DNA of 63,236 bases, filler included, from Dimorphilus gyrociliatus (Eukaryota > Animalia > Annelida), in NCBI GenBank assembly GCA_904063045.1. It is 4 parts of 4 records of this genome, joined end to end, with 100 filler letters (N's around TTAATTAATTAA, not from the genome) between each part and the next. Parts side by side here need not be neighbours in the genome. Positions count along the whole stretch, not along the records: positions 31,162 to 50,763 come from CAJFCJ010000217.1; 3 more parts are not named here. One strand, written 5' to 3'. Positions 1 to 63,236 of this stretch are shown here, one piece after another. Under the pieces are notes generated by a model that was not told the DNA's origin, made no database searches, and saw only the letters and a list, made by a program, of their open reading frames with translations. Positions within the stretch are counted from its first letter, which is position 1. Every line of letters begins with the position of its first letter. The position numbers were made by a program, and so were the translations under genes.

Positions 1-676
1 ATCATATTTTGCAATAGTGATGTAAACAACAACAACTTTGTGTAGGTTACCCGTGAAGGGTCAATTCTTACATCATATTTATGTAAATAAACACTTGTTG
101 TTGTTGTCAACATGTTTGTTATGTAACATCTTATCCTTTGCCTATAAAAGGGGTTGATTCTGGCAGTTCGGTACCATCTACCCCAGAGGCAACATCTACT
201 TCAACACTTCTACCATATTGTAAGTATCATTTATAAAATATCTATAAACTATAGTTCATAAGTGTACACAATTAAACAGTTTAATTATGTATAAAGTGAA
301 TGACAGGAATATGTGGACACTGTAAATTTTGATAGGCCAACTTTTAATTAACAGTTACAATTGCTTGTTCACTGCAAACCAGTATGCTTTGTCTAAATTT
401 ATATAGAAAAAAAGCGAAATTGACATAATATTGAAAAAAATTGAAGAAAATGATAATATTTTGTGAACATTATTAACAAAAATTTTTAATAACTTTCATA
501 AGTTTTTTCTTTATTTGACATGTTTATTGGAAAATTGAGTTGATATCTGGTTTGGCATTCAAATAGACATCTCAAGCAAAATTTTTTTCAACATATTTCC
601 TGTTTCAAGTTAAGTTAACTAGTTATTGAATATTAAAAATTACTGTACATAATTTATATTGTATTTTTTTTAAAGC

Positions 677-1058
677 ATGGCGTGGAGTTAAGATATTAGG
701 GATCTTGTAATAAAAAATACAGAGAAATAGGGAAATTAAGGGCAACAGCAAGAGTTTTAGGAATGGCACCATCATCAGTTAGTAACATCTTGAAGTATAA
801 GCAACCAGAACAAGAAAATAGGAGCTGAAACGACAAAACTTCAAATACAAAAGAGTCCGACAAAGAACTGATCTCAAAATCAAATCAAAGATTGTAAACA
901 GAGAAAATAATACTGCCTCAAAATTATTAGCAACAATCAAGACTGGTCTAGGGTTATTTTTACTGATGAGGCCAGGTTTTCACTAAGTGGACCTGATGAC
1001 TTTAGGACATGGACTAGCAATAGTGAAAAGGACTTCAGAGTGACAAAAAATATGGGGA
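677..1058 (+). mobile_element. Tc1-like transposase 5' fragment, degraded, with internal deletion
   Basis: Reads MAWS*DIRDLVIKKYREIGKLRATARVLGMAPSSVSNILKYKQPEQENR, then ELKRQNFKYKR, then FTDEARFSLSGPD. Near-identical to 58653-59100; first catalytic Asp motif FTDEARF present. Confidence 0.85.
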
Positions 1059-1466
1059 TTGGTAGAGTTTATTTATATAAAATTGCAAGTTAAACCTATT
1101 ATTAAACACTGAAAAAATAAAAAAAATAATCTTTTTTCATAATGAAAATGATTTTTAATATTTGGCCTATAAAAAATTGAGGTGTTCCAATATTCCTGTT
1201 GTTTACTTTATAGAGTTGATTATGTCAAATATCACTCAGAACAAAACTGTAGAATTAATAGCTAATAAATATAATAATGACAAAATATAATCATTTTGAT
1301 ATGAAATTAAGATCATTATAAATAGAAAAAAAGAACTAATGAAGTACAAAAGTAGCTTTTGATAGATATATTATTACAAGTATTGAATAATTAGTACTCA
1401 ACTTTACATAGAAAAATTGTTTTTAGTGGTCATTTATTTTCTTTTTAAAAACTTAAAAACATAACT

Positions 1467-4400
1467 ATGAAACTTTTTTTTCAAATTTCGTCTATCTATT
1501 TTTCCTTGTTGTTTTTAAAAGAAACAAAAGGAGATGTGATGACTAATGGAAAAATTTACCTTGATATTATTGATGAAACAGTTACATATAGTTTTGGAAA
1601 AATTACCTTTTTATCTGAAAATGATAAAGAAAAGTATTTAATTTCTCTTTCAAAATGTCATACTGATTTAAAGTGGAAAGCTGATCAATTATGTAAAGAT
1701 TGGAATTATGATGATCTTTATTCAATTATTGAAGATTGTCAAATAATGAATGGTATGTCAAAAACATTATTAATGAACTATTTAAAAAAGAGATTCATTT
1801 CCATAGCAACAAGGGTCTTTCGCCTACTTGAATTTAAACCCTGCTGCAAATTGTAAAAAATATATTATTTTTAAAATGTATGCAAAATTTTTAATTTAAA
1901 TTTTTGGAATTTAGTGAACAGATTCATCACAGAAATGTAGGAACAGCTTGTTTAAAATGTTTTAAAAAACAATGTAAAAATTTAAAAATTTCTTGTTTGT
2001 TTATTAGATTTTTTTAAATTTCTCTCTTATTTATCATTACTTTAGATATGTTTACAGTAGAAGATAGTCTAACTGGCCTATATTTTCCATATTTAAGACA
2101 TAATAATTATGTTTATCAGATATATACTTTTGAAAATGATACACACAAAATTTGTTCATCAACTGAATATTTTATAGATCTTAACAATTTAAGATCAGAA
2201 ACACAAGTCATCTTTGGTCCTAAAATATATTTTTATAAAAATCAATTAACATTTAAAGCAATTGGCAATTTGTCTAAATGTCAATGTAGTTTTGAACAGA
2301 TACAAGGTTTTGTAAAGATTTCTATAGAAATGGTAATTGAAACGGTGAAATGCTTTCCTTTTTTTTTTAAGATTTTAAATTTCTGGCTCCATCAAAATAT
2401 TTCAAAAAAAAATTACCTTTTAAAGTACATGGCAATTATTTTTCACCAATTATCTATTCAAAAACATTTGGATATTTACCATTTGCAACAAGAAAGAATG
2501 AAACTTTTACAAGTGGTACAGCTATATGTAAATTCTTTGGGAAAACACTCCAAACTCAAGCCTATATAAGAATATCGAAATCTAGTGTTCAAGTTTTTAT
2601 GTTTTATATTCTTTTTAAAAAAAAATACAGAAATTTTACTGATTTTGTAGAGAAGATTTATGTGTGAAAAATATTTCTATTTTGATGATTGGGCAGATGT
2701 CAGTGTTAAACAATGCGATGATAAGAGTATGAATCAATATGGATGCCGGTATTTCAGAAATGCAAGAAACTCTTTTTTATTCCTTGTTGCTTGTGAAGAT
2801 CTAGTTAATATTCATGGTGAGAAGGATATTTAAATATTTTCAAAATTTCAAAATATTTAAAAATATATATATTTTAAAGATTTTGAATTTAGGCTTTTTA
2901 GTTATCCAAATAATGCTTTATATAAAAATGAATCAAAAAACATAAATGAATTTATGGGAATGATTGAATATTCAGTTCAAAATATATTTTATTATTTACC
3001 AATAAATGATATAACACATTTATCAGCAACTGAATTCTGTCAATATTTTGGATTTAAATCTGGAACATTTGTGTTTAATATTAACTTATTCTATCATTTA
3101 GTTGAATCATCTGTACTTAATGGGTTAAATTTTTTTTTTCCATTTATAAAAGAAAAGTGTATAGGCTCAATTGAAAATATAAAATATTGCATACAAAAAT
3201 ATCACAATGATATTTTCAAAAATGAATGGAGAGGAAGAGGATATCATATTAGACATTTTACTTTCAGTGTGCCAATTAATTATATTCCAATATTTCTACA
3301 GTGTACACAATTAGTTGAACATGGTTATGTCTAGTTTTCTTTTTTAACTGTAATCAATTTCCTGTTTCTCTTTTGTCATTTTTTTCCAGATTGTCTTAAT
3401 CAACATTTCAATGTTCATGGAAATTGTTATTTTATTGTTGAAGGAAATAAGACCTTCACCTTTTCAGAGGCTAATCAATATTGTTTAAAAAATAATTTCC
3501 ATTTGTTAGATACAGCATTCTTATCGACATTCCAACTATTTAGTTTTTTAACAATAAACAATTTGTTTAAAAGTAAACAAGCTCCAACAAGTAAATATGA
3601 AATAGAAAAAACTTTTTAAATTTTTTTGTGAGTAGTGTCAGCAGATATCATTTCAAAATTGAATACTATTGAAAAAATATCATCATATGGCTATAAATAT
3701 CCAAGGGAATATATAGGCTTAAAAGTTCAGTCATTACTAATAAATCCAGAAGCTTTCTGTCTCTATGAAACAATAACTATTAAAAAATTTACAAATTGTA
3801 CAACAATTGTTAAGACAAAGTCTTCTGTTAAAATTAAAAAATTGAACTGTTTTTATCATTTTACAAATTTCATTTGCCAAAAAAAATCATGTAATTTTTC
3901 ATTTTTATCTAATGAAACTTTATTGTTGTTAAATATTTTATCTTTTTAGATACAGTTAGAGAAAAAAGCTTGATTAGGCCTGTAATCTTTTCATCAATAC
4001 AATCAAAACAACAACTGTTTTTATGTTACAAAGATAATTTCTATATTAATGTACAATTTATTTGTGATGGTATTTCTCATTGTTTTTTAGGTGAAGATGA
4101 AGAAATTTGTTCTACAGTTTATAATTTTACATGTTTGGATGACAAGAAAATTCCTTATCAGTATGTTTGTAATCATCAAAATGATTGTCTGGATGGTAGT
4201 GATGAGGGTTTTTGTGGTAAATTTAGGCCTAAAACCTGACATTTTCCATTAAAAAAAAACAACTAATTTAAAAAAATCATCTCCTAGAATGGTATAATTG
4301 TTTAACTGAGAAAAGGTAAGAAATAAAAAGAAAAAGTAAATAAAAAAAAAATCAATCTCCAAGGTGACTTTAGATGTTCAAATATGGAATGCATAAACGA

Positions 4401-7337
4401 TGGAGACATTTGTAATGGAGAACCAAATTGCTTAGATTTCTCTGATGAACATTGTACACGTGCCATCAATGAGAATTCTGGTAAAAGAATAATTTTCAAT
4501 GACATAACACTTTTAGAGAAGTATTAAAAACAAAAATAAAAAAACAATAGACCTATGCCAACCAAAACTTCACCATTGTGATAAATCAAAATGTTTATCA
4601 GATATTGAGTTATGTAACCAATACGCAAAATGTAAAGACTATAGTGACGAAAGCGAAGAGTTTTGTATGAAAAAAAGTAGGTAAAAGACGAGGAAGAATA
4701 ATGTATTACGCAATAATTACGCAATTTATATAGAATGTGTGGAAAATAAAAGATCTTGTTATTTAAAATATAATATTCATAATGGTATAACATTACCATC
4801 ATATAATTTTATACAGTCAAATTGGGATTGTATTGGTACTAAATGCAAAAATGGAACATTTACCTGCTCTGAAGATCATTTTTGCATACCAATGGCATTG
4901 GTGTGTGACGGTATAAGCCACTGTAGGAGAGGTGATGATGAAATTAACTGTGGTAGGTGGCTATATATAAATACTATAAAAATTTCAATTTATTGAAAAC
5001 ACACCACAGACCAGTTTATATTATCAGAATATTTTAAATGTGTAAAATTTAATATCTATATTCCAATTAATAAAGTATGTAATAAAATTATTGATTGTAA
5101 AGATGGAAGCGATGAATTGGGTTGTACAATTCTACAATTTAAGATTAACTGTCAATTAATATTTCAACACAGAAGAATTTATTGTCATGGGAATGAGGTC
5201 AAGGTCATGGAATTTATCAATCATATCCCAAGCTTATTTTATAAACAATTAATTATTAACTCGTTAACCCTTAAATTTAATAATTATTCAAATTATAAGA
5301 GTATTTTAAAAATTTCTATAACTAACTCTAACCTATTTAACTGCCAAATCAATTATAAATTTCCAAATTTAATTTATTTCTATGCAGAAAATATGAAGTT
5401 TGAATATTTAAATTATTTCAAATATAATAAAGATATGATACTGCTTCAAAATTTTTCAATGGTAAACATTTACTCAACTGATATAAATACAATTTCATTT
5501 AGACAATTCCCCAATGTACTTGTAATACTACTCAACAATATTACATTAAAATTTCTAACAAAAAATCATTTTGAAAGAAATTCAAATTTGAAAATATTAA
5601 TAATAAAAAATTGTTTAATTTTAAAAATTGAAAAAAATAGTTTTAAAAGTCAAAAAATGTTTTAGAATTATATTTAAATAATACAAAAATAAATGGAAAT
5701 CACTTGAGTAGTTTTAAATATTTCAATTCAATTCAAAAAGTTTCTAGTAAATATTTTATGATTTGTTGTTATTTTTGGAAGAATTTTAAACAAAATATTG
5801 ACTGTTATCCTCCATCAAACTTTTATACATCTTGTTCAGATTTACTTATTTCAAATAGCTTAAGAATAATCAATTGGTTAATTAATATTTTTGGTGTGAT
5901 TTGTAATTTATTATCATTTATTATTTGTATTGGAAATTTTAAAAGAAAATCACATTTCATTTCTCTTTCTCTTCCAATTAGTGATTTAATGACTAACATT
6001 GCATTTATTATCCTAGGAATAAAGGATAGTGAATTTAGAGGAGAGTACTACCTGCTTCATTCTACTTGGAGGAAATCACTCCAATGCTTCATAATAGGAT
6101 TTTTAATTTCCTTTTCAACTATTCAATCATCTTTTACAGTACTTTTAATATCAATTGAAAGAAATCTTGTCATTAAACATCCGGATCAAAAACACTTTCA
6201 AACATTTTCAATAGTATCTTTGAGTATTGTAATACTCTACCTAATATCGCTCTTTCTCTCAATTTTTCCATATTACTTTTATAGTGTAAAATAACAATAT
6301 TATAATTTTTAGTGGAGTTTTTAAATTTTCAAAAATTTTTCTAGAATTATTATTCAAATTTTCCAATTTGTTTTAATTTCTTTATAAGAAATATTAAAGT
6401 TGATGGATGGTTATTTTCATTTTTTGCTCAGATTTGCATTCATTTTTCTGTTTCTATAACAATTTGTATTGTAAATGGAAATTTAATACTCCATTTATGG
6501 AGAAGCGACAGAAATTTTCAAACTAGTGAAAAAATCAACTACTCAGTTTTACATAGAGTTTTATTAATCTCACTATCCAATGTATTAGTATGGCTTCCCT
6601 TATCAATTTTAGGTAATATATTACATTTCTATTTTGACATTGACCTTGTTTTTAGTTAAAACTATTTCAAGGATTTCTTTCATTTCTATTAAATATTGAT
6701 ATGCCAAATGACAGTTATATCTGGTTTATAACTGTATGTTTACCATTAAATTCACTATTGAATCCTTTGTGTTATACATTTTCAGAAATTAGGACAATGC
6801 TTATAAATCACAGGTAGGAAATTATATAAATTATACCAAAAGTACAAAAAAGAGATATCATTTTGTCTATAAATTTTTTAAGGAAGAAAAATCAAATATT
6901 ACTTAAACATAATTTAACAAAAAAATGTATTTAAAAAATATTTTTTATGAATTTTAAAATATTTAAATATTAAATTTTTTTTCCTTGATTTTTTAGATTT
7001 AGAGTTTTGTAAAAGATCCTATTCAATGAATATTTATATGCAAAATTTGTCTATAATACAAGAAAAAAATTTAGTAAATTTTGGAGGAAAAATGAATTTA
7101 AAAAATATTTATCATGCAATATTTTGCATATTCAATGGAATTCAATTTTGTCATAGATATTCATTCTGTTTAAATAATGGAATTGATGAGAAATACATAT
7201 TCTTTTTAAATAGAAACTATTTTATTCCATTTTGTTATTCAACAATATTTTCAAATGTCAAATCAAGAGAAGATATTAAAAGAGCAGCTTCAATTCTAAG
7301 AAGATTACTGCAAAAAGAAATAAAATTAAGAAAATAA
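1467..7337 (+). CDS. Multi-exon GRL101-like LGR receptor: signal peptide, SRCR-like, C-type lectin, several LDLa, LRR, rhodopsin 7TM; possible extra C-terminal exons 6883-6926 and 6997-7337
   Basis: LDLa motifs (CDGISHCFLGEDEEIC, CNHQNDCLDGSDEGFC, CDGISHCRRGDDEINC, CKDGSDELGC); lectin motifs CYFIVEGNKTFTFSEANQYC and FICQK; LRRs 5160-5720; hinge CC...C..SCSDLL; TM3 ISIER; TM7 LPLNSLLNPLCYTF after 43-bp intron 6613-6655. One frameshift near 5660. Core ends at TAG 6817 if not spliced further. Confidence 0.85.
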
Positions 7338-7399
7338 ATATCAGACATATCTATTTTAGAGTTTTCTAATACAAAACCATTGAATACCAGTTTCCTTGA

Positions 7400-8150
7400 A
7401 ATGTGTATTATTGTATTGAACAGTTTTTATAGTGATAGATGACAGTAGTAAAGCTATAGTTATTTCCCTTTTAGCATGTCACTACTTTGAAGTAAACATT
7501 AAAAATTGTTAATTTTATAATTTGCATTATTAAGATATGTTTTTTGCATTATTATATTTGGTTGTTGTGGCCTAACTAGAAAAGATATTGAAAGTATTAA
7601 AATGAACTCAAAATTTAAAAAAATTTATGTTGTGTTTATTTGACAACTGAGCAGTTTTGAGCAGTTTTTCCCATTCAGCCTACTTATGTTTTTATTGATG
7701 TTACGATTGTTTAAAGTATTTGCTGATGTAGCAAGTCCGTTGATATAATAAAAAAAATAATTTTTTATTGGCAATATCCTGTCATATTCCATTGAATAAA
7801 CAATACATTTTGGGAAGATTATACATTTTATTGAGTTAAAGATATAAAACAGAAAGTACGTTGACAAGATAGAATTCTAGGATCATTTTACTATCCAAGA
7901 TTCCAACAAGCATATTACTAAATGTTATGGCTTCACTTCTGAGCAGAAATATTCTAGATATATTAGATATTGTATACTTTAAAGATAAATTTTGAGCAAT
8001 GTCCATACTTCAAAACTACTAGGTTATAATTTCTTATTGGCCAGTAGACTGATTAAATTTTATTGACTATAGAAATTCAAACTTTCATATTCTGTTATTA
8101 TTTGACCTAGAAAAACTCCACCTTCATTTTGATTCTTCTAATAGAGTCCA
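7400..8150 (-). pseudogene. Possible degraded LGR-type 7TM remnant
   Basis: Fragments SNMLVGILDSK and NSIKCII...YSMEYDRILPIK resemble TM2-TM3 of the neighbouring receptor (LGIKDSE...SLQCFI...ISIERNLVIK); many stops. Boundaries approximate. Confidence 0.3.
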
Positions 8151-8384
8151 TAAATCAAGTAGACACTTTACATTAACCTAGATCTTTGGCCATCTTATAA
8201 CAGATAATATGAAAAAACAACTCTTTATTTTTCAATATGTATTATATAGATTAATTTATTACTTAATAAAACAAAACTATTGAGAAATTTATATTTTTTG
8301 TAAATACTTCTAGCATAAATTCAAATATTTGATTTTTACAAACAACTTACATACATTAACAAACAAACAAACAAAAATTTGTTT

Positions 8385-9248
8385 TTAGGCAATACTACTA
8401 ATTTTGTTTGAATTTCTAAGTTTAGTTTTAGAAATACATTTCAAAAATGAGAATTTAACTCTTTTAGAGAATTCTTTATGAAAAATCAAATATACAAAAC
8501 AATTTGTAGCATTGTTGATTATAAATAATCTTTGTAGAATTAAATGATTACCTCGTTTCGATATAATTGCTGTGTAAAGTGGTAAATATGAGAGAAAAAA
8601 GATCAAAGTTGTCCCTAGCAACATAAGAATTGACCTGATTTGTAGAGATTTATCATTTTTACATTTTTTAGCTCTCTTTTTCAAAATTATTAAAATATAA
8701 ACATACATTGAAATTAATAAGATAAAGAATAAAAATTGAATACAAAGCAGCACACCAATATTTAATGATACTTTGTTGAAATCTTTTCTAATACAGTTAA
8801 ATTTTACATTGTCTGATGACAATGTTAAAGATTGAAAATGAATAGATTGATTTATAGGCAGAACTAAAGAAAGAACTATAAATATACAATTTAAAATATA
8901 ACACAATTTTAAGGATAATAAATGTGGTTTAAATACAGACAACCATCTTTCAAATCCCAATGCAATTGTTAATAAGAAAGAGTAGAAAATGAAAAAGTTC
9001 CAAATGTAAGAAAATATTTGACATATAGTAAGATATTCTGTGCCATATATACTTAAAAATATCTTTGTTGGTAGAAAAACGCCACAGTAGATTGTATCTT
9101 CAATTGCCAACACTTTTAGAAAATAATTTATCATTGTACATTTAGCATTCTTGAATGGAAAATATACCAAAATTATTATATTTGAAAATATTCCTATTAT
9201 TGAACATGGTGTTATAAATATTGCCATCATTTTTGATTCATAATCCAT
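8385..9248 (-). CDS. Intronless class A (rhodopsin-like) orphan/peptide GPCR
   Basis: 287 aa, seven hydrophobic segments, GIFSN in TM1, LAIED in TM2, FERW (DRY variant), FFLSYLP in TM6, NNATNCFVY (NPxxY variant). Confidence 0.85.
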   Translation of the reverse strand: MDYESKMMAIFITPCSIIGIFSNIIILVYFPFKNAKCTMINYFLKVLAIEDTIYCGVFLPTKIFLSIYGTEYLTICQIFSYIWNFFIFYSFLLTIALGFERWLSVFKPHLLSLKLCYILNCIFIVLSLVLPINQSIHFQSLTLSSDNVKFNCIRKDFNKVSLNIGVLLCIQFLFFILLISMYVYILIILKKRAKKCKNDKSLQIRSILMLLGTTLIFFLSYLPLYTAIISKRGNHLILQRLFIINNATNCFVYLIFHKEFSKRVKFSFLKCISKTKLRNSNKISSIA

Positions 9249-9749
9249 ATTTAAACTGTTTCAATCCAAATTCAATTTTATTTAATATACTGGAAAATAT
9301 ATAGGAAATTGTAGCTTTTGTCTTGTAAAAATGTTTAGAAATCAGTATTATTATAAAGAAGAGCCATCTGGCGACGGTTTGTCTTTAATAGCGGTTCAGC
9401 AGGTATGTAGGATATCAGACAGGAAGTAAATTTTTGAATTATCAATGAAAGAGTAAAAAAAATGACAATTTTAAACAAGCCAACTTCTTGGCTATTGACA
9501 ATCAAATTAGGTGTAAACCAAATATAATTCATATTGATTGAAAAGTTTAATATTGCACTGCGATCTGTAGGCTGATTTCCATTCATAAATATTGTATATC
9601 TTGCAGGACGAAGTGATAAAAACTGGGATAAATAAAATGGCTGTTTTCGAGAGCGAAAAGATTGTTTATCCAATAAATTTATAAGTAATAAATATATATC
9701 TTAATAAAACATCTTTGACATTTATTTCTCCACTTTTTACATTCATTTT

Positions 9750-10895
9750 TCAGTTTTCTTTAAATATATTAAAATACGCGTTTCTATTTATAGATTTTGT
9801 ATAAAAGTCAATAATTTCTAAGAAATTTAAACATTCAAAGAGTTTCATAAACATTTTATGTGCATGAACTTCTCCACACAAATCTATCCTTTCAATTTGA
9901 GGACATTTCTCCAGTGTTATTGCTAAATCTGAGAGTTGATTATCACTGAGATTGCAGAAGCTAAAGTTAACATTTTTTAAATTGTCAGATGAACTCAAAA
10001 GACCTTTACAAATTAAAGAAAATCCATTTTCCAGATGACGATTACCACTTAGATTTAATACTTGAATTTTAGAGCAACAAAATAATAAATCAGCCAAAGC
10101 TTTAGTGTTTTCCTCATCCAAATGACAGTATTTAAAATTGACATTTGTCAAAGTATTTAATGATTGAAACAAACCTTGACACAATTTAGGAAATCCCTTT
10201 CCTAAATATTTGTTAAATTTGATACTAATCATTTCTATTTTAGAACAATGCTCTAATAAATCACCCAGAATTCTACATTCTTCCTCACTCAAATTACAGC
10301 TTTTAAAGTTGATACTTTTCATTGTTTCTGTTGATTTAACTAGACCTTGGGATATGTCTGAAAAATCACGTCCAGTAATACTATGACCCCTTAGTTTAAT
10401 CATTTCCAATTTAACGAAATTCTCTAAAAATTTTCCAATCATTTTGGATTTTTTTATTTTAAAAAAATAACCTGGTAGTAAAAAATGTTTCAATCCAGAT
10501 GATTTTGATAATCCTTCCCAAAAATCCATTGTACTATCTTCCACATCTGCAACAAGATTTATTGGGCATAATTTGATAATTTCCAAGTTAGAAAACTCTC
10601 TGAGTGCATTTCCTAACTGAACAACTTGCTTTTCAGTAAATTGAACTTTTTTAATTGTAATCTCTTTCAGGCTACAAAATGAGAATTGAAGTCCCTGACA
10701 AATGCATAAAAGTCCTCTCTTTATCTTCCTTCTTGTTTGTATGTTAATTCTTTCTAAATGAGAAAATTCCTTTAATTTGTTGGCTATAGATATATAGTGG
10801 CCATTTTTTAGATCACAATTTATCAAATTAATAACTTTCAAAGTATTTGATGATTCGATTAAAGCAATAAATATTTTCTCTAGTCTCTCTCCCAT
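9750..10895 (-). CDS. RNI-like (NLRC3-type) leucine-rich repeat protein
   Basis: 381 aa of ~28-aa repeats, e.g. LTNVNFKYCHLDEENTKALADLLFCCSKIQVLNLSGN and LKNVNFSFCNLSDNQLSDLA. Confidence 0.85.
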   Translation of the reverse strand: MGERLEKIFIALIESSNTLKVINLINCDLKNGHYISIANKLKEFSHLERINIQTRRKIKRGLLCICQGLQFSFCSLKEITIKKVQFTEKQVVQLGNALREFSNLEIIKLCPINLVADVEDSTMDFWEGLSKSSGLKHFLLPGYFFKIKKSKMIGKFLENFVKLEMIKLRGHSITGRDFSDISQGLVKSTETMKSINFKSCNLSEEECRILGDLLEHCSKIEMISIKFNKYLGKGFPKLCQGLFQSLNTLTNVNFKYCHLDEENTKALADLLFCCSKIQVLNLSGNRHLENGFSLICKGLLSSSDNLKNVNFSFCNLSDNQLSDLAITLEKCPQIERIDLCGEVHAHKMFMKLFECLNFLEIIDFYTKSINRNAYFNIFKEN

Positions 10896-11346
10896 TTTTT
10901 CTATTTACCAAGAACACGTGCTTTGGACACCGCAAATTATGTTCGAACACATTTCCTCAATGTCAACAACTGGTTGCTATGAACTATGTATACTCTGAAC
11001 GAGAGGCTATTTTCATGAGGATTGGGCCTAGATACTTTGATATTTTTAAATTATAGATTAATTGTTAGGTGAAAGGTAAGAATAGGATCAATTTTAAAAA
11101 ATGCAGTAAATCATTTTAACAATTTGAGGTTAGGGTTTGGGTAAAATTTTCAGAATGGGAACAAATTTTTCCCATTCCCCAAATGTCAAGTTAGTTTGCT
11201 ATTACTTAGATTAAGACAACATTCTAGAACAAAAGATAAGTGGAAGAAAATCCCCAAAGATGCTTCCATTGTTCTGTTGTGCCAATTAACAGATGGTGCT
11301 TTTTTATAGCTATTTTATAGGGTTATGGATTGTGAAGCATTTCATA

Positions 11347-11726
11347 TGTGCACTTAGATATAATGATATATCAATACTTAGACTTTAGATATAAGGCTAC
11401 ATTAGAAAGACCTCTATTTTAAAAGAATTAGACTGGTGCAACTATAGAAATACTTATATTTTGTAGGAATTATAGTGGTGGAACTTTAGAAAGACTTTTA
11501 TTTTGTAGTGTTAGCTTTTAGTACTTTAGAAAGAACTCTATTTCCTAAGAAATAGACTCTTGACTGTAACAGATGGTGGCTACTTGGGAATTAACAAAGG
11601 AACAAAGAACATGGAAAATATGCAGGTCAAACACCAGATGCTGATGAGGCAGGCCTGTTTACTGCGGCACATGTTTGACATGTGGCCCTAATCTTAGGAT
11701 TATATTTTATATGTGTGATATAACAG
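11347..11726. repeat. ~380-bp interspersed repeat with internal ~42-bp tandem units (copy 1)
   Basis: Collinear with 29778-30162 from TGTGCACTTAG to GTGATATAACAG. Confidence 0.9.
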
Positions 11727-12586
11727 TTTTTCATATTTTTGTTACATGAGAATTATGAGACCGTCAGATTTCAACTTTGTAATCCTTTGACCACTTGACC
11801 CAAGCTTTGGAAATGTATAAAAGGAAATGCATTTCCCCAGCTTGTCAGTTCAGTTCTTTAACCGTTAACTGGTTGTTTAAACTTACTTGTTTAGAACTAG
11901 AAACTCATTTACTCAATACATATTCTTTGGACGAAATACTGGTATTTTGTTGAATTATTTCTACCAAAATTACATTTGTTAAGACTATTTGTGGACGAAC
12001 TTGAAAGGTTCTTCTAATTGGACCAGTACTTTGGTAAATTGATAAATGATTGGAAAGGACGAATACTGTTCTGAAGAAGTAGAAATTCCTAAAATTACAA
12101 TACAACAAAGTGCATCATAGAAGACTTAATTAAAAAATGAAAGCCTAATTGGCCATTTACAAAATAGAATATTTAATTTATGGAATGATTTTGAAATATT
12201 TCAAAATAATTTGAAGATATTTTTCAGTCTATTTTGAACTGGTTTTAAACCTGGATTGAACTTAAACTATGTACAATTTCAAGTCATTCCGGGTCACTCT
12301 GACTCTTTCTTTTGTTTCAGTGAATGTATGTCAGTATGTTAGCGTCACTTAAAGGGGGAGCTTGACTTAGCCAAAGTTAGGACAGTAGATAGAGAACAAC
12401 GTGGCGCAAACGTGGCACCACGAATGAGCACAGTCAAGCACCTTATTATCAAAATAAGTCTTTTAAAAATATCTGTAATTTCACGTTTACTGAAACAATA
12501 CGATACAGTCAACACAAAAAGGCCAAATTTTGTGTTAATAAACCTACAAACTACAACAAGGATTCGTTTCTCTGATAGAAACTGAC

Positions 12587-13477
12587 CTTTAGTTTTGTGT
12601 TATTTAAAGAATATTGAAGATGACTAAACTTGTCGTCATATCCATAACTTTTGCACAAAGTAAAAGTTTTTGTTTAAAGCCATTTAAAGCTTGTTTGATT
12701 TATTTGAATTGCAAAAGAATTTTGGTAATGTTTCACCAGCAAAAAGATATCCTCTTCTAAACATTTCATTATCTTCAATAACAGTAGAAATAAACTGGCA
12801 TTTGTGCATTGTGTTAAAGTTCAAATTAACTTAATGATTCACTGAACATATACACAAACTATGTTTGTTCTTTTTACAAAATAACACTTTGTTTGTCACG
12901 TGCTCTTGAATGAAATTGATAACCTTCACTGAAATCTCAAACGATTTGTAATGAATATTGCATAGTTGAACAGTGGCTCCATCTGACATAGATGGAATTT
13001 ATCATTGAAAAAGTCTTGTTAAAAATTTACTTTTAACCAATTACCTCAAAGTAATGAAATGTAAATTAAAACAAATACAATTGTTTACCTTTAATCAAAA
13101 CCTATTCCTTGTGATATGACCTACTGTTTAGTGTCTTCCATACATTTTCTAGAAATTTTAAAATCTTTAATTTTGAAAATTTAAATAATAAATAGTAAAA
13201 AAAAACCGGATGCATTATGACATTTATCAACAAGAGAATGAACATTATCATATCCAAGAAGAGAGCATATTTGCTGTGTTTCATCATCTGAACAGATGCG
13301 ATTCTTGACTGGAAAAGTGGAATTTTGTTGAAGTGGATTTTCATAATAAACTTTTCCAACAACAGAAGATAAATGATTTTCAGTAATTTCAATACTGAAT
13401 TTACAATCTACAAAAATTTCATTAAAATTGTATTGAAGAAATTGAATTAATAGAAAATAGATAAAAATATTATTCAT
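12587..13477 (-). CDS. Secreted/receptor ectodomain with SRCR-like modules; paralogue of the 1467 receptor N-terminus (partial or degraded)
   Basis: Signal peptide MNNIFIYFLLIQFL; KFSIEITENHLSSVVGKVYY...QQICSLLGYDNVHSLVDKCHNASG aligns with KIYLDIIDETVTYSFGKITF...DQLCKDWNYDDLYSIIEDCQIMNG; second LCKSYGYDD module near 12640. Confidence 0.55.
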
Positions 13478-13647
13478 TTCTGACAAACAACAATCCATTT
13501 GCAAACATAATAAAATAATTATATGAAATTTAACTTGATTATTCTCTTACAACTGCAAAAATTTCTTCATTAACAAAACAAGTATTCAATTTCAAATGCA
13601 AAAATCAATGTAGGCCTATATGTAAATAACTCTGACATTCTGACATT

Positions 13648-15501
13648 CTATTGATATTTTTTTCTAGTTGAAGGAAAGAAAAAGTAGTTTTTACAATTTG
13701 TTGCTTGTCCTTCTGCAATTTGCTTAATTGTTAAATTTTGAATGTAATGTTCCATATAATATTTTGTGTAAATTTCAATTTTTTTGAAAAATCTTTGTGG
13801 ACTATGCTGTAAATATAGCATTGAAAACATCAATGCTCTGAGGAAGATACTGCCTTCCTCCCGTCTCATTGAGAGAGCACCTCTATTTGTTGAATGTAGA
13901 CAAAACAAATCAGAAACCACTGATGAATTTCAATGAAGTGTTATAAAATCCTCTATTTTGTCCATTTTATCTGATGGGTCAAAAAAATTACATTGTAAAA
14001 AAATAATATCAGAATGTTAGGTTTAATTTTAAATCACTTCTGCAGCATTGCGTCATAAATATCTTGGGTTTTCCCTTCAAAACATCCACATCAAATTTTT
14101 CATACAGTTCACTAAATGGCATAAAACCAGAATCAATTGTATTGAGAGTCATTAATTGAAAACCGTCATTACAACCATGTGCTAAAACAAATATAATTAT
14201 TGATTTAATTTGGTTTTTTTCAATTTGTAGTGCAGTCTCCAAATTTAGAATATTTTCATATAATTTCGGTTTATCATAATCCCTCCATTCTTCAATATTG
14301 TAATTTAGGCTGCTAAACAGCAAGACAATATTTTTTATATCCATTTCTGTTCCAAGTTTTCTATTTTTCGTCTGAACTATAATGATAACCTTATTCAATC
14401 CTCTTGTATCGTACAAATTCTAAAAATAGAAAAAAAAAATTTCCAAAAAATTATACGAAGAAGTTATTTGAAAAAATAATTTTTGTTTACAAAGCAATAC
14501 AACTTGTAGATAACTTGTTTACTTAATGATGGACTATTGGCATTCACTCCAGATATATAGTTGATTTATTTTCATTGTCCGTCATTTAGGTGGTTGACAT
14601 GACTCAGCACTGAGCAACCACACTGCCTGATTTTAACAGGACAATGAACTGTGCCACCTTTCATACCTCATACTTATAACCATCGACACAAGATTGTCGC
14701 AGTTCAATCATCTTATTGGCAACTTACATCATTTTTAATTTCATTAATTAAATATTCATTTGTTAGTAGATTTTCGCTGACTGGTTCAAAGGGAAAAGTA
14801 AGATCGTCTAAAAGTAGGGTAATATTATTTTTATATACCTTAACCTATCAAAATACAAACTATTTTCTTGACAAAATTTTTGAAAGTTTTCTTTACTCGG
14901 TACAAAATCATCAGTATGATCACTAGAGTAGAAAATAAAATCATCACTCCAAAATTTTTTCCTTCTACCTTCATAGAGAATGTTGAATACGATTTCGGAT
15001 TGGAATGATTCAACATCTTCAATTGGATAACCAAACTGTAAAAATGCTTTTTTGTCTAAAAGGACAGAGAATTAAATTATAAAATTGACCAAGAGGAAAT
15101 TATAAAATAATTACTATTTTCAAATTTAATGATAAGCCTTTCAAAGCTAATTTCAAGAGACTTGAACATCATTCCATCGCTGATTAATTGGCATTCTAAT
15201 TTCATATCATAGATATTAGAATATTTTGACTGTGGTATCTTAAATCCTCCATTTTTAACAGAAAGATTTCCTTTCTTTAAACAAAACAAATTAAAAATAT
15301 GAATTTTTTTGTCTTTCTTTTTACCTCTATTTCTTTTGAATTACGAGTTATTTGATAATACATATATAAGTTTTTATATTTTCCATTTTTTTCAATATTC
15401 ATACTATAAGTAATCCAATATTCAGTCCCATTTTCTAATTCTTCAATAATACCTATATCACATTCTGCTGCAGCCATTTTATGTTTGTCAAATATCTTCT
15501 G
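13648..15501 (-). CDS. Caspase (p20 + p10) with non-death-fold, FN3/Ig-like N-terminal region; 5' end not resolved
   Basis: p20 exon 14419-14038 with VLAHG and GKPKIFMTQCCR (catalytic His and Cys); p10 SDLFCLHSTNRGALSMRREEGSIFLRAL...KQIAEG...NYFFFP at 13919-13648. Phase-consistent GT-AG exons 15501-15325, 15274-15115, 15055-14861, 14807-14728. Confidence 0.85.
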
Positions 15502-16199
15502 CTAGAGCTAAAAAATTAATACTTGATATAAAAGAAGTCAATGAAAATCATTCTTCACTCTCAACTGCTACAATAAAATGTTTTTCTTTTACAATTTTAA
15601 CCATAAGCTTTGTATAAAATGATATTTTGGTGTTATGAATAATACGATTTCAATGCAATATAAACTTTTTCTTTTATAAGATTACACCAAAAATTTAAGT
15701 ATAATTTTGGTTATTTTTCCAAGAGTGTGAGTAGTGTTTAAAAATTCAAATAATACCCTAAACATTAATATAGAAAAAAAGGAAAATGAAAGGCTTACTT
15801 ACCTTTGGTTATCTTATTTAAAAAAGTGAGTAAGTGAACTTTTAAGATTTTTATAAGCTCTTGTTGAAATTATACAAATATATAAAACCACAGTAACCTT
15901 AGTGTAGGCCAAAGTGGACCAATAGACTTTACAGTTTGGTCAAGGTCATTTTTAGAGATTTACAATATATAAAAAAAATGTATAGAAAAGTATAAATTCA
16001 AAAATAACTAAAATTTTGCTATGAATATTGAAATCCCCCAAAGAGATTTGCATTGCATGAATATTCAATAAATGTTAGAAAGGTTTTTATTTCAATGAAC
16101 CAATCATTGAATGGTTCCTTTACAAGAATTTATCCCTCTGTATTTCAATTTTATTTGTAATCTCTGTTGTTTCCCTCATACTATTTTTCTGCATTTATT

Positions 16200-17600
16200 C
16201 CTTTTTATTCCAGGTTGCCATCGGTGATAACGCCAAGTTTTCTAACCTCCATTGAGTCTATCGTTTGTCATACTGAATTCTCAGACCCCTATTAGGGTAC
16301 TCACTTGGCTGTCTTTCAGGATGAATTTGTTTCATCACTTCCCTTGAATTTGATGCTATTTTTGTCTGAGTGAAGTAATTGCGAAAGGTCTTCAATACCT
16401 TCGGTAATATATCTCTAAGATATTCTTCATCATTGGATGCCAATATCAGATTGTCAACATAAAAACACTTTTCCACTTCTTTCCTTTGTTCCTGATTCAA
16501 TTTCGAATTCTTTAGTATCCTTCCCAAAGTCGCTGATATCGTGAAGGGGCTACGCTCAGCTCCAAACCAAACAGCTCCTAAATGTTGCCGATCACATAGT
16601 ACTGTTAAGTCCTCCAATTTACCAGTGTTAAAGGTATGTCGCCTACTAATCTTCCACCCTTTGACATTGTACCATTTATGCTCCTCCCTCGATAGCTCGC
16701 TACACAGTTATACACTATCCAACCATATCTATCATATATAAATGCAGATATGGCTATTCTAAAATTAAAAAAACTAGCAAAAATTGTTCAATTTCATGTC
16801 AAGGTCAAATTTTTTTTGACTACAGTTATAACATTTCTAGGAATTGAATTAAGAGATTGCAAGGCGTATATGAAAAGAGGAGCAGCATGTGACATCATGA
16901 AGAAATTAAGGACCTTACCCTTCCTGCCTTCTGATTTGGTGGAACTACACTCTAGATAATTGGCTAGAAGATCATCTAGAAAACGGGTTGATTCCAAATC
17001 AATACAAAAACATTGAAATTATGGAGAGGGAATATAAGGGTCTTTGGTTACATAAAGTTTAATGGAGATAGGACTTGGATATAGAGTTTTATACCACCAG
17101 GGTATCACACTAAGGTCTTGAGCAGATACATTGCCCCTAGTCATAACAGTGGATAAATTTTTCAGCAGGACAGGACTAGTTGTCACATAGTGGTGTACTG
17201 GTCTTGCTTGGTCAATTGATGCATTTGCAAGTTATAAATACTGGTTCTACTCGAACCTTTAAACAAATGTCTGAATTTAAATGGTTTATTCAAAGTAAAA
17301 TACTTAAGCAAAGCTACAAAATGAAAGTTGAACGGCAGAGTAGATAGTTTGTAATAGCAGGTTGCTCAATTACCAAACTACCATCCAACATTACGGAATA
17401 GAAGGCTTGTTCCAGTAAAGATTGTTTCCAGGCCATCTTCCTCAGTGGTTAGATTGAGATGCCACCCTTAGGGTAGAACAGTGAATGTTTAAATACTTTG
17501 AGGTTTGCCTCTTGAATCCAATCGTCACTTTACAATTGGCACATTGTCTAATTCATATTTATCTTTAGTAACAGGATGTTACTTGAACCATATCTGAACA
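16200..17600 (-). mobile_element. Degraded BEL/Pao LTR retrotransposon pol remnants
   Basis: RT: VYNCVASYRGRSINGTMSKGGRLVGDIPLTLVNWR, WFGAERSPFTISAT, FYVDN. Integrase-like scraps CANCK, PWW, CNQRPL at ~17000-17560. Confidence 0.75.
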
Positions 17601-17750
17601 ATACCCTATATATTAAACAAACTCTAACTTGGCCTAATCTTAAGGAGGACTAATTAAATTGTAACTGGGCCACTCCCTAAGAAGACCTGTGAATTATAGC
17701 CTGGTCACACCTTAGAGGGTTAATTGAATTATAACTTTGCCACGCCTTAT
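17500..17750. repeat. Repeat with ~36-bp tandem units (GGTTAATTGAATTATAACTTGGCCACACCCTAG-like), copy 1
   Basis: Aligns with 22188-22350 starting at GAGGTTTGCCTCT. Confidence 0.8.
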
Positions 17751-18037
17751 CCATAAAAGTTAACCTGCGCAATGACTAATTGAAATATAATTGGATTAAA
17801 TCTTATTGTGTTTTCCTGTATAGATTGGACAGTCAGATTGTTGTATTTTGTGAATAGTAATATAATTTAAGAATATAATATATTGAAAGTTGTACAGCAG
17901 AAAGATTATTTGAAGCGAAAGAGCATGCAAAACATCAGACCATGAGGAGCTAATACCCTAGATCTCTAGGTGATTGACTCAATCGGTCTCACACATAAAA
18001 AGTGAATGCGTAAATTTGCAACAGCAAAAACAAGTTG

Positions 18038-19218
18038 TTAGTCAATATAGTTTGATATTTCCGCTTGAGATATTAAATGTTTAAATTCAAAAAACCAGCA
18101 AACTCTGCCATATCTTTGCAATTTCTTTGCTTTAATGTATTCATTATCAATTTTAAATATAGATGTTTTGTCATCTTGAGGTGATTGGTTAAATGCAAAT
18201 GATTTCTTTCCAACATCACCAATTATTCCACCAAAATTCTTATAATTGGAATCGATATTTCGAAATTGAACATTTAAAAATGGTCCAGTTAAAAAGCTTT
18301 CATCTCTAATGACAACAATCATCTGCTTCCTTTCTTCATCTTTTACCAGAATTTCAACTTTTTGAGGAAAAATGATGAAATATGAATTTCCAAGTCTTGA
18401 CTTTTTTATTATTCCATTCAATAATTTGATTTGGAAGAATAATAACATTTGTTGTTATTCTAAAGAAAATGTCATGATAATTGATTTTTTAGTTTTGAAT
18501 AAACAACACGTTTTTATTGTAATATTGACAAAATATTAAATTTTAAACAGGAACCTTGGCTGGAAGGGCAATCATTTTCATTTTCTGGTGTTGGTGATCT
18601 ACCAATTTCAAAGGAATCAGCTGTAAATTGAACATCTGAACATCTGCTTATGGATTCCTTATTTGGAATAATAACAGGCTTTCCAATCCAATCAATAAAA
18701 GTATAGGTATTAGTTGCTGAATTATCTCTGGACATTACCACTGCATCAATGATATTGTCTTTAACAAGAGTCACTAGACTTCCATAGTGTTGTGAAACTG
18801 GAAAGAGTTTTATAACAGTTGATAAAAAATTGCTGTATCAGTAGTAACAAACTTTTGGTTATAATGACGGCTGATGGTTCTTCTGCCCCAACATCAATTA
18901 TGTAGTCAGAAGACTCAAAGACTGCTCTCTTTCTTCTTTTATAGCTTAAATATTCAATTTTTAAAATATCATTTTTAAACAATAAGCCCTGAATATATGC
19001 TGTGAATACATCTTTGGTTGACCATCATCTAAATCGACACCATATATATAATAAGGACCTAAATCCACAGGCGATGAACCAATATTCTTGATCTCAATAA
19101 AGTTATCATAACCAGAATAGCTTATCTCATTTATTACAAGTGTCTGATATGTATATTCTACAAGACAGTAAAGGAGAAAAAGACTTTTGAACAATTTGAA
19201 AATTGTTGCCATTTTCAA
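18038..19218 (-). CDS. Secreted lamin-tail-domain (LTD) protein with ITI heavy-chain C-terminal-like domain; carries a frameshift
   Basis: Signal peptide; LVINEISYSGYDNFIEIKNIGSSPVDL; IDAVV...SISRC...SPTPENEN; RRKR site; C-terminal FGGIIGDVG...VCWF...LI...Y. 55-bp intron 18852-18798; 1-nt frameshift near 18995. Confidence 0.7.
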
Positions 19219-20588
19219 TGAACAAATTGAAAAATTTGAAAGAAAACTCAGCTCAATCTTACTTATACCACGTTGCTTGACCCTTAATTTGAATAAATGT
19301 GCTATAAATAGTTACACAGGTGTCAATGCTCTTTTTAGTTTTCCTCAAACTTATTTAAATATCCAGCATTCACCATCTACACCTATTTTGAAATGTCACA
19401 AACTTTTTTCAATGTCATGTCAAGGTCAAGTATTTTGAGCTACAAAGAATTTCGCTTAAGCTTAAAAAATTGCTTCTTTTGAAAAAAAAGTAGAGCACAA
19501 AATATTTTTTTCTTGGAAATGTTTTCAAGTTTTATAGAATTTTTTTCAATTTGAAAATCGTTTACATTCTATCTGCTTCAAGCTAATCAACGGTTGGAAC
19601 CCATATCACTCAAAATTGCCTGAAAACTGGCGTAGCTTTAGGTATAGAGTAAAAAGTTATGGAAATGAAGTTGTTTTCTATTCTATATAGAGGCTCACTG
19701 TAAATGGTCCAATAGATTTTTAGGTATACGGATTGAGCACTATTAAATGTTTACAGTTTTGGGTTTTCCAAATTCTATTGTTTGCAAAGGCCATTATTCA
19801 AAATAGAATAATTAAGCAAGTAATTTTATCAAAAATTCAATAGCTCGGATAGATTCATGAAAAATCATAAATCTATTTTTAGACATTTGCCTTAAATACT
19901 TTTTTTATCGTAGATATATTTTGAAGTCTTATAGAATTTGAGTACATTAAAAAAACTGTTCAAGAATAAGAGGCCATTAATGGGACCTATACAAGATATT
20001 TTGCAGATTAAATGTTCTCACATACCTGTCTTTGAAAGCCATTCAAGATTAATATTTTTATAAAAACACTGACAACTTCACTTTTTTGCATTCAATAGAA
20101 TTTTTTGAACCCAAATGCAGTTTTACTATAATGGAAACTTTGATCGGACCTTTTTATTTAAATTAATTAAATTCAAATCAACTACAGCAGTTATTACGAT
20201 TTTGAGAGAGAAGTTGTACTTGAAATTTTGTCCTTGACATTGTTGTAGATGGGCGTTTCCCCATCACCCTATGCACTTGTTTTGTTTGTTCTACTCCTAA
20301 ACTAGGTCATAATCGATTAAATAGTCATTCTGCAATGCTGAATCAGAATATTATTATTCTCCAAAACAAAACTGTAATAGGATATTAAATTCATGTTTTG
20401 AAGCTTCATCAAACCACGCTACATGTTCATTTATTGCATAGTCAGTTATTGAGTTCTATCATTTAAAAGAGAAAGAAAATTTACAATGCAAAAATTGATG
20501 ATGAATGACAGAACAATATTTTCAAATAAAGAAAATGGAATGGAAAACTTTCAAACAATTTATGTTTGTAAAATATTTAAAATATTTT

Positions 20589-20985
20589 NNNNNNNNNNNN
20601 NNNNNNNNNNNNNNNNNNNNNNNNNNNNNNNNNNNNNNNNNNNNNNNNNNNNNNNNNNNNNNNNNNNNNNNNNNNNNNNNNNNNNNNNNNNNNNNNNNNN
20701 NNNNNNNNNNNNNNNNNNNNNNNNNNNNNNNNNNNNNNNNNNNNNNNNNNNNNNNNNNNNNNNNNNNNNNNNNNNNNNNNNNNNNNNNNNNNNNNNNNNN
20801 NNNNNNNNNNNNNNNNNNNNNNNNNNNNNNNNNNNNNNNNNNNNNNNNNNNNNNNNNNNNNNNNNNNNNNNNNNNNNNNNNNNNNNNNNNNNNNNNNNNN
20901 NNNNNNNNNNNNNNNNNNNNNNNNNNNNNNNNNNNNNNNNNNNNNNNNNNNNNNNNNNNNNNNNNNNNNNNNNNNNNNNNNNNNG
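20589..20985. other. Scaffold gap (397 N) within contig A
   Basis: Run of N without linker. Confidence 1.
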
Positions 20986-21354
20986 GAGAAAAGTAAACAG
21001 TCTACTGTTCATTATCTTCTTAAGATAATTTAAAGATGGCGTTTACAGTATATATTTATTATGTGTAATTTTAGATGATTAAAACATTCGGACTAATTCT
21101 AACAAATTTAAAGAAAGATTCAAATTACTTCTCATAATGGCAGTTGCTTATTAAGTGTAATATTTTGTTAGGCAAGTTACAACATAATTAATTTAAATGT
21201 TCAATAACTGTTATTGATATCAAATGAATGACTATGAAAATGTTTTATGATAATCTTAATTCTTTGTGAGATGAATATTCATATTTTTTATCTTTGATGA
21301 TAAAGAAATGTGCAGTTTTCTTTTGTCTAAATTTGAAAAAGAATAAACACTTAC

Positions 21355-21822
21355 CCTGAATTTTTATATAAAAGACTGCAAACACACTTGTAGCCCATGT
21401 TGCTTCTGGTTTAATAGTATGTTTAAAAAAGCAAACACTAGTTGTCATTCTTTGAATCCTTTACAACTAATCAGATTTTTACATGTATTTCCACAATCTT
21501 CAACATTTCCTGACATTTGCTCTATATCATAACCTTGCAAATGACGTTGAAAATATTTGACATAGCCATCCAGATCAGCTGAAAATAGAAATTTTTTGGA
21601 AAAAGAGAAGAAGAAAATATCAGAATATCATTTCTACTTAGATAATATAGCGTAGAAACATTGTGAAGAAGACAAAACATTATTAGAACTATTGATAACA
21701 TGTTTGTTCTGTTTTCCAGTTGAGCTTCTTGTAGAATAATATTTCATGTGACAAACTGTCAATAGATATAATAAAAAAAGAGCATATATGACTAATTGAA
21801 TTATCTTTAAAAAGAAATTCAT
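21355..21822 (-). pseudogene. Signal peptide + PAN/apple-like domain gene, frameshifted
   Basis: MNFFLKIIQLVIYALFLLYLLTVC; exon GYDIEQMSGNVEDCGNTCKNLISCKGF, 1-nt shift, TTSVCFFK; GTAAGT donor at 21354. Confidence 0.55.
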
Positions 21823-22187
21823 GGAAAAAATTGCATCTATAAAGTATTAAATGTATTTCAAATGTTTCTAAATATAGATCTATTGATCGTTTTGTTGATT
21901 TATTATTTTTATTGTGACGTATAGAAAAAAACGGAAAATTGTTCAAGTTAACGAAAGCATAAGAGTACTAGTTTAAAGATAGAGTGATTCTTTTGCTAAT
22001 GTCTTTTAATTTATTCTCCAACGTCATCCCTCCACACCAATGTCGGTTCTGAACTATAAAATTTAGGCATAATTTAATAAAAAACTGGTAGATATATTTT
22101 ATTATATTATTTCAAAATTAATAAACATCAGCACATCATATCACAATCTTAAAAAGAAGGATTATTATAGTATAGATGGCGCTAGTA

Positions 22188-22350
22188 GAGGTTTGCCTCT
22201 GATATCCAATCATCACTTTACAGTTGCCGAAATGTGTAGTTCATATTTATGTTTAGTAAGAGGATGTTAGAAGGTTGAACATTTAGGAAGGTTAATTGAA
22301 TTATAACTTGGCCACACCCTAGGCAAGTTAATTAAATTATAACTTGGCCA
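22188..22350. repeat. Copy 2 of the 17500-17750 repeat
   Basis: Same GAGGTTTGCCTCT start and GTTAATT(G/A)AATTATAACTTGGCCA units. Confidence 0.8.
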
Positions 22351-23344
22351 AAACTTTATTGGTAATTAAAGATGAGCCTTGAAGCTGACTAATCAGACTT
22401 ATGTTTGGCCAATGTTATAGCATTTTCTTGCATAGGTTTTAAGATGTACATGTATAAGTTGCATCAAATAATAGAGTTCAAGCATGTTAAATATAACCAA
22501 AGTTGTACAATATCAATCAGAAATTTGATTGTTTTAACGAAATAGGCCTAATTATTGAAAGAAATAAGCATGAATTTTGTTTAGGAATTTTATCGATAAT
22601 GATAGAATAATATAACTTTCAATAGGATTTTTAGATCATTTGTGCGCATGCAATTAGAAAACAGTCAATTATAACTATGGTAAAACTGATTATGAATAGA
22701 ATGATTGAAAACATGTTATATATAACTATCTATATTTGACAAGAAGAAACAAATATGACAGATCTTAAATATTTTAAATATTTAAAAACTGGTTAAAATT
22801 TGGTTAATTAAATAATTTTCTTATGAAATTTTAGACAAATGTTCTATTTTCTTTGTTTTTTTTGCAGTATTCCTGTCATAATACTGTCAATATTAACCAT
22901 TGTAAACAATATTCAATTACACTAATTCAACTGATGTTTTTAGGCGTATGTTTTACTTTGAAATTCTTTTTAGAGATATATATAACCAATTGGAAATTGA
23001 GGTTAGACTTTGTTTTTCAATGTAAGATATTCAACAGTTCCTTTATAACTCAAAAGAAATATGTAGCCTATAACTTATTACCATTAATTAGTGTAACATT
23101 CACGTTCATAATCACGTGACTCTTGTTATACTTTCTTAATTTTTCACTATTATTATTCGATGGCTCTTACTGTCTCAAAAGTAAGAGCTTTTGAAATTAG
23201 AATTTAAACTACTCGCTAGGTGTCGCAACTAAATCAATAAAGTAGCTATAGAAATTTGCATATAACCAAAATTAACAAAACAGATCTCATAGTTTCATAA
23301 GCACTTAGGCACTTAGATAGATCTGGTCAAATTTCTTTCAAGAT

Positions 23345-24392
23345 ATGAGACAGTCAAAAGGAATCTATTTCTGTAGTTTTGCTATAAGCCTTATGGTTAT
23401 AGTTGGATTTTTTTTAACTCCTAACAAAAACTTTATGCAACAAAATGATAAAACTAATTTCAGTACAGATATCTTTACAGATTTAGAATTTAAATTAGCG
23501 GATTGTTTTACAATCTATTTATAGATGTGGAAGAAATCATCATTTGGTTCCATTCTTCAAGGAAGACAATTTCTTTCAATTTATTGGTCCTTTTCTACAA
23601 ATATTTTCAAAAAGATTACATAATTTCACTACAGATGGATCTATAAACAACAGATTTGCTTTATGGTCATTCTTGAGGATAATGCAACCTGAGCACGTGA
23701 TTGAAAGTGGTGCCAACAAAGGTTATGGAACATGGCTTATCCGCAAAGCTCTACCCAAAGCAAGAATTACAGTGATTAGTCCAACAACACCAAACCAATA
23801 TTTAGATAAAAGAAACTCAACGAAATATTTTACGAGTAAGAAATTTTTGGATTTCAACAGAATTGATTGGTCGAAAGAGAAGATTAATCGTGAAAAGACA
23901 ATCGTCTATTTCGACGATCATCAATCAGTTTATAAAAGAATTGTTCAAGCTGCTAAACACGGATTCAAGCATATCATTTTTGATGATAACTATCTTGCAG
24001 GTTCGACCAGTGGCCTAAGTAATAATCTTTCCGTAAGACAGGCTTGCGACGCGGCTGGATGTCTAGTTAAAGTCTCATCCCAATTCTATACAAAATGATA
24101 CATTGATAATTTTGGATCTATTAATAAATCATTCGAATTGAGTTCAGAATTTCGACAAAAAGTTGGCAGTGATCTTGACAAATTACTATCAGTTATCTAC
24201 GAACCACCATATCTATGCGATGTGTTAAATTACCCATCGAATCCGCAGCAGAAGATTACTTATGAACTATTTAGAAACACTGTAAATCCTTTGTTGTCAA
24301 CGAAACACTGCATTAATATTCGAAGAAATATAAGATTACTGTCTAGAGGATTTGCAAGCTACGCAAACACAGTGTATGTTCAATTAAAATAA
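23345..24392 (+). CDS. Class I SAM-methyltransferase-fold protein of a plant/bacterial-type uncharacterised family; in-frame TGA at 24096-24098
   Basis: VIESGANKGYGTWLIRKALP, FLDFNRIDW, VYFDDHQ, IIFDDNY; the 24138 ORF is in frame across the TGA. Putative type II anchor MRQSKGIYFCSFAISLMVIVGFFL at 23345; the splice joining it to the core is unresolved. Confidence 0.65.
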
Positions 24393-24437
24393 AAGTTTTT
24401 GATGGTTGAACAACAAATTATTGTAATAAATGTTTAC

Positions 24438-25322
24438 CCATATAATCATTCTTATTGGATATTTTTCTTGCAATAAAAGTGTTGATATCCACTGCTTTTT
24501 CAAAAAACATTCCTTACCTAAATCTATCAAGAGAGTTGTCTTTGAATTATCATCTTTCAACAATGCCTCTACAGTATCTTCTCTGATGTAGTCAAATATT
24601 TGGCTGTTGAAATTTTGCTTTTTCACCACTGCAGATAGACTGTTGGCTTCCTCATCTATTTGACTAACATTTATAGAGAGCAGCAGTTGGTGTTTTAACT
24701 GATAAGCCGCCTCCTTGTCGTTGGACCAGTTGTAGATGATTTGTTGACTTTGAAGAGTCTTACCTGCTCCAGGACATCCCACAAATATCCATTTCTTTTC
24801 TTTTATTTTTTTTTCAAATATTTCTTGAAAAACCTCTTCTTCCTCAAGTTCAACTGTTGTTTCTTCATTTTCAACATTTTCCTTAGTCTGTGACAGTTTT
24901 AATGGAACTCTAAAACTATCTAATTTTTGTCTATTATTTTGTCTCAATGGAAGGATTGGAACATTTGAAAGTTCTTCTTTTCGCCTCATTTTGACAAGTT
25001 TTATCAAATTTTCCCAAACTTCAACTTTCTTTTCGTCGGTAAAGTTTTGAGCCAACTGTTGTGATTGTTTATTGTCCATTTCACTGAACAGTCCCGTCAG
25101 GGAGAATTCATTGTTGAAAATATCATTAATAGTTGCATCTATTATTTTTGCTTTGTCATTGCTTTCTTCATAGCTTTGCTTATTGTCTTGACCTTGTTCA
25201 CAGTTGTAGACGCCTTCCTGTACAAGAAAGTCGGTAGCGAAAAAAAAATTGTTTTTATTATCAAGTAATTTTTGCAACTTTGTTTCATGTTTGGTCAATA
25301 GTAGTCTTCTAACAGCATCCAT
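24438..25322 (-). CDS. NLR N-terminal exon: CARD + partial NACHT
   Basis: CARD-like MDAVRRLLLTKHETKLQKLL...DFLVQEGV...DKAKIID; Walker A FVGCPGAGKT; degenerate Walker B TLLIDLG; TGG|GTAAAC donor at 24437. Confidence 0.75.
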
Positions 25323-25478
25323 GGTTTTTTTTCTCTGCTAGCTTTTTGCTTTCTCTTCTCCCTGTGAAAACATGTGAAAGAAAAAGCTATGAATGGCCTA
25401 AATAAAAAAAGCCAACCATTGACAACAAATTGTGTTTATTTGCTAAGTGAAAAGAAGCGCCTATGTGCTTTCAGTCTT

Positions 25479-25639
25479 ATCCAAGTTGTCTAGATTAAAT
25501 AGAAAAACGAAACTAGAAAATAGCTACTTATACTTTCATTCTTACGTTGCGTTTGTAAACAGTAACTTTTTCAATCCAAGTTGTCTAGATTAAATAGAAG
25601 AGCGAAACTAGAAAAAACCTACTTATATTTTCATTCTTA
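25479..25639. repeat. Local ~66-bp direct duplication upstream of the NLR exon
   Basis: ATCCAAGTTGTCTAGATTAAATAGAA...CTTA at 25479-25544 and 25574-25639. Confidence 0.9.
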
Positions 25640-25699
25640 TATTTACTTTTAAGATTAGGCTTGGGTTTGTAAAGGGTTTGTTTGAACAGAATTCTCACA

Positions 25700-26200
25700 C
25701 TTCAAGGGTCCCAATTGTTTGTGGGAAACAGTCAAAGGAAAAATACCCCAAAATTGATGTTTAGAACTATTCCATTTACAATAGAAAATATTTCCTGGAG
25801 GTTGAAGATTTTCAATCCTGTCGACTTTTATATCTTCAAACTACAAAAAAACAGCCTGTGAACAAATATTTACAAGATAAAAAAGACTCACATAAGAGCC
25901 TTGTTGGAACATGGCGTAAATTTATCAACTATAGATACGACTACGTAATACCATTGAATCTGTGAGAACATGAAATTGGTAAACTTTGAGAAAACTGATA
26001 ATCTAACTAACCCTGTGTGTGGGAACTTTCTAGAAATATGTCAAAAACAGATAAGAATTTGAAATGATGAAAATTCTTTGAGAGCTTACATCAGTTCCAT
26101 TAGAATGAATTATATTACTAGGCCAATTTTGATGAAATTGGAAGCAAAATCAATGACTAAGAATTGAAATTGTAAAGTTTCCAAAGTACTCACATAAATA
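25700..26200 (+). pseudogene. Degraded RNI-like LRR remnant
   Basis: GNFLEICQK resembles GKFLENFVK of the 9750 gene; many stops. Boundaries approximate. Confidence 0.3.
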
Positions 26201-26482
26201 GAACCTTCCAGTCTGTCTTTTAACTAGTTCATTAAACTATTATTGAGGAGTGTAGCTATAGCAATGATAAGAAAACAGTAGTCTTGTACAACTAACTGTA
26301 ATGTGTAACGATTGCAAAAATTGCCAAAATCAACACATTTATTAAGCACTTTATATACTTTTTTCAACACTCCCGACCTCACATCTGGTATATTGTCCCA
26401 ATACAACAAGATCAAACGTGCCCGACGTAGGAGGAAGCCTGTAAAATATTTTCAGGGCGCTATTTTGGGAGATGTCTGACAG

Positions 26483-26514
26483 ACATTCATACATTCATAC
26501 ATTCATACATTCAT
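26483..26514. repeat. (ACATTCAT)4 microsatellite
   Basis: Four perfect 8-bp units. Confidence 0.95.
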
Positions 26515-26644
26515 AGCATAGTCAAGATGACATTCATCAATTTAGAGAGATAATCATTAGAAGGACTCTAAACAAAACATAGAATATTATGAGTTTTTTC
26601 ACGATTACTAATAGCTTCAGTCTATTGAGAAAAACAAAAACAGT

Positions 26645-27565
26645 TCAAGCGATAGAGTTATTTTCTGAAGGAAATATCTGGCCATTGCAATTCAAATATT
26701 TCTTTAACAGGACTTTAACATGAACATTACTGATCAAAAGTATAAATGATATAATTCCAGGTGCCATTAACAAAATTATTTCCAAAATAAGAGATATTTT
26801 GTAACTGATGCTAAGCAGATTGGATGAAAATTTTTTTAAAAGAATAAGATAACATATCCATAGAATTACAACAAACAATAGCTGGAATACTGTAATTTTT
26901 GATGATTTAGATATTGATTGAGATTGTTTCATTTGAGTATTCATTAATTTTGCATGTCTTCTAGCCACTTTTAAAATTAGAAAATATAATAATAAACTTG
27001 CCAGAATTGGTCCAAAAGAAAGTACAAAATATATATAAAATACTACACCTTGCTTTGAAACAAAATTAAAACAAATCAGAGGATCTGATAAATCTGAAAA
27101 TATTGGAATTAACGAGAGGAAAATTGATGAAAGATTTACGAGTATCAAGGAAAACAATTTTACTTTTATATTACAATATTGATTATATTTAAAAGGATAA
27201 TTTATTAATAAATATCTAGTTGAAAGTAAACCCAAAAAATTGAACTGAGATTGAGTATTCATTAAACTGGGTACAATTAATATTACCGAACACATTATTG
27301 GAGATAATTCAATCACAAATCCACTATCTGTGCTAACATTGATGAAGAAAAACCATAAAACTAAAAGGAGGTTATTTAAAGATAGCGGAAAGATGAAATA
27401 TCCAAAAGATTCTCTAGCAGATTTCGATATAATAAACAGCAATAAAATTAGAGATGATAGAAAGAATCCAAAGATTAATTCCAGATATAAAAGTAATTTT
27501 AATGCAACACTCTGAAATTTGGTTACATCATACAAAACTTTATAGCCAATATTTGAAGAATTCAT
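26645..27565 (-). CDS. Intronless divergent class A orphan GPCR
   Basis: 306 aa, seven hydrophobic helices, STRYLLINYPFKY (DRY region), basic ICL3 KVARRHAK, degenerate TM7. Confidence 0.8.
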   Translation of the reverse strand: MNSSNIGYKVLYDVTKFQSVALKLLLYLELIFGFFLSSLILLLFIISKSARESFGYFIFPLSLNNLLLVLWFFFINVSTDSGFVIELSPIMCSVILIVPSLMNTQSQFNFLGLLSTRYLLINYPFKYNQYCNIKVKLFSLILVNLSSIFLSLIPIFSDLSDPLICFNFVSKQGVVFYIYFVLSFGPILASLLLYFLILKVARRHAKLMNTQMKQSQSISKSSKITVFQLLFVVILWICYLILLKKFSSNLLSISYKISLILEIILLMAPGIISFILLISNVHVKVLLKKYLNCNGQIFPSENNSIA

Positions 27566-27750
27566 CTGTTTTTCTTATCTCTGCACCAATTCTTTTATAT
27601 TTTACTAATCTAGACAGAGAAGTCAAAGAATAAGTGATAATTTATGTATGCAATGGGATAATTGCCTTTAAAAGCATTTTGTTTTTTTTCCTTCTTATTC
27701 AATAAAACTCTGAAACTAAACATCTAAATTCTTTTTATGTTAATAATTTA

Positions 27751-28356
27751 TTAGTAGATGGATAAAGCCTGGTTGCTGGGCTTTATTGCTTCAACATACT
27801 TTCCATTAATTTGAAAAATAGCACTAGTATGACTCTGAGCAGATGGAATAACATTAACATTTTTTCTTCCAATATCTCCAATTAGTCCTCCATAGACGCT
27901 TGTCAAAATGTTGAAATTGTTGAATTTGATATTTAGATAATGACCTGTCAAGTAGTTGTCTTCTTTTGAAATTATTACTTTTAGATTTGTAAGATTTTTT
28001 CTCAGAAATATTTCAATTTTATTTCTGGATAGTACTGCTCTTGGGCCACCTGTTGGAAGATAGAAATAATCTAGTGTTAATTGAACAGCTCTTTTATTTC
28101 TAACAGGGTCAAATTGAATTACGTGAAAGTCGTTTGGTTGTATGGAACCATGTAATCCAGAAGGATTATGCATTGTAGGTGTACCACCTTTAAGAACTAT
28201 GACAGAAAGATAAATTGGAGTTAAATCTACAGCACTTGATCCAACATTCTTAATCTCTATATAATCTTGTTCATAATTTATTTCATTCAGCAAAAGGGTT
28301 TGCAATGAAGTTTGCAGTAGAATTATATTTAGTAAAACTAAAAGAAATTTCTGCAT
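27751..28356 (-). CDS. Paralogue of the 18038 LTD protein with an internal deletion
   Basis: Signal peptide, LLLNEINYEQDYIEIKNVGSSAVDL, RNKRAV, then a direct jump to KIEIFL...LTGHYLNIKF...YGGLIGDIG; second half of the LTD is missing. Confidence 0.7.
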   Translation of the reverse strand: MQKFLLVLLNIILLQTSLQTLLLNEINYEQDYIEIKNVGSSAVDLTPIYLSVIVLKGGTPTMHNPSGLHGSIQPNDFHVIQFDPVRNKRAVQLTLDYFYLPTGGPRAVLSRNKIEIFLRKNLTNLKVIISKEDNYLTGHYLNIKFNNFNILTSVYGGLIGDIGRKNVNVIPSAQSHTSAIFQINGKYVEAIKPSNQALSIY

Positions 28357-28789
28357 TTTTTTAAAATATTCACTCCTCTAGCCCTATTTGTTGAGTTCTA
28401 TTTTAAATCAACCATTTATATAGTCATGCAAAGCCTTTAGATTATTTTAGGGTTGGTTATGAAAATCATAAAAGTTTTTAGTACTTTTTAGATATAATTG
28501 AAGAGAATTCTCAATAAACAACCTGTCCTATTCACATTCATTAGCCTATCTTGCACTTTTGAAAGAGACTGGCAACATTAATTTGTTTTTTATCACCTTA
28601 GTAAGAAAACTATATAATAAAATGTTCTTTTTAATATATAATTGAATAAAGTATATAAAATTCTTCAAATGCCATCAACAATGTACGCAATTTTTAGAAA
28701 TATTATTGATCCTAGCTATTTTTCTTATTTAGGCAATTTTACAAAATTAAAATCTCTTCCTATTTTCATTTAAGAGAGGAATGCACTTC

Positions 28790-29010
28790 AGTTTAATATG
28801 GATTATTTAATTCCAATTTCAAACTCATCATTGTAAATAGGCTCTGAATGAAAGGCCTGGAATCCAGCTCTTTGTCATCTCATAATTATTCTCTAATGTG
28901 TTTGGATTGTGTTTGAAGGGGAGAGGGAAAGTCCAGTATTCACTAGTGGGCTGTATATAATTTACAGACTGTCTTGGTATTGTGGATAGTGAATCTATGA
29001 CATATGCATC
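28790..29010 (-). mobile_element. BEL/Pao pre-RT remnant
   Basis: YWTFPLPFKHNPNTLENNYEMTKS matches the Y.V.LPWK...L..NY..A pattern upstream of Pao RT. Confidence 0.55.
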
Positions 29011-29264
29011 TATGTCATATATTATTCCCTAGTTGAGGAAATATGGCTTTAACCTTATCTGTTGTCATCATCTGGAAATCATTATTGTGTATGATATGTC
29101 AGTCATTCAGGCAAGAAGAGTTACACATGAGTTTCTTTTAAATATCATTTAGTTAAGTTTTTACATAAGTGCTTTTGCTTTCTTATTATTGATTTTTTAA
29201 TGATTTTTTTCTTATTTGGTCTTGAGACATTATTACTCTGACAATGTTTGGGGGATTTATAATT

Positions 29265-29770
29265 TTAATATTTCTGAATATGACAACCCTCATTTTCAAT
29301 GCATTTACTAATCCTACCCCCCATCCCTGTATATAATTTTTGTAGCAAGTCAGGACTTTGTCTTATAACCTGTTATGAACATTTTTTAATTTTCTCCCAC
29401 AGTTCATTCCCAGATTGAAATTGTGCCCCATCATACACTAAATTCTTTGTCAGGTGCCACATATTTTCTATTGGGCTAAGGTCAGGGCTCTTTGCTGGCC
29501 AATCAATTGGATTTATACCATTCATTCTAAAGGCCCTCCTATTAGCTCTTGCAGTGTGGCAGCCTGAGTTGTCTTGTTGGAAGGCATAATTCCGGCCCAT
29601 TTTGAGTGATATCTCTTCAGTGACAGGAAGAACATTTTCCACAACAAATCAGCTATATGTTTGGGCTGCCAAGTTTTGACTAATCCTCCAACCTCAAACA
29701 CCCCATCTGAGGTTATTGGTCCCAAACCATTACTCCACCTCTTCCCATATTTTTTGTTACACTAAAATTT
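29265..29770 (-). mobile_element. Tc1-like transposase 3' fragment (DD34E)
   Basis: TKNMGRGGVMVW, FQQDNSGCH, WPAKSPDLSPIENMW; 34 residues between D and E. Confidence 0.9.
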
Positions 29771-29777
29771 TTTTCAC

Positions 29778-30162
29778 TGTGCACTTAGAAATAATGAGTG
29801 AACGAATACTTAGACTTTAGATATAAGGCAACATTAGAAAGACTTCTATTTTATAGGAATTACAATGGTGCAACTATAGAAATACTTCTATTTCATAGCA
29901 ATTATAATAGTGGAACTTTAGAAAAACTTTTAATTCATATTGTTAGCTTTCAGTACTTTAGAAAGAACTCTATTTCGTAAGAAATAGACTCTTTAACTGT
30001 AAGAGACATTGTCTACTTGGGAATTAACAAAGGAACAAAGAACATGGAAAAGATGCATATCAAATACCAGATGCTGATGAGGCAGCCTGTTTGCAGTGGC
30101 ACATGTTTGCATGTGGCCCTAATCTAATGATTATATTTTATACAGTATGTGTGATATAACAG
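29778..30162. repeat. Copy 2 of the ~380-bp repeat with 42-bp tandem core
   Basis: Collinear with 11347-11726; abuts the broken 5' end of the Tc1 fragment. Confidence 0.9.
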
Positions 30163-30371
30163 GAGCCTTTTTCTATCGCATCAAATAACCTTTATTATTA
30201 TTATGAATTTTTTGTTGTTCCATCATACCAGTACACCAATTAACATTTGCTGTATTAATATACTCCATTATACACAACCTGTTTATTTTTAATCTATACT
30301 AGAAATTACGCATTCATAAATAAATTCTATTTGTAGCCTGTAATTTTCATATTTACAATATAGCTCAAATT

Positions 30372-30571
30372 GGATGCGACAGAAAACATCCACAAATCAG
30401 TACTTTTACCCTAAGCCTAACCCAGCCCTTAGCTGTAGCTAACCTTTTCCATTACCCTTAACCCTTAAAGGAGACCCTCCTAAATACAAATCAGTTGCTG
30501 TTTTCTTTTGCCTAACCATTTCTCAATCCAAATTTTTGTCTTGAAATTTTTCATTTTGGACATTTTCTGTC
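30372..30571. repeat. Short non-autonomous element with subterminal inverted repeat and TAACCC-like core (Helentron/HINE-like candidate)
   Basis: GACAGAAAACATCCA (30378) and TGGACATTTTCTGTC (30557-30571) are inverted, 13/15; left ~95 bp recur at 62476-62569. Confidence 0.6.
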
Positions 30572-31061
30572 AACTCCCCCAAATTGATTTAATGCAAGTT
30601 CTCTCAATGAAACTGGTAGACCAGAAGTATAGCCATGATTCAAACAAATTGAAGTTATAGACAGACTTTTGCATACTTCGCAATGAATTAGAAATAAGAT
30701 TCATAGACGCAATCATATGCTGTTTAAAACTACTAATTGCCAAGTCACAGTAGAGTTAAATCGCAAAATGATGTGTCTCTGAAAAATTCTATTCTGCCCT
30801 TTGTTGCTTTATAGCTCGATTGCAGAGCTGCTTTCGAAGTAGAACAATTCATCAACCGAGGTTTAAAAACAAATTGAAAAGATGTGAATCTTTTGAAAAA
30901 GAAATAAACCCAGTTTTACTCCATGATTAAAACATGCAGTAAAAAGAAGTAAGCAATCAATCTGATAACTGTTAGTCTTTGTTTAAACCAGTGATCCATT
31001 TCCAATCCACCATATTGACGACATCTGCCAATTAACGCAGACAGTCAGTGTCTTGACAATT

Positions 31062-31161
31062 NNNNNNNNNNNNNNNNNNNNNNNNNNNNNNNNNNNNNNN
31101 NNNNNTTAATTAATTAANNNNNNNNNNNNNNNNNNNNNNNNNNNNNNNNNNNNNNNNNNNN
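31062..31161. other. Artificial contig-joining spacer
   Basis: N44-TTAATTAATTAA-N44. Confidence 0.98.
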
Positions 31162-31733
31162 TCTACCAAAGCTTAACTGAGAATCAATTAAATTTAGAAG
31201 TATATCTTGCCATTAAATTCCCCTTCCCTCGAACAAAGTAACTATTGGTATTCAAGTTTCTGAACTGGTTGGAATTATAGCTATTAGACTATGTTATAAA
31301 GTAACTATAATAAATTAATTAAGATCTATAAAATAAAGAAACTTTTACCTGCTATATTCATTTAAATAGTATAAAGTACTTATTTATATAATTTAAAATG
31401 TTAGTTGAAATAACCGACTTATTATTATTTATTAAGATTTAAAAAAGGGAGTAGACAAATCTTTGAAGCAGTTCATGAAATACAAAAAATGTTGAGATTA
31501 ACTTTACAAACAAAAATAGGTTAATCTTGTATTTCATAAATAATTAAAGTGTTTACCAATAAAACCAATACTATTCTATTCACTATATATGGAAATCGTA
31601 TAAAAATCACGATTATATGTTTTTAGGAACAAAGTCTAATTAAAGGAGAATCCAAATAACTAATTATTGATACATAAACTAAGAATAGCTGCTAAAAATG
31701 CAGTGATTTAACATTGTTTAGTTAATTAACCTT

Positions 31734-33176
31734 TTAATTATTATTAGACTTACTTAGAGAATTCAAAAGCTCAATCATTAGTTGTAAAGGTTTACCAGTT
31801 GATGCACTGAATACATCCTTTGTACTTGCCTCTAATGTACTACCTGCAATATCCAAATGAGCCCATGTTGTTTCACCTATAAATTCTTTTAAAAACATAG
31901 CAGCTGAACTACTCCCTGCTGTTCTCTTAGTATTAATATTAGCAAAATCGCTTACTTTTGAATCTAAATCCTTTCTAAATTGTTCGTCTAGCGGCATCCT
32001 CCATGCTTTATCATTCGCTTTTTTAGATGCTTCTTTGATCAATTCCCAGAAAACTCCACAATTACTAAAAACACCTGTATATTCATGCCCCAAAGCTATA
32101 ATAATAGCTCCAGTAAGTGTTGCGATATCAATAATCCTCTTTGGGTTAAAAGATTTAACATAGGTTATCGCATCTGCCATAATTAGACGACCTTCAGCAT
32201 CTGTATTTAGAATTTCAACAGATTTTCCTGATAATGAAACTCGAACATCACCAGGTTTGCTTGCCTTACCTGATGGCATGTTTTCACATAATGGAATAAC
32301 TGCCTTTAAATTTATAGGAATCTTGAATAAGGTTGCTGCGACAATTGATAAAAGAGATACTGCCGCACCACCCATATCTCCTTTCATGTCATACATACTA
32401 CTTGGAGGCTTTAAAGAGATTCCGCCTGAGTCAAATGTAACTCCTTTTCCAACAAGCGCTAAATCAATATCACTATTCCCATTACCTAAATAGCTTATTT
32501 CTAAGAAAACTGGCTCTTGGCCGGAGCCTTCAGTAACAGATAAAAATAATCCCATCTTTTTTTCTCTGATAAAACTCTCTGGGTGGATTTTTAGATCTAA
32601 ATCTACATTAGATTCATTTTTGGCCCATGTTATAATGTCTCTTGCATAATCTCCGAATATTTTTGGAGTACAATGATTAGCAGGAAGGTCTATAAGAAAA
32701 CGAGCAATGTTCTGAAGTTGCTTTCTAATTAGTACTTCTTTGTCAACTTCAAAGAAAAAAGTTTCAGCCTTTTTGGTTTTGAAGAAATCGAATTCGTAAC
32801 TAGCAAATACCAAACCTTCTACTAACAATTCATAGAAATGTGCATTGTTTGTGGATTTTTCAAATTTTATGTTCTTATATCCAAATTGTTTAGCCTTTCT
32901 AAATAAATTTGCACCTGTTTTTCTTATAACATCAACCTTTAATTCTTTAGTATTTGGTATAAAAGCTGCTATTACATGAAGATCATTTAATAAAACTATA
33001 GATCCATCTTTAAAGTTTGCTCCAGACTTCTTAAGAGACTTTACAATATCATCTTCATTCTTTTCTGTGAATACATTGAAGCTTTTCTCTTTTTCAGTAT
33101 ATAATAGAATTTCACAGGACTCTCCTTCTATCTTGTTATTTTTTATAAACTTTTTCCAATCTAACAGATTTGACAT
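31734..33176 (-). CDS. M17 cytosol leucyl aminopeptidase, intronless (microsporidian-type)
   Basis: GKGVTFDSGGISLK, MKGDMGGAA, NTDAEGRL, IATLTGA, WAHLDIAG; CCC motif just upstream of the ATG. Confidence 0.95.
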   Translation of the reverse strand: MSNLLDWKKFIKNNKIEGESCEILLYTEKEKSFNVFTEKNEDDIVKSLKKSGANFKDGSIVLLNDLHVIAAFIPNTKELKVDVIRKTGANLFRKAKQFGYKNIKFEKSTNNAHFYELLVEGLVFASYEFDFFKTKKAETFFFEVDKEVLIRKQLQNIARFLIDLPANHCTPKIFGDYARDIITWAKNESNVDLDLKIHPESFIREKKMGLFLSVTEGSGQEPVFLEISYLGNGNSDIDLALVGKGVTFDSGGISLKPPSSMYDMKGDMGGAAVSLLSIVAATLFKIPINLKAVIPLCENMPSGKASKPGDVRVSLSGKSVEILNTDAEGRLIMADAITYVKSFNPKRIIDIATLTGAIIIALGHEYTGVFSNCGVFWELIKEASKKANDKAWRMPLDEQFRKDLDSKVSDFANINTKRTAGSSSAAMFLKEFIGETTWAHLDIAGSTLEASTKDVFSASTGKPLQLMIELLNSLSKSNNN

Positions 33177-33565
33177 ATTAAGGGTTCAAAAAATTAAGAT
33201 TTAAGACATTTTTATTGATCTGTATTTGAATATAAAATGAATGGTTATATAACATTTTTATACTTAAACTATCTATTTTGTTTTAATAATTCTATAAAGA
33301 GCATTTTATATAGAAAATAAATTAGTAAATTGTAAAAAAAGGCTTGTTTTAAACAACCTTTACTTTTTTGGGATAGAGATTATGACGTCGTTGAATTAAA
33401 TTCTAAAACTTATAAAGTTTTGTTCAATAAAGAACGACTTTCAGAAAATGTCCATTTTATTGAATATCTTAAAAATTTGACATAGTATTCGTTTATAGTA
33501 AACATAGAAAAAATTGGTCTTTTTACACCAAATTTAATATTTATATGGTATAACATCAATATACA

Positions 33566-35036
33566 CAGTCTGTAAAACAACCCCTAACAAGAAAAATTTA
33601 TTAAAAAACTTATGAAAACAACAATTTTATATTTACATAATATCTTAAAAGAATGAACAATGGTCATGATACTAACAAGTATGATTTTGAAAAATTCTAT
33701 GATTAGCTTAAATACTTTTTATCCTAAGAAAACTTTTTAGACTGTAAAAAAAAGTGAACAGGATCAAAACTACGAACTTTCTCTCCAATATAGCATAGAT
33801 TCGATCTAATTTAGACCTTTATAACTAGAAAAATCAATGAATAAACAAAATGGAAAGCCATATTGCTTTATAAAGAGAATTTTAAATATCGAGAGATTAG
33901 TGATAAAACAGGACTAGCTCTATCAACGTCCACAAAATAATCAAAAAATATACTAATAATAATACTATAGAACATTTAAGAGGGAATGGTCGTCCATCTA
34001 AGCTATCTAATAGTATGAAACACCATTTATTAAACCTTAATAATGAAAACAGATTTTTATCAACAAGAAAGATAGCAAAAAAATACAAATATCATGTAAT
34101 ACCAATATTTCACATGCATCTGTAAAGAATTACTTAAATAAAATGAACATAGAAACCTTTACACCATGTTCTAAGCCACTCTTATAGCCAAGGCATATTA
34201 AAGCTAGATATGATGCAAGTAAGAGATGGATAAAAATGCCAGAAAGCACGTTAAAAACGATTATATTCTCCGATGAATCAAAATTTAACCTTGCTAACAA
34301 CGATGGAAGTCCAAAAGTATGGCGTACAAAGTCTTCTAAACTTGATATTCAAAATATCAAGAAAACTATAAAATTTGGAGGTGGCTCTGTGATGGTTTGG
34401 GGCTGTTTTTCATATCATGGTGTTGGAAAACTAAAATCTATAGATACAAAGATGCACGCCGCATATTATTGTAGCATTCTATCCAGCTCTTTACATAATT
34501 CTGTTGAAAAATGGGTCTTAAAGAGTATATTTTTGTACAAGACAATGACCCAAAACATACAAGCAAGCTTACAATAGAATTTTTTTTAGAAAATAATGTT
34601 AAAGTAGAACCTTGGCCAGCTCAATCACCAGACTGTAACCCTATAGAACATCTTTGGGAAATTATAAAGCGTAGAATAGGGCAGAAAACATTCAAAAAAA
34701 ATCGGACCTGAAAGAAGCTATAACTAAAGAATGGAATTCAATATCAATAGAGACATGTAGAAAACTAGCTTTAAACTTTAAAAAATCCGCACTAATGGTA
34801 TATAGAGCAAAAGACGGGTATATTAATAAATAATTTTTCTTGTTCACTTTTTTTTTTACAGTCAAAAAAGTTTTTTGAGATAAAAAGTATTTAAGCTGAT
34901 CATAGAATTTTTCAAAATCATATTTGTTAGTATCATGACAATTGTTTATTCTTCTAAGATATTATGTAAATATAAAATTGTTGTTTTCATAAGTTTTTTA
35001 ATAAACTTTCCTTATTCACTTTTTTTTTACAGACTG
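33566..35036 (+). mobile_element. Full-length Tc1 (DD34E) element with ~195-bp IR/DR-type TIRs; transposase disrupted
   Basis: TIRs 33566-33760 and 34841-35036 beginning CAGTCTGTAAAA, with an inner repeat (G)ACTGTAAAAAAAAGTGAA; [33 protein letters not shown] on the right, CA on the left. Confidence 0.92.
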
Positions 35037-35383
35037 TATATATACAATTTACCAAAAAAGCGATACTATTAAATTTTCGTTATAGACTTAGAAAAAAAAA
35101 AGATTCATTAAGAAAATAGCATGATTACCATCTACTTGAATATGTATAAGTTCTTTTTGCTGCATTATTTTCACTTGAAAGTCGTTTTTTTAATCTGTAT
35201 TCTTAAAAAACAACTTTGATTTTGAAAAATAATACTACTATTTTTTATTAATATACTTTGAGTTCGTTTTATATATGGGAGGGTCGATCAACTTGAGATA
35301 AAATAAATACAAATTTTAAATTTTATTCTTTCTTATTTCCCTCCACATAACTATAAAAGTTTTTGACTCATTTATACCCTATT

Positions 35384-35492
35384 ATGGTAGTAGTAACATC
35401 TAATACCAAACGATCGACAAAGGCTGTTTCTTCCGATGATAGACAGAAGATCATTGTGAAAGTTCTCGATGGGATGTCGGCCAAGGCGATAT
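35384..35492 (+). mobile_element. N-terminal HTH fragment of an IS630/Tc1-like transposase running into a gap
   Basis: MVVVTSNTKRSTKAVSSDDRQKIIVKVLDGMSAKAI; CCC at 35377-35379 before the ATG. Confidence 0.5.
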
Positions 35493-35643
35493 NNNNNNNN
35501 NNNNNNNNNNNNNNNNNNNNNNNNNNNNNNNNNNNNNNNNNNNNNNNNNNNNNNNNNNNNNNNNNNNNNNNNNNNNNNNNNNNNNNNNNNNNNNNNNNNN
35601 NNNNNNNNNNNNNNNNNNNNNNNNNNNNNNNNNNNNNNNNNNN
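35493..35643. other. Scaffold gap (151 N) within contig B
   Basis: Run of N without linker. Confidence 1.
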
Positions 35644-37257
35644 TGTTAAGCTTTGTAAAGCTCCTAGGCCATCAACATACTTAAAAATTGTAGGTTCTAT
35701 TTTTGGAGAGTTAATTTCTAAAGTTTGTAGATTCACAAGCTTATTGACAAGTTTTAAATTCTCAACCATTCCATAAAGTGATAAGTCTTGTAATGTTTGT
35801 ATTTTAATTATCTTTTTTAAGAATTCTGAGGTATAAACATTAAACTTCAATTTTAATGTTTCAAGAACGGGCAGAGATATAATCTGTGACAAGGTATTTG
35901 AGCTACATTCATAACCACCACTTATCTCTAAATATTTTAAACTTTTAGAATTTGCAATTCCTCTACACACAATGCTCTCCATATTCTTCATTTTAATAAT
36001 TAATTTCAACTTAACCAATTTAGTAAATCTTGTAATATCGATTGGATAGTTGTAAAATAAATGCTCTACATTATCAATTTCAAGTTCTTCTATGTTTGGT
36101 GTACATGATTGAACTAAATTAATTCTTTCTATTTTACCATTTCTTAATGTAAGTCTTTTTAAAAACTTCAACCTAACAACCAATTCTCTAAAGTTGCTTA
36201 ATAAAAATGCTCTCTTTATCTCTAAATCCAACACTTTAAGGTAGGTAATAGACGTAATATGATGAATGAATTTCACATTTAGTATTCCAGACGGCTGATC
36301 AATCGTTAATTCTGATAAATCCTTATTGTTTGTTACTTTAGTGAGCTCTGATAACGAAGGAATATTTAATCCTTTCACATTTAATTTATTAAGGTAAACA
36401 TTTTGGTTGTTTATAAACGATAATGTGGTCTTAAATTGTGCATTTTCAAGGAATAATTCTTCGATGCTTTTTACAGTCAAAAGTAATTCTTGAATGTTAT
36501 CTGGTATATAACAAGATTCTAAATCTAAAGATTTTATAAATAATTCATTAAATATAAATGTTATGATTTTAAAAACGTTAATAACTGTACGCTGTTCTCC
36601 GAATTGTTTTAAAAATACACTTCTTGAAACTTTAAAGTGATAATTTTGTTCTCCTTTTAATAATTCAGTATTGTTGCATCTCTTGCCTGTATTAATTACG
36701 AAAATAGTTTCTAGAAGATCATTTTCTTTTCTTTCAATTGAAATATCATATAAATTTAAATATCCATTTAATAACGATATAAGGTAATGTTTAACTTGAC
36801 AAGAATGTATACTTAGCTTAGTTTTAAAACAACTAAAGAATAACTTTCCAATATTTTCACAGAATAAAACCATATATTCATCATATAAAAGTAGTTCATC
36901 TGCTAAAATAACTAATTTTTGTAGTGTTAGGATATTATTTGACGGATTTAGAATAATAGAATTTTCTAGTTCCAATACGTTATTTTCTATTATAGACATC
37001 ATTAGATTAAATGTATCTCTTTCTATTTCAGAATTAATTATTTCATTGAAGTCAAAAGAACAGTTATTCTTTGGAATATAAAATCTTGATAGAATCTCTG
37101 ATTTTTGAAATATAGTAACATCACTACAGTCATATTTTATTTTGCCAACTGTAAATTCGTTATAATAACCACAATCATTATTTTTAAATATTATCTCAAC
37201 AATATTGGTTTTAATAAAACAGAACAAAATAATCAATAATATGTTAAATACTTTCAT
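35644..37257 (-). CDS. Signal-peptide LRR protein (microsporidian-type expanded family); 3' end lost in gap
   Basis: MKVFNILLIILFCFIKT signal; LxxLxL repeats (LKYLEISG, LETLKLKF, LQDLSLYG, LQTLEINS); no introns; CCC directly before the ATG. Confidence 0.85.
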
Positions 37258-37776
37258 AAGGGCTCATTAGTCTTTCGGTATATAAAAGTTTTTTTCTGAT
37301 TAATATTCCATTTTAGTAATTTTTAAAAAATATTTAATTTGGAAATAAAAAGAATTTTTATTCCTCTTTGCTATAAAAATTTGTTTTTAAAATCTCCTCT
37401 AAATGTCAAATTTTTGATGTTTTGAAAAATTTTAAAAATTGTTGAACTTCTATAAATGTTTAATTAGATCAAGAAAAAAACTTATTTCCTTATTTATATA
37501 AGATAGTTTATTGATATAAATAAAAAAAAAGGTATAAAAATAGTTCAATTCTTCTGTTTTCAACAATCTTATTATTTAAGCTGATCAATGAAATTTAGTA
37601 AATCCTAAAAAAAGAATTAATAGCACTTTTTTCTATAATAACAGATTGAATAAGAGAATAAACTATTGTTATGATAATTTATAATACTCGTTAATTATAT
37701 GTTTTATTCTAGACTTTGATAAAATTCTATTTTTAGAATTAATTTACGTATTAAAATGAATATAAAAAACAAATTA

Positions 37777-39686
37777 TGTTGTATACCAATAGGGTTCCTG
37801 ATTCCTTAGAATTCCTACCAAATTACCAAAAATTTTCAAAAATTTACTATTTTAACCCCTATTTTGCGTTTTTCTACGTATAACATTAAGGTTCCTACCA
37901 ACTTACCATGATATTTTTTTCAATAAATAGAAATTTTTGTTTAATTTTTTTCTTTAGCACTGATTCATTAGGATTCCACTAATTTAAAGAAATATTAAAA
38001 AATCTATTTTAATATAAAAACAACAGTTTTAGATGTCTAAAACAAGATTATACTATAGAAATAGTATTGATATGCGTTTTATTAAAATCAAAAGTAGCAA
38101 AATATTTATTTTTTAATTATATCAAACTTGAGAAATTATTGTCCATAATGGTAAAATAAATTAAAAATAACTCGATTGAAGAACGAGACCATTAAGTAGG
38201 ATGCTTAACTAATAGTACAATCCCTAATTTAACCGACAAGACTAAAAGAGCAACTTTTTTAAAGAAGATTAAATATTTAAGATATGTTAATTGCGAAATA
38301 TTTTATACTATTGGTGGTTTAAATAAAGAGGAATTCCTTCTTATGAATTTCTAAAAATAACCTAAATAATACATAGAGCTCATGGCGATGGTCATTCTGG
38401 AGTCACATCGATCAGAAATAGCCTGAGTCAATCATATCTTGGTACAAAGAGTGATGAAATACGAAATTTTGTTTCATCTTGTGAAAAGTACAGCAGAACA
38501 AAAGAACAATGAAGTAAGTACAATCACTAGTATCGTACCAGATTATTTTAGACAGAGAATAATGGTGGATTTAGTTGATTTGTCAAAGTATAGATCAGAC
38601 AATGATGGTTATAGATACCTATTTAATTTCATAAAGACATTTAGCAAATTTACCTTTTCTTTCTTGCAAAAGAGTAAAGTGCAGCAACTTTCAAAGAAAT
38701 TTCAATGATTTTCTCCATAGTGAAGATAAATTTGATATTTTACATTCAGATAACGGAAGAGAGTTTGTAAACCAGGAAGTGGTACCGATATATAGTGAAT
38801 GGGGGGATTGAGATAATTCATGGAAAACCTAGGCATCCTCGATCTCAAGGAAAGACCGAGCGTTTTAGTAGTACTTTGAAAGAATAGATAAGAAGTTCGT
38901 TATGAAATAAAAAACAATAGATATATAGATAGATTAAAAAAACTTTTATTCGAATATAATAACTCACAACACGGAGCTGCTAAATACACTCCTTTTTTCA
39001 TTTATAAAGGAGCGATAAACACACTTAATATTTCAATAATAGAGGCTAACTTGGAAAAAAGTAATATTAGAAACCATATAATACATTTGTTTATGAACAT
39101 AATAATAGAATTAATCAGAGACAAGTGGTTGCAGGGGAAACAGTATTACTATCTAAACACTTTGACATGAATATTGAAACATGAAGAAACACGTTGGAAT
39201 CATTATATTATCGAGAAATATATACTTTAGTAACATTGAAAGACAACGTTGCTTCAATTGTGTGTGAAGAGGTAGAGAAATTTGTTCATGTTAACAGATT
39301 AAAAAGATATATTTCTCGAAATAACCAAAATTAAAACTTTTATTTATAATAATATCTTACTACTTTTAATTTTAATAAAACGTATATCAATACTATTTCT
39401 ATAATATACTCTTGTTTTATGTATCTAAAACTGTTATTTTTTTATTAAAATAGAATTTTTAAAATTTCTTTTAAATTAGTGTAATCTTAATGAATCAGTG
39501 TTGAAGAAAAAAAAATTTTAACTAAAAATTCCTATTTGTTGAAAAAAATATCATGGTAAATTGGTAGGAATCCTAATGGTATACGTAGAAAAACACAAAA
39601 TAGGGGCTAAAATAATAAATTTTTGAAAATTTTATGGTAATTTGGTAGGAATCCTAATGAATCAGGAACCCTATTGGTATACAACA
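37777..39686 (+). mobile_element. Ginger-like DNA transposon: Gypsy-type integrase between ~320-bp TIRs; ORF degraded
   Basis: TIRs 37777-38097 and 39360-39686 with TGTTGTATACC...GGTATACAACA ends; HGDGHSG zinc finger, RQRIMVDLVDLS, HSDNGREF, HPRSQGKTER. Flanks ATTA and GCTA are not a perfect 4-bp TSD. Confidence 0.85.
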
Positions 39687-39898
39687 GCTATTAATTAGAA
39701 TTGTAAATTTTATTAAATCAAAATAAATTTCTTGTCTTTTGCTAGGTTTGGTTATTTAACTTTTTTTAAAAAAATAAAGAATAATCAATTATTCGTAATA
39801 AGAACATTCAGAAATTTTATATTATTGTTAACCAATCAAAGAAGGGTTAAGCTATTAAGGAGTATATCAAAAATAAATATTTTTAAATTTCCCCTTTT

Positions 39899-41690
39899 AT
39901 GAAAAGTTACAAAAGATGTTTGTTCTTGTTCTTTATATTTGTTATAAGTTTATAGAATGTACTCAGAACAACTCAATAATAGAATTAACGTTCAGTGATA
40001 ATGAAAAACAGAGCTTAAAAAAATTTTCAAAAATTTTATTCAGTCTTATGGAAAAACTAGATATCTTTTTTTTTTAAATTTGATGAATCTACGACTAACA
40101 GTATATTCAAATCTAATATAAAAGCTTATGGAGCAATTGATAGTATATTAGATGATACAGATAAACTAACTAAACTTAGAGATATAATGGTAGGATTTTC
40201 TAAGAAATTAGAATTAAAGAACAAGACAACATTTTTAAGATAAAAGATTATGTTAGTCTAATGTTATATGATTACATGGTAAAAGATAAAGAGTATTCAG
40301 TGGAAGAGATAGAAAGCATTATAGAAACAGCTAAATCATACATAAATGAAGTCTTAGAGCGTCCTTTAAAGAGTTTAAAGCGTGTTTATACGCTAAAAAA
40401 ATTACAATCATTGGATTTATCAAGTTGTAATCTTAAGGATGATAGTTTAGGTGGATTAGATGGTCTGGAGAATATTAGAATATTAACTATATCAGGTAAT
40501 AAAGATATAACCAAAAAAGGATTTGATAAGCTATCTGTTCTTAAACATCTCGAATGTGTATTTTTGTATAGGTGTAATATTCAAGGGAATGGAGATCTAG
40601 AAGTGTTAGGGGAACTACCTAACCTCCAGAAACTCTTTTTTGACTTTAGTAAAAACATGAATAGTAGTAATATTGACTCAATCTGCAAAGCTACTCAGTT
40701 AACGGACTTAGTGTTGACTAATTGTGATCTGAAAGGTGATATACTAAAAAATAGACTAAAAAATCTAAAAAAATAGAAGCTTTAGATATTTCTCTTACTG
40801 AAAATGCAGATAAAGAATTACTTGAAGAAATTTTTGATAATCTCACGCAACTCAAAGATTTAAATATATCATTTTGTGTTGATATAAAACCAGGATCATT
40901 TGAATTAATACATAATCTAAAAATTAGTAAGTTTAAACGTAAAACATATAAAAAATCTCAATGAAGCAGATTTATCAAATATATTTAATCTGAAAATGCT
41001 TGAGTCTCTTAATTTATCTTACTGTGAACTAAAAATGGGATCTTTAAAAGGAATAGAAAAGATAGAAGATTTAACAGAACTGTACGCAAGCAAAACGAGA
41101 TTTCCAAGGATGATACAGATTCTTTATTTGAACTAGAAAAGTTAGAGATTTTGAAAATGGATGACTGCGAGTTTGCAGAAGGCAGTTTAAAAGATATAAA
41201 AAATTTAAAAAAGTTAAAGTTTTATATTTGAATTCGTGCACAGCCATAGGAAGTGAAGAAATAAAGAAATATCACAACTAAGTAAACTAGAAGAACTAGA
41301 GATAATTTCATGTGAACTCAAAGCTGGGGTCTTAAGCAATGGGTCGGAGCATTAAATAATCTAAGAAAACTTAGTATTAGATTCAACACAAACCTTTCAA
41401 ATAGTGATATGTCAGAAATTTTCAATTTAAAGAATCTAGAACATCTTTCAATGCTTGGATGTGATTTAAATTCTAATCAACTCATAGGAATTCATTCACT
41501 TGAAAAGCTAAGAATCTTAGAAATATCAGGCAATCAAAGTCTAACTAAACAAGACTATATAGGAATTATTAAACTACCCAACCTATACAGATTATATGTT
41601 GATGAATATTTTTATTCTATAATGGTATAGAAGACATAAAAAACGAACTTAAAGAAAGACGGATTCTTAAATAGATACACATATAAATCA
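39899..41690 (+). pseudogene. Signal-peptide LRR gene, frameshifted
   Basis: MKSYKRCLFLFFIFVISL start after CCCC; LRR ORFs 40261-40776 and 41409-41630 joined by shifted LRR fragments. Confidence 0.8.
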
Positions 41691-42152
41691 TGGCTTAAAA
41701 CAAACTTTTAGGTCGATAATTAAAAGAATTATCTATACCTTTTAAAATATAAAGTTGCTTTTTACTCCTTTTAATACAGTTATTCCTACGTCTTTTTAGG
41801 CTTAATACACTATTCTCTATGTATGTGGCATATATATAAAAATCCAAGTTAAATAGCGTATTGAGGAAATTTACATTTTTTCGAAATTAAAATGTCCTTT
41901 GTATTGGCTATCTTTATTATAAATGAAATATTTAAATATAATATTTTATTTATAACCCTCTGCACTTTAACCAAAAACAGGAATTTTTGAAAAGTTAACT
42001 TGAGTAATTAAACAAGATGATTAAATTTACAAAAAGTAAATATTATATAATAGCGATAGATTCTATAAAAAGACTGGAATTTATTACTTTATAACAAAAT
42101 AGAGAGAATCTCTTCAAATAAAGATATAAACATAACTTATCATACCCTTATT

Positions 42153-43087
42153 ATGGGAAGACATTGACCTGACCATGAAAAAAGTGAGACTTTCGACTTA
42201 AAATAAGTTGTGTTCTCGTTGAAGAAAATAGGATAAAATGTCAACGAATCAACTTCAACGATATGATTATTTTTTAAAACTTTTTTTGAGAGAAATGGTA
42301 TTGGGATAAAGCTTTTTCCTGGTCGGAAAGCAGTTGAATACCTGTTCAACTACTAAAACCAAGAATTTGGTGATGTCAGGTCAAAAAAACGTAGCTAAAC
42401 TCCTGTAGATACTTCCCCAATGACAATTAGAAGAAGTCTAAATTAAATTGAAATGTTTGAAAGAGTGTCAGCAATCCTCCTTTTTTGGCTATAACTCCAA
42501 AATTATTATATTAAATTAGGTATATAAAAATTTAAAATAGATTAAAGTAATTCGGAGTGATGAAAGTCAATTTAAGGTTTTTGAATCTGATGGAAGACAA
42601 TATGTATGGAGATAAATTTAAACCCTGCTTCTTAGTTCAAAGGCAGAACTATTATGGACGAGAAAATTTTATGGTAAAACCATTTGAAAAGCGTTTTTGT
42701 TTATCTAAAATTTAATTCTGCAGACTATATAGATCTTATTAATAAGAATTTGTATGACTACATATTAAATAAAAGTGATTCACGGTACATTTTCCAACAG
42801 GATAATACACCACTTCATGCTTGCATAAAAAGTATAGATTCTTTTAAAGAAGAAAGTTGAATTGATGAACTGGCCACCAATGCCCCCAGATTTAAATCCG
42901 ATGGAGAATATATGGGTCATAAAAATCAAAATATTAAAATATACACAAAAAGAACATGAAAGAACTAAAGGCTATAATAGAGAAAGTTTGAAGAGAAATC
43001 CCCATTTTTTTGAAAAAATTAATCGATGGTATTCATAATAGATGTTTAGATGTTAGTAGGGAGAATAACAGCCATATTAGATTATAG
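42153..43087 (+). mobile_element. Heavily degraded Tc1 transposase
   Basis: SDESQFKVFESDGRQYVW, FQQDNTPLH, WPPMPPDLNPMENIW; CCC before the ATG. Confidence 0.8.
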
Positions 43088-45099
43088 CTAAGCAACTAAC
43101 GGTAACTCTAGTTATTTTATTGATTGATTTTCCATCAAAACAACCTATACCTCCCTTATTGAATAAACCCTTCCCAATATTTACATTAACTTAAGAACTT
43201 TTAATTTATCTTTGGTTTTTTGTATATTCATCAAAGAGCATCAAAATAAAAACTTAGTTTTTTGAATACTAGTGTATATAAACTAATTTTATGCATTAGA
43301 GTTGTTCATTAATTAAAGATAGGATGATTAGCCTGAAAACAGGATCCATACATACTAATAAACCTCAAGAATAAAATTCAGTTTATAAAATATCAGCAGA
43401 GAACGCTAAACTTTAAAAATACAATACGAATTAGCCTAAATTTGAATCTAACAGACCTCAGACTTTGATACAAAACTTTATCAATAATTAAATATTTATG
43501 AAAAATGATAGAATGATCTCTAGTCATAAAATAATTGTAAATTTAAAAACTAACACCAAAGTGCCTATTCTCATAGGATAATTAGAGGTGTTCTCACAAG
43601 AAAAGAGGCTAAGACTTTTATAGGAGTGAAAAATTCTATTCATTTAAAAGGTGCTGAAAATTGCTGAAAATTATCCTTATTTAGGGGAAACATTGGAAAA
43701 GAGATGCTTTTTAATAATAAAACGACATTTTTTTATTATAAAAACTCTATTAAATGCTGTATTTAGTAGAATTTAATAGTAAGAGACTGTTTTAGCTCTA
43801 AAGGTCTACAAAGGTTAAATTTTGCTGATGTAGTTATAGATGCAATATAGTATATAGGTAAGCTAATTGGTATTTTACAATCGACAGGAGAAAGGTTTGG
43901 AGTAAAACCCCCAAACGAGCCTATTACCAATGTTTATATGTTAGAATAGACACAAACTTCTTCTTTTTCTGCTGCTTTATCGTGTAAATATATTTTTTTA
44001 TTTACTGATTGAAAACAAGAGTCAAAAAGCATATATTTCTGAAATGATATAATAAGCTATGTATTTTAACGAATAAGAGGGGGATAAAATGGGTGCTCAA
44101 AATAAAAGATACAAAATTCTTTATTATTTTCAAACTTTCACCTTCTGTTACCATATCATAGATAATAGATTTTCTCTATTAATATGTTGGAGAAAACAAT
44201 CCTAAAAAATGAGATTTAACTATAAATAAACATTTAAGATGTAGACTAAGAACAGTGTATATAATAGTTTTTTAATTCGTCCTTATTTCATTGTTATTGA
44301 CTTAATTATATTCTTATACATACTGTATTTACAACACGAAATCATTTATAAAAGATATATGGGCAACACGAAGTTCATATATCTGACGTTAAACTGATTT
44401 ATATTATAATTAAATATAAAATCATCAATTGAACGAGACTTGAAGACATATAGACTTAAAATTATATGTTTAGATGGGGTGTATGTGCTTTATATCATAT
44501 AAAAATCTAAATTAAGTATTTGCGGAAATAGCAGTTTAACGTCATCTTTGTAATTTTGCCTATAGTATTAAATTTTAGCTATAAAAAATAGATTTAGTAA
44601 AAATATTGAGTATAAAAATTCCAGAATTAGAATATATCCTAAACCATTTTTTATTATGGATTCTTTATATTACAAATTTTTTATGTTATAAAAAAGGTTA
44701 AAGGCCGCGTGTTAAAGATAAATAAGAATTTAGAACCGGCCTTTATGTTTAAAAATACATTTATTTTAATTTTTTTGTCTATAATTAAGTTTATTAATTC
44801 TATTAGAAACAATAATATTTCATCACAATTACCTAAATATAAAAATCATAAATAATATGGCTTAGAAAGACTATCTAAAAAATATATTCAACCTTATGAA
44901 GATTATGGAATATCCCCCCTATTTTTAGTACACAAATGACTACAGGAAAATTTAAGTACACAGCTAAAATTTATAGTGCAACAGATACTACATTATATGA
45001 TATAGACAAACTAACTAAACTAATAAAATGAACATTTTTTCCCAGAGTTTAACTAAGTCTGATATAAAAAAATTCTAACAGTAAAAACTTGGTCAACTA

Positions 45100-46520
45100 A
45101 AAATTATATGATTTAATGATAAAAGATGAAGGATTCTAACCAGAAGGGATTAGAAGAATAATTAGACTCGTTATATTTTACATTAAAGAAGCCAATAAAC
45201 GCTAGAATACGAATTTTAGGCGTATACTACAAATGTCATGTCTTGAAATTTTTCGATTATCGAACTTAGTCTTACAGATTATAATTTATATTGACTTTAG
45301 GATCTTCAAAGTTTGAAAACACTGGATATATCAGGTAATATAAGTATAACTAAAAGGAGGCTTGGTGATTTATCTAATTTTAGATGTCTTGAAAATTTTA
45401 TACTCAATTAGCAAAATTTAATCATCTCAAAGTTTTAGATTTAAGATAAGGGGATCTTAATGCTGATAGTCTTGATTCTATTTCTAATGCTACTAAATTA
45501 TTAAAATTAAAGTTATAATATTGTAATTTAAAGGGCGAGATATTAAAAACAGACTAAGGAAGTTTAAAAGTTTAGAGAAAGTGTATTTTTTAAATACTTG
45601 AGAATTGATAAAGAGTTATCGATAGAGATTCTCTGAAAATCTCACAGAACTTAAATATTTTAACTTGTTTTGATATCTGAAGGCTTTGGTTTAATTTATA
45701 AGCTCTATGATTAAAAACTTTAAACTTAAACGGCACCAAAAATATTCCAAAGGATAATTTAGGGTATATAATCCAATTAAAGGATTTTGAACACCTCGAC
45801 TTGCCCTTTTGTAATTTAGAAGTTTGTTCAACATATTGAGTGCGAAAATTAGAATCTTTAACAATATTAAAGCATGATTATAATAGATTTTAAAACAAGG
45901 CACAACCTTAATTTTCGAACTAAAAAAACTGAGAATTTTAAAATTTACTAATAACCAACTTGGGAAAGACAATTTAAGAAGTATTTTAAATTTAGTAAAA
46001 TTATGAGAATTATGCCTAGAAAAGTGTACAGATCTTAGTAGGAATAAAATGAGAGAAATATCACAGCTAAGGTAAGGTAGCTTAAAAACTCCCTATCTTC
46101 ATATGATCTTAAACCTGGAGTTTTATGTAGCGGATTGCCCAAGCTAAATGGAATGGAACAGCTTTTTGTAAACAACAATCTAAGTCTTGACCAAAGTGAT
46201 ATTTTAGAGATTTTAAGTCTAAAAAATTCTTAAAATTGGGGTTGTTTAACTTCGGTGCTGGTGTGTTTAGCTATATAAAAGTAAAGTTTTATAACAGCGA
46301 AAAATTATATATAGAGAGAATCAAGAGTCTAATAAAAAAGAGATGGAAGAGATTTTTTAAAGGAATTCCAAGACTAAAGAAATTAAAGAAATTAATAATA
46401 ATAATGAATAAGAAATTAGTAAATTGCCTATATTAAAAAAATTACTTGTTGATCATTCATTTTATCTAAAAGGTGTTGTGGTAGAAATAATAAACAAACT
46501 GAATAGAAAAAGAGTACAGC
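45100..46520 (+). pseudogene. LRR pseudogene paralogous to 39899-41690
   Basis: LKTLDISGN, SISNATKLLKL..YCNLKGEILKNRL versus SICKATQLTDLVLTNCDLKGDILKNRL. Boundaries approximate. Confidence 0.7.
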
Positions 46521-47199
46521 ACGATGAACTGGCTGTTAATAAATTGAATGTAATAAATTGAATGTTATATCTTATAAGAAATTTGTCTCTCTTGTTTTTA
46601 AATCTTTACTAAAAAAGAAAGACTTACAGTGATTAAAAACTTTACTAACAAAATGCTTTTTATTGACAAAATAAGTAGTAAATTCTACTCCATAGCATCT
46701 TTAATAACCTTTAAATATTGTAAAGTTTTAAAAGACTGATATAATGAAAAAATATTTTTATATCTTTTGACAGTTACAGGAAATTTAAAATCAAAGAATT
46801 TGGTAGTAGGTGGTTAGGTATTAAAAAACAGTCTTAAATAAAAAAAAGTGTATTCTGCAATTATAATAGTTAGGTAGAAAGGATTTTTAAATATGAAATC
46901 GGACAATTAAGCTTGCTTTACAGTAAAACTACAAAATGAATTTTTTAATATCTAGAATAACAAAATCCAGTTGGAGCCACATAAAATATGCATTAAACTA
47001 GTAGTAATATAATAAACATCAGCCTTTATAGCTATATTAATTATTATTTATTTCTAGAGAAGAAATTCTTTTCCAGAAGTTTTTGACAGATGCGATTTTT
47101 TGAAACAGAAAAATATATTTAGCATGGTTTAAATTTGAGCATATAGTAAATTTCCCCAAAATATTCTTATAACCAATGTTTTTATTATCAATAATGTAA

Positions 47200-47883
47200 T
47201 AGAGGGACTAAATAGTTCTTCGTATACATTAAACAGCAAATAAAAATTACACAGTAAATAAAAATTATACAACAAATAAAGATAATTATTTAGAAATGGA
47301 TAATCAGTAATATTGAAATTTAAAGTACAAATATCTTCTCGTGATATTTAAATAGAAAAGACTTAAAAAGCAACTATAGAATACCTAATACAAGTATACC
47401 TTTAAAGCTCATTTATGATAAAAATATATTCTTTTTTAGTAGGTCGTTAAATTTCAGTTTAAAGTGAGATTTTTTATGTTCTTCAATCCTTTCTGAGATT
47501 TTAGTGCTGTTACTTCCTATGATGGATTATATAAATTAAAAAAACTTTGAATTACATTAAATTTCAAAATAAATTCCTAGATTTATCTAACATCATGTAT
47601 TTTTAAAAACTAAAACAACTGTCTATTATCTAATACAAAGCATCCTATCTCAGTATAAGATCAGATGTAGAGTTAATAAAAAATAATGTATTCTTATTTT
47701 TGGCCTCAAATAGTCATTTAATTTACTCGTCAACAAATATAAAGGCTATTGAACTAATTGGAATCCGTTTACTTTTAAAACTATTAAAAATTTGACTTCC
47801 CAGACTCAAAAATGTTTATAAAAGCATATTAAGTCAAATTAGTATAGAAAGTATCATTATACTTACTTTTGATATCAATAAGA
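47200..47883 (+). pseudogene. Further LRR-gene remnant interrupted by Tc1
   Basis: Scattered LxxLxI fragments near 47580-47640 in shifting frames. Boundaries approximate. Confidence 0.3.
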
Positions 47884-47885
47884 TA

Positions 47886-49384
47886 CAGTTGGGGACAAAA
47901 AAAATGGCTCAAACATAAAACTCCTAAAAACTAGATTATTTGTTTTTTTCAGTTAAAACTCATTTAGTGGAGTTATACTCAATTGGTATAATAAACATTA
48001 ATTCATAATTGTAATTTTTATTAAATGTTTATTAAATAGTTTTTTCTATAATTTTATATTTTTCTTTCAATGATGGGACAAAAAAAATGGCTCAAAATTT
48101 TTTTTTTCAAACCTGACAAGTTTCCCTCCATATTAGTATAAAAAATCGCAAAAACATAATCCCTTTATGGGTAAACACTATGATAAAATCACTATAGGTA
48201 AGATAATTGGGTATTTTGATAATAATTTAAATCAGAGAGAAATAAGTAAGAAGTTGGGTATACCACAAAAAACTATATCAAATATACTCAAAAGAGAGTC
48301 TAATGGACAGGGAGTAATAGAAAAATAGGCTCAGGGCGACCCAAACTTCTTTGCTATCAAGATTTTAACATTATAAAGAAATCACTAAAAAAATTCACTT
48401 ATTTCAGTTCCAAAAATAACTAAAATCTTATCAGAAGAAAGGAATATTAGCCATAGTACCAAAACAGTAAGTCGTTTTTTGAAAGATCAAGATTATATAG
48501 CTAAAACATCTATCAAAAAACCTTTTTTGAGCCCTTTACACAAATTAAAAGATTTGACCAGGCGAAAAATTGGCTATTTAATGGAAAAGAATAGTGGAAT
48601 GACGTGATTTTTAGCGATGAAGCTTCATTTTCTCTTTTAAATGATGCGGGAGCTTTTAAAGTCTGGCAAAACAATACAACAGCGCCTTTTATTAATTAAA
48701 CTAAAAAATTCAGTTTTAAAAAGTTAATGGTATGGGGGTGTATGTCATATAATGGTGTGGGTATATTAGAATTTATTAATGGTACAATGGACGCCCCTTA
48801 TTATGTATCTATTCCAGCTTCGAATCTTCCTGCCAGCCTGAGAAAAACGGGACTTTCTACTTTTAAATTTCAGCAGGATAATGATCCTAAGCACAAAAGT
48901 GCACTAGCCATGGAATATTTTGAACAAAAGGATATTGAAGTTCTACCGTGTGTTCTCAAAGTCCTGACTGAATCTTATAGAAACAATTTGGGCTATTATG
49001 AAGCATCGTCTGAGAGGAAAATCGTTTCCCGATTTGAACTCTTTAAAGAGGAATTAACATCAATTTGGAACTCAATACCTCATGAAACATGTAGAAAATT
49101 AGTAGAAGGAATGCCAAACAGGCTTAAAGATGTGATAAGAAGCAAAGGAGGCCATATATCTTATTAAAAAACTTTGAGCCATTTTTTTTGTCCCATCACT
49201 GAAAGAAAAATATAAAATTATAAAAAAAACTATTTAATAAACGTTTAATAAAAAATTAAAATTATGGATTAATGTTTATTATACTAATTGAGTATGACTC
49301 CACTAAATGAGTTTTAACTGAAAAAGATAAATAATCTAGTTTTTGGGAGTTTTATGTTTGAGCCATTTTTTTTGTCCCCAACTG
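47886..49384 (+). mobile_element. Full-length Tc1 element with ~210-bp IR/DR TIRs and TA target duplication; transposase disrupted
   Basis: TA|CAGTTGGGGACAAAAAAAATGGCTCAAA...TTTGAGCCATTTTTTTTGTCCCCAACTG|TA; inner repeats at ~48075-48096 and ~49173-49194; FSDEASF, VMVWG, QQDNDPKH. Confidence 0.95.
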
Positions 49385-49397
49385 TAAATGTTACTTT

Positions 49398-50763
49398 TGT
49401 TGTATATCAAAGTGTTGGTTGTATCATTGTGTTACATACTAAATTACCATAAAATTTACAATTTTTTATTATTTTAACCCCTTTTTTTCAAAAACCCTTG
49501 TGTATCATTGTGTTGCACTAAAATTAATAGGATTTTTTTTTCAATAAATAGGAAATTTTACTACAAATTTTTTTTTTGTCACCACTTGTATCATTGTGTT
49601 GCAGTAATTTAATAGGGAATTTTTTATACTAATTTAATAGGAAAAATAAAGAATATTTAGGTATTTAAAAATTTAATACTAAACCCTATAAATGGCCAGA
49701 AATATAACAATAGAAACAGTTGAAGAAAGAGATAGCATTGTGTCTTACTTGTTATCCGGAACTGTTCCTTCTTTTAATAATAGGTCTCTGACAAACTCCT
49801 TTTTAAGAAAAACTAGACATTTGAGTTATTCAGAAGGTAAGATTTTCTATATCAAAAATAACGAAAGAAAGGAAATCATATGTATGTTTGACTCAGAAAA
49901 AAAGGAGAATATATTAAAGATGGTTCACAGGAATGGACATTCTGGTATTGTTTCAATGAGGAATACGATTAGTAGATCATATCTAGGTATAAAAACGACT
50001 GATATATCAACATTCGTTTCTCATTGTGATACATGTCATGTAACACCAGAATCGTCCATAATAATAGCATCATTTCGTCAATTATCCCTGATTACTTCAG
50101 GCAACGTATAATGATAGACCTCGTTGACCTGTCCATATATAGAAGAGAAAATGACAATTTTAGATACATTTTCAACTTTATTGAAACATTTAGCAAGTTT
50201 GCGTTCTCTTATCCGGCAAAGGATAAACAGCAGAAACATTCTCAAAAATATTAGAAACCTTTCTTTTTAAAGAAGGTAAATTTGATATTATACACACTGA
50301 TAATGGGAGGGAGTTTGTAAACTCTAGAGTGTATAGCTTGTGTAGGTCTTGGGGAATAGATTTGATACATGGACACCCAAGACATCCCCAGAGCCAGGGG
50401 CAAATAGAAAGGATCAATAGGACTATCAAGACTAAAATCAAGAAATCTCTTACACAACAAAGTAATAGATGGATCGATAATTTAGATGTATTGTTATATG
50501 AATATGACAATTCTCAGCATAGGGCTACCAAGCATACTCCTTTTTACATATATAAAGGTGCATTAAATAATCCTACTAACTTAAACATACAAAAAATTAC
50601 AGAAATGAATAATATTAGAAGTGAAATTATAAATTATGCAGCAAAATTTGTTGATGAGCATAACGCTAGAATAAATCAATCTCGGCTGGTTATAGGCGAT
50701 ACTGTGCTTTTATCCAAAGATTTTGATATGAATGTAAGGACCAGAAGACACTTATTTAGTAAT
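49398..50763 (+). mobile_element. Second Ginger-like integrase element (left end + DD35E integrase), truncated by contig end
   Basis: Starts TGTTGTATA; TGTATCATTGTGTT at 49420, 49501 and 49587; HRNGH...CDTC zinc finger; IDLVD, HTDNGREF...QGQIE (35 residues D to E); two frameshifts (~50045, ~50225). Confidence 0.85.
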
Positions 50764-50863
50764 NNNNNNNNNNNNNNNNNNNNNNNNNNNNNNNNNNNNN
50801 NNNNNNNTTAATTAATTAANNNNNNNNNNNNNNNNNNNNNNNNNNNNNNNNNNNNNNNNNNNN
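50764..50863. other. Artificial contig-joining spacer
   Basis: N44-TTAATTAATTAA-N44. Confidence 0.98.
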
Positions 50864-51155
50864 ACCGTCTAACTTCCACGCACTAATGAAAGCCTTACGT
50901 CAAATGGGCATTTTGAAGCTGATGATTGAATCACCAACAATTGCTCACCTTTTAATTAAGGCTGAACTGTTCGATGAAGGATTCATTAACCAGTCTTGCG
51001 TGTACATTGGCGGCAATGCAACGTCGTTAGGAAAGTTCGACGACGCATTCACTGCTGTGTACCACCCGCACACAGAAGTACTGTCAATCGCAATGCACTC
51101 TCCACACATGCTGTTCTTTAGACACAAATTCCTGTACGGCATAGAAACTAAGTAA
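50864..51155 (+). CDS. RibD C-terminal/DHFR-like reductase domain protein, 5' truncated by contig edge
   Basis: LMKALRQMGILKLMIES...LIKAELFDE.FI....YIGG fits L..L...GI..LLVEG....GLVDE.......IGG; frame stays open to the contig start. Confidence 0.6.
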
Positions 51156-51206
51156 CCAAATTGCGCCACTCATATTGGGTGGCGCGCACATCAAAAAGAA
51201 CGAACC

Positions 51207-52745
51207 ATGAATGTTGCATCTCTATTTTCTACAAAAAACTTCCGAATTAACAAAGGCGATGTCGATGCATATTTCGGACTGCTGGTGGATGGCTTATCCA
51301 AAACACTGCTAGCGATGGGAATAATGACTCAACTGTTTAACATGCCAATTGAGTTTATTTATCAAAATATTCTGCCCGGACTTGCTCTAGCGACCTTCTT
51401 AGGTAATGCCTTTTACGCCTACGAGGCATACTCATTAAGTAAGAAAACTGGGAAACCAGCCACGTCGATTCCATTCGGAGTAGGCACTCCACAAATAATG
51501 GGGTGGCTATTCTTAATCATGGGACCCGTCTATTGGAATTCAGGCGACTACTACCTCGCATGGCAAGTTGGTATTGCGTCGGCTTTTATCGGTGGTGTTA
51601 TTGAGCTAACAGGTTACTCCTTCGCAAGACCACTAGCGAAATTCATTCCTCGAAGCGCACTACTTGGCAATTTAGCAGCCAGTGGCTTTATCTGGATGAC
51701 GATAATTAGCTTTTTCATTGTGTACCAAAGCCCCTACGTAGCACTATTTTCATCACTCATATTACTCATACTGCATTATGGGAAGCTTTCACAATATCTT
51801 AAATTACCAATAGGCCTAATCGCCATCGCTACGGGAAGTCTCATAGCATTTATAAGTGGAGAGATGGACATAGCCGAAACCGCGAATTCTCTAGCAACAC
51901 CAACCTTGTACTTACCTGAGTTTTCTGGCGCGGCTTTACTTGATGCTTTCGACCGGATATTTGATTATCTACCAATAATAATTCCACTACAGATCACTAA
52001 CTTCCTCACCACCTTACAATGCGTTCAGTCTGCGAAGATGGAAGGTGATGAGTACGACCTAAAAAAATCAATAATCGCGGATGGAGCATCAACAATAATA
52101 GGAAGTCTATTTGGTAATCCATTCCCAACCACTATGTATTATGGTCATTCGACATGGAAGAGTATCGGAGCTGAGTGGAAATATAGCCTAGCGGTAGGAA
52201 GTAGTTACATTATCTTCTGCGTACTTGGCCTTGTAAGCGTCGTTTTCAACATCATCCCTTACGAAGCAACGATAGCTCTGCTAATGCTTGTAGGCATGAC
52301 AACTTGTTCACACGCCCTTGTTGATACAAATGAGGAGTATGTCATGGCCTTTCTGATGAGTATTGCACCGATAATTTCACAATATCTAACATCAATCTTC
52401 GATAACCTAACAAATCTCACTGGAGACGACCAAATACTGTCAAAGCTGTCAGAGTCAGGTGTTTACTCAGAAGGCATCTTAGCGTTAGGTAGAGGAGGGT
52501 TTGTATCAAGCCTATTACTATCCTGCTTCATAGCATTCATCATCAAAAAGAACTTCAGGAAAGCTTCTGTTTTCATGCTCTCATTAGCTGCATGCTCCTT
52601 TACAGGGCTAGCCCACAGCTCAACAATAGCAATATTCCCCAAGGAATCATTCGAAATCGGAATTACCTATTTAGCCCTCGGCGCTTTACTCTTCACGATA
52701 AGCTTCTTTGTCGGTAATAACGTAGATGACTGCAGTGAAAGATAA
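51207..52745 (+). CDS. NCS2/AzgA-like nucleobase permease
   Basis: 512 aa polytopic membrane protein; GDVDAYFGL, IPFG, DG...IIGSLFGNPFPTTMYYGH...KSIGA. Confidence 0.8.
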   Translation: MNVASLFSTKNFRINKGDVDAYFGLLVDGLSKTLLAMGIMTQLFNMPIEFIYQNILPGLALATFLGNAFYAYEAYSLSKKTGKPATSIPFGVGTPQIMGWLFLIMGPVYWNSGDYYLAWQVGIASAFIGGVIELTGYSFARPLAKFIPRSALLGNLAASGFIWMTIISFFIVYQSPYVALFSSLILLILHYGKLSQYLKLPIGLIAIATGSLIAFISGEMDIAETANSLATPTLYLPEFSGAALLDAFDRIFDYLPIIIPLQITNFLTTLQCVQSAKMEGDEYDLKKSIIADGASTIIGSLFGNPFPTTMYYGHSTWKSIGAEWKYSLAVGSSYIIFCVLGLVSVVFNIIPYEATIALLMLVGMTTCSHALVDTNEEYVMAFLMSIAPIISQYLTSIFDNLTNLTGDDQILSKLSESGVYSEGILALGRGGFVSSLLLSCFIAFIIKKNFRKASVFMLSLAACSFTGLAHSSTIAIFPKESFEIGITYLALGALLFTISFFVGNNVDDCSER

Positions 52746-52749
52746 GTTT

Positions 52750-52788
52750 AAAAAAACAAGGCACCTCGACAATCTGAGTTGAGGTGCC
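52750..52788 (-). terminator. Rho-independent terminator (probably bidirectional)
   Basis: GGCACCTC-N13-GAGGTGCC stem, followed by TTGTTTTTTT on the minus strand. Confidence 0.85.
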
Positions 52789-52880
52789 AAAGGCAAACTA
52801 TTAAAAATAGAGCAGGGGAGTTACCACTCAAACTCCCTCACTGAGTTGGGGCTTTGTTGACGCGCTCATTAAATCATCAA
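52750..52880 (-). ncRNA. Candidate Hfq-type small RNA
   Basis: GGGAGTT/AACTCCC hairpin (52816-52837), CU/AU-rich linker and U-tailed terminator, with no minus-strand CDS nearby. 5' end unknown. Confidence 0.45.
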
Positions 52881-52974
52881 TTTTGATTTGAGCGTGTTTT
52901 CCTTTTTCCTTGCATCTATCTTCGTATCCAACTCAATATTCATGCCTTACAAATACAACCAAAGTTTGCGTCAA

Positions 52975-53266
52975 CAAAGCCATTAAGGGTCACTACGGCG
53001 ATGGGCCGTTATACTTGTGGCAAGATGGGCAGTGGCAGGAAATGGCGTTGCCGGCTGACATTCGAGCGCAGTTACCGGATATCGAATGTGAGACGCAGCG
53101 AAGCTGGACTCATTTAGCGAGTGAATTTGTAAAAGATATTAGTGGCGTTTCAGTGGCACCATATCAAACCTTTAAAGACGGGTGTCAGTATCAACTGATC
53201 ATTGATTTAATCAGAAAAAATGACCGTTGGGTTGACGTTCAACAGTTGTTCGGCACTCAAGGTTAG
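52975..53266 (+). pseudogene. C-terminal remnant of a Gfo/Idh/MocA-like oxidoreductase
   Basis: GPLYLWQDGQW...FVKDI.G....YQTFKDGCQYQLIIDLIR..DRWVDV; Rossmann N-terminus absent. Confidence 0.55.
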
Positions 53267-53390
53267 TCAGAGAAAGATGTTTTTTAGCCAGAGCAGAGCA
53301 GCGCTTTTGTGTTGAATAAAGAAAACACCTTGAGCGCGCCGCTACTGGTTCAAACTATTTTTTTCTTAACCGCGTGCGCTCAATAAAAAT

Positions 53391-53412
53391 AAGACGCCTT
53401 AACAGGCGTCTT
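53391..53412. terminator. Hairpin upstream of qnr
   Basis: AAGACGCCT-TAAC-AGGCGTCTT. Confidence 0.6.
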
Positions 53413-53528
53413 TAGTGCCTTAAAATGGCGATTTGGCGAACTCCTAATGCACTGATTTTATTGATGTTAAAATAATAGTAAGTCATGAGGGTGGGTGGTA
53501 GTCTTCTGTCATAGCCAGGAGCATTTAC

Positions 53529-54185
53529 ATGATTTTTAAAAATAAACTATTTGATCACCATGATTTTTCTAATCAAGATTTGTCCGATCATCACTTCGAA
53601 CATTGTCAATTTTTGCGCTGCGACTTTTCGCGCTCAGATCTAAGAGACAGTACTTTTCTCAACTGTAAGTTTGTTGAAACCAGCGATCTCGCAGGTTGTC
53701 ACTTTGATTATGCCAACTTGAAAGATGCCAGCTTTAAACAGTGTCAAATGGCAATGTGCAACTTTGAGGGGGCCGATTGTTTCGGGATTGAGTTGAGAGA
53801 GTGTGACCTGAAGGGAGCCAATTTTTCACGTGCTCGATTTGCAAACCAAGTCAGCCACAAGATGTATTTCTGTTCAGCATATATCACGGACTGTAATTTG
53901 TCGTACACCAACCTTGAGCGAGCGGTCATCGAAAAATGTGACCTGTTTGAGAACCGATGGATAGGGGCAAATCTTCAAGGCGCATCTTTCAAAAGTTCTG
54001 ATCTCAGTCGTGGTGTTTTTTCTGCGGATTCGTGGTCTCAATTTCGTTTCCAAGATGCGAACTTGTGCCATGTAGATTTGGAGGGGCTCGATCCTAGAAG
54101 GGTGGATCTCAGCGGGGTTAAGATTTGTTCATGGCAGCAAGAGCAGTTGCTTGAACCGTTAGGGCTGGTTGTCCTCCCAGATTAA
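53529..54185 (+). CDS. qnr: Qnr-family pentapeptide repeat quinolone resistance protein (Vibrionaceae chromosomal type)
   Basis: 218 aa pentapeptide repeats, loop FANQVSHKMYFCSAYI, ENRWIGANL, C-terminal QQEQLLEPLGLVVLPD; AGGAG RBS at 53517. Confidence 0.95.
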   Translation: MIFKNKLFDHHDFSNQDLSDHHFEHCQFLRCDFSRSDLRDSTFLNCKFVETSDLAGCHFDYANLKDASFKQCQMAMCNFEGADCFGIELRECDLKGANFSRARFANQVSHKMYFCSAYITDCNLSYTNLERAVIEKCDLFENRWIGANLQGASFKSSDLSRGVFSADSWSQFRFQDANLCHVDLEGLDPRRVDLSGVKICSWQQEQLLEPLGLVVLPD

Positions 54186-54195
54186 GAGAGTAGCG

Positions 54196-54230
54196 TGGCC
54201 ATTATCTATTAACGAAATAGATAATGGCCA
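54196..54230. terminator. Perfect 15-bp stem-loop between convergent qnr and rodA
   Basis: TGGCCATTATCTATT-AACGA-AATAGATAATGGCCA. Confidence 0.75.
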
Positions 54231-54271
54231 TAAGCATAAGCATAAGCACCAAGTTAACTTAATTTACTTAT

Positions 54272-55426
54272 TTATGCGTATCTTGAGGGTGATCGGCATA
54301 ACGACATGATGATGCCAAAGCAGATTCCCTGAGTGATCATCGCGGTACCGCCGTAACTAAAGAACGGGAGCGGGCTGCCCATGACAGGTAACAGCCCACT
54401 CACCATGCCAGTATTAATAAAAGCATAGAGAAAAAAACTCAGGGCAAATGAACCACAAACTAGCCGATTGTAGATGTGGTAGCTTGTACATGACAGCCAC
54501 AACGTGCGCAGTGTGATAAACAGATACAGAGACAAAAGGACTACGCATCCGACGAATCCCCATTCTTCGGCATAAGACGAGAAAATAAAATCGGTGTGAC
54601 TTTCGGGAATAAATCCCAGTGCACTTTGTGTTGCATTGGCCCACCCTTTTCCTGTGGCGCCACCTGACCCAATCGCAATATGGGATTGAATGATTTGATA
54701 ACCCGAACCTAACGGATCACTCTCCGGATTAAGAAACTGCAAGATACGTTTTTTTTGGTAAGCCTCGATAACAAAAAGCCACAGCATTGGAGCTAGCATG
54801 GCTATGAGGCCAACAAATCCGCCGATGATCGTCCAACTCATTCCCGCAAAATACAACACGAATAGCATATAAATAACGCCGAAAATGGCGCCATCTAAAT
54901 CGGGCTGAATGAAGATAAGCCCAGCAGGGATTGCTGTTAGTACTAGTGCGTAAAGGATTCCAGTGACGGTAGGACGCTCGCCATCTTTTTGGACTAACCA
55001 AGCGATCATCATAGGAATCGCGAGCTTAATCAATTCTGATGGCTGGAAGCGAAATGCCCCAATTTCAAGCCATCGCTGTGAACCATTGGTACTATCGCCG
55101 ACCAAGATTACGGCAATGAGTAGTGTCACTGCCAGTGAGTATAGATAAGGCGAACTGCGACGATAAAACCTCGCAGGTATGGTTGACATTACAACGAGGC
55201 AAAACACCGAGATGACGCAGCGAATCAGATGATTTTTAATCACTGACTCACTAAATCCACTGGCACTCCATATGGTTATTGAGCTAAAGAGCATGAGCAG
55301 CAGTATCGAGAGCAAAATAGGCTTGTCGAGTTGTGGGGCAAGATATTTTTGCATGGAATACTTCGATAAAGAGATCGTCAAACCTCCCCCTTGTTCAGAG
55401 ATGTGATTGACGCACCCAGTAAACAT
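54272..55426 (-). CDS. rodA: SEDS peptidoglycan glycosyltransferase RodA (stand-alone copy); start may be 55354
   Basis: GSQRWLEIG..RFQPSELIK, QPDLDGA, YQKKRI..FLNPESDPLGSGYQIIQS.IAIGSGG, PESHTDFIF, PLPFFSYGGT. Confidence 0.9.
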   Translation of the reverse strand: MFTGCVNHISEQGGGLTISLSKYSMQKYLAPQLDKPILLSILLLMLFSSITIWSASGFSESVIKNHLIRCVISVFCLVVMSTIPARFYRRSSPYLYSLAVTLLIAVILVGDSTNGSQRWLEIGAFRFQPSELIKLAIPMMIAWLVQKDGERPTVTGILYALVLTAIPAGLIFIQPDLDGAIFGVIYMLFVLYFAGMSWTIIGGFVGLIAMLAPMLWLFVIEAYQKKRILQFLNPESDPLGSGYQIIQSHIAIGSGGATGKGWANATQSALGFIPESHTDFIFSSYAEEWGFVGCVVLLSLYLFITLRTLWLSCTSYHIYNRLVCGSFALSFFLYAFINTGMVSGLLPVMGSPLPFFSYGGTAMITQGICFGIIMSLCRSPSRYA

Positions 55427-55442
55427 GTCATGAAGTGATTAT

Positions 55443-56126
55443 TCATACGATAGGCTCTTTCTTGACGCGTTTTAATGTATAGATGGCCTTACGAACCCGC
55501 CATGTAATGACACTGAGAATTGCGATACTTAACGTAATAAAGGGTGCTGCCATCAGTCCCATGGTTGTGAAACGGCTGATGGGCTCTGGTAACGAAGGTA
55601 GCAAATAACCAATACCAGCGAGCAGGGCAATCCATAAGGTGGCACTAAGCCAGGAAAAATAATGAAAGCGTGATGTTTCATCAGATCGCATCCCCATCAT
55701 CATGGGGACAACAGAGCGCACGCACGGAATGAAGCGAGCACTGAACAATGCAATCAAGCCATGGCGACCAAGTAGAGCGTCAACGGTATGCATATTTCGT
55801 TCGGGGACTTTTGTGAGCCAACTTCGAACCCAAGGGAGTCGGTTGAGCCATTTGCCTTGTAAATACGCTAACCAGCTGCCTGTTGCCGCGGCAATGACTA
55901 ACAGCGGAAAGGCAAGAAAAGGGGTGAGGACTCCGACGGCAGATAAGGTGCCAACGAGAACGACGACGCTGTCACAAGGGAGGGGCGCCGCGGGTAAAAA
56001 ACTGCTTTCTAAGGCAATTAAAAAGGTGACCAACAAATAGATAAATATCGCGCTTTCTGGCGCCAGTAGCGTATTAAAATCCTGATGCCAAAGGGCAATC
56101 ACGACGTCTTGTATCGTTTCAAACAT
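55443..56126 (-). CDS. DedA family membrane protein
   Basis: ALESSFLPAAPLPCDSV, ARFIPCVRSVVP; GGAG RBS before the ATG at 56126. Confidence 0.85.
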   Translation of the reverse strand: MFETIQDVVIALWHQDFNTLLAPESAIFIYLLVTFLIALESSFLPAAPLPCDSVVVLVGTLSAVGVLTPFLAFPLLVIAAATGSWLAYLQGKWLNRLPWVRSWLTKVPERNMHTVDALLGRHGLIALFSARFIPCVRSVVPMMMGMRSDETSRFHYFSWLSATLWIALLAGIGYLLPSLPEPISRFTTMGLMAAPFITLSIAILSVITWRVRKAIYTLKRVKKEPIV

Positions 56127-56188
56127 AGCGGCTCCAATATACCAACGGTAAATTAAGGTGAGGGTTCTAAGGGGGAAACGTGCGGTGT

Positions 56189-56563
56189 TCAACGAGAGTG
56201 AATAAACCTAAAAAGAAGGTTGCCGTCTTGCCAACCAGCGATTCGGTTGTTTTTGAGTGTCAAAGAGTGAGAGGGGGCGTCATGAGTGAAACGATCATGG
56301 TCGTGAAGCACAGAAAGCGTCAATATCATCGATGACCATGAAGGCCGAGCTTTGGTTGGTGGTTGAGCGTTTTGTGATAAAACTCGAGAATTCGAGTAAC
56401 GTAAGATCAACGTATCGATTGTGAAATCCGGCGTCCCTTGTTGGCTTATTGCCACGGTTTGGGGCGCTGTTTGCTGCGAACCAATGACACCGACGATATG
56501 GCTAAACAGCAATACCGTGATGAGTGTCATGATGAAGGGGAGTGGCTCGAGCTGTTGTCGCAC
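56189..56563 (-). CDS. Hypothetical protein with N-terminal hydrophobic segment
   Basis: 124-aa ORF co-oriented with, and directly upstream of, dedA; no recognisable motif. Confidence 0.4.
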   Translation of the reverse strand: MRQQLEPLPFIMTLITVLLFSHIVGVIGSQQTAPQTVAISQQGTPDFTIDTLILRYSNSRVLSQNAQPPTKARPSWSSMILTLSVLHDHDRFTHDAPSHSLTLKNNRIAGWQDGNLLFRFIHSR

Positions 56564-56715
56564 GTTAAGCGCTCAATGATGAAATCTGCTTATATGTACG
56601 TCTAACCGCTAAGAAAAGCAATCGCATTTCTCATCGAGTGATAAAGCATGACTTTCGGTTGTAATGCAACCGGTTACGCCGAAAATACGGCGTAAGAAAA
56701 AGGTAAAGTAAGCAT

Positions 56716-56753
56716 AAATAAAAACGCCCAAACAGTGTAAGTCGTTGGGCGTT
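56716..56753 (-). terminator. Terminator downstream of malT
   Basis: AACGCCCAA/TTGGGCGTT stem, followed by TTTATTT on the minus strand. Confidence 0.75.
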
Positions 56754-56841
56754 ATAGTTATGAAAATGCGTATCTCATGCTTGGGCTGTATTGGCTATCC
56801 CGATTGATAGCGAGTGAACAACCCGAGGCATGTGTAGGGGG

Positions 56842-57558
56842 TTAGTATCCCATCAGTTGAAGCAGATTTTCAGCGGTACTGATTGCTTCTTTACGATTGG
56901 CAATATTGAGTTTTTGGTACAAATTCCGGATGTGCGTCTTAATCGTTGTGCCGGCGACATCCAGCTCTTGAGCAATCTGTTCATTGCTGAATCCAGAGTA
57001 GATTAACCCAAGAACTTGCCATTCACGCTGGGTAAGCGGGCTAGTACGTACTAACTCCGGTATGTTTGGGTGATTGACGAGTTTCTCGACAAATTCTTCG
57101 TTGAAATGCACTGAACGGCTGCGTTGTGTCGTGTTGATGTCTTTCATCAGAAGTTGAGCGCGATGACGTTCAAGGTCACCAAGCTCAGAGCGTGACGCGA
57201 GTTTTTCAAGTAAATGACCAATAGTTGCACCATCCACCAAAAAATTACCGATCATGCCAGTTTGGTTAGTTAGCACGAGTGCTTCCTTTAAGCATGCTTT
57301 GGCACTTTCGTCGTCGCCAAGTTGCACCCATAAGATTGCTTCGACAATGAGGTTTCGGTTTGTGTCGGTGATTAGGTTATAGGTCGCGGCTTCTTTCGCC
57401 AAAAACTGTAGGGTTGTTTTTGCTTCATCAAATTGCTTTAAGCAAATCTGAGCGCGAGCAATATTACGCCATTGCAGTTGTAAGAAATGGTTGCACGCAC
57501 AGTCGGGTCTGATCGCGGTCTCAAGCCATTGTTCAATCGCGTCTTGGTCGCCCTTGCT
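56842..57558 (-). CDS. malT: MalT maltose regulon activator, C-terminal part
   Basis: [50 protein letters not shown] LuxR HTH; [16 protein letters not shown]; frame open to the contig edge. Confidence 0.95.
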
Positions 57559-57559
57559 T

Positions 57560-57659
57560 NNNNNNNNNNNNNNNNNNNNNNNNNNNNNNNNNNNNNNNNN
57601 NNNTTAATTAATTAANNNNNNNNNNNNNNNNNNNNNNNNNNNNNNNNNNNNNNNNNNNN
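57560..57659. other. Artificial contig-joining spacer
   Basis: N44-TTAATTAATTAA-N44. Confidence 0.98.
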
Positions 57660-57914
57660 TCCTATGTTTTGTAATTAAACTTAGTAAATATCTTTTACAG
57701 ATAGTATTTTAACAAAACTATTTTTTTTGAAAGGAACCAAAAACAGGAAAACATAAACAGGAAATAGTTCCTCAACAAAATGAAGGATCTATCATTGCAT
57801 AATTTTTATAATCTCAATAACAATATTTAACCTATTTATCTATACCAAATATTAATCTCTAAACCATTGTTCATATAAAAAATTACTCTTGATGTTTTTT
57901 CCTAAGTTATGGAA

Positions 57915-57976
57915 GTTTTCTCCTGTGGACGTTTTCTCCTGTGGATGTTTTCTCTTGTGGACATTTTCTCCTGCAC
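57915..57976. repeat. 16-bp tandem repeat (GTTTTCTCCTGTGGAC) x ~4
   Basis: Units start at 57915, 57931, 57947 and 57963. Confidence 0.9.
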
Positions 57977-58569
57977 CCTGTAAATTTGATATAGCCAAAC
58001 ACCATGATATTCCCTCCCCCAAATTTTACTGTTTTTGTGGTATATTTCGGGTCATTCCATTTACCCAGTGGCCTCCTAACAAACTCCCTTCTCCTGGGAT
58101 GCAGCTCAACCTTTGATTCATCAGAAAAAATCACTTTTTTCCAATTTTCAATCCCCCACTTTTCTCTCTCTCTACAGAACTCTTTCCTACTTATTATCTG
58201 CCTCTTGGATAAAGCAGGTTTTTTGGCTGCAATTCTCCCATTTAAATTATTTTTTTGTAGTACCTGCTTCACTGTTGTTAGAGAAAGAGATATAGGTATA
58301 CCAGAATTATATAATACCTGATGGGCCGTCCACTTTGGGTTTGATTTAGATGCCCTGGTAATTTGCCTTTCCATCTTTGGTGTCACTTCTTTTGGTCTAC
58401 CACTTCTTTGCTTATCTTTTATGGTTTTTAGCTCTTTAAATTTATTTTTTATATTTTGTACAGTAGTTGGACTACATTTAAAAAGCTTTGCCACTTTTTG
58501 AATGCACATTTCTGGTCTTTGAAGACAATTTAAGATAGAAATTCTTGTTGCTTTAGATAGCTTCACCAT
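57977..58569 (-). mobile_element. Tc1 transposase 5' portion, truncated at the tandem repeat
   Basis: Paired-like HTH with RSGRPK, KKPAL, WKKVIFSDESK, VKFGGGNIMVFG; stops before the second Asp. Confidence 0.92.
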
Positions 58570-58652
58570 TTATATTTTAAATTTGTCAACTGTTAGATTA
58601 CATATGTGCACACACATAAATGACCTTAAAATCTGGTTAAAAGTGACACTAC

Positions 58653-59100
58653 TCAATGATGAGAAAACCTAGCCTCATCAGTAAAAATAATCCTACACCA
58701 GTCTAGATTTTCACTAATAACTTTGAGGCAGTACGATTTTCTGCATTTACAGTCTTTGGAGGTGAGATCAGTTCTTTGTCTGTCTCTTTTAAACTTGAAA
58801 TTTTGTCTTTTCAGCTCCCTCTGTATTGTTCTTATGCTTACATCTACTTCTAATTCCTTTAATATCTTTGCTGCTGTCACTCTTTGCTTGTTATCTTTCA
58901 GTTTGTTTACAATTCTTTTCATCCTTGCTATCTCTCTGTCGGAAAGCTTCTTCGGACCTCCCCTATTGTCTTGTTCTGGCTGCTTGTACTTAAAGATGTT
59001 GCTAACTGATGATCGTGCCATTCCTAAAACTCTTGATGTTGCCCTTAATTTCCCTATTTCAGTATATTTCTTGATTACCAATGTGCACTTCAGTTCAATA
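58653..59100 (-). mobile_element. Tc1 transposase 5' portion (family of 677-1058 and 29265-29770)
   Basis: VIKKYTEIGKLRATSRVLG...IIFTDEARFS. Confidence 0.88.
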
Positions 59101-59779
59101 TAGATGCTCTTTTAGAAAACCATAGACTTAATTCAATACTATTTAATATGAATACTTAACAATAGCATTGTGCGCTGGGTACGCACAATTCTATTATACA
59201 TATATGCCGCAATGCAGGTACGCACATGAGCATATACAATTCTTGCAAACAAATGCAACGAATTTAGCATTAACTATAGAACTACATTAGTAGTTAGTAA
59301 TCACTTAAGAACATTTATGTAGCTGCCAGTTAGGCTCTAATAGGAAATGGTCAGGCAAACTCAAAGGTTAGGGTTATGGTAGAACCATACTGTCTCATAC
59401 TGTTTTACTGAAACTAATTTCTGGAAATTTCAAAATTGTTGTTTTGTATCATTGAATGAAAATAATGGAAATTTTCTTATTTGAATTCTTCTGTTAATGA
59501 ATAAAATGACATAACTATTTACAAAAATTCTTGGTTTAAAATCAAGAGTGCGATACCCCAAATACCTTCTTTTTTTGTTTGATAAAGATTGAGAATGGAA
59601 ACACAAGTGAGAGAAAGTTTTCTATTGTAATTTGCTCTTGTGCGGGTATTTCAGACATGCTATCATTCAAATTTTAGATTGGTCAATATTGCCAAAGTGT
59701 TCAGTTTTATTTTCTTATTTAAATTGATGTTTGATACTATTATATTGTCTATTTTCACTTGTCTGAATGTCCTGTATAC

Positions 59780-60410
59780 TGTATAATTATATATATATAT
59801 ATTACGACAATGAGTATTTTATTCCAGAATACTTTCGTTACTAAACGAATTACTATCTTCCTATAAACATGCATGAATTGTGAAATATTATCCTTCAACA
59901 AAAATATATTCAGAATATGACAATTTCAACACTTTTAGCAAAAACTTGCTGATTGCAAGCATTACTGATGCTATAGTAAGCTTGAACCGTTCAATCTTGC
60001 TTAGACAAAAGAAATTATAGATAGCATCGAAAACATATATGGATTGCTATTATTGTTTTCTGTCGGCCCCGTTCCAAAATAGAATATATTAATCTTGGAA
60101 TAAATGATAAAATGGGAAATGAATCAAAGAATATTTGTTTTGGTCTTTTACCTTCGTTAAGTATCCTGCAGATGATCCAACTATCTGGTTGTAATTTATA
60201 CGAAGATCAATGAGTTCAGTTTGGAAATCTCTTCAAAGAATATACTGAAATAGAAATATTTGATATAGGATTTAATGAATTCATAGGAAATGGCTTAACA
60301 AATATATCTTTTCAGCTCCCTTTCAATTATCAACTAATCTAAAAGTTCTTCATCTCAATTTCATTGGTTTGACAAAAGAACAATGTGAAGATATAAAATC
60401 TCCCTTTCGA
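59780..60410 (+). pseudogene. RNI-like LRR pseudogene of the 9750 family
   Basis: IQLSGCNLYEDQ*VQFGNLFKEYTEIEIFDIGFNEFIGNGL; LNFIGLTKEQCEDI. Boundaries approximate. Confidence 0.65.
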
Positions 60411-60999
60411 ATTAAATTGAAAAAAACAAAATTACATATATTGCAATTCTTTGTTGATAGATAAAAAGCAGAACGGCAGTTGTTTGAGAACTTCTCCAGC
60501 TCGACCAATTAATGTGCTATTATGGTTAGTAATATGTATTATAAGAATTAACAATTTACATGTAGTCTATTCTTTATTTATTGACAAATTTGCAAAAAGT
60601 AGCAAAAGTATTACAATACTGAGAGATAGTTGTCTGACAATAAAGATTGAATAGTAAATCTACTTTGCATTCACTGTCAAACTATATTATAAAATGATGA
60701 AATCTTTTATAGCTCATTTTTTGGGATCAGAATAAGGAATGAGGGGAATCAAAATTAAATTACTCTCAATTAGTAATCATACCTACGAATCTAGCATAGA
60801 TCTTCAAAGTTTCATCACGTGATGTGCAAACCATTCGCTAAAATGGTCGTTCCTCAAATAGTCATTAAAGCACTTTATACAACACGCCTAGATGACACTG
60901 GAATTTATGTTTATTCATTTACAGCATTTTAGGTAGGTTGAACCAAAACGTGTATGTTTTCGTTTACTTGTATGTGAAAAAAAAATTGTTTCATCTTAG

Positions 61000-62160
61000 T
61001 TTTGATGGAAAACCCAATGAGTTGTTTGATGTCGGAAACTTCAATGACAAATATTCAGTGTTCCTCAGACGAGTTTATTAGTGGAATTGGATTAATTGGA
61101 GAGAATGTTGACACAAATACAGTAATGGAAAAATTCTTGGAAAGAAAGATAATCTATTGGAAATATGCCAATACAATAGTAATAGCTATAGTTTACAAAC
61201 CTTCAGTAGCGTATATCTTTTTCAATGTAAGTCAGAATATTTAACGATCAAAGTGTCTCTAAAAAACTCAATAATATCTATAACTCATGTAACAAAAATA
61301 TTTAAAAAAAATACATACTCGATTTGATCATTTGAGCGATGTCAATACAGATAGATTTTTCGTTGTAGGCATTGGTTTAATCTTGACTTTTTTGAAAAAT
61401 TTATCACGAGATTATACCTTTTTTTCACTTAAACCAATGTTCCCAGGGTGTTTGCTATTTTCACTTTTAATTCTATTTCTGTAATTTGTTCAATGAGGAA
61501 AACTCTTAACTTAAATCTCTAGCTTTTATTTTGACAATCTCATTGAGCTATGAGTTAATGCTTTGTAGCACATTTTGTTATAACAATGTTTGTCTTTGTT
61601 AAAAACTTAATACATAAAGTCTTTAATTCTTATTATAGAATGACTTTGAAAGAAACTACCATATACAGTATCAAATGCATGAAAAAGAGGAAGTATTAAA
61701 CTCTTGAAAGGTGGATATGGATTGTAGACTAGATTATCAATATGAATGTGTCAAAAACGTACAATTTTATGGTTCTACACTAACCTATCCTTTCTCTACT
61801 GTGCTTAACCTTAACTGAGACAGTTCAGGCCAACCATTTGCTTACTCGAACAATATCTGTTACTATATATTTGATAATACTTATGTCAGTATTTGCAAGT
61901 TTTCTTTCAAAGAACAAAGCAACAAAGATTTATCGATATGGTTTAGGATTTAGTCATTTTTTGTCATCTTTCTACGCTTTAACAATTAGTATTGTTGATG
62001 GAATTTTGAACGGTGATAATCTTATAAGAAATGAAGAAAAATGGAGGTTTAATGTCATTTTCATTACTGTTTTCCATGATTAATATATTTTTAATGGGAT
62101 TTGAGAAATATGAAATTATTACTAAGACATTGAGAACTGTCTTGAAGATTAGGAAATTCA
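61000..62160 (+). pseudogene. Degraded GRL101-like receptor fragment (LRR + TM1-TM3)
   Basis: TRTISVTIYLIILMSVF...FLSSFYALTISIVDGILNGDNLIRNEEKWR resembles LGR TM1-ECL1; stops and frameshifts. Confidence 0.55.
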
Positions 62161-62475
62161 TAGCGATTTAATGCAAAACGCCATTCTGTACTAAAAAAGA
62201 GAAAACAATAAATAAATGCAAAATCAATAAATAAAAAACCACTTTGAACTTGAACACTTTCTTGAACGTTTAAAAAGAAAACTTGAATTTGTAAATGTTA
62301 CATCTTGAGTTTCATGAGTATTTTCATTGTTTTGATTGAAAAATTTATCAGTTTCTTTGATTAGATTAATTAGAAATGGAAAACTAATTGTATTTCCCGT
62401 GCGAATTCCTTTGTAATATTTAGAATGAGGATACAATAAAGAATCCTTTTCTTCCACTGGATCAGATATATCCGG

Positions 62476-62569
62476 ATACGACAGAAAACGTCCACAAATG
62501 AGTACTTTTACCCTAACTCAGCCCTTAGCTGTACCTGACCTTTTGCATTACCCCTAACCCTTAGAGGAG
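62476..62569. repeat. Second copy of the 30372 element (left part)
   Basis: GACAGAAAACGTCCACAAATGAGTACTTTTACCCTAA...CCCTTAGCTGTA...CCCTAACCCTTAGAGGAG. Confidence 0.85.
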
Positions 62570-63236
62570 GATCGTCCATGTTGTTGGTATTTAATTTTCT
62601 TTTATTTCAGGTACAATTCAATCGCTTATTAGTAAATTCTATATCCTACTTCTGCAAGATTTTGCTTCCATGAAAGGTTTTGGACTACCAACATTATTGT
62701 GCTAATGTTTAATAATTAATCATAGCTGTATCTGCAATATCACTTTCACAAGAATCTTTAGTCTTTGGGTGTATAACAATACAGCAAAGTATTGTTTAAA
62801 TTCTTGAATAAGATCATTTTACTTTAGATATAAATGGGTTAGGTATTTGGATTGGGTTTCATGTATTGAAAGACATCAAGATAAGAACTATAAATCAGAA
62901 ATTTGATCCTAATACGGTGAATTGTATTCGAAATACTTCACGTTTGTATCCTAACTAATAATGTATCAGTTGATTAGAGTATTGTTGTCATTTAATTCCC
63001 ATTACAACAGAAAGAGGAACGCAACCCCTAACCCATAAGTTAGAGTTAGGTATACAACTTGGGGAAACCACCCCAACGCAATACACGGTGAACATATTGA
63101 TTTACAAATTACTCTAGGCTTATCTCTAAATGAGATCAGAAACTCAAGTTCCCCAAATCTAAAATATCTCAATAAGTTTTAGTTTAGAGCAAGTTTTGGG
63201 ACTTTTCTGGGGTTAAGAAAATAAAAATTGGTTTCA

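Follow-up and report, generated by a model that had tools for sequence, protein, structure and literature searches.

A transposon-rich contig piece of probable microsporidian origin in an animal genome assembly

The piece analysed in this work (positions 31162-50763, 19.6 kb) belongs to the window, which is the whole 63,236-nucleotide stretch of DNA, and it is very probably microsporidian nuclear DNA picked up in the sequencing of another organism. Several independent observations give good support for this origin: the phylogeny of the aminopeptidase, the CCC motif, a gene that lacks introns and has a 3' UTR of 20 nt, the match in GC content, and the sparse, transposon-rich layout. The piece would represent a gene-sparse, transposon-laden region in the genome of this obligate intracellular parasite, which appears to be of the 'large-genome' type. 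Its content is one working housekeeping gene, one lineage-specific LRR-like gene, two dead LRR paralogues, and at least six inactivated DNA transposons. The features are listed in Table 1.

Table 1. Features of the piece, with positions counted along the window.
Feature	Position	Strand	Basis
3' UTR, 20 nt	31714..31733	-	L001 aligned down to 31714
M17 leucyl (cytosol) aminopeptidase, intact, intronless, 480 aa	31734..33176	-	Uninterrupted ORF and Pfam
CCC motif of aminopeptidase, 5 nt upstream of ATG	33182..33184	-	Reads gaaCCCttaatATG
Tc1/mariner element A, decayed, ~1.5 kb, TIRs ~190 nt	33559..35043	+	Inverted repeats and DDE_3
Tc1-like element E start, Sleeping-Beauty-like transposase N-terminus running into gap	35044..35492	+	CCC-N4-ATG at 35384
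Assembly gap between two genes on opposite strands	35493..35643	.	ORFs across it are N read-through
LRR1, open LRR-like ORF of at least 538 aa, 3' end lost in gap	35644..37257	-	Hydrophobic N-terminus, divergent LRR C-terminal half
Ginger-like element C, TIRs ~330 nt, decayed gypsy-type integrase	37777..39686	+	Inverted repeats and integrase similarity
LRR2 pseudogene, LRR repeats over three frames	39899..41630	+	CCCC-N4-ATG start; Pfam LRR_4
Third Tc1/mariner transposase fragment	42557..43038	+	tblastn match to element A transposase and DDE_3 (E=0.0039)
LRR3 pseudogene, LRR2 paralogue, heavily frameshifted	about 44960..46440	+	tblastn matches at 45104-45569 and three-frame reading
Tc1 element B, 1.5 kb long, TIRs of 220 nt and IR-DR type, transposase broken	47884..49386	+	Inverted repeats and termini
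Ginger-like element D, with left TIR and an integrase ORF that starts from CCC-N5-ATG at 49692 and has two frameshifts	49398..50763	+	Cut by piece edge

The GC content of the piece is 26.7% over its 19,451 read bases, which bears out the extreme AT richness reported by the first-pass annotation. The corresponding values are 28.3% for the Astathelohania contig and 27.1% for the Hamiltosporidium contig. The tetranucleotide profiles of the sequences left and right of the assembly gap (r=0.67) are the most alike among the sequences tested. Both sides of the gap carry the same hallmarks, the composition and the CCC-type gene starts being uniform across it, and no host-like segment was found anywhere in the 19.6 kb. 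No tRNA and no Rfam family were found in the piece. The microsporidian hallmark genes (rRNA, polar tube protein, spore wall protein, and nucleotide transporter) are also absent from the piece, an observation that counts against the microsporidian reading.

The two genes at the gap are different genes on opposite strands, since a transposase starts on the plus strand on the left and the LRR1 body lies on the minus strand on the right. The 629-aa ORF that spans the gap (35368-37257) was rejected as an artefact, as were the ORFs at 35363-35776 and 35469-35684; all three read through N.

The aminopeptidase matches PF00883 (Peptidase_M17) with E=4.5e-110 and 368 bits against a cut-off of 25 over profile positions 1-309 of 310, and Peptidase_M17_N with 25.4 bits (cut-off 23.4). 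Among solved structures, bovine lens LAP is the closest to the 480-aa product, and the earlier identification of an M17 aminopeptidase is confirmed. The motif columns VGKG-TFDSGG, MKGDMGG, and NTDAEGRL, which are catalytic and metal-binding, are invariant in the alignment (A1). The residues K244, D249, K256, D267, D326, E328, and R330 fall in invariant columns of that alignment and are presumably the counterparts of the bovine LAP ligands, by family motifs. The gene is a functional housekeeping gene, and its product is a cytosolic enzyme.

A polyadenylated metatranscriptome contig (L001) is 97.4% identical to the aminopeptidase gene and colinear with it over 1,357 nt, with 22 synonymous and 8 nonsynonymous differences. 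The colinearity means that the aminopeptidase, one gene only, has no intron. The absence of introns claimed by the first-pass annotation therefore stands for the gene examined. The poly(A) addition site lies at about 31714, where L001 continues into a run of A and the genome reads caatgtt. The aminopeptidase is transcribed unspliced, with a start-site signal of the CCC type and polyadenylation 20 nt past the stop codon. There is also a sister transcript, 70% identical, in another sample. Two metatranscriptome contigs, which probably come from Tara Oceans plankton samples, are the only environmental link of the piece. For the one gene examined, the scarcity of introns and the short UTRs expected of a microsporidian genome were observed. 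A 3' UTR of 16 nt has been measured for one E. cuniculi gene (PMC2803860).

The best named matches of the aminopeptidase are microsporidian (Astathelohania contejeani at 46% identity and Hamiltosporidium tvaerminnensis at 48%), and Nematocida major is also among the matches. The identity to any named microsporidian is 37-48%. Among the annotated proteins searched, no named protein exceeds 48%, and it is plausible on these sequence comparisons that the source is undescribed. The careful maximum likelihood tree was constructed with IQ-TREE under LG+C20+F+G4, without rozellid or metchnikovellid sequences, and support is given as UFBoot/SH-aLRT. In this tree, the aminopeptidase and a 72% identical relative (P0002) join the clade that includes Astathelohania, Hamiltosporidium, and Nematocida with support of 91/82, which is moderate. 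The same grouping was obtained in a quick tree with SH-aLRT of 94. The first-pass annotation had named a grouping with animals, bacteria, or amoebozoans as the result that would speak against a microsporidian. Animals, amoebozoans, and bacteria instead form separate clades at 100/100 each, and the union of the aminopeptidase with animals is rejected by the AU test (p=0.012). Because the piece holds one conserved gene, the placement rests on a single protein. The branch of the aminopeptidase is long (1.38 substitutions per site), and fast-evolving sequences may have been drawn together by long-branch attraction.

The lineage of the piece lies outside the group of Astathelohania, Hamiltosporidium, and Nematocida in both trees. 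This basal position is not robust, as forcing the lineage beside Astathelohania and Hamiltosporidium costs 0.6 lnL (AU p=0.47). The earlier label 'Hamiltosporidium-like' is not established; a specific affinity to Hamiltosporidium is neither shown nor rejected.

A CCC-like motif upstream of start codons has been described as a start-site signal for Microsporidia (PMC2803860). In the piece, all six recognisable ORF starts, those of transposon ORFs included, have a CCC in the 15 nt before the ATG, compared to 25 of the 601 ATGs in total (4.2%; binomial 5e-9). The CCC motifs before ATGs that had been noted earlier are thereby confirmed. CCC before the ATG is also common to the aminopeptidase orthologues in Astathelohania (L003), Hamiltosporidium (L004), and the sequence L002. 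The CCC signal of the parasite has also been acquired by the transposon ORF starts.

Secreted LRR expansions with signal peptides and pseudogenes have been documented in microsporidia (PMC3749934). LRR1 has CCC 2 nt before its ATG (37260-37262). It matches Pfam LRR_14 below threshold (E=2.8e-5, 23.5 bits against a cut-off of 40) and has 13 weak phmmer matches over residues 228-537 (best E=1.1e-6), of which all nine checked are LRR proteins. These sub-threshold and weak matches suggest an LRR-like protein. The product is probably secreted and may have a host-facing role as a candidate host-interaction factor, a type of protein that has expanded in other microsporidia. The word-index search gave no match for LRR1, and no relative in any microsporidian was detected by the word-index and phmmer searches, which counts against the microsporidian reading. 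A simple LRR motif count is not above shuffles, and the AF2 model (pLDDT 37) is unusable. LRR2 begins with a hydrophobic stretch (MKSYKRCLFLFFIFVISL) followed by a stop, and it passes Pfam LRR_4 with 28.9 bits against a cut-off of 27 (40261-40776). LRR2 and LRR3 share a DNA repeat (40121-40176 and 44966-45021, 80%), and both are broken by many frameshifts and stops. LRR1 has no similarity to the LRR2 and LRR3 loci by BLAST, and its strand is opposite to theirs; the three therefore do not form a tandem array. Of the 'tandem signal-peptide LRR genes' proposed previously, an LRR-like ORF with a hydrophobic N-terminus remains; the set comprises one open ORF on the minus strand and two frameshifted pseudogenes on the plus strand.

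The rest of the piece is made up of decayed Tc1/mariner elements and two Ginger-like integrase transposons. Four Tc1/mariner and two Ginger-like elements bring the inactivated DNA transposons to a total of at least six. Tc1/mariner elements have been documented in microsporidia (PMC4202319), and their DDE_3 transposase, TIRs, TA target duplication, and CAGT-type termini were all found in the piece. The inverted repeats of element A (33559-33753 and 34850-35043) are 84-89% complementary with termini TA and ACAGTCTGT, and its transposase, with a DDE_3 match at 34511-34711 (E=6.9e-10), is broken by stops. Element E has a weak HTH_SB match (E=0.05), and short stretches of it match the element A TIRs. 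The inverted repeats of element B (47884-48103 and 49166-49386) are 95-96% complementary; each arm holds two copies of a 22-mer, and the termini are TA|CAGTTGGGG at both ends. Its HTH ORF starts from CCC-N3-ATG at 48167, and its DDE region lies at 48604-49167. There is no active Tc1/mariner member, since all transposases are broken.

Ginger elements are defined by a gypsy-type integrase and TGTNR termini (Bao, Kapitonov & Jurka, 2010; PMC2836005). In the piece, TIRs with TGTNR termini enclose a gypsy-type integrase (H2C2 and DDE) and no other ORF. The inverted repeats of element C (37777-38113 and 39351-39686) are 84-89% complementary with TGTTG termini, and its integrase (38148-39190) is similar to that of copy D and has an rve_3 match. 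Element D matches Integrase_H2C2 (E=1.2e-7) and rve_3 (E=1.1e-4), and its TIR is similar to that of copy C. No Ginger target-site duplication (4-bp CCGG/CCGT or 6-bp RTATAY) is present at copy C, where the flanks are AAATTA and GCTATT, which is weak evidence because the copy is old. Both elements are called Ginger-like and were not filed as members since this characteristic duplication was not found. The literature searched yielded no account of Ginger elements from Microsporidia. Transposons carry little taxonomic weight because they move between microsporidia and animals.

The source could be a different AT-rich opisthokont or protist that is close to canonical Microsporidia without belonging to them, such as a rozellid, a 'short-branch' microsporidian, or a metchnikovellid-like organism. 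Common ancestry or fast evolution on both sides would then account for the position of its aminopeptidase among the microsporidian ones. This is considered unlikely. It agrees with the branching of the lineage outside Nematocida and the Hamiltosporidium/Astathelohania group in both trees and with the low identity to named microsporidians; however, that position is not robust, and the CCC motif, genes without introns, a very short 3' UTR, and the transposon and LRR content are canonical microsporidian traits. That the piece is ordinary animal DNA of the host or bacterial contamination is hardly credible. The bovine structure is the closest and many animal proteins reach 44-45% identity, but the animals form a 100/100 clade that excludes the piece, and a 100/100 branch separates the bacteria. 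The polyadenylated transcript, the eukaryotic types of transposon (Tc1 and gypsy-type integrase), and the lack of introns at 26.7% GC also argue against this reading.

It is very unlikely that the piece is microsporidian-derived DNA integrated into the host nuclear genome by horizontal transfer, with no living parasite. The contig is part of a host assembly, one end and one internal join are left open by the gap and the edges of the piece, and dead genes and transposons make up most of it. However, composition and CCC starts do not change across the gap and no segment is host-like. The aminopeptidase is intact with conserved catalytic motifs and mostly synonymous differences to its transcript, which is polyadenylated right after the stop codon, and the sister transcript in another sample fits a free-living lineage of parasites. 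The contig thus appears to be part of a free parasite genome. Beyond the microsporidian origin itself, we tentatively consider it possible that the source is an undescribed marine microsporidian without a close sequenced relative, perhaps outside Nematocida and the Hamiltosporidium/Astathelohania group, that is active in ocean plankton, has at least two species-level relatives, and carries Ginger-like integrase transposons.

Given its microsporidian content and the lack of a close sequenced relative, the piece marks a parasite carried in the assembly of another organism, not new biology, and it leaves the current understanding of microsporidian biology unchanged. The host assembly should be cleared of this contig and of any others that share its coverage and k-mer bin, because the aminopeptidase and transposons of the parasite risk being annotated as host genes. 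The contig flags infection of the sequenced specimen by a microsporidian without a close sequenced relative, transcripts of which are also present in environmental metatranscriptomes. If the remaining genome were recovered from these reads, a phylum poorly sampled for marine diversity would gain a lineage, and it would become clear whether genomes that are gene-sparse and TE-rich, and Ginger-like elements, have a wider distribution in Microsporidia.

Microsporidian genomes have been recovered as cobionts from host projects by GC, coverage, and protein hits (PMC12558613), and that text mentions no marine, annelid, or mollusc hosts. The piece is similar to those cases in that parasite contigs occur within host data. 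It differs in that its closest relatives are two metatranscriptome contigs, believed to come from ocean plankton. The LRR loci resemble the secreted LRR expansions of Spraguea lophii and the Trachipleistophora hominis LRR family (PMC3749934) in their several copies, hydrophobic signal-like N-termini, and pseudogenes. They differ in that no homology to a database protein beyond generic LRR similarity was found, only LRR1 is open, and LRR1 is not detectably related to LRR2 and LRR3 by BLAST. The Tc1 elements are similar to the microsporidian Tc1/mariner elements of Anncaliia and Nosema (PMC4202319) in DDE_3, TA target, CAGT termini, and long TIRs, except that all copies here are inactivated. Elements C and D are similar to Ginger in having the integrase (H2C2 finger and DDE core) as sole coding content, TIRs, and no reverse transcriptase. 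They are shorter (~1.9 kb compared to 2.6-7 kb), both copies are decayed, and their TIRs are longer (~330 nt compared to the 40-270 nt given for Ginger1), with no matching target-site duplication. Compared to Hamiltosporidium and Astathelohania, protein identity is only 46-48%, tblastn shows no synteny or shared transposons, and the lineage of the piece is not nested with them in the best tree, although nesting is not rejected. However, the contigs of Hamiltosporidium tvaerminnensis (PITK01000485.1) and Astathelohania contejeani (SBIQ01000130.1) carry the orthologous M17 aminopeptidase with CCC directly before the ATG, and they are similar to the piece in their GC content of 27-28% and their sparse genes, two to four per 14-17 kb.

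The observation is real, and its interpretation at the level of phylum, as microsporidian DNA, is well supported. This origin, which had been proposed from the sequence alone, is upheld by the aminopeptidase clade (support 91/82) and by a CCC motif at six of six ORF starts. The piece (31162-50763) comprises 19,451 read bases and a 151-N gap. Its GC content over the read bases is 26.7% (local range 20-34%), which bears out the AT richness described in the first-pass annotation. Only two long ORFs are present, those of the aminopeptidase and of the LRR-like protein LRR1, and the remaining ORFs are short and broken. No tRNA or Rfam families were found in the piece.

Features of the piece at 31162-50763
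Feature	Position	Strand	Description
Aminopeptidase ORF	31734-33176	minus	480 aa
Element A	33559-35043	plus	Tc1/mariner; transposase broken
Fourth Tc1 element (E)	start about 35044	plus	
LRR1 ORF	from 37257 into gap at 35643	minus	at least 538 aa
Element C	37777-39686	plus	Ginger-like
LRR2 pseudogene	39899-41630	plus	CCCC-N4-ATG, hydrophobic start peptide
Third Tc1 fragment	42557-43038	plus	
LRR3	about 44960-46440	plus	decayed LRR2 paralogue
Element B	47884-49386	plus	Tc1/mariner; transposase broken
Element B 22-mer copies	47892-47913, 48075-48096, 49173-49194, 49357-49378		
Element D	49398 to piece end (50763)	plus	Ginger-like

The M17 leucyl aminopeptidase is complete, with the Pfam Peptidase_M17 profile covered from end to end (E=4.5e-110) and an N-terminal domain that scores slightly over the Pfam cut-off. 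The nearest solved structure is bovine lens LAP (E=6e-90), and bacterial PepA and Plasmodium M17 were ranked below it. The protein looks like a functional enzyme because the Lys, Asp, Glu, and Arg residues in the family motifs do not vary across the alignment with its relatives.

The aminopeptidase was searched against 5.8 billion proteins. The top named matches belong to Astathelohania contejeani (46% identity) and Hamiltosporidium tvaerminnensis (48% identity), the protein of Nematocida major is lower in the match list, and animal proteins exhibit about 44-45% identity. Two fragments, P0001 (JGI sample 3300018733) and P0002 (Logan assembly of ERR1712080), have 99% and 72% protein identity, respectively. 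The careful tree of 34 sequences was constructed with IQ-TREE (LG+C20+F+G4). The window protein and P0002 are sister in this tree to Astathelohania, Hamiltosporidium, Nematocida, and three environmental sequences (UFBoot 91 / SH-aLRT 82), on a long branch (1.38) that is a caveat on the placement. The quick tree of 39 sequences exhibits the same placement (SH-aLRT 94). The first-pass annotation had named such a phylogeny as a check on its reading. Bacteria, dictyostelid amoebozoans, and animals form separate clades in the careful tree, each with 100/100 support, and constraining the window lineage into the animals was 27.7 lnL worse and rejected (AU p=0.012). Constraining it beside Astathelohania and Hamiltosporidium was 0.6 lnL worse and not rejected (AU p=0.47). 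The proposed Hamiltosporidium-like identity is therefore retained as regards the microsporidian type, and a specific kinship to Hamiltosporidium is unsupported. Judged from the trees and AU tests, the gene is microsporidian-type without a settled position within the phylum.

The profile search from microsporidian aminopeptidases gave no microsporidian members beyond those already found, and few sequenced microsporidia seem to have kept this gene. Three unnamed environmental aminopeptidases (P0005, P0012, and P0051) are placed within the microsporidian clade, two of them adjoining Nematocida, and they probably mark additional unsequenced microsporidia in public read sets. A look-up of exact matches to the aminopeptidase sequence gave no record. 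The scan of JGI metagenomes with the aminopeptidase gave distant relatives only and nothing from the same organism. Those matches are mostly on soil and groundwater contigs of bacterial appearance, with identity in the best-aligned segment mostly of 32-42% and up to 47% on short fragments.

Two metatranscriptome contigs carry the aminopeptidase transcript. The 1,361-nt contig L001 (JGI 3300018733, Ga0193036_1003620) matches the window at 97.4% identity, with 22 synonymous and eight nonsynonymous differences. It is colinear with the window from within the CDS down to 31714, where it continues into an A run that is absent from the genome. It is evident from this alignment that the gene is expressed in a conspecific or sibling organism, with no introns across the 1,357 nt covered and a 3' UTR of 20 nt; the earlier claim of intronless genes is thus confirmed for the aminopeptidase. 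The contig L002 (Logan ERR1712080_29998) has 70% DNA identity and a poly(A) tail soon past the stop codon. Since polyadenylated transcripts occur in two metatranscriptome records at these identities, at least two related species of the window lineage are active in the sampled environments. We take both sample identifiers to be those of Tara Oceans plankton metatranscriptomes, and the sampled environments are presumably ocean plankton; neither identifier was found in any paper by a literature search.

The CCC start-site motif has been reported to be conserved in other microsporidia (Peyretaillade et al., PMC2803860). Six ORFs of the piece have CCC 2-5 nt upstream of the ATG. Two of them are the ORFs of the aminopeptidase and LRR1, one belongs to the LRR2 pseudogene, and the other three are transposon ORFs (two for Tc1 transposases and one for the element D integrase). 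The probability of six out of six is about 5e-9, because CCC lies within 15 nt upstream of just 25 of the 601 ATGs in the piece (4.2%). The same arrangement precedes the aminopeptidase orthologues of Astathelohania (TGAACCCTAAAAATG), Hamiltosporidium (CAAACCCCATG), and L002 as in the window (TGAACCCTTAATATG), so the motif noted in the first-pass annotation was substantiated. The transposon ORFs at 35384, 48167, and 49692 (plus strand) also start with CCC-N3-5-ATG, as in cellular genes. This suggests that the transposons are long-term residents fitted to the transcription signals of the parasite rather than recent arrivals from a host.

The Tc1/mariner elements A and B have terminal inverted repeats (TIRs) of 190-220 nt with TA and CAGT-type termini. 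The ends of element B are of IR-DR type, with the exact 22-mer GGGACAAAAAAAATGGCTCAAA occurring twice per 220-nt TIR, similar to Sleeping-Beauty-like elements. Element D begins 11 nt past the right end of element B (49386-49398), and elements A and E abut at about 35043-35090. This adjacency points to transposon pile-ups formed by nested or adjacent insertions.

The gap at 35493-35643 is flanked by two different genes. The plus-strand ORF on its left begins at 35384 with CCC upstream and resembles the N-terminal helix-turn-helix of Sleeping-Beauty/Tc1 transposases (weak HTH_SB match), and upstream of it lie short stretches that match the TIRs of element A. On the right, the minus strand carries the body of LRR1. 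The gap-spanning ORF of 629 aa was therefore rejected as a single gene, and the two ORFs read through the Ns on the plus strand are likewise artefacts. The 3' end of LRR1 may be truncated by this Tc1-like transposon, or the gap may conceal more than its nominal 151 bases.

LRR1 (N-terminus MKVFNILLIILFCFIKTNIV) consists of a region of about 230 aa without match followed by a divergent LRR half, whose match to Pfam LRR_14 is below threshold. No close relative was found in the word-index protein search, which gave zero matches, or in the exhaustive phmmer search of 1.84 billion representatives. The latter gave only 13 weak generic LRR matches confined to residues 228-537, and each of the nine examined proved to be a true LRR protein. 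The ESM Atlas gave generic LRR/BTB clusters only (under 0.9), and the single-sequence AlphaFold2 model is unusable (pLDDT 37). The protein is Leu/Ile-rich, and a simple LRR regex exhibits no enrichment compared with shuffles. LRR2 has a stop after 18 codons followed by at least six frame changes, and one of its fragments is above the Pfam LRR_4 cut-off. The breaks in LRR2 and LRR3 probably reflect real decay rather than sequencing error, since the aminopeptidase and LRR1 remain open over 1.4-1.6 kb. The tandem signal-peptide LRR genes described earlier are thus reduced to one open ORF and two broken loci, with no tandem arrangement among the three.

The piece points to an unsequenced microsporidian lineage, probably marine, and flags contamination in the host assembly. 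It belongs to an already familiar type, because microsporidia in host sequencing data are now a routine find (PMC12558613). When its transposon and LRR ORFs were compared by tblastn with the contigs of Astathelohania and Hamiltosporidium, there were zero matches. Those contigs, which carry the aminopeptidase orthologues, have GC contents of 28.3% and 27.1%, respectively, and are as gene-sparse as the piece. The pattern of the LRR loci is similar, but without sequence homology, to the LRR expansion of Spraguea lophii, where 97 ORFs have been reported, many of which encode signal peptides and some of which may be pseudogenes (PMC3749934). Elements C and D have TIRs of about 330 nt with TGTTG ends, and their sole coding content is a gypsy-type integrase (H2C2 finger and D-D-E core) with its own ATG. 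They are labelled Ginger-like rather than Ginger because no target-site duplication was visible. The survey of microsporidian transposable elements lists Tc1/mariner, Merlin, piggyBac, and LTR elements, and Ginger is absent from that list (PMC4202319). A report of Ginger elements from Microsporidia was not found in the searchable literature, nor was a paper pairing 'Ginger2' with microsporidia. The architecture of elements C and D is nevertheless that of Ginger DNA transposons, in which a gypsy-type integrase lies between terminal inverted repeats (PMC2836005).
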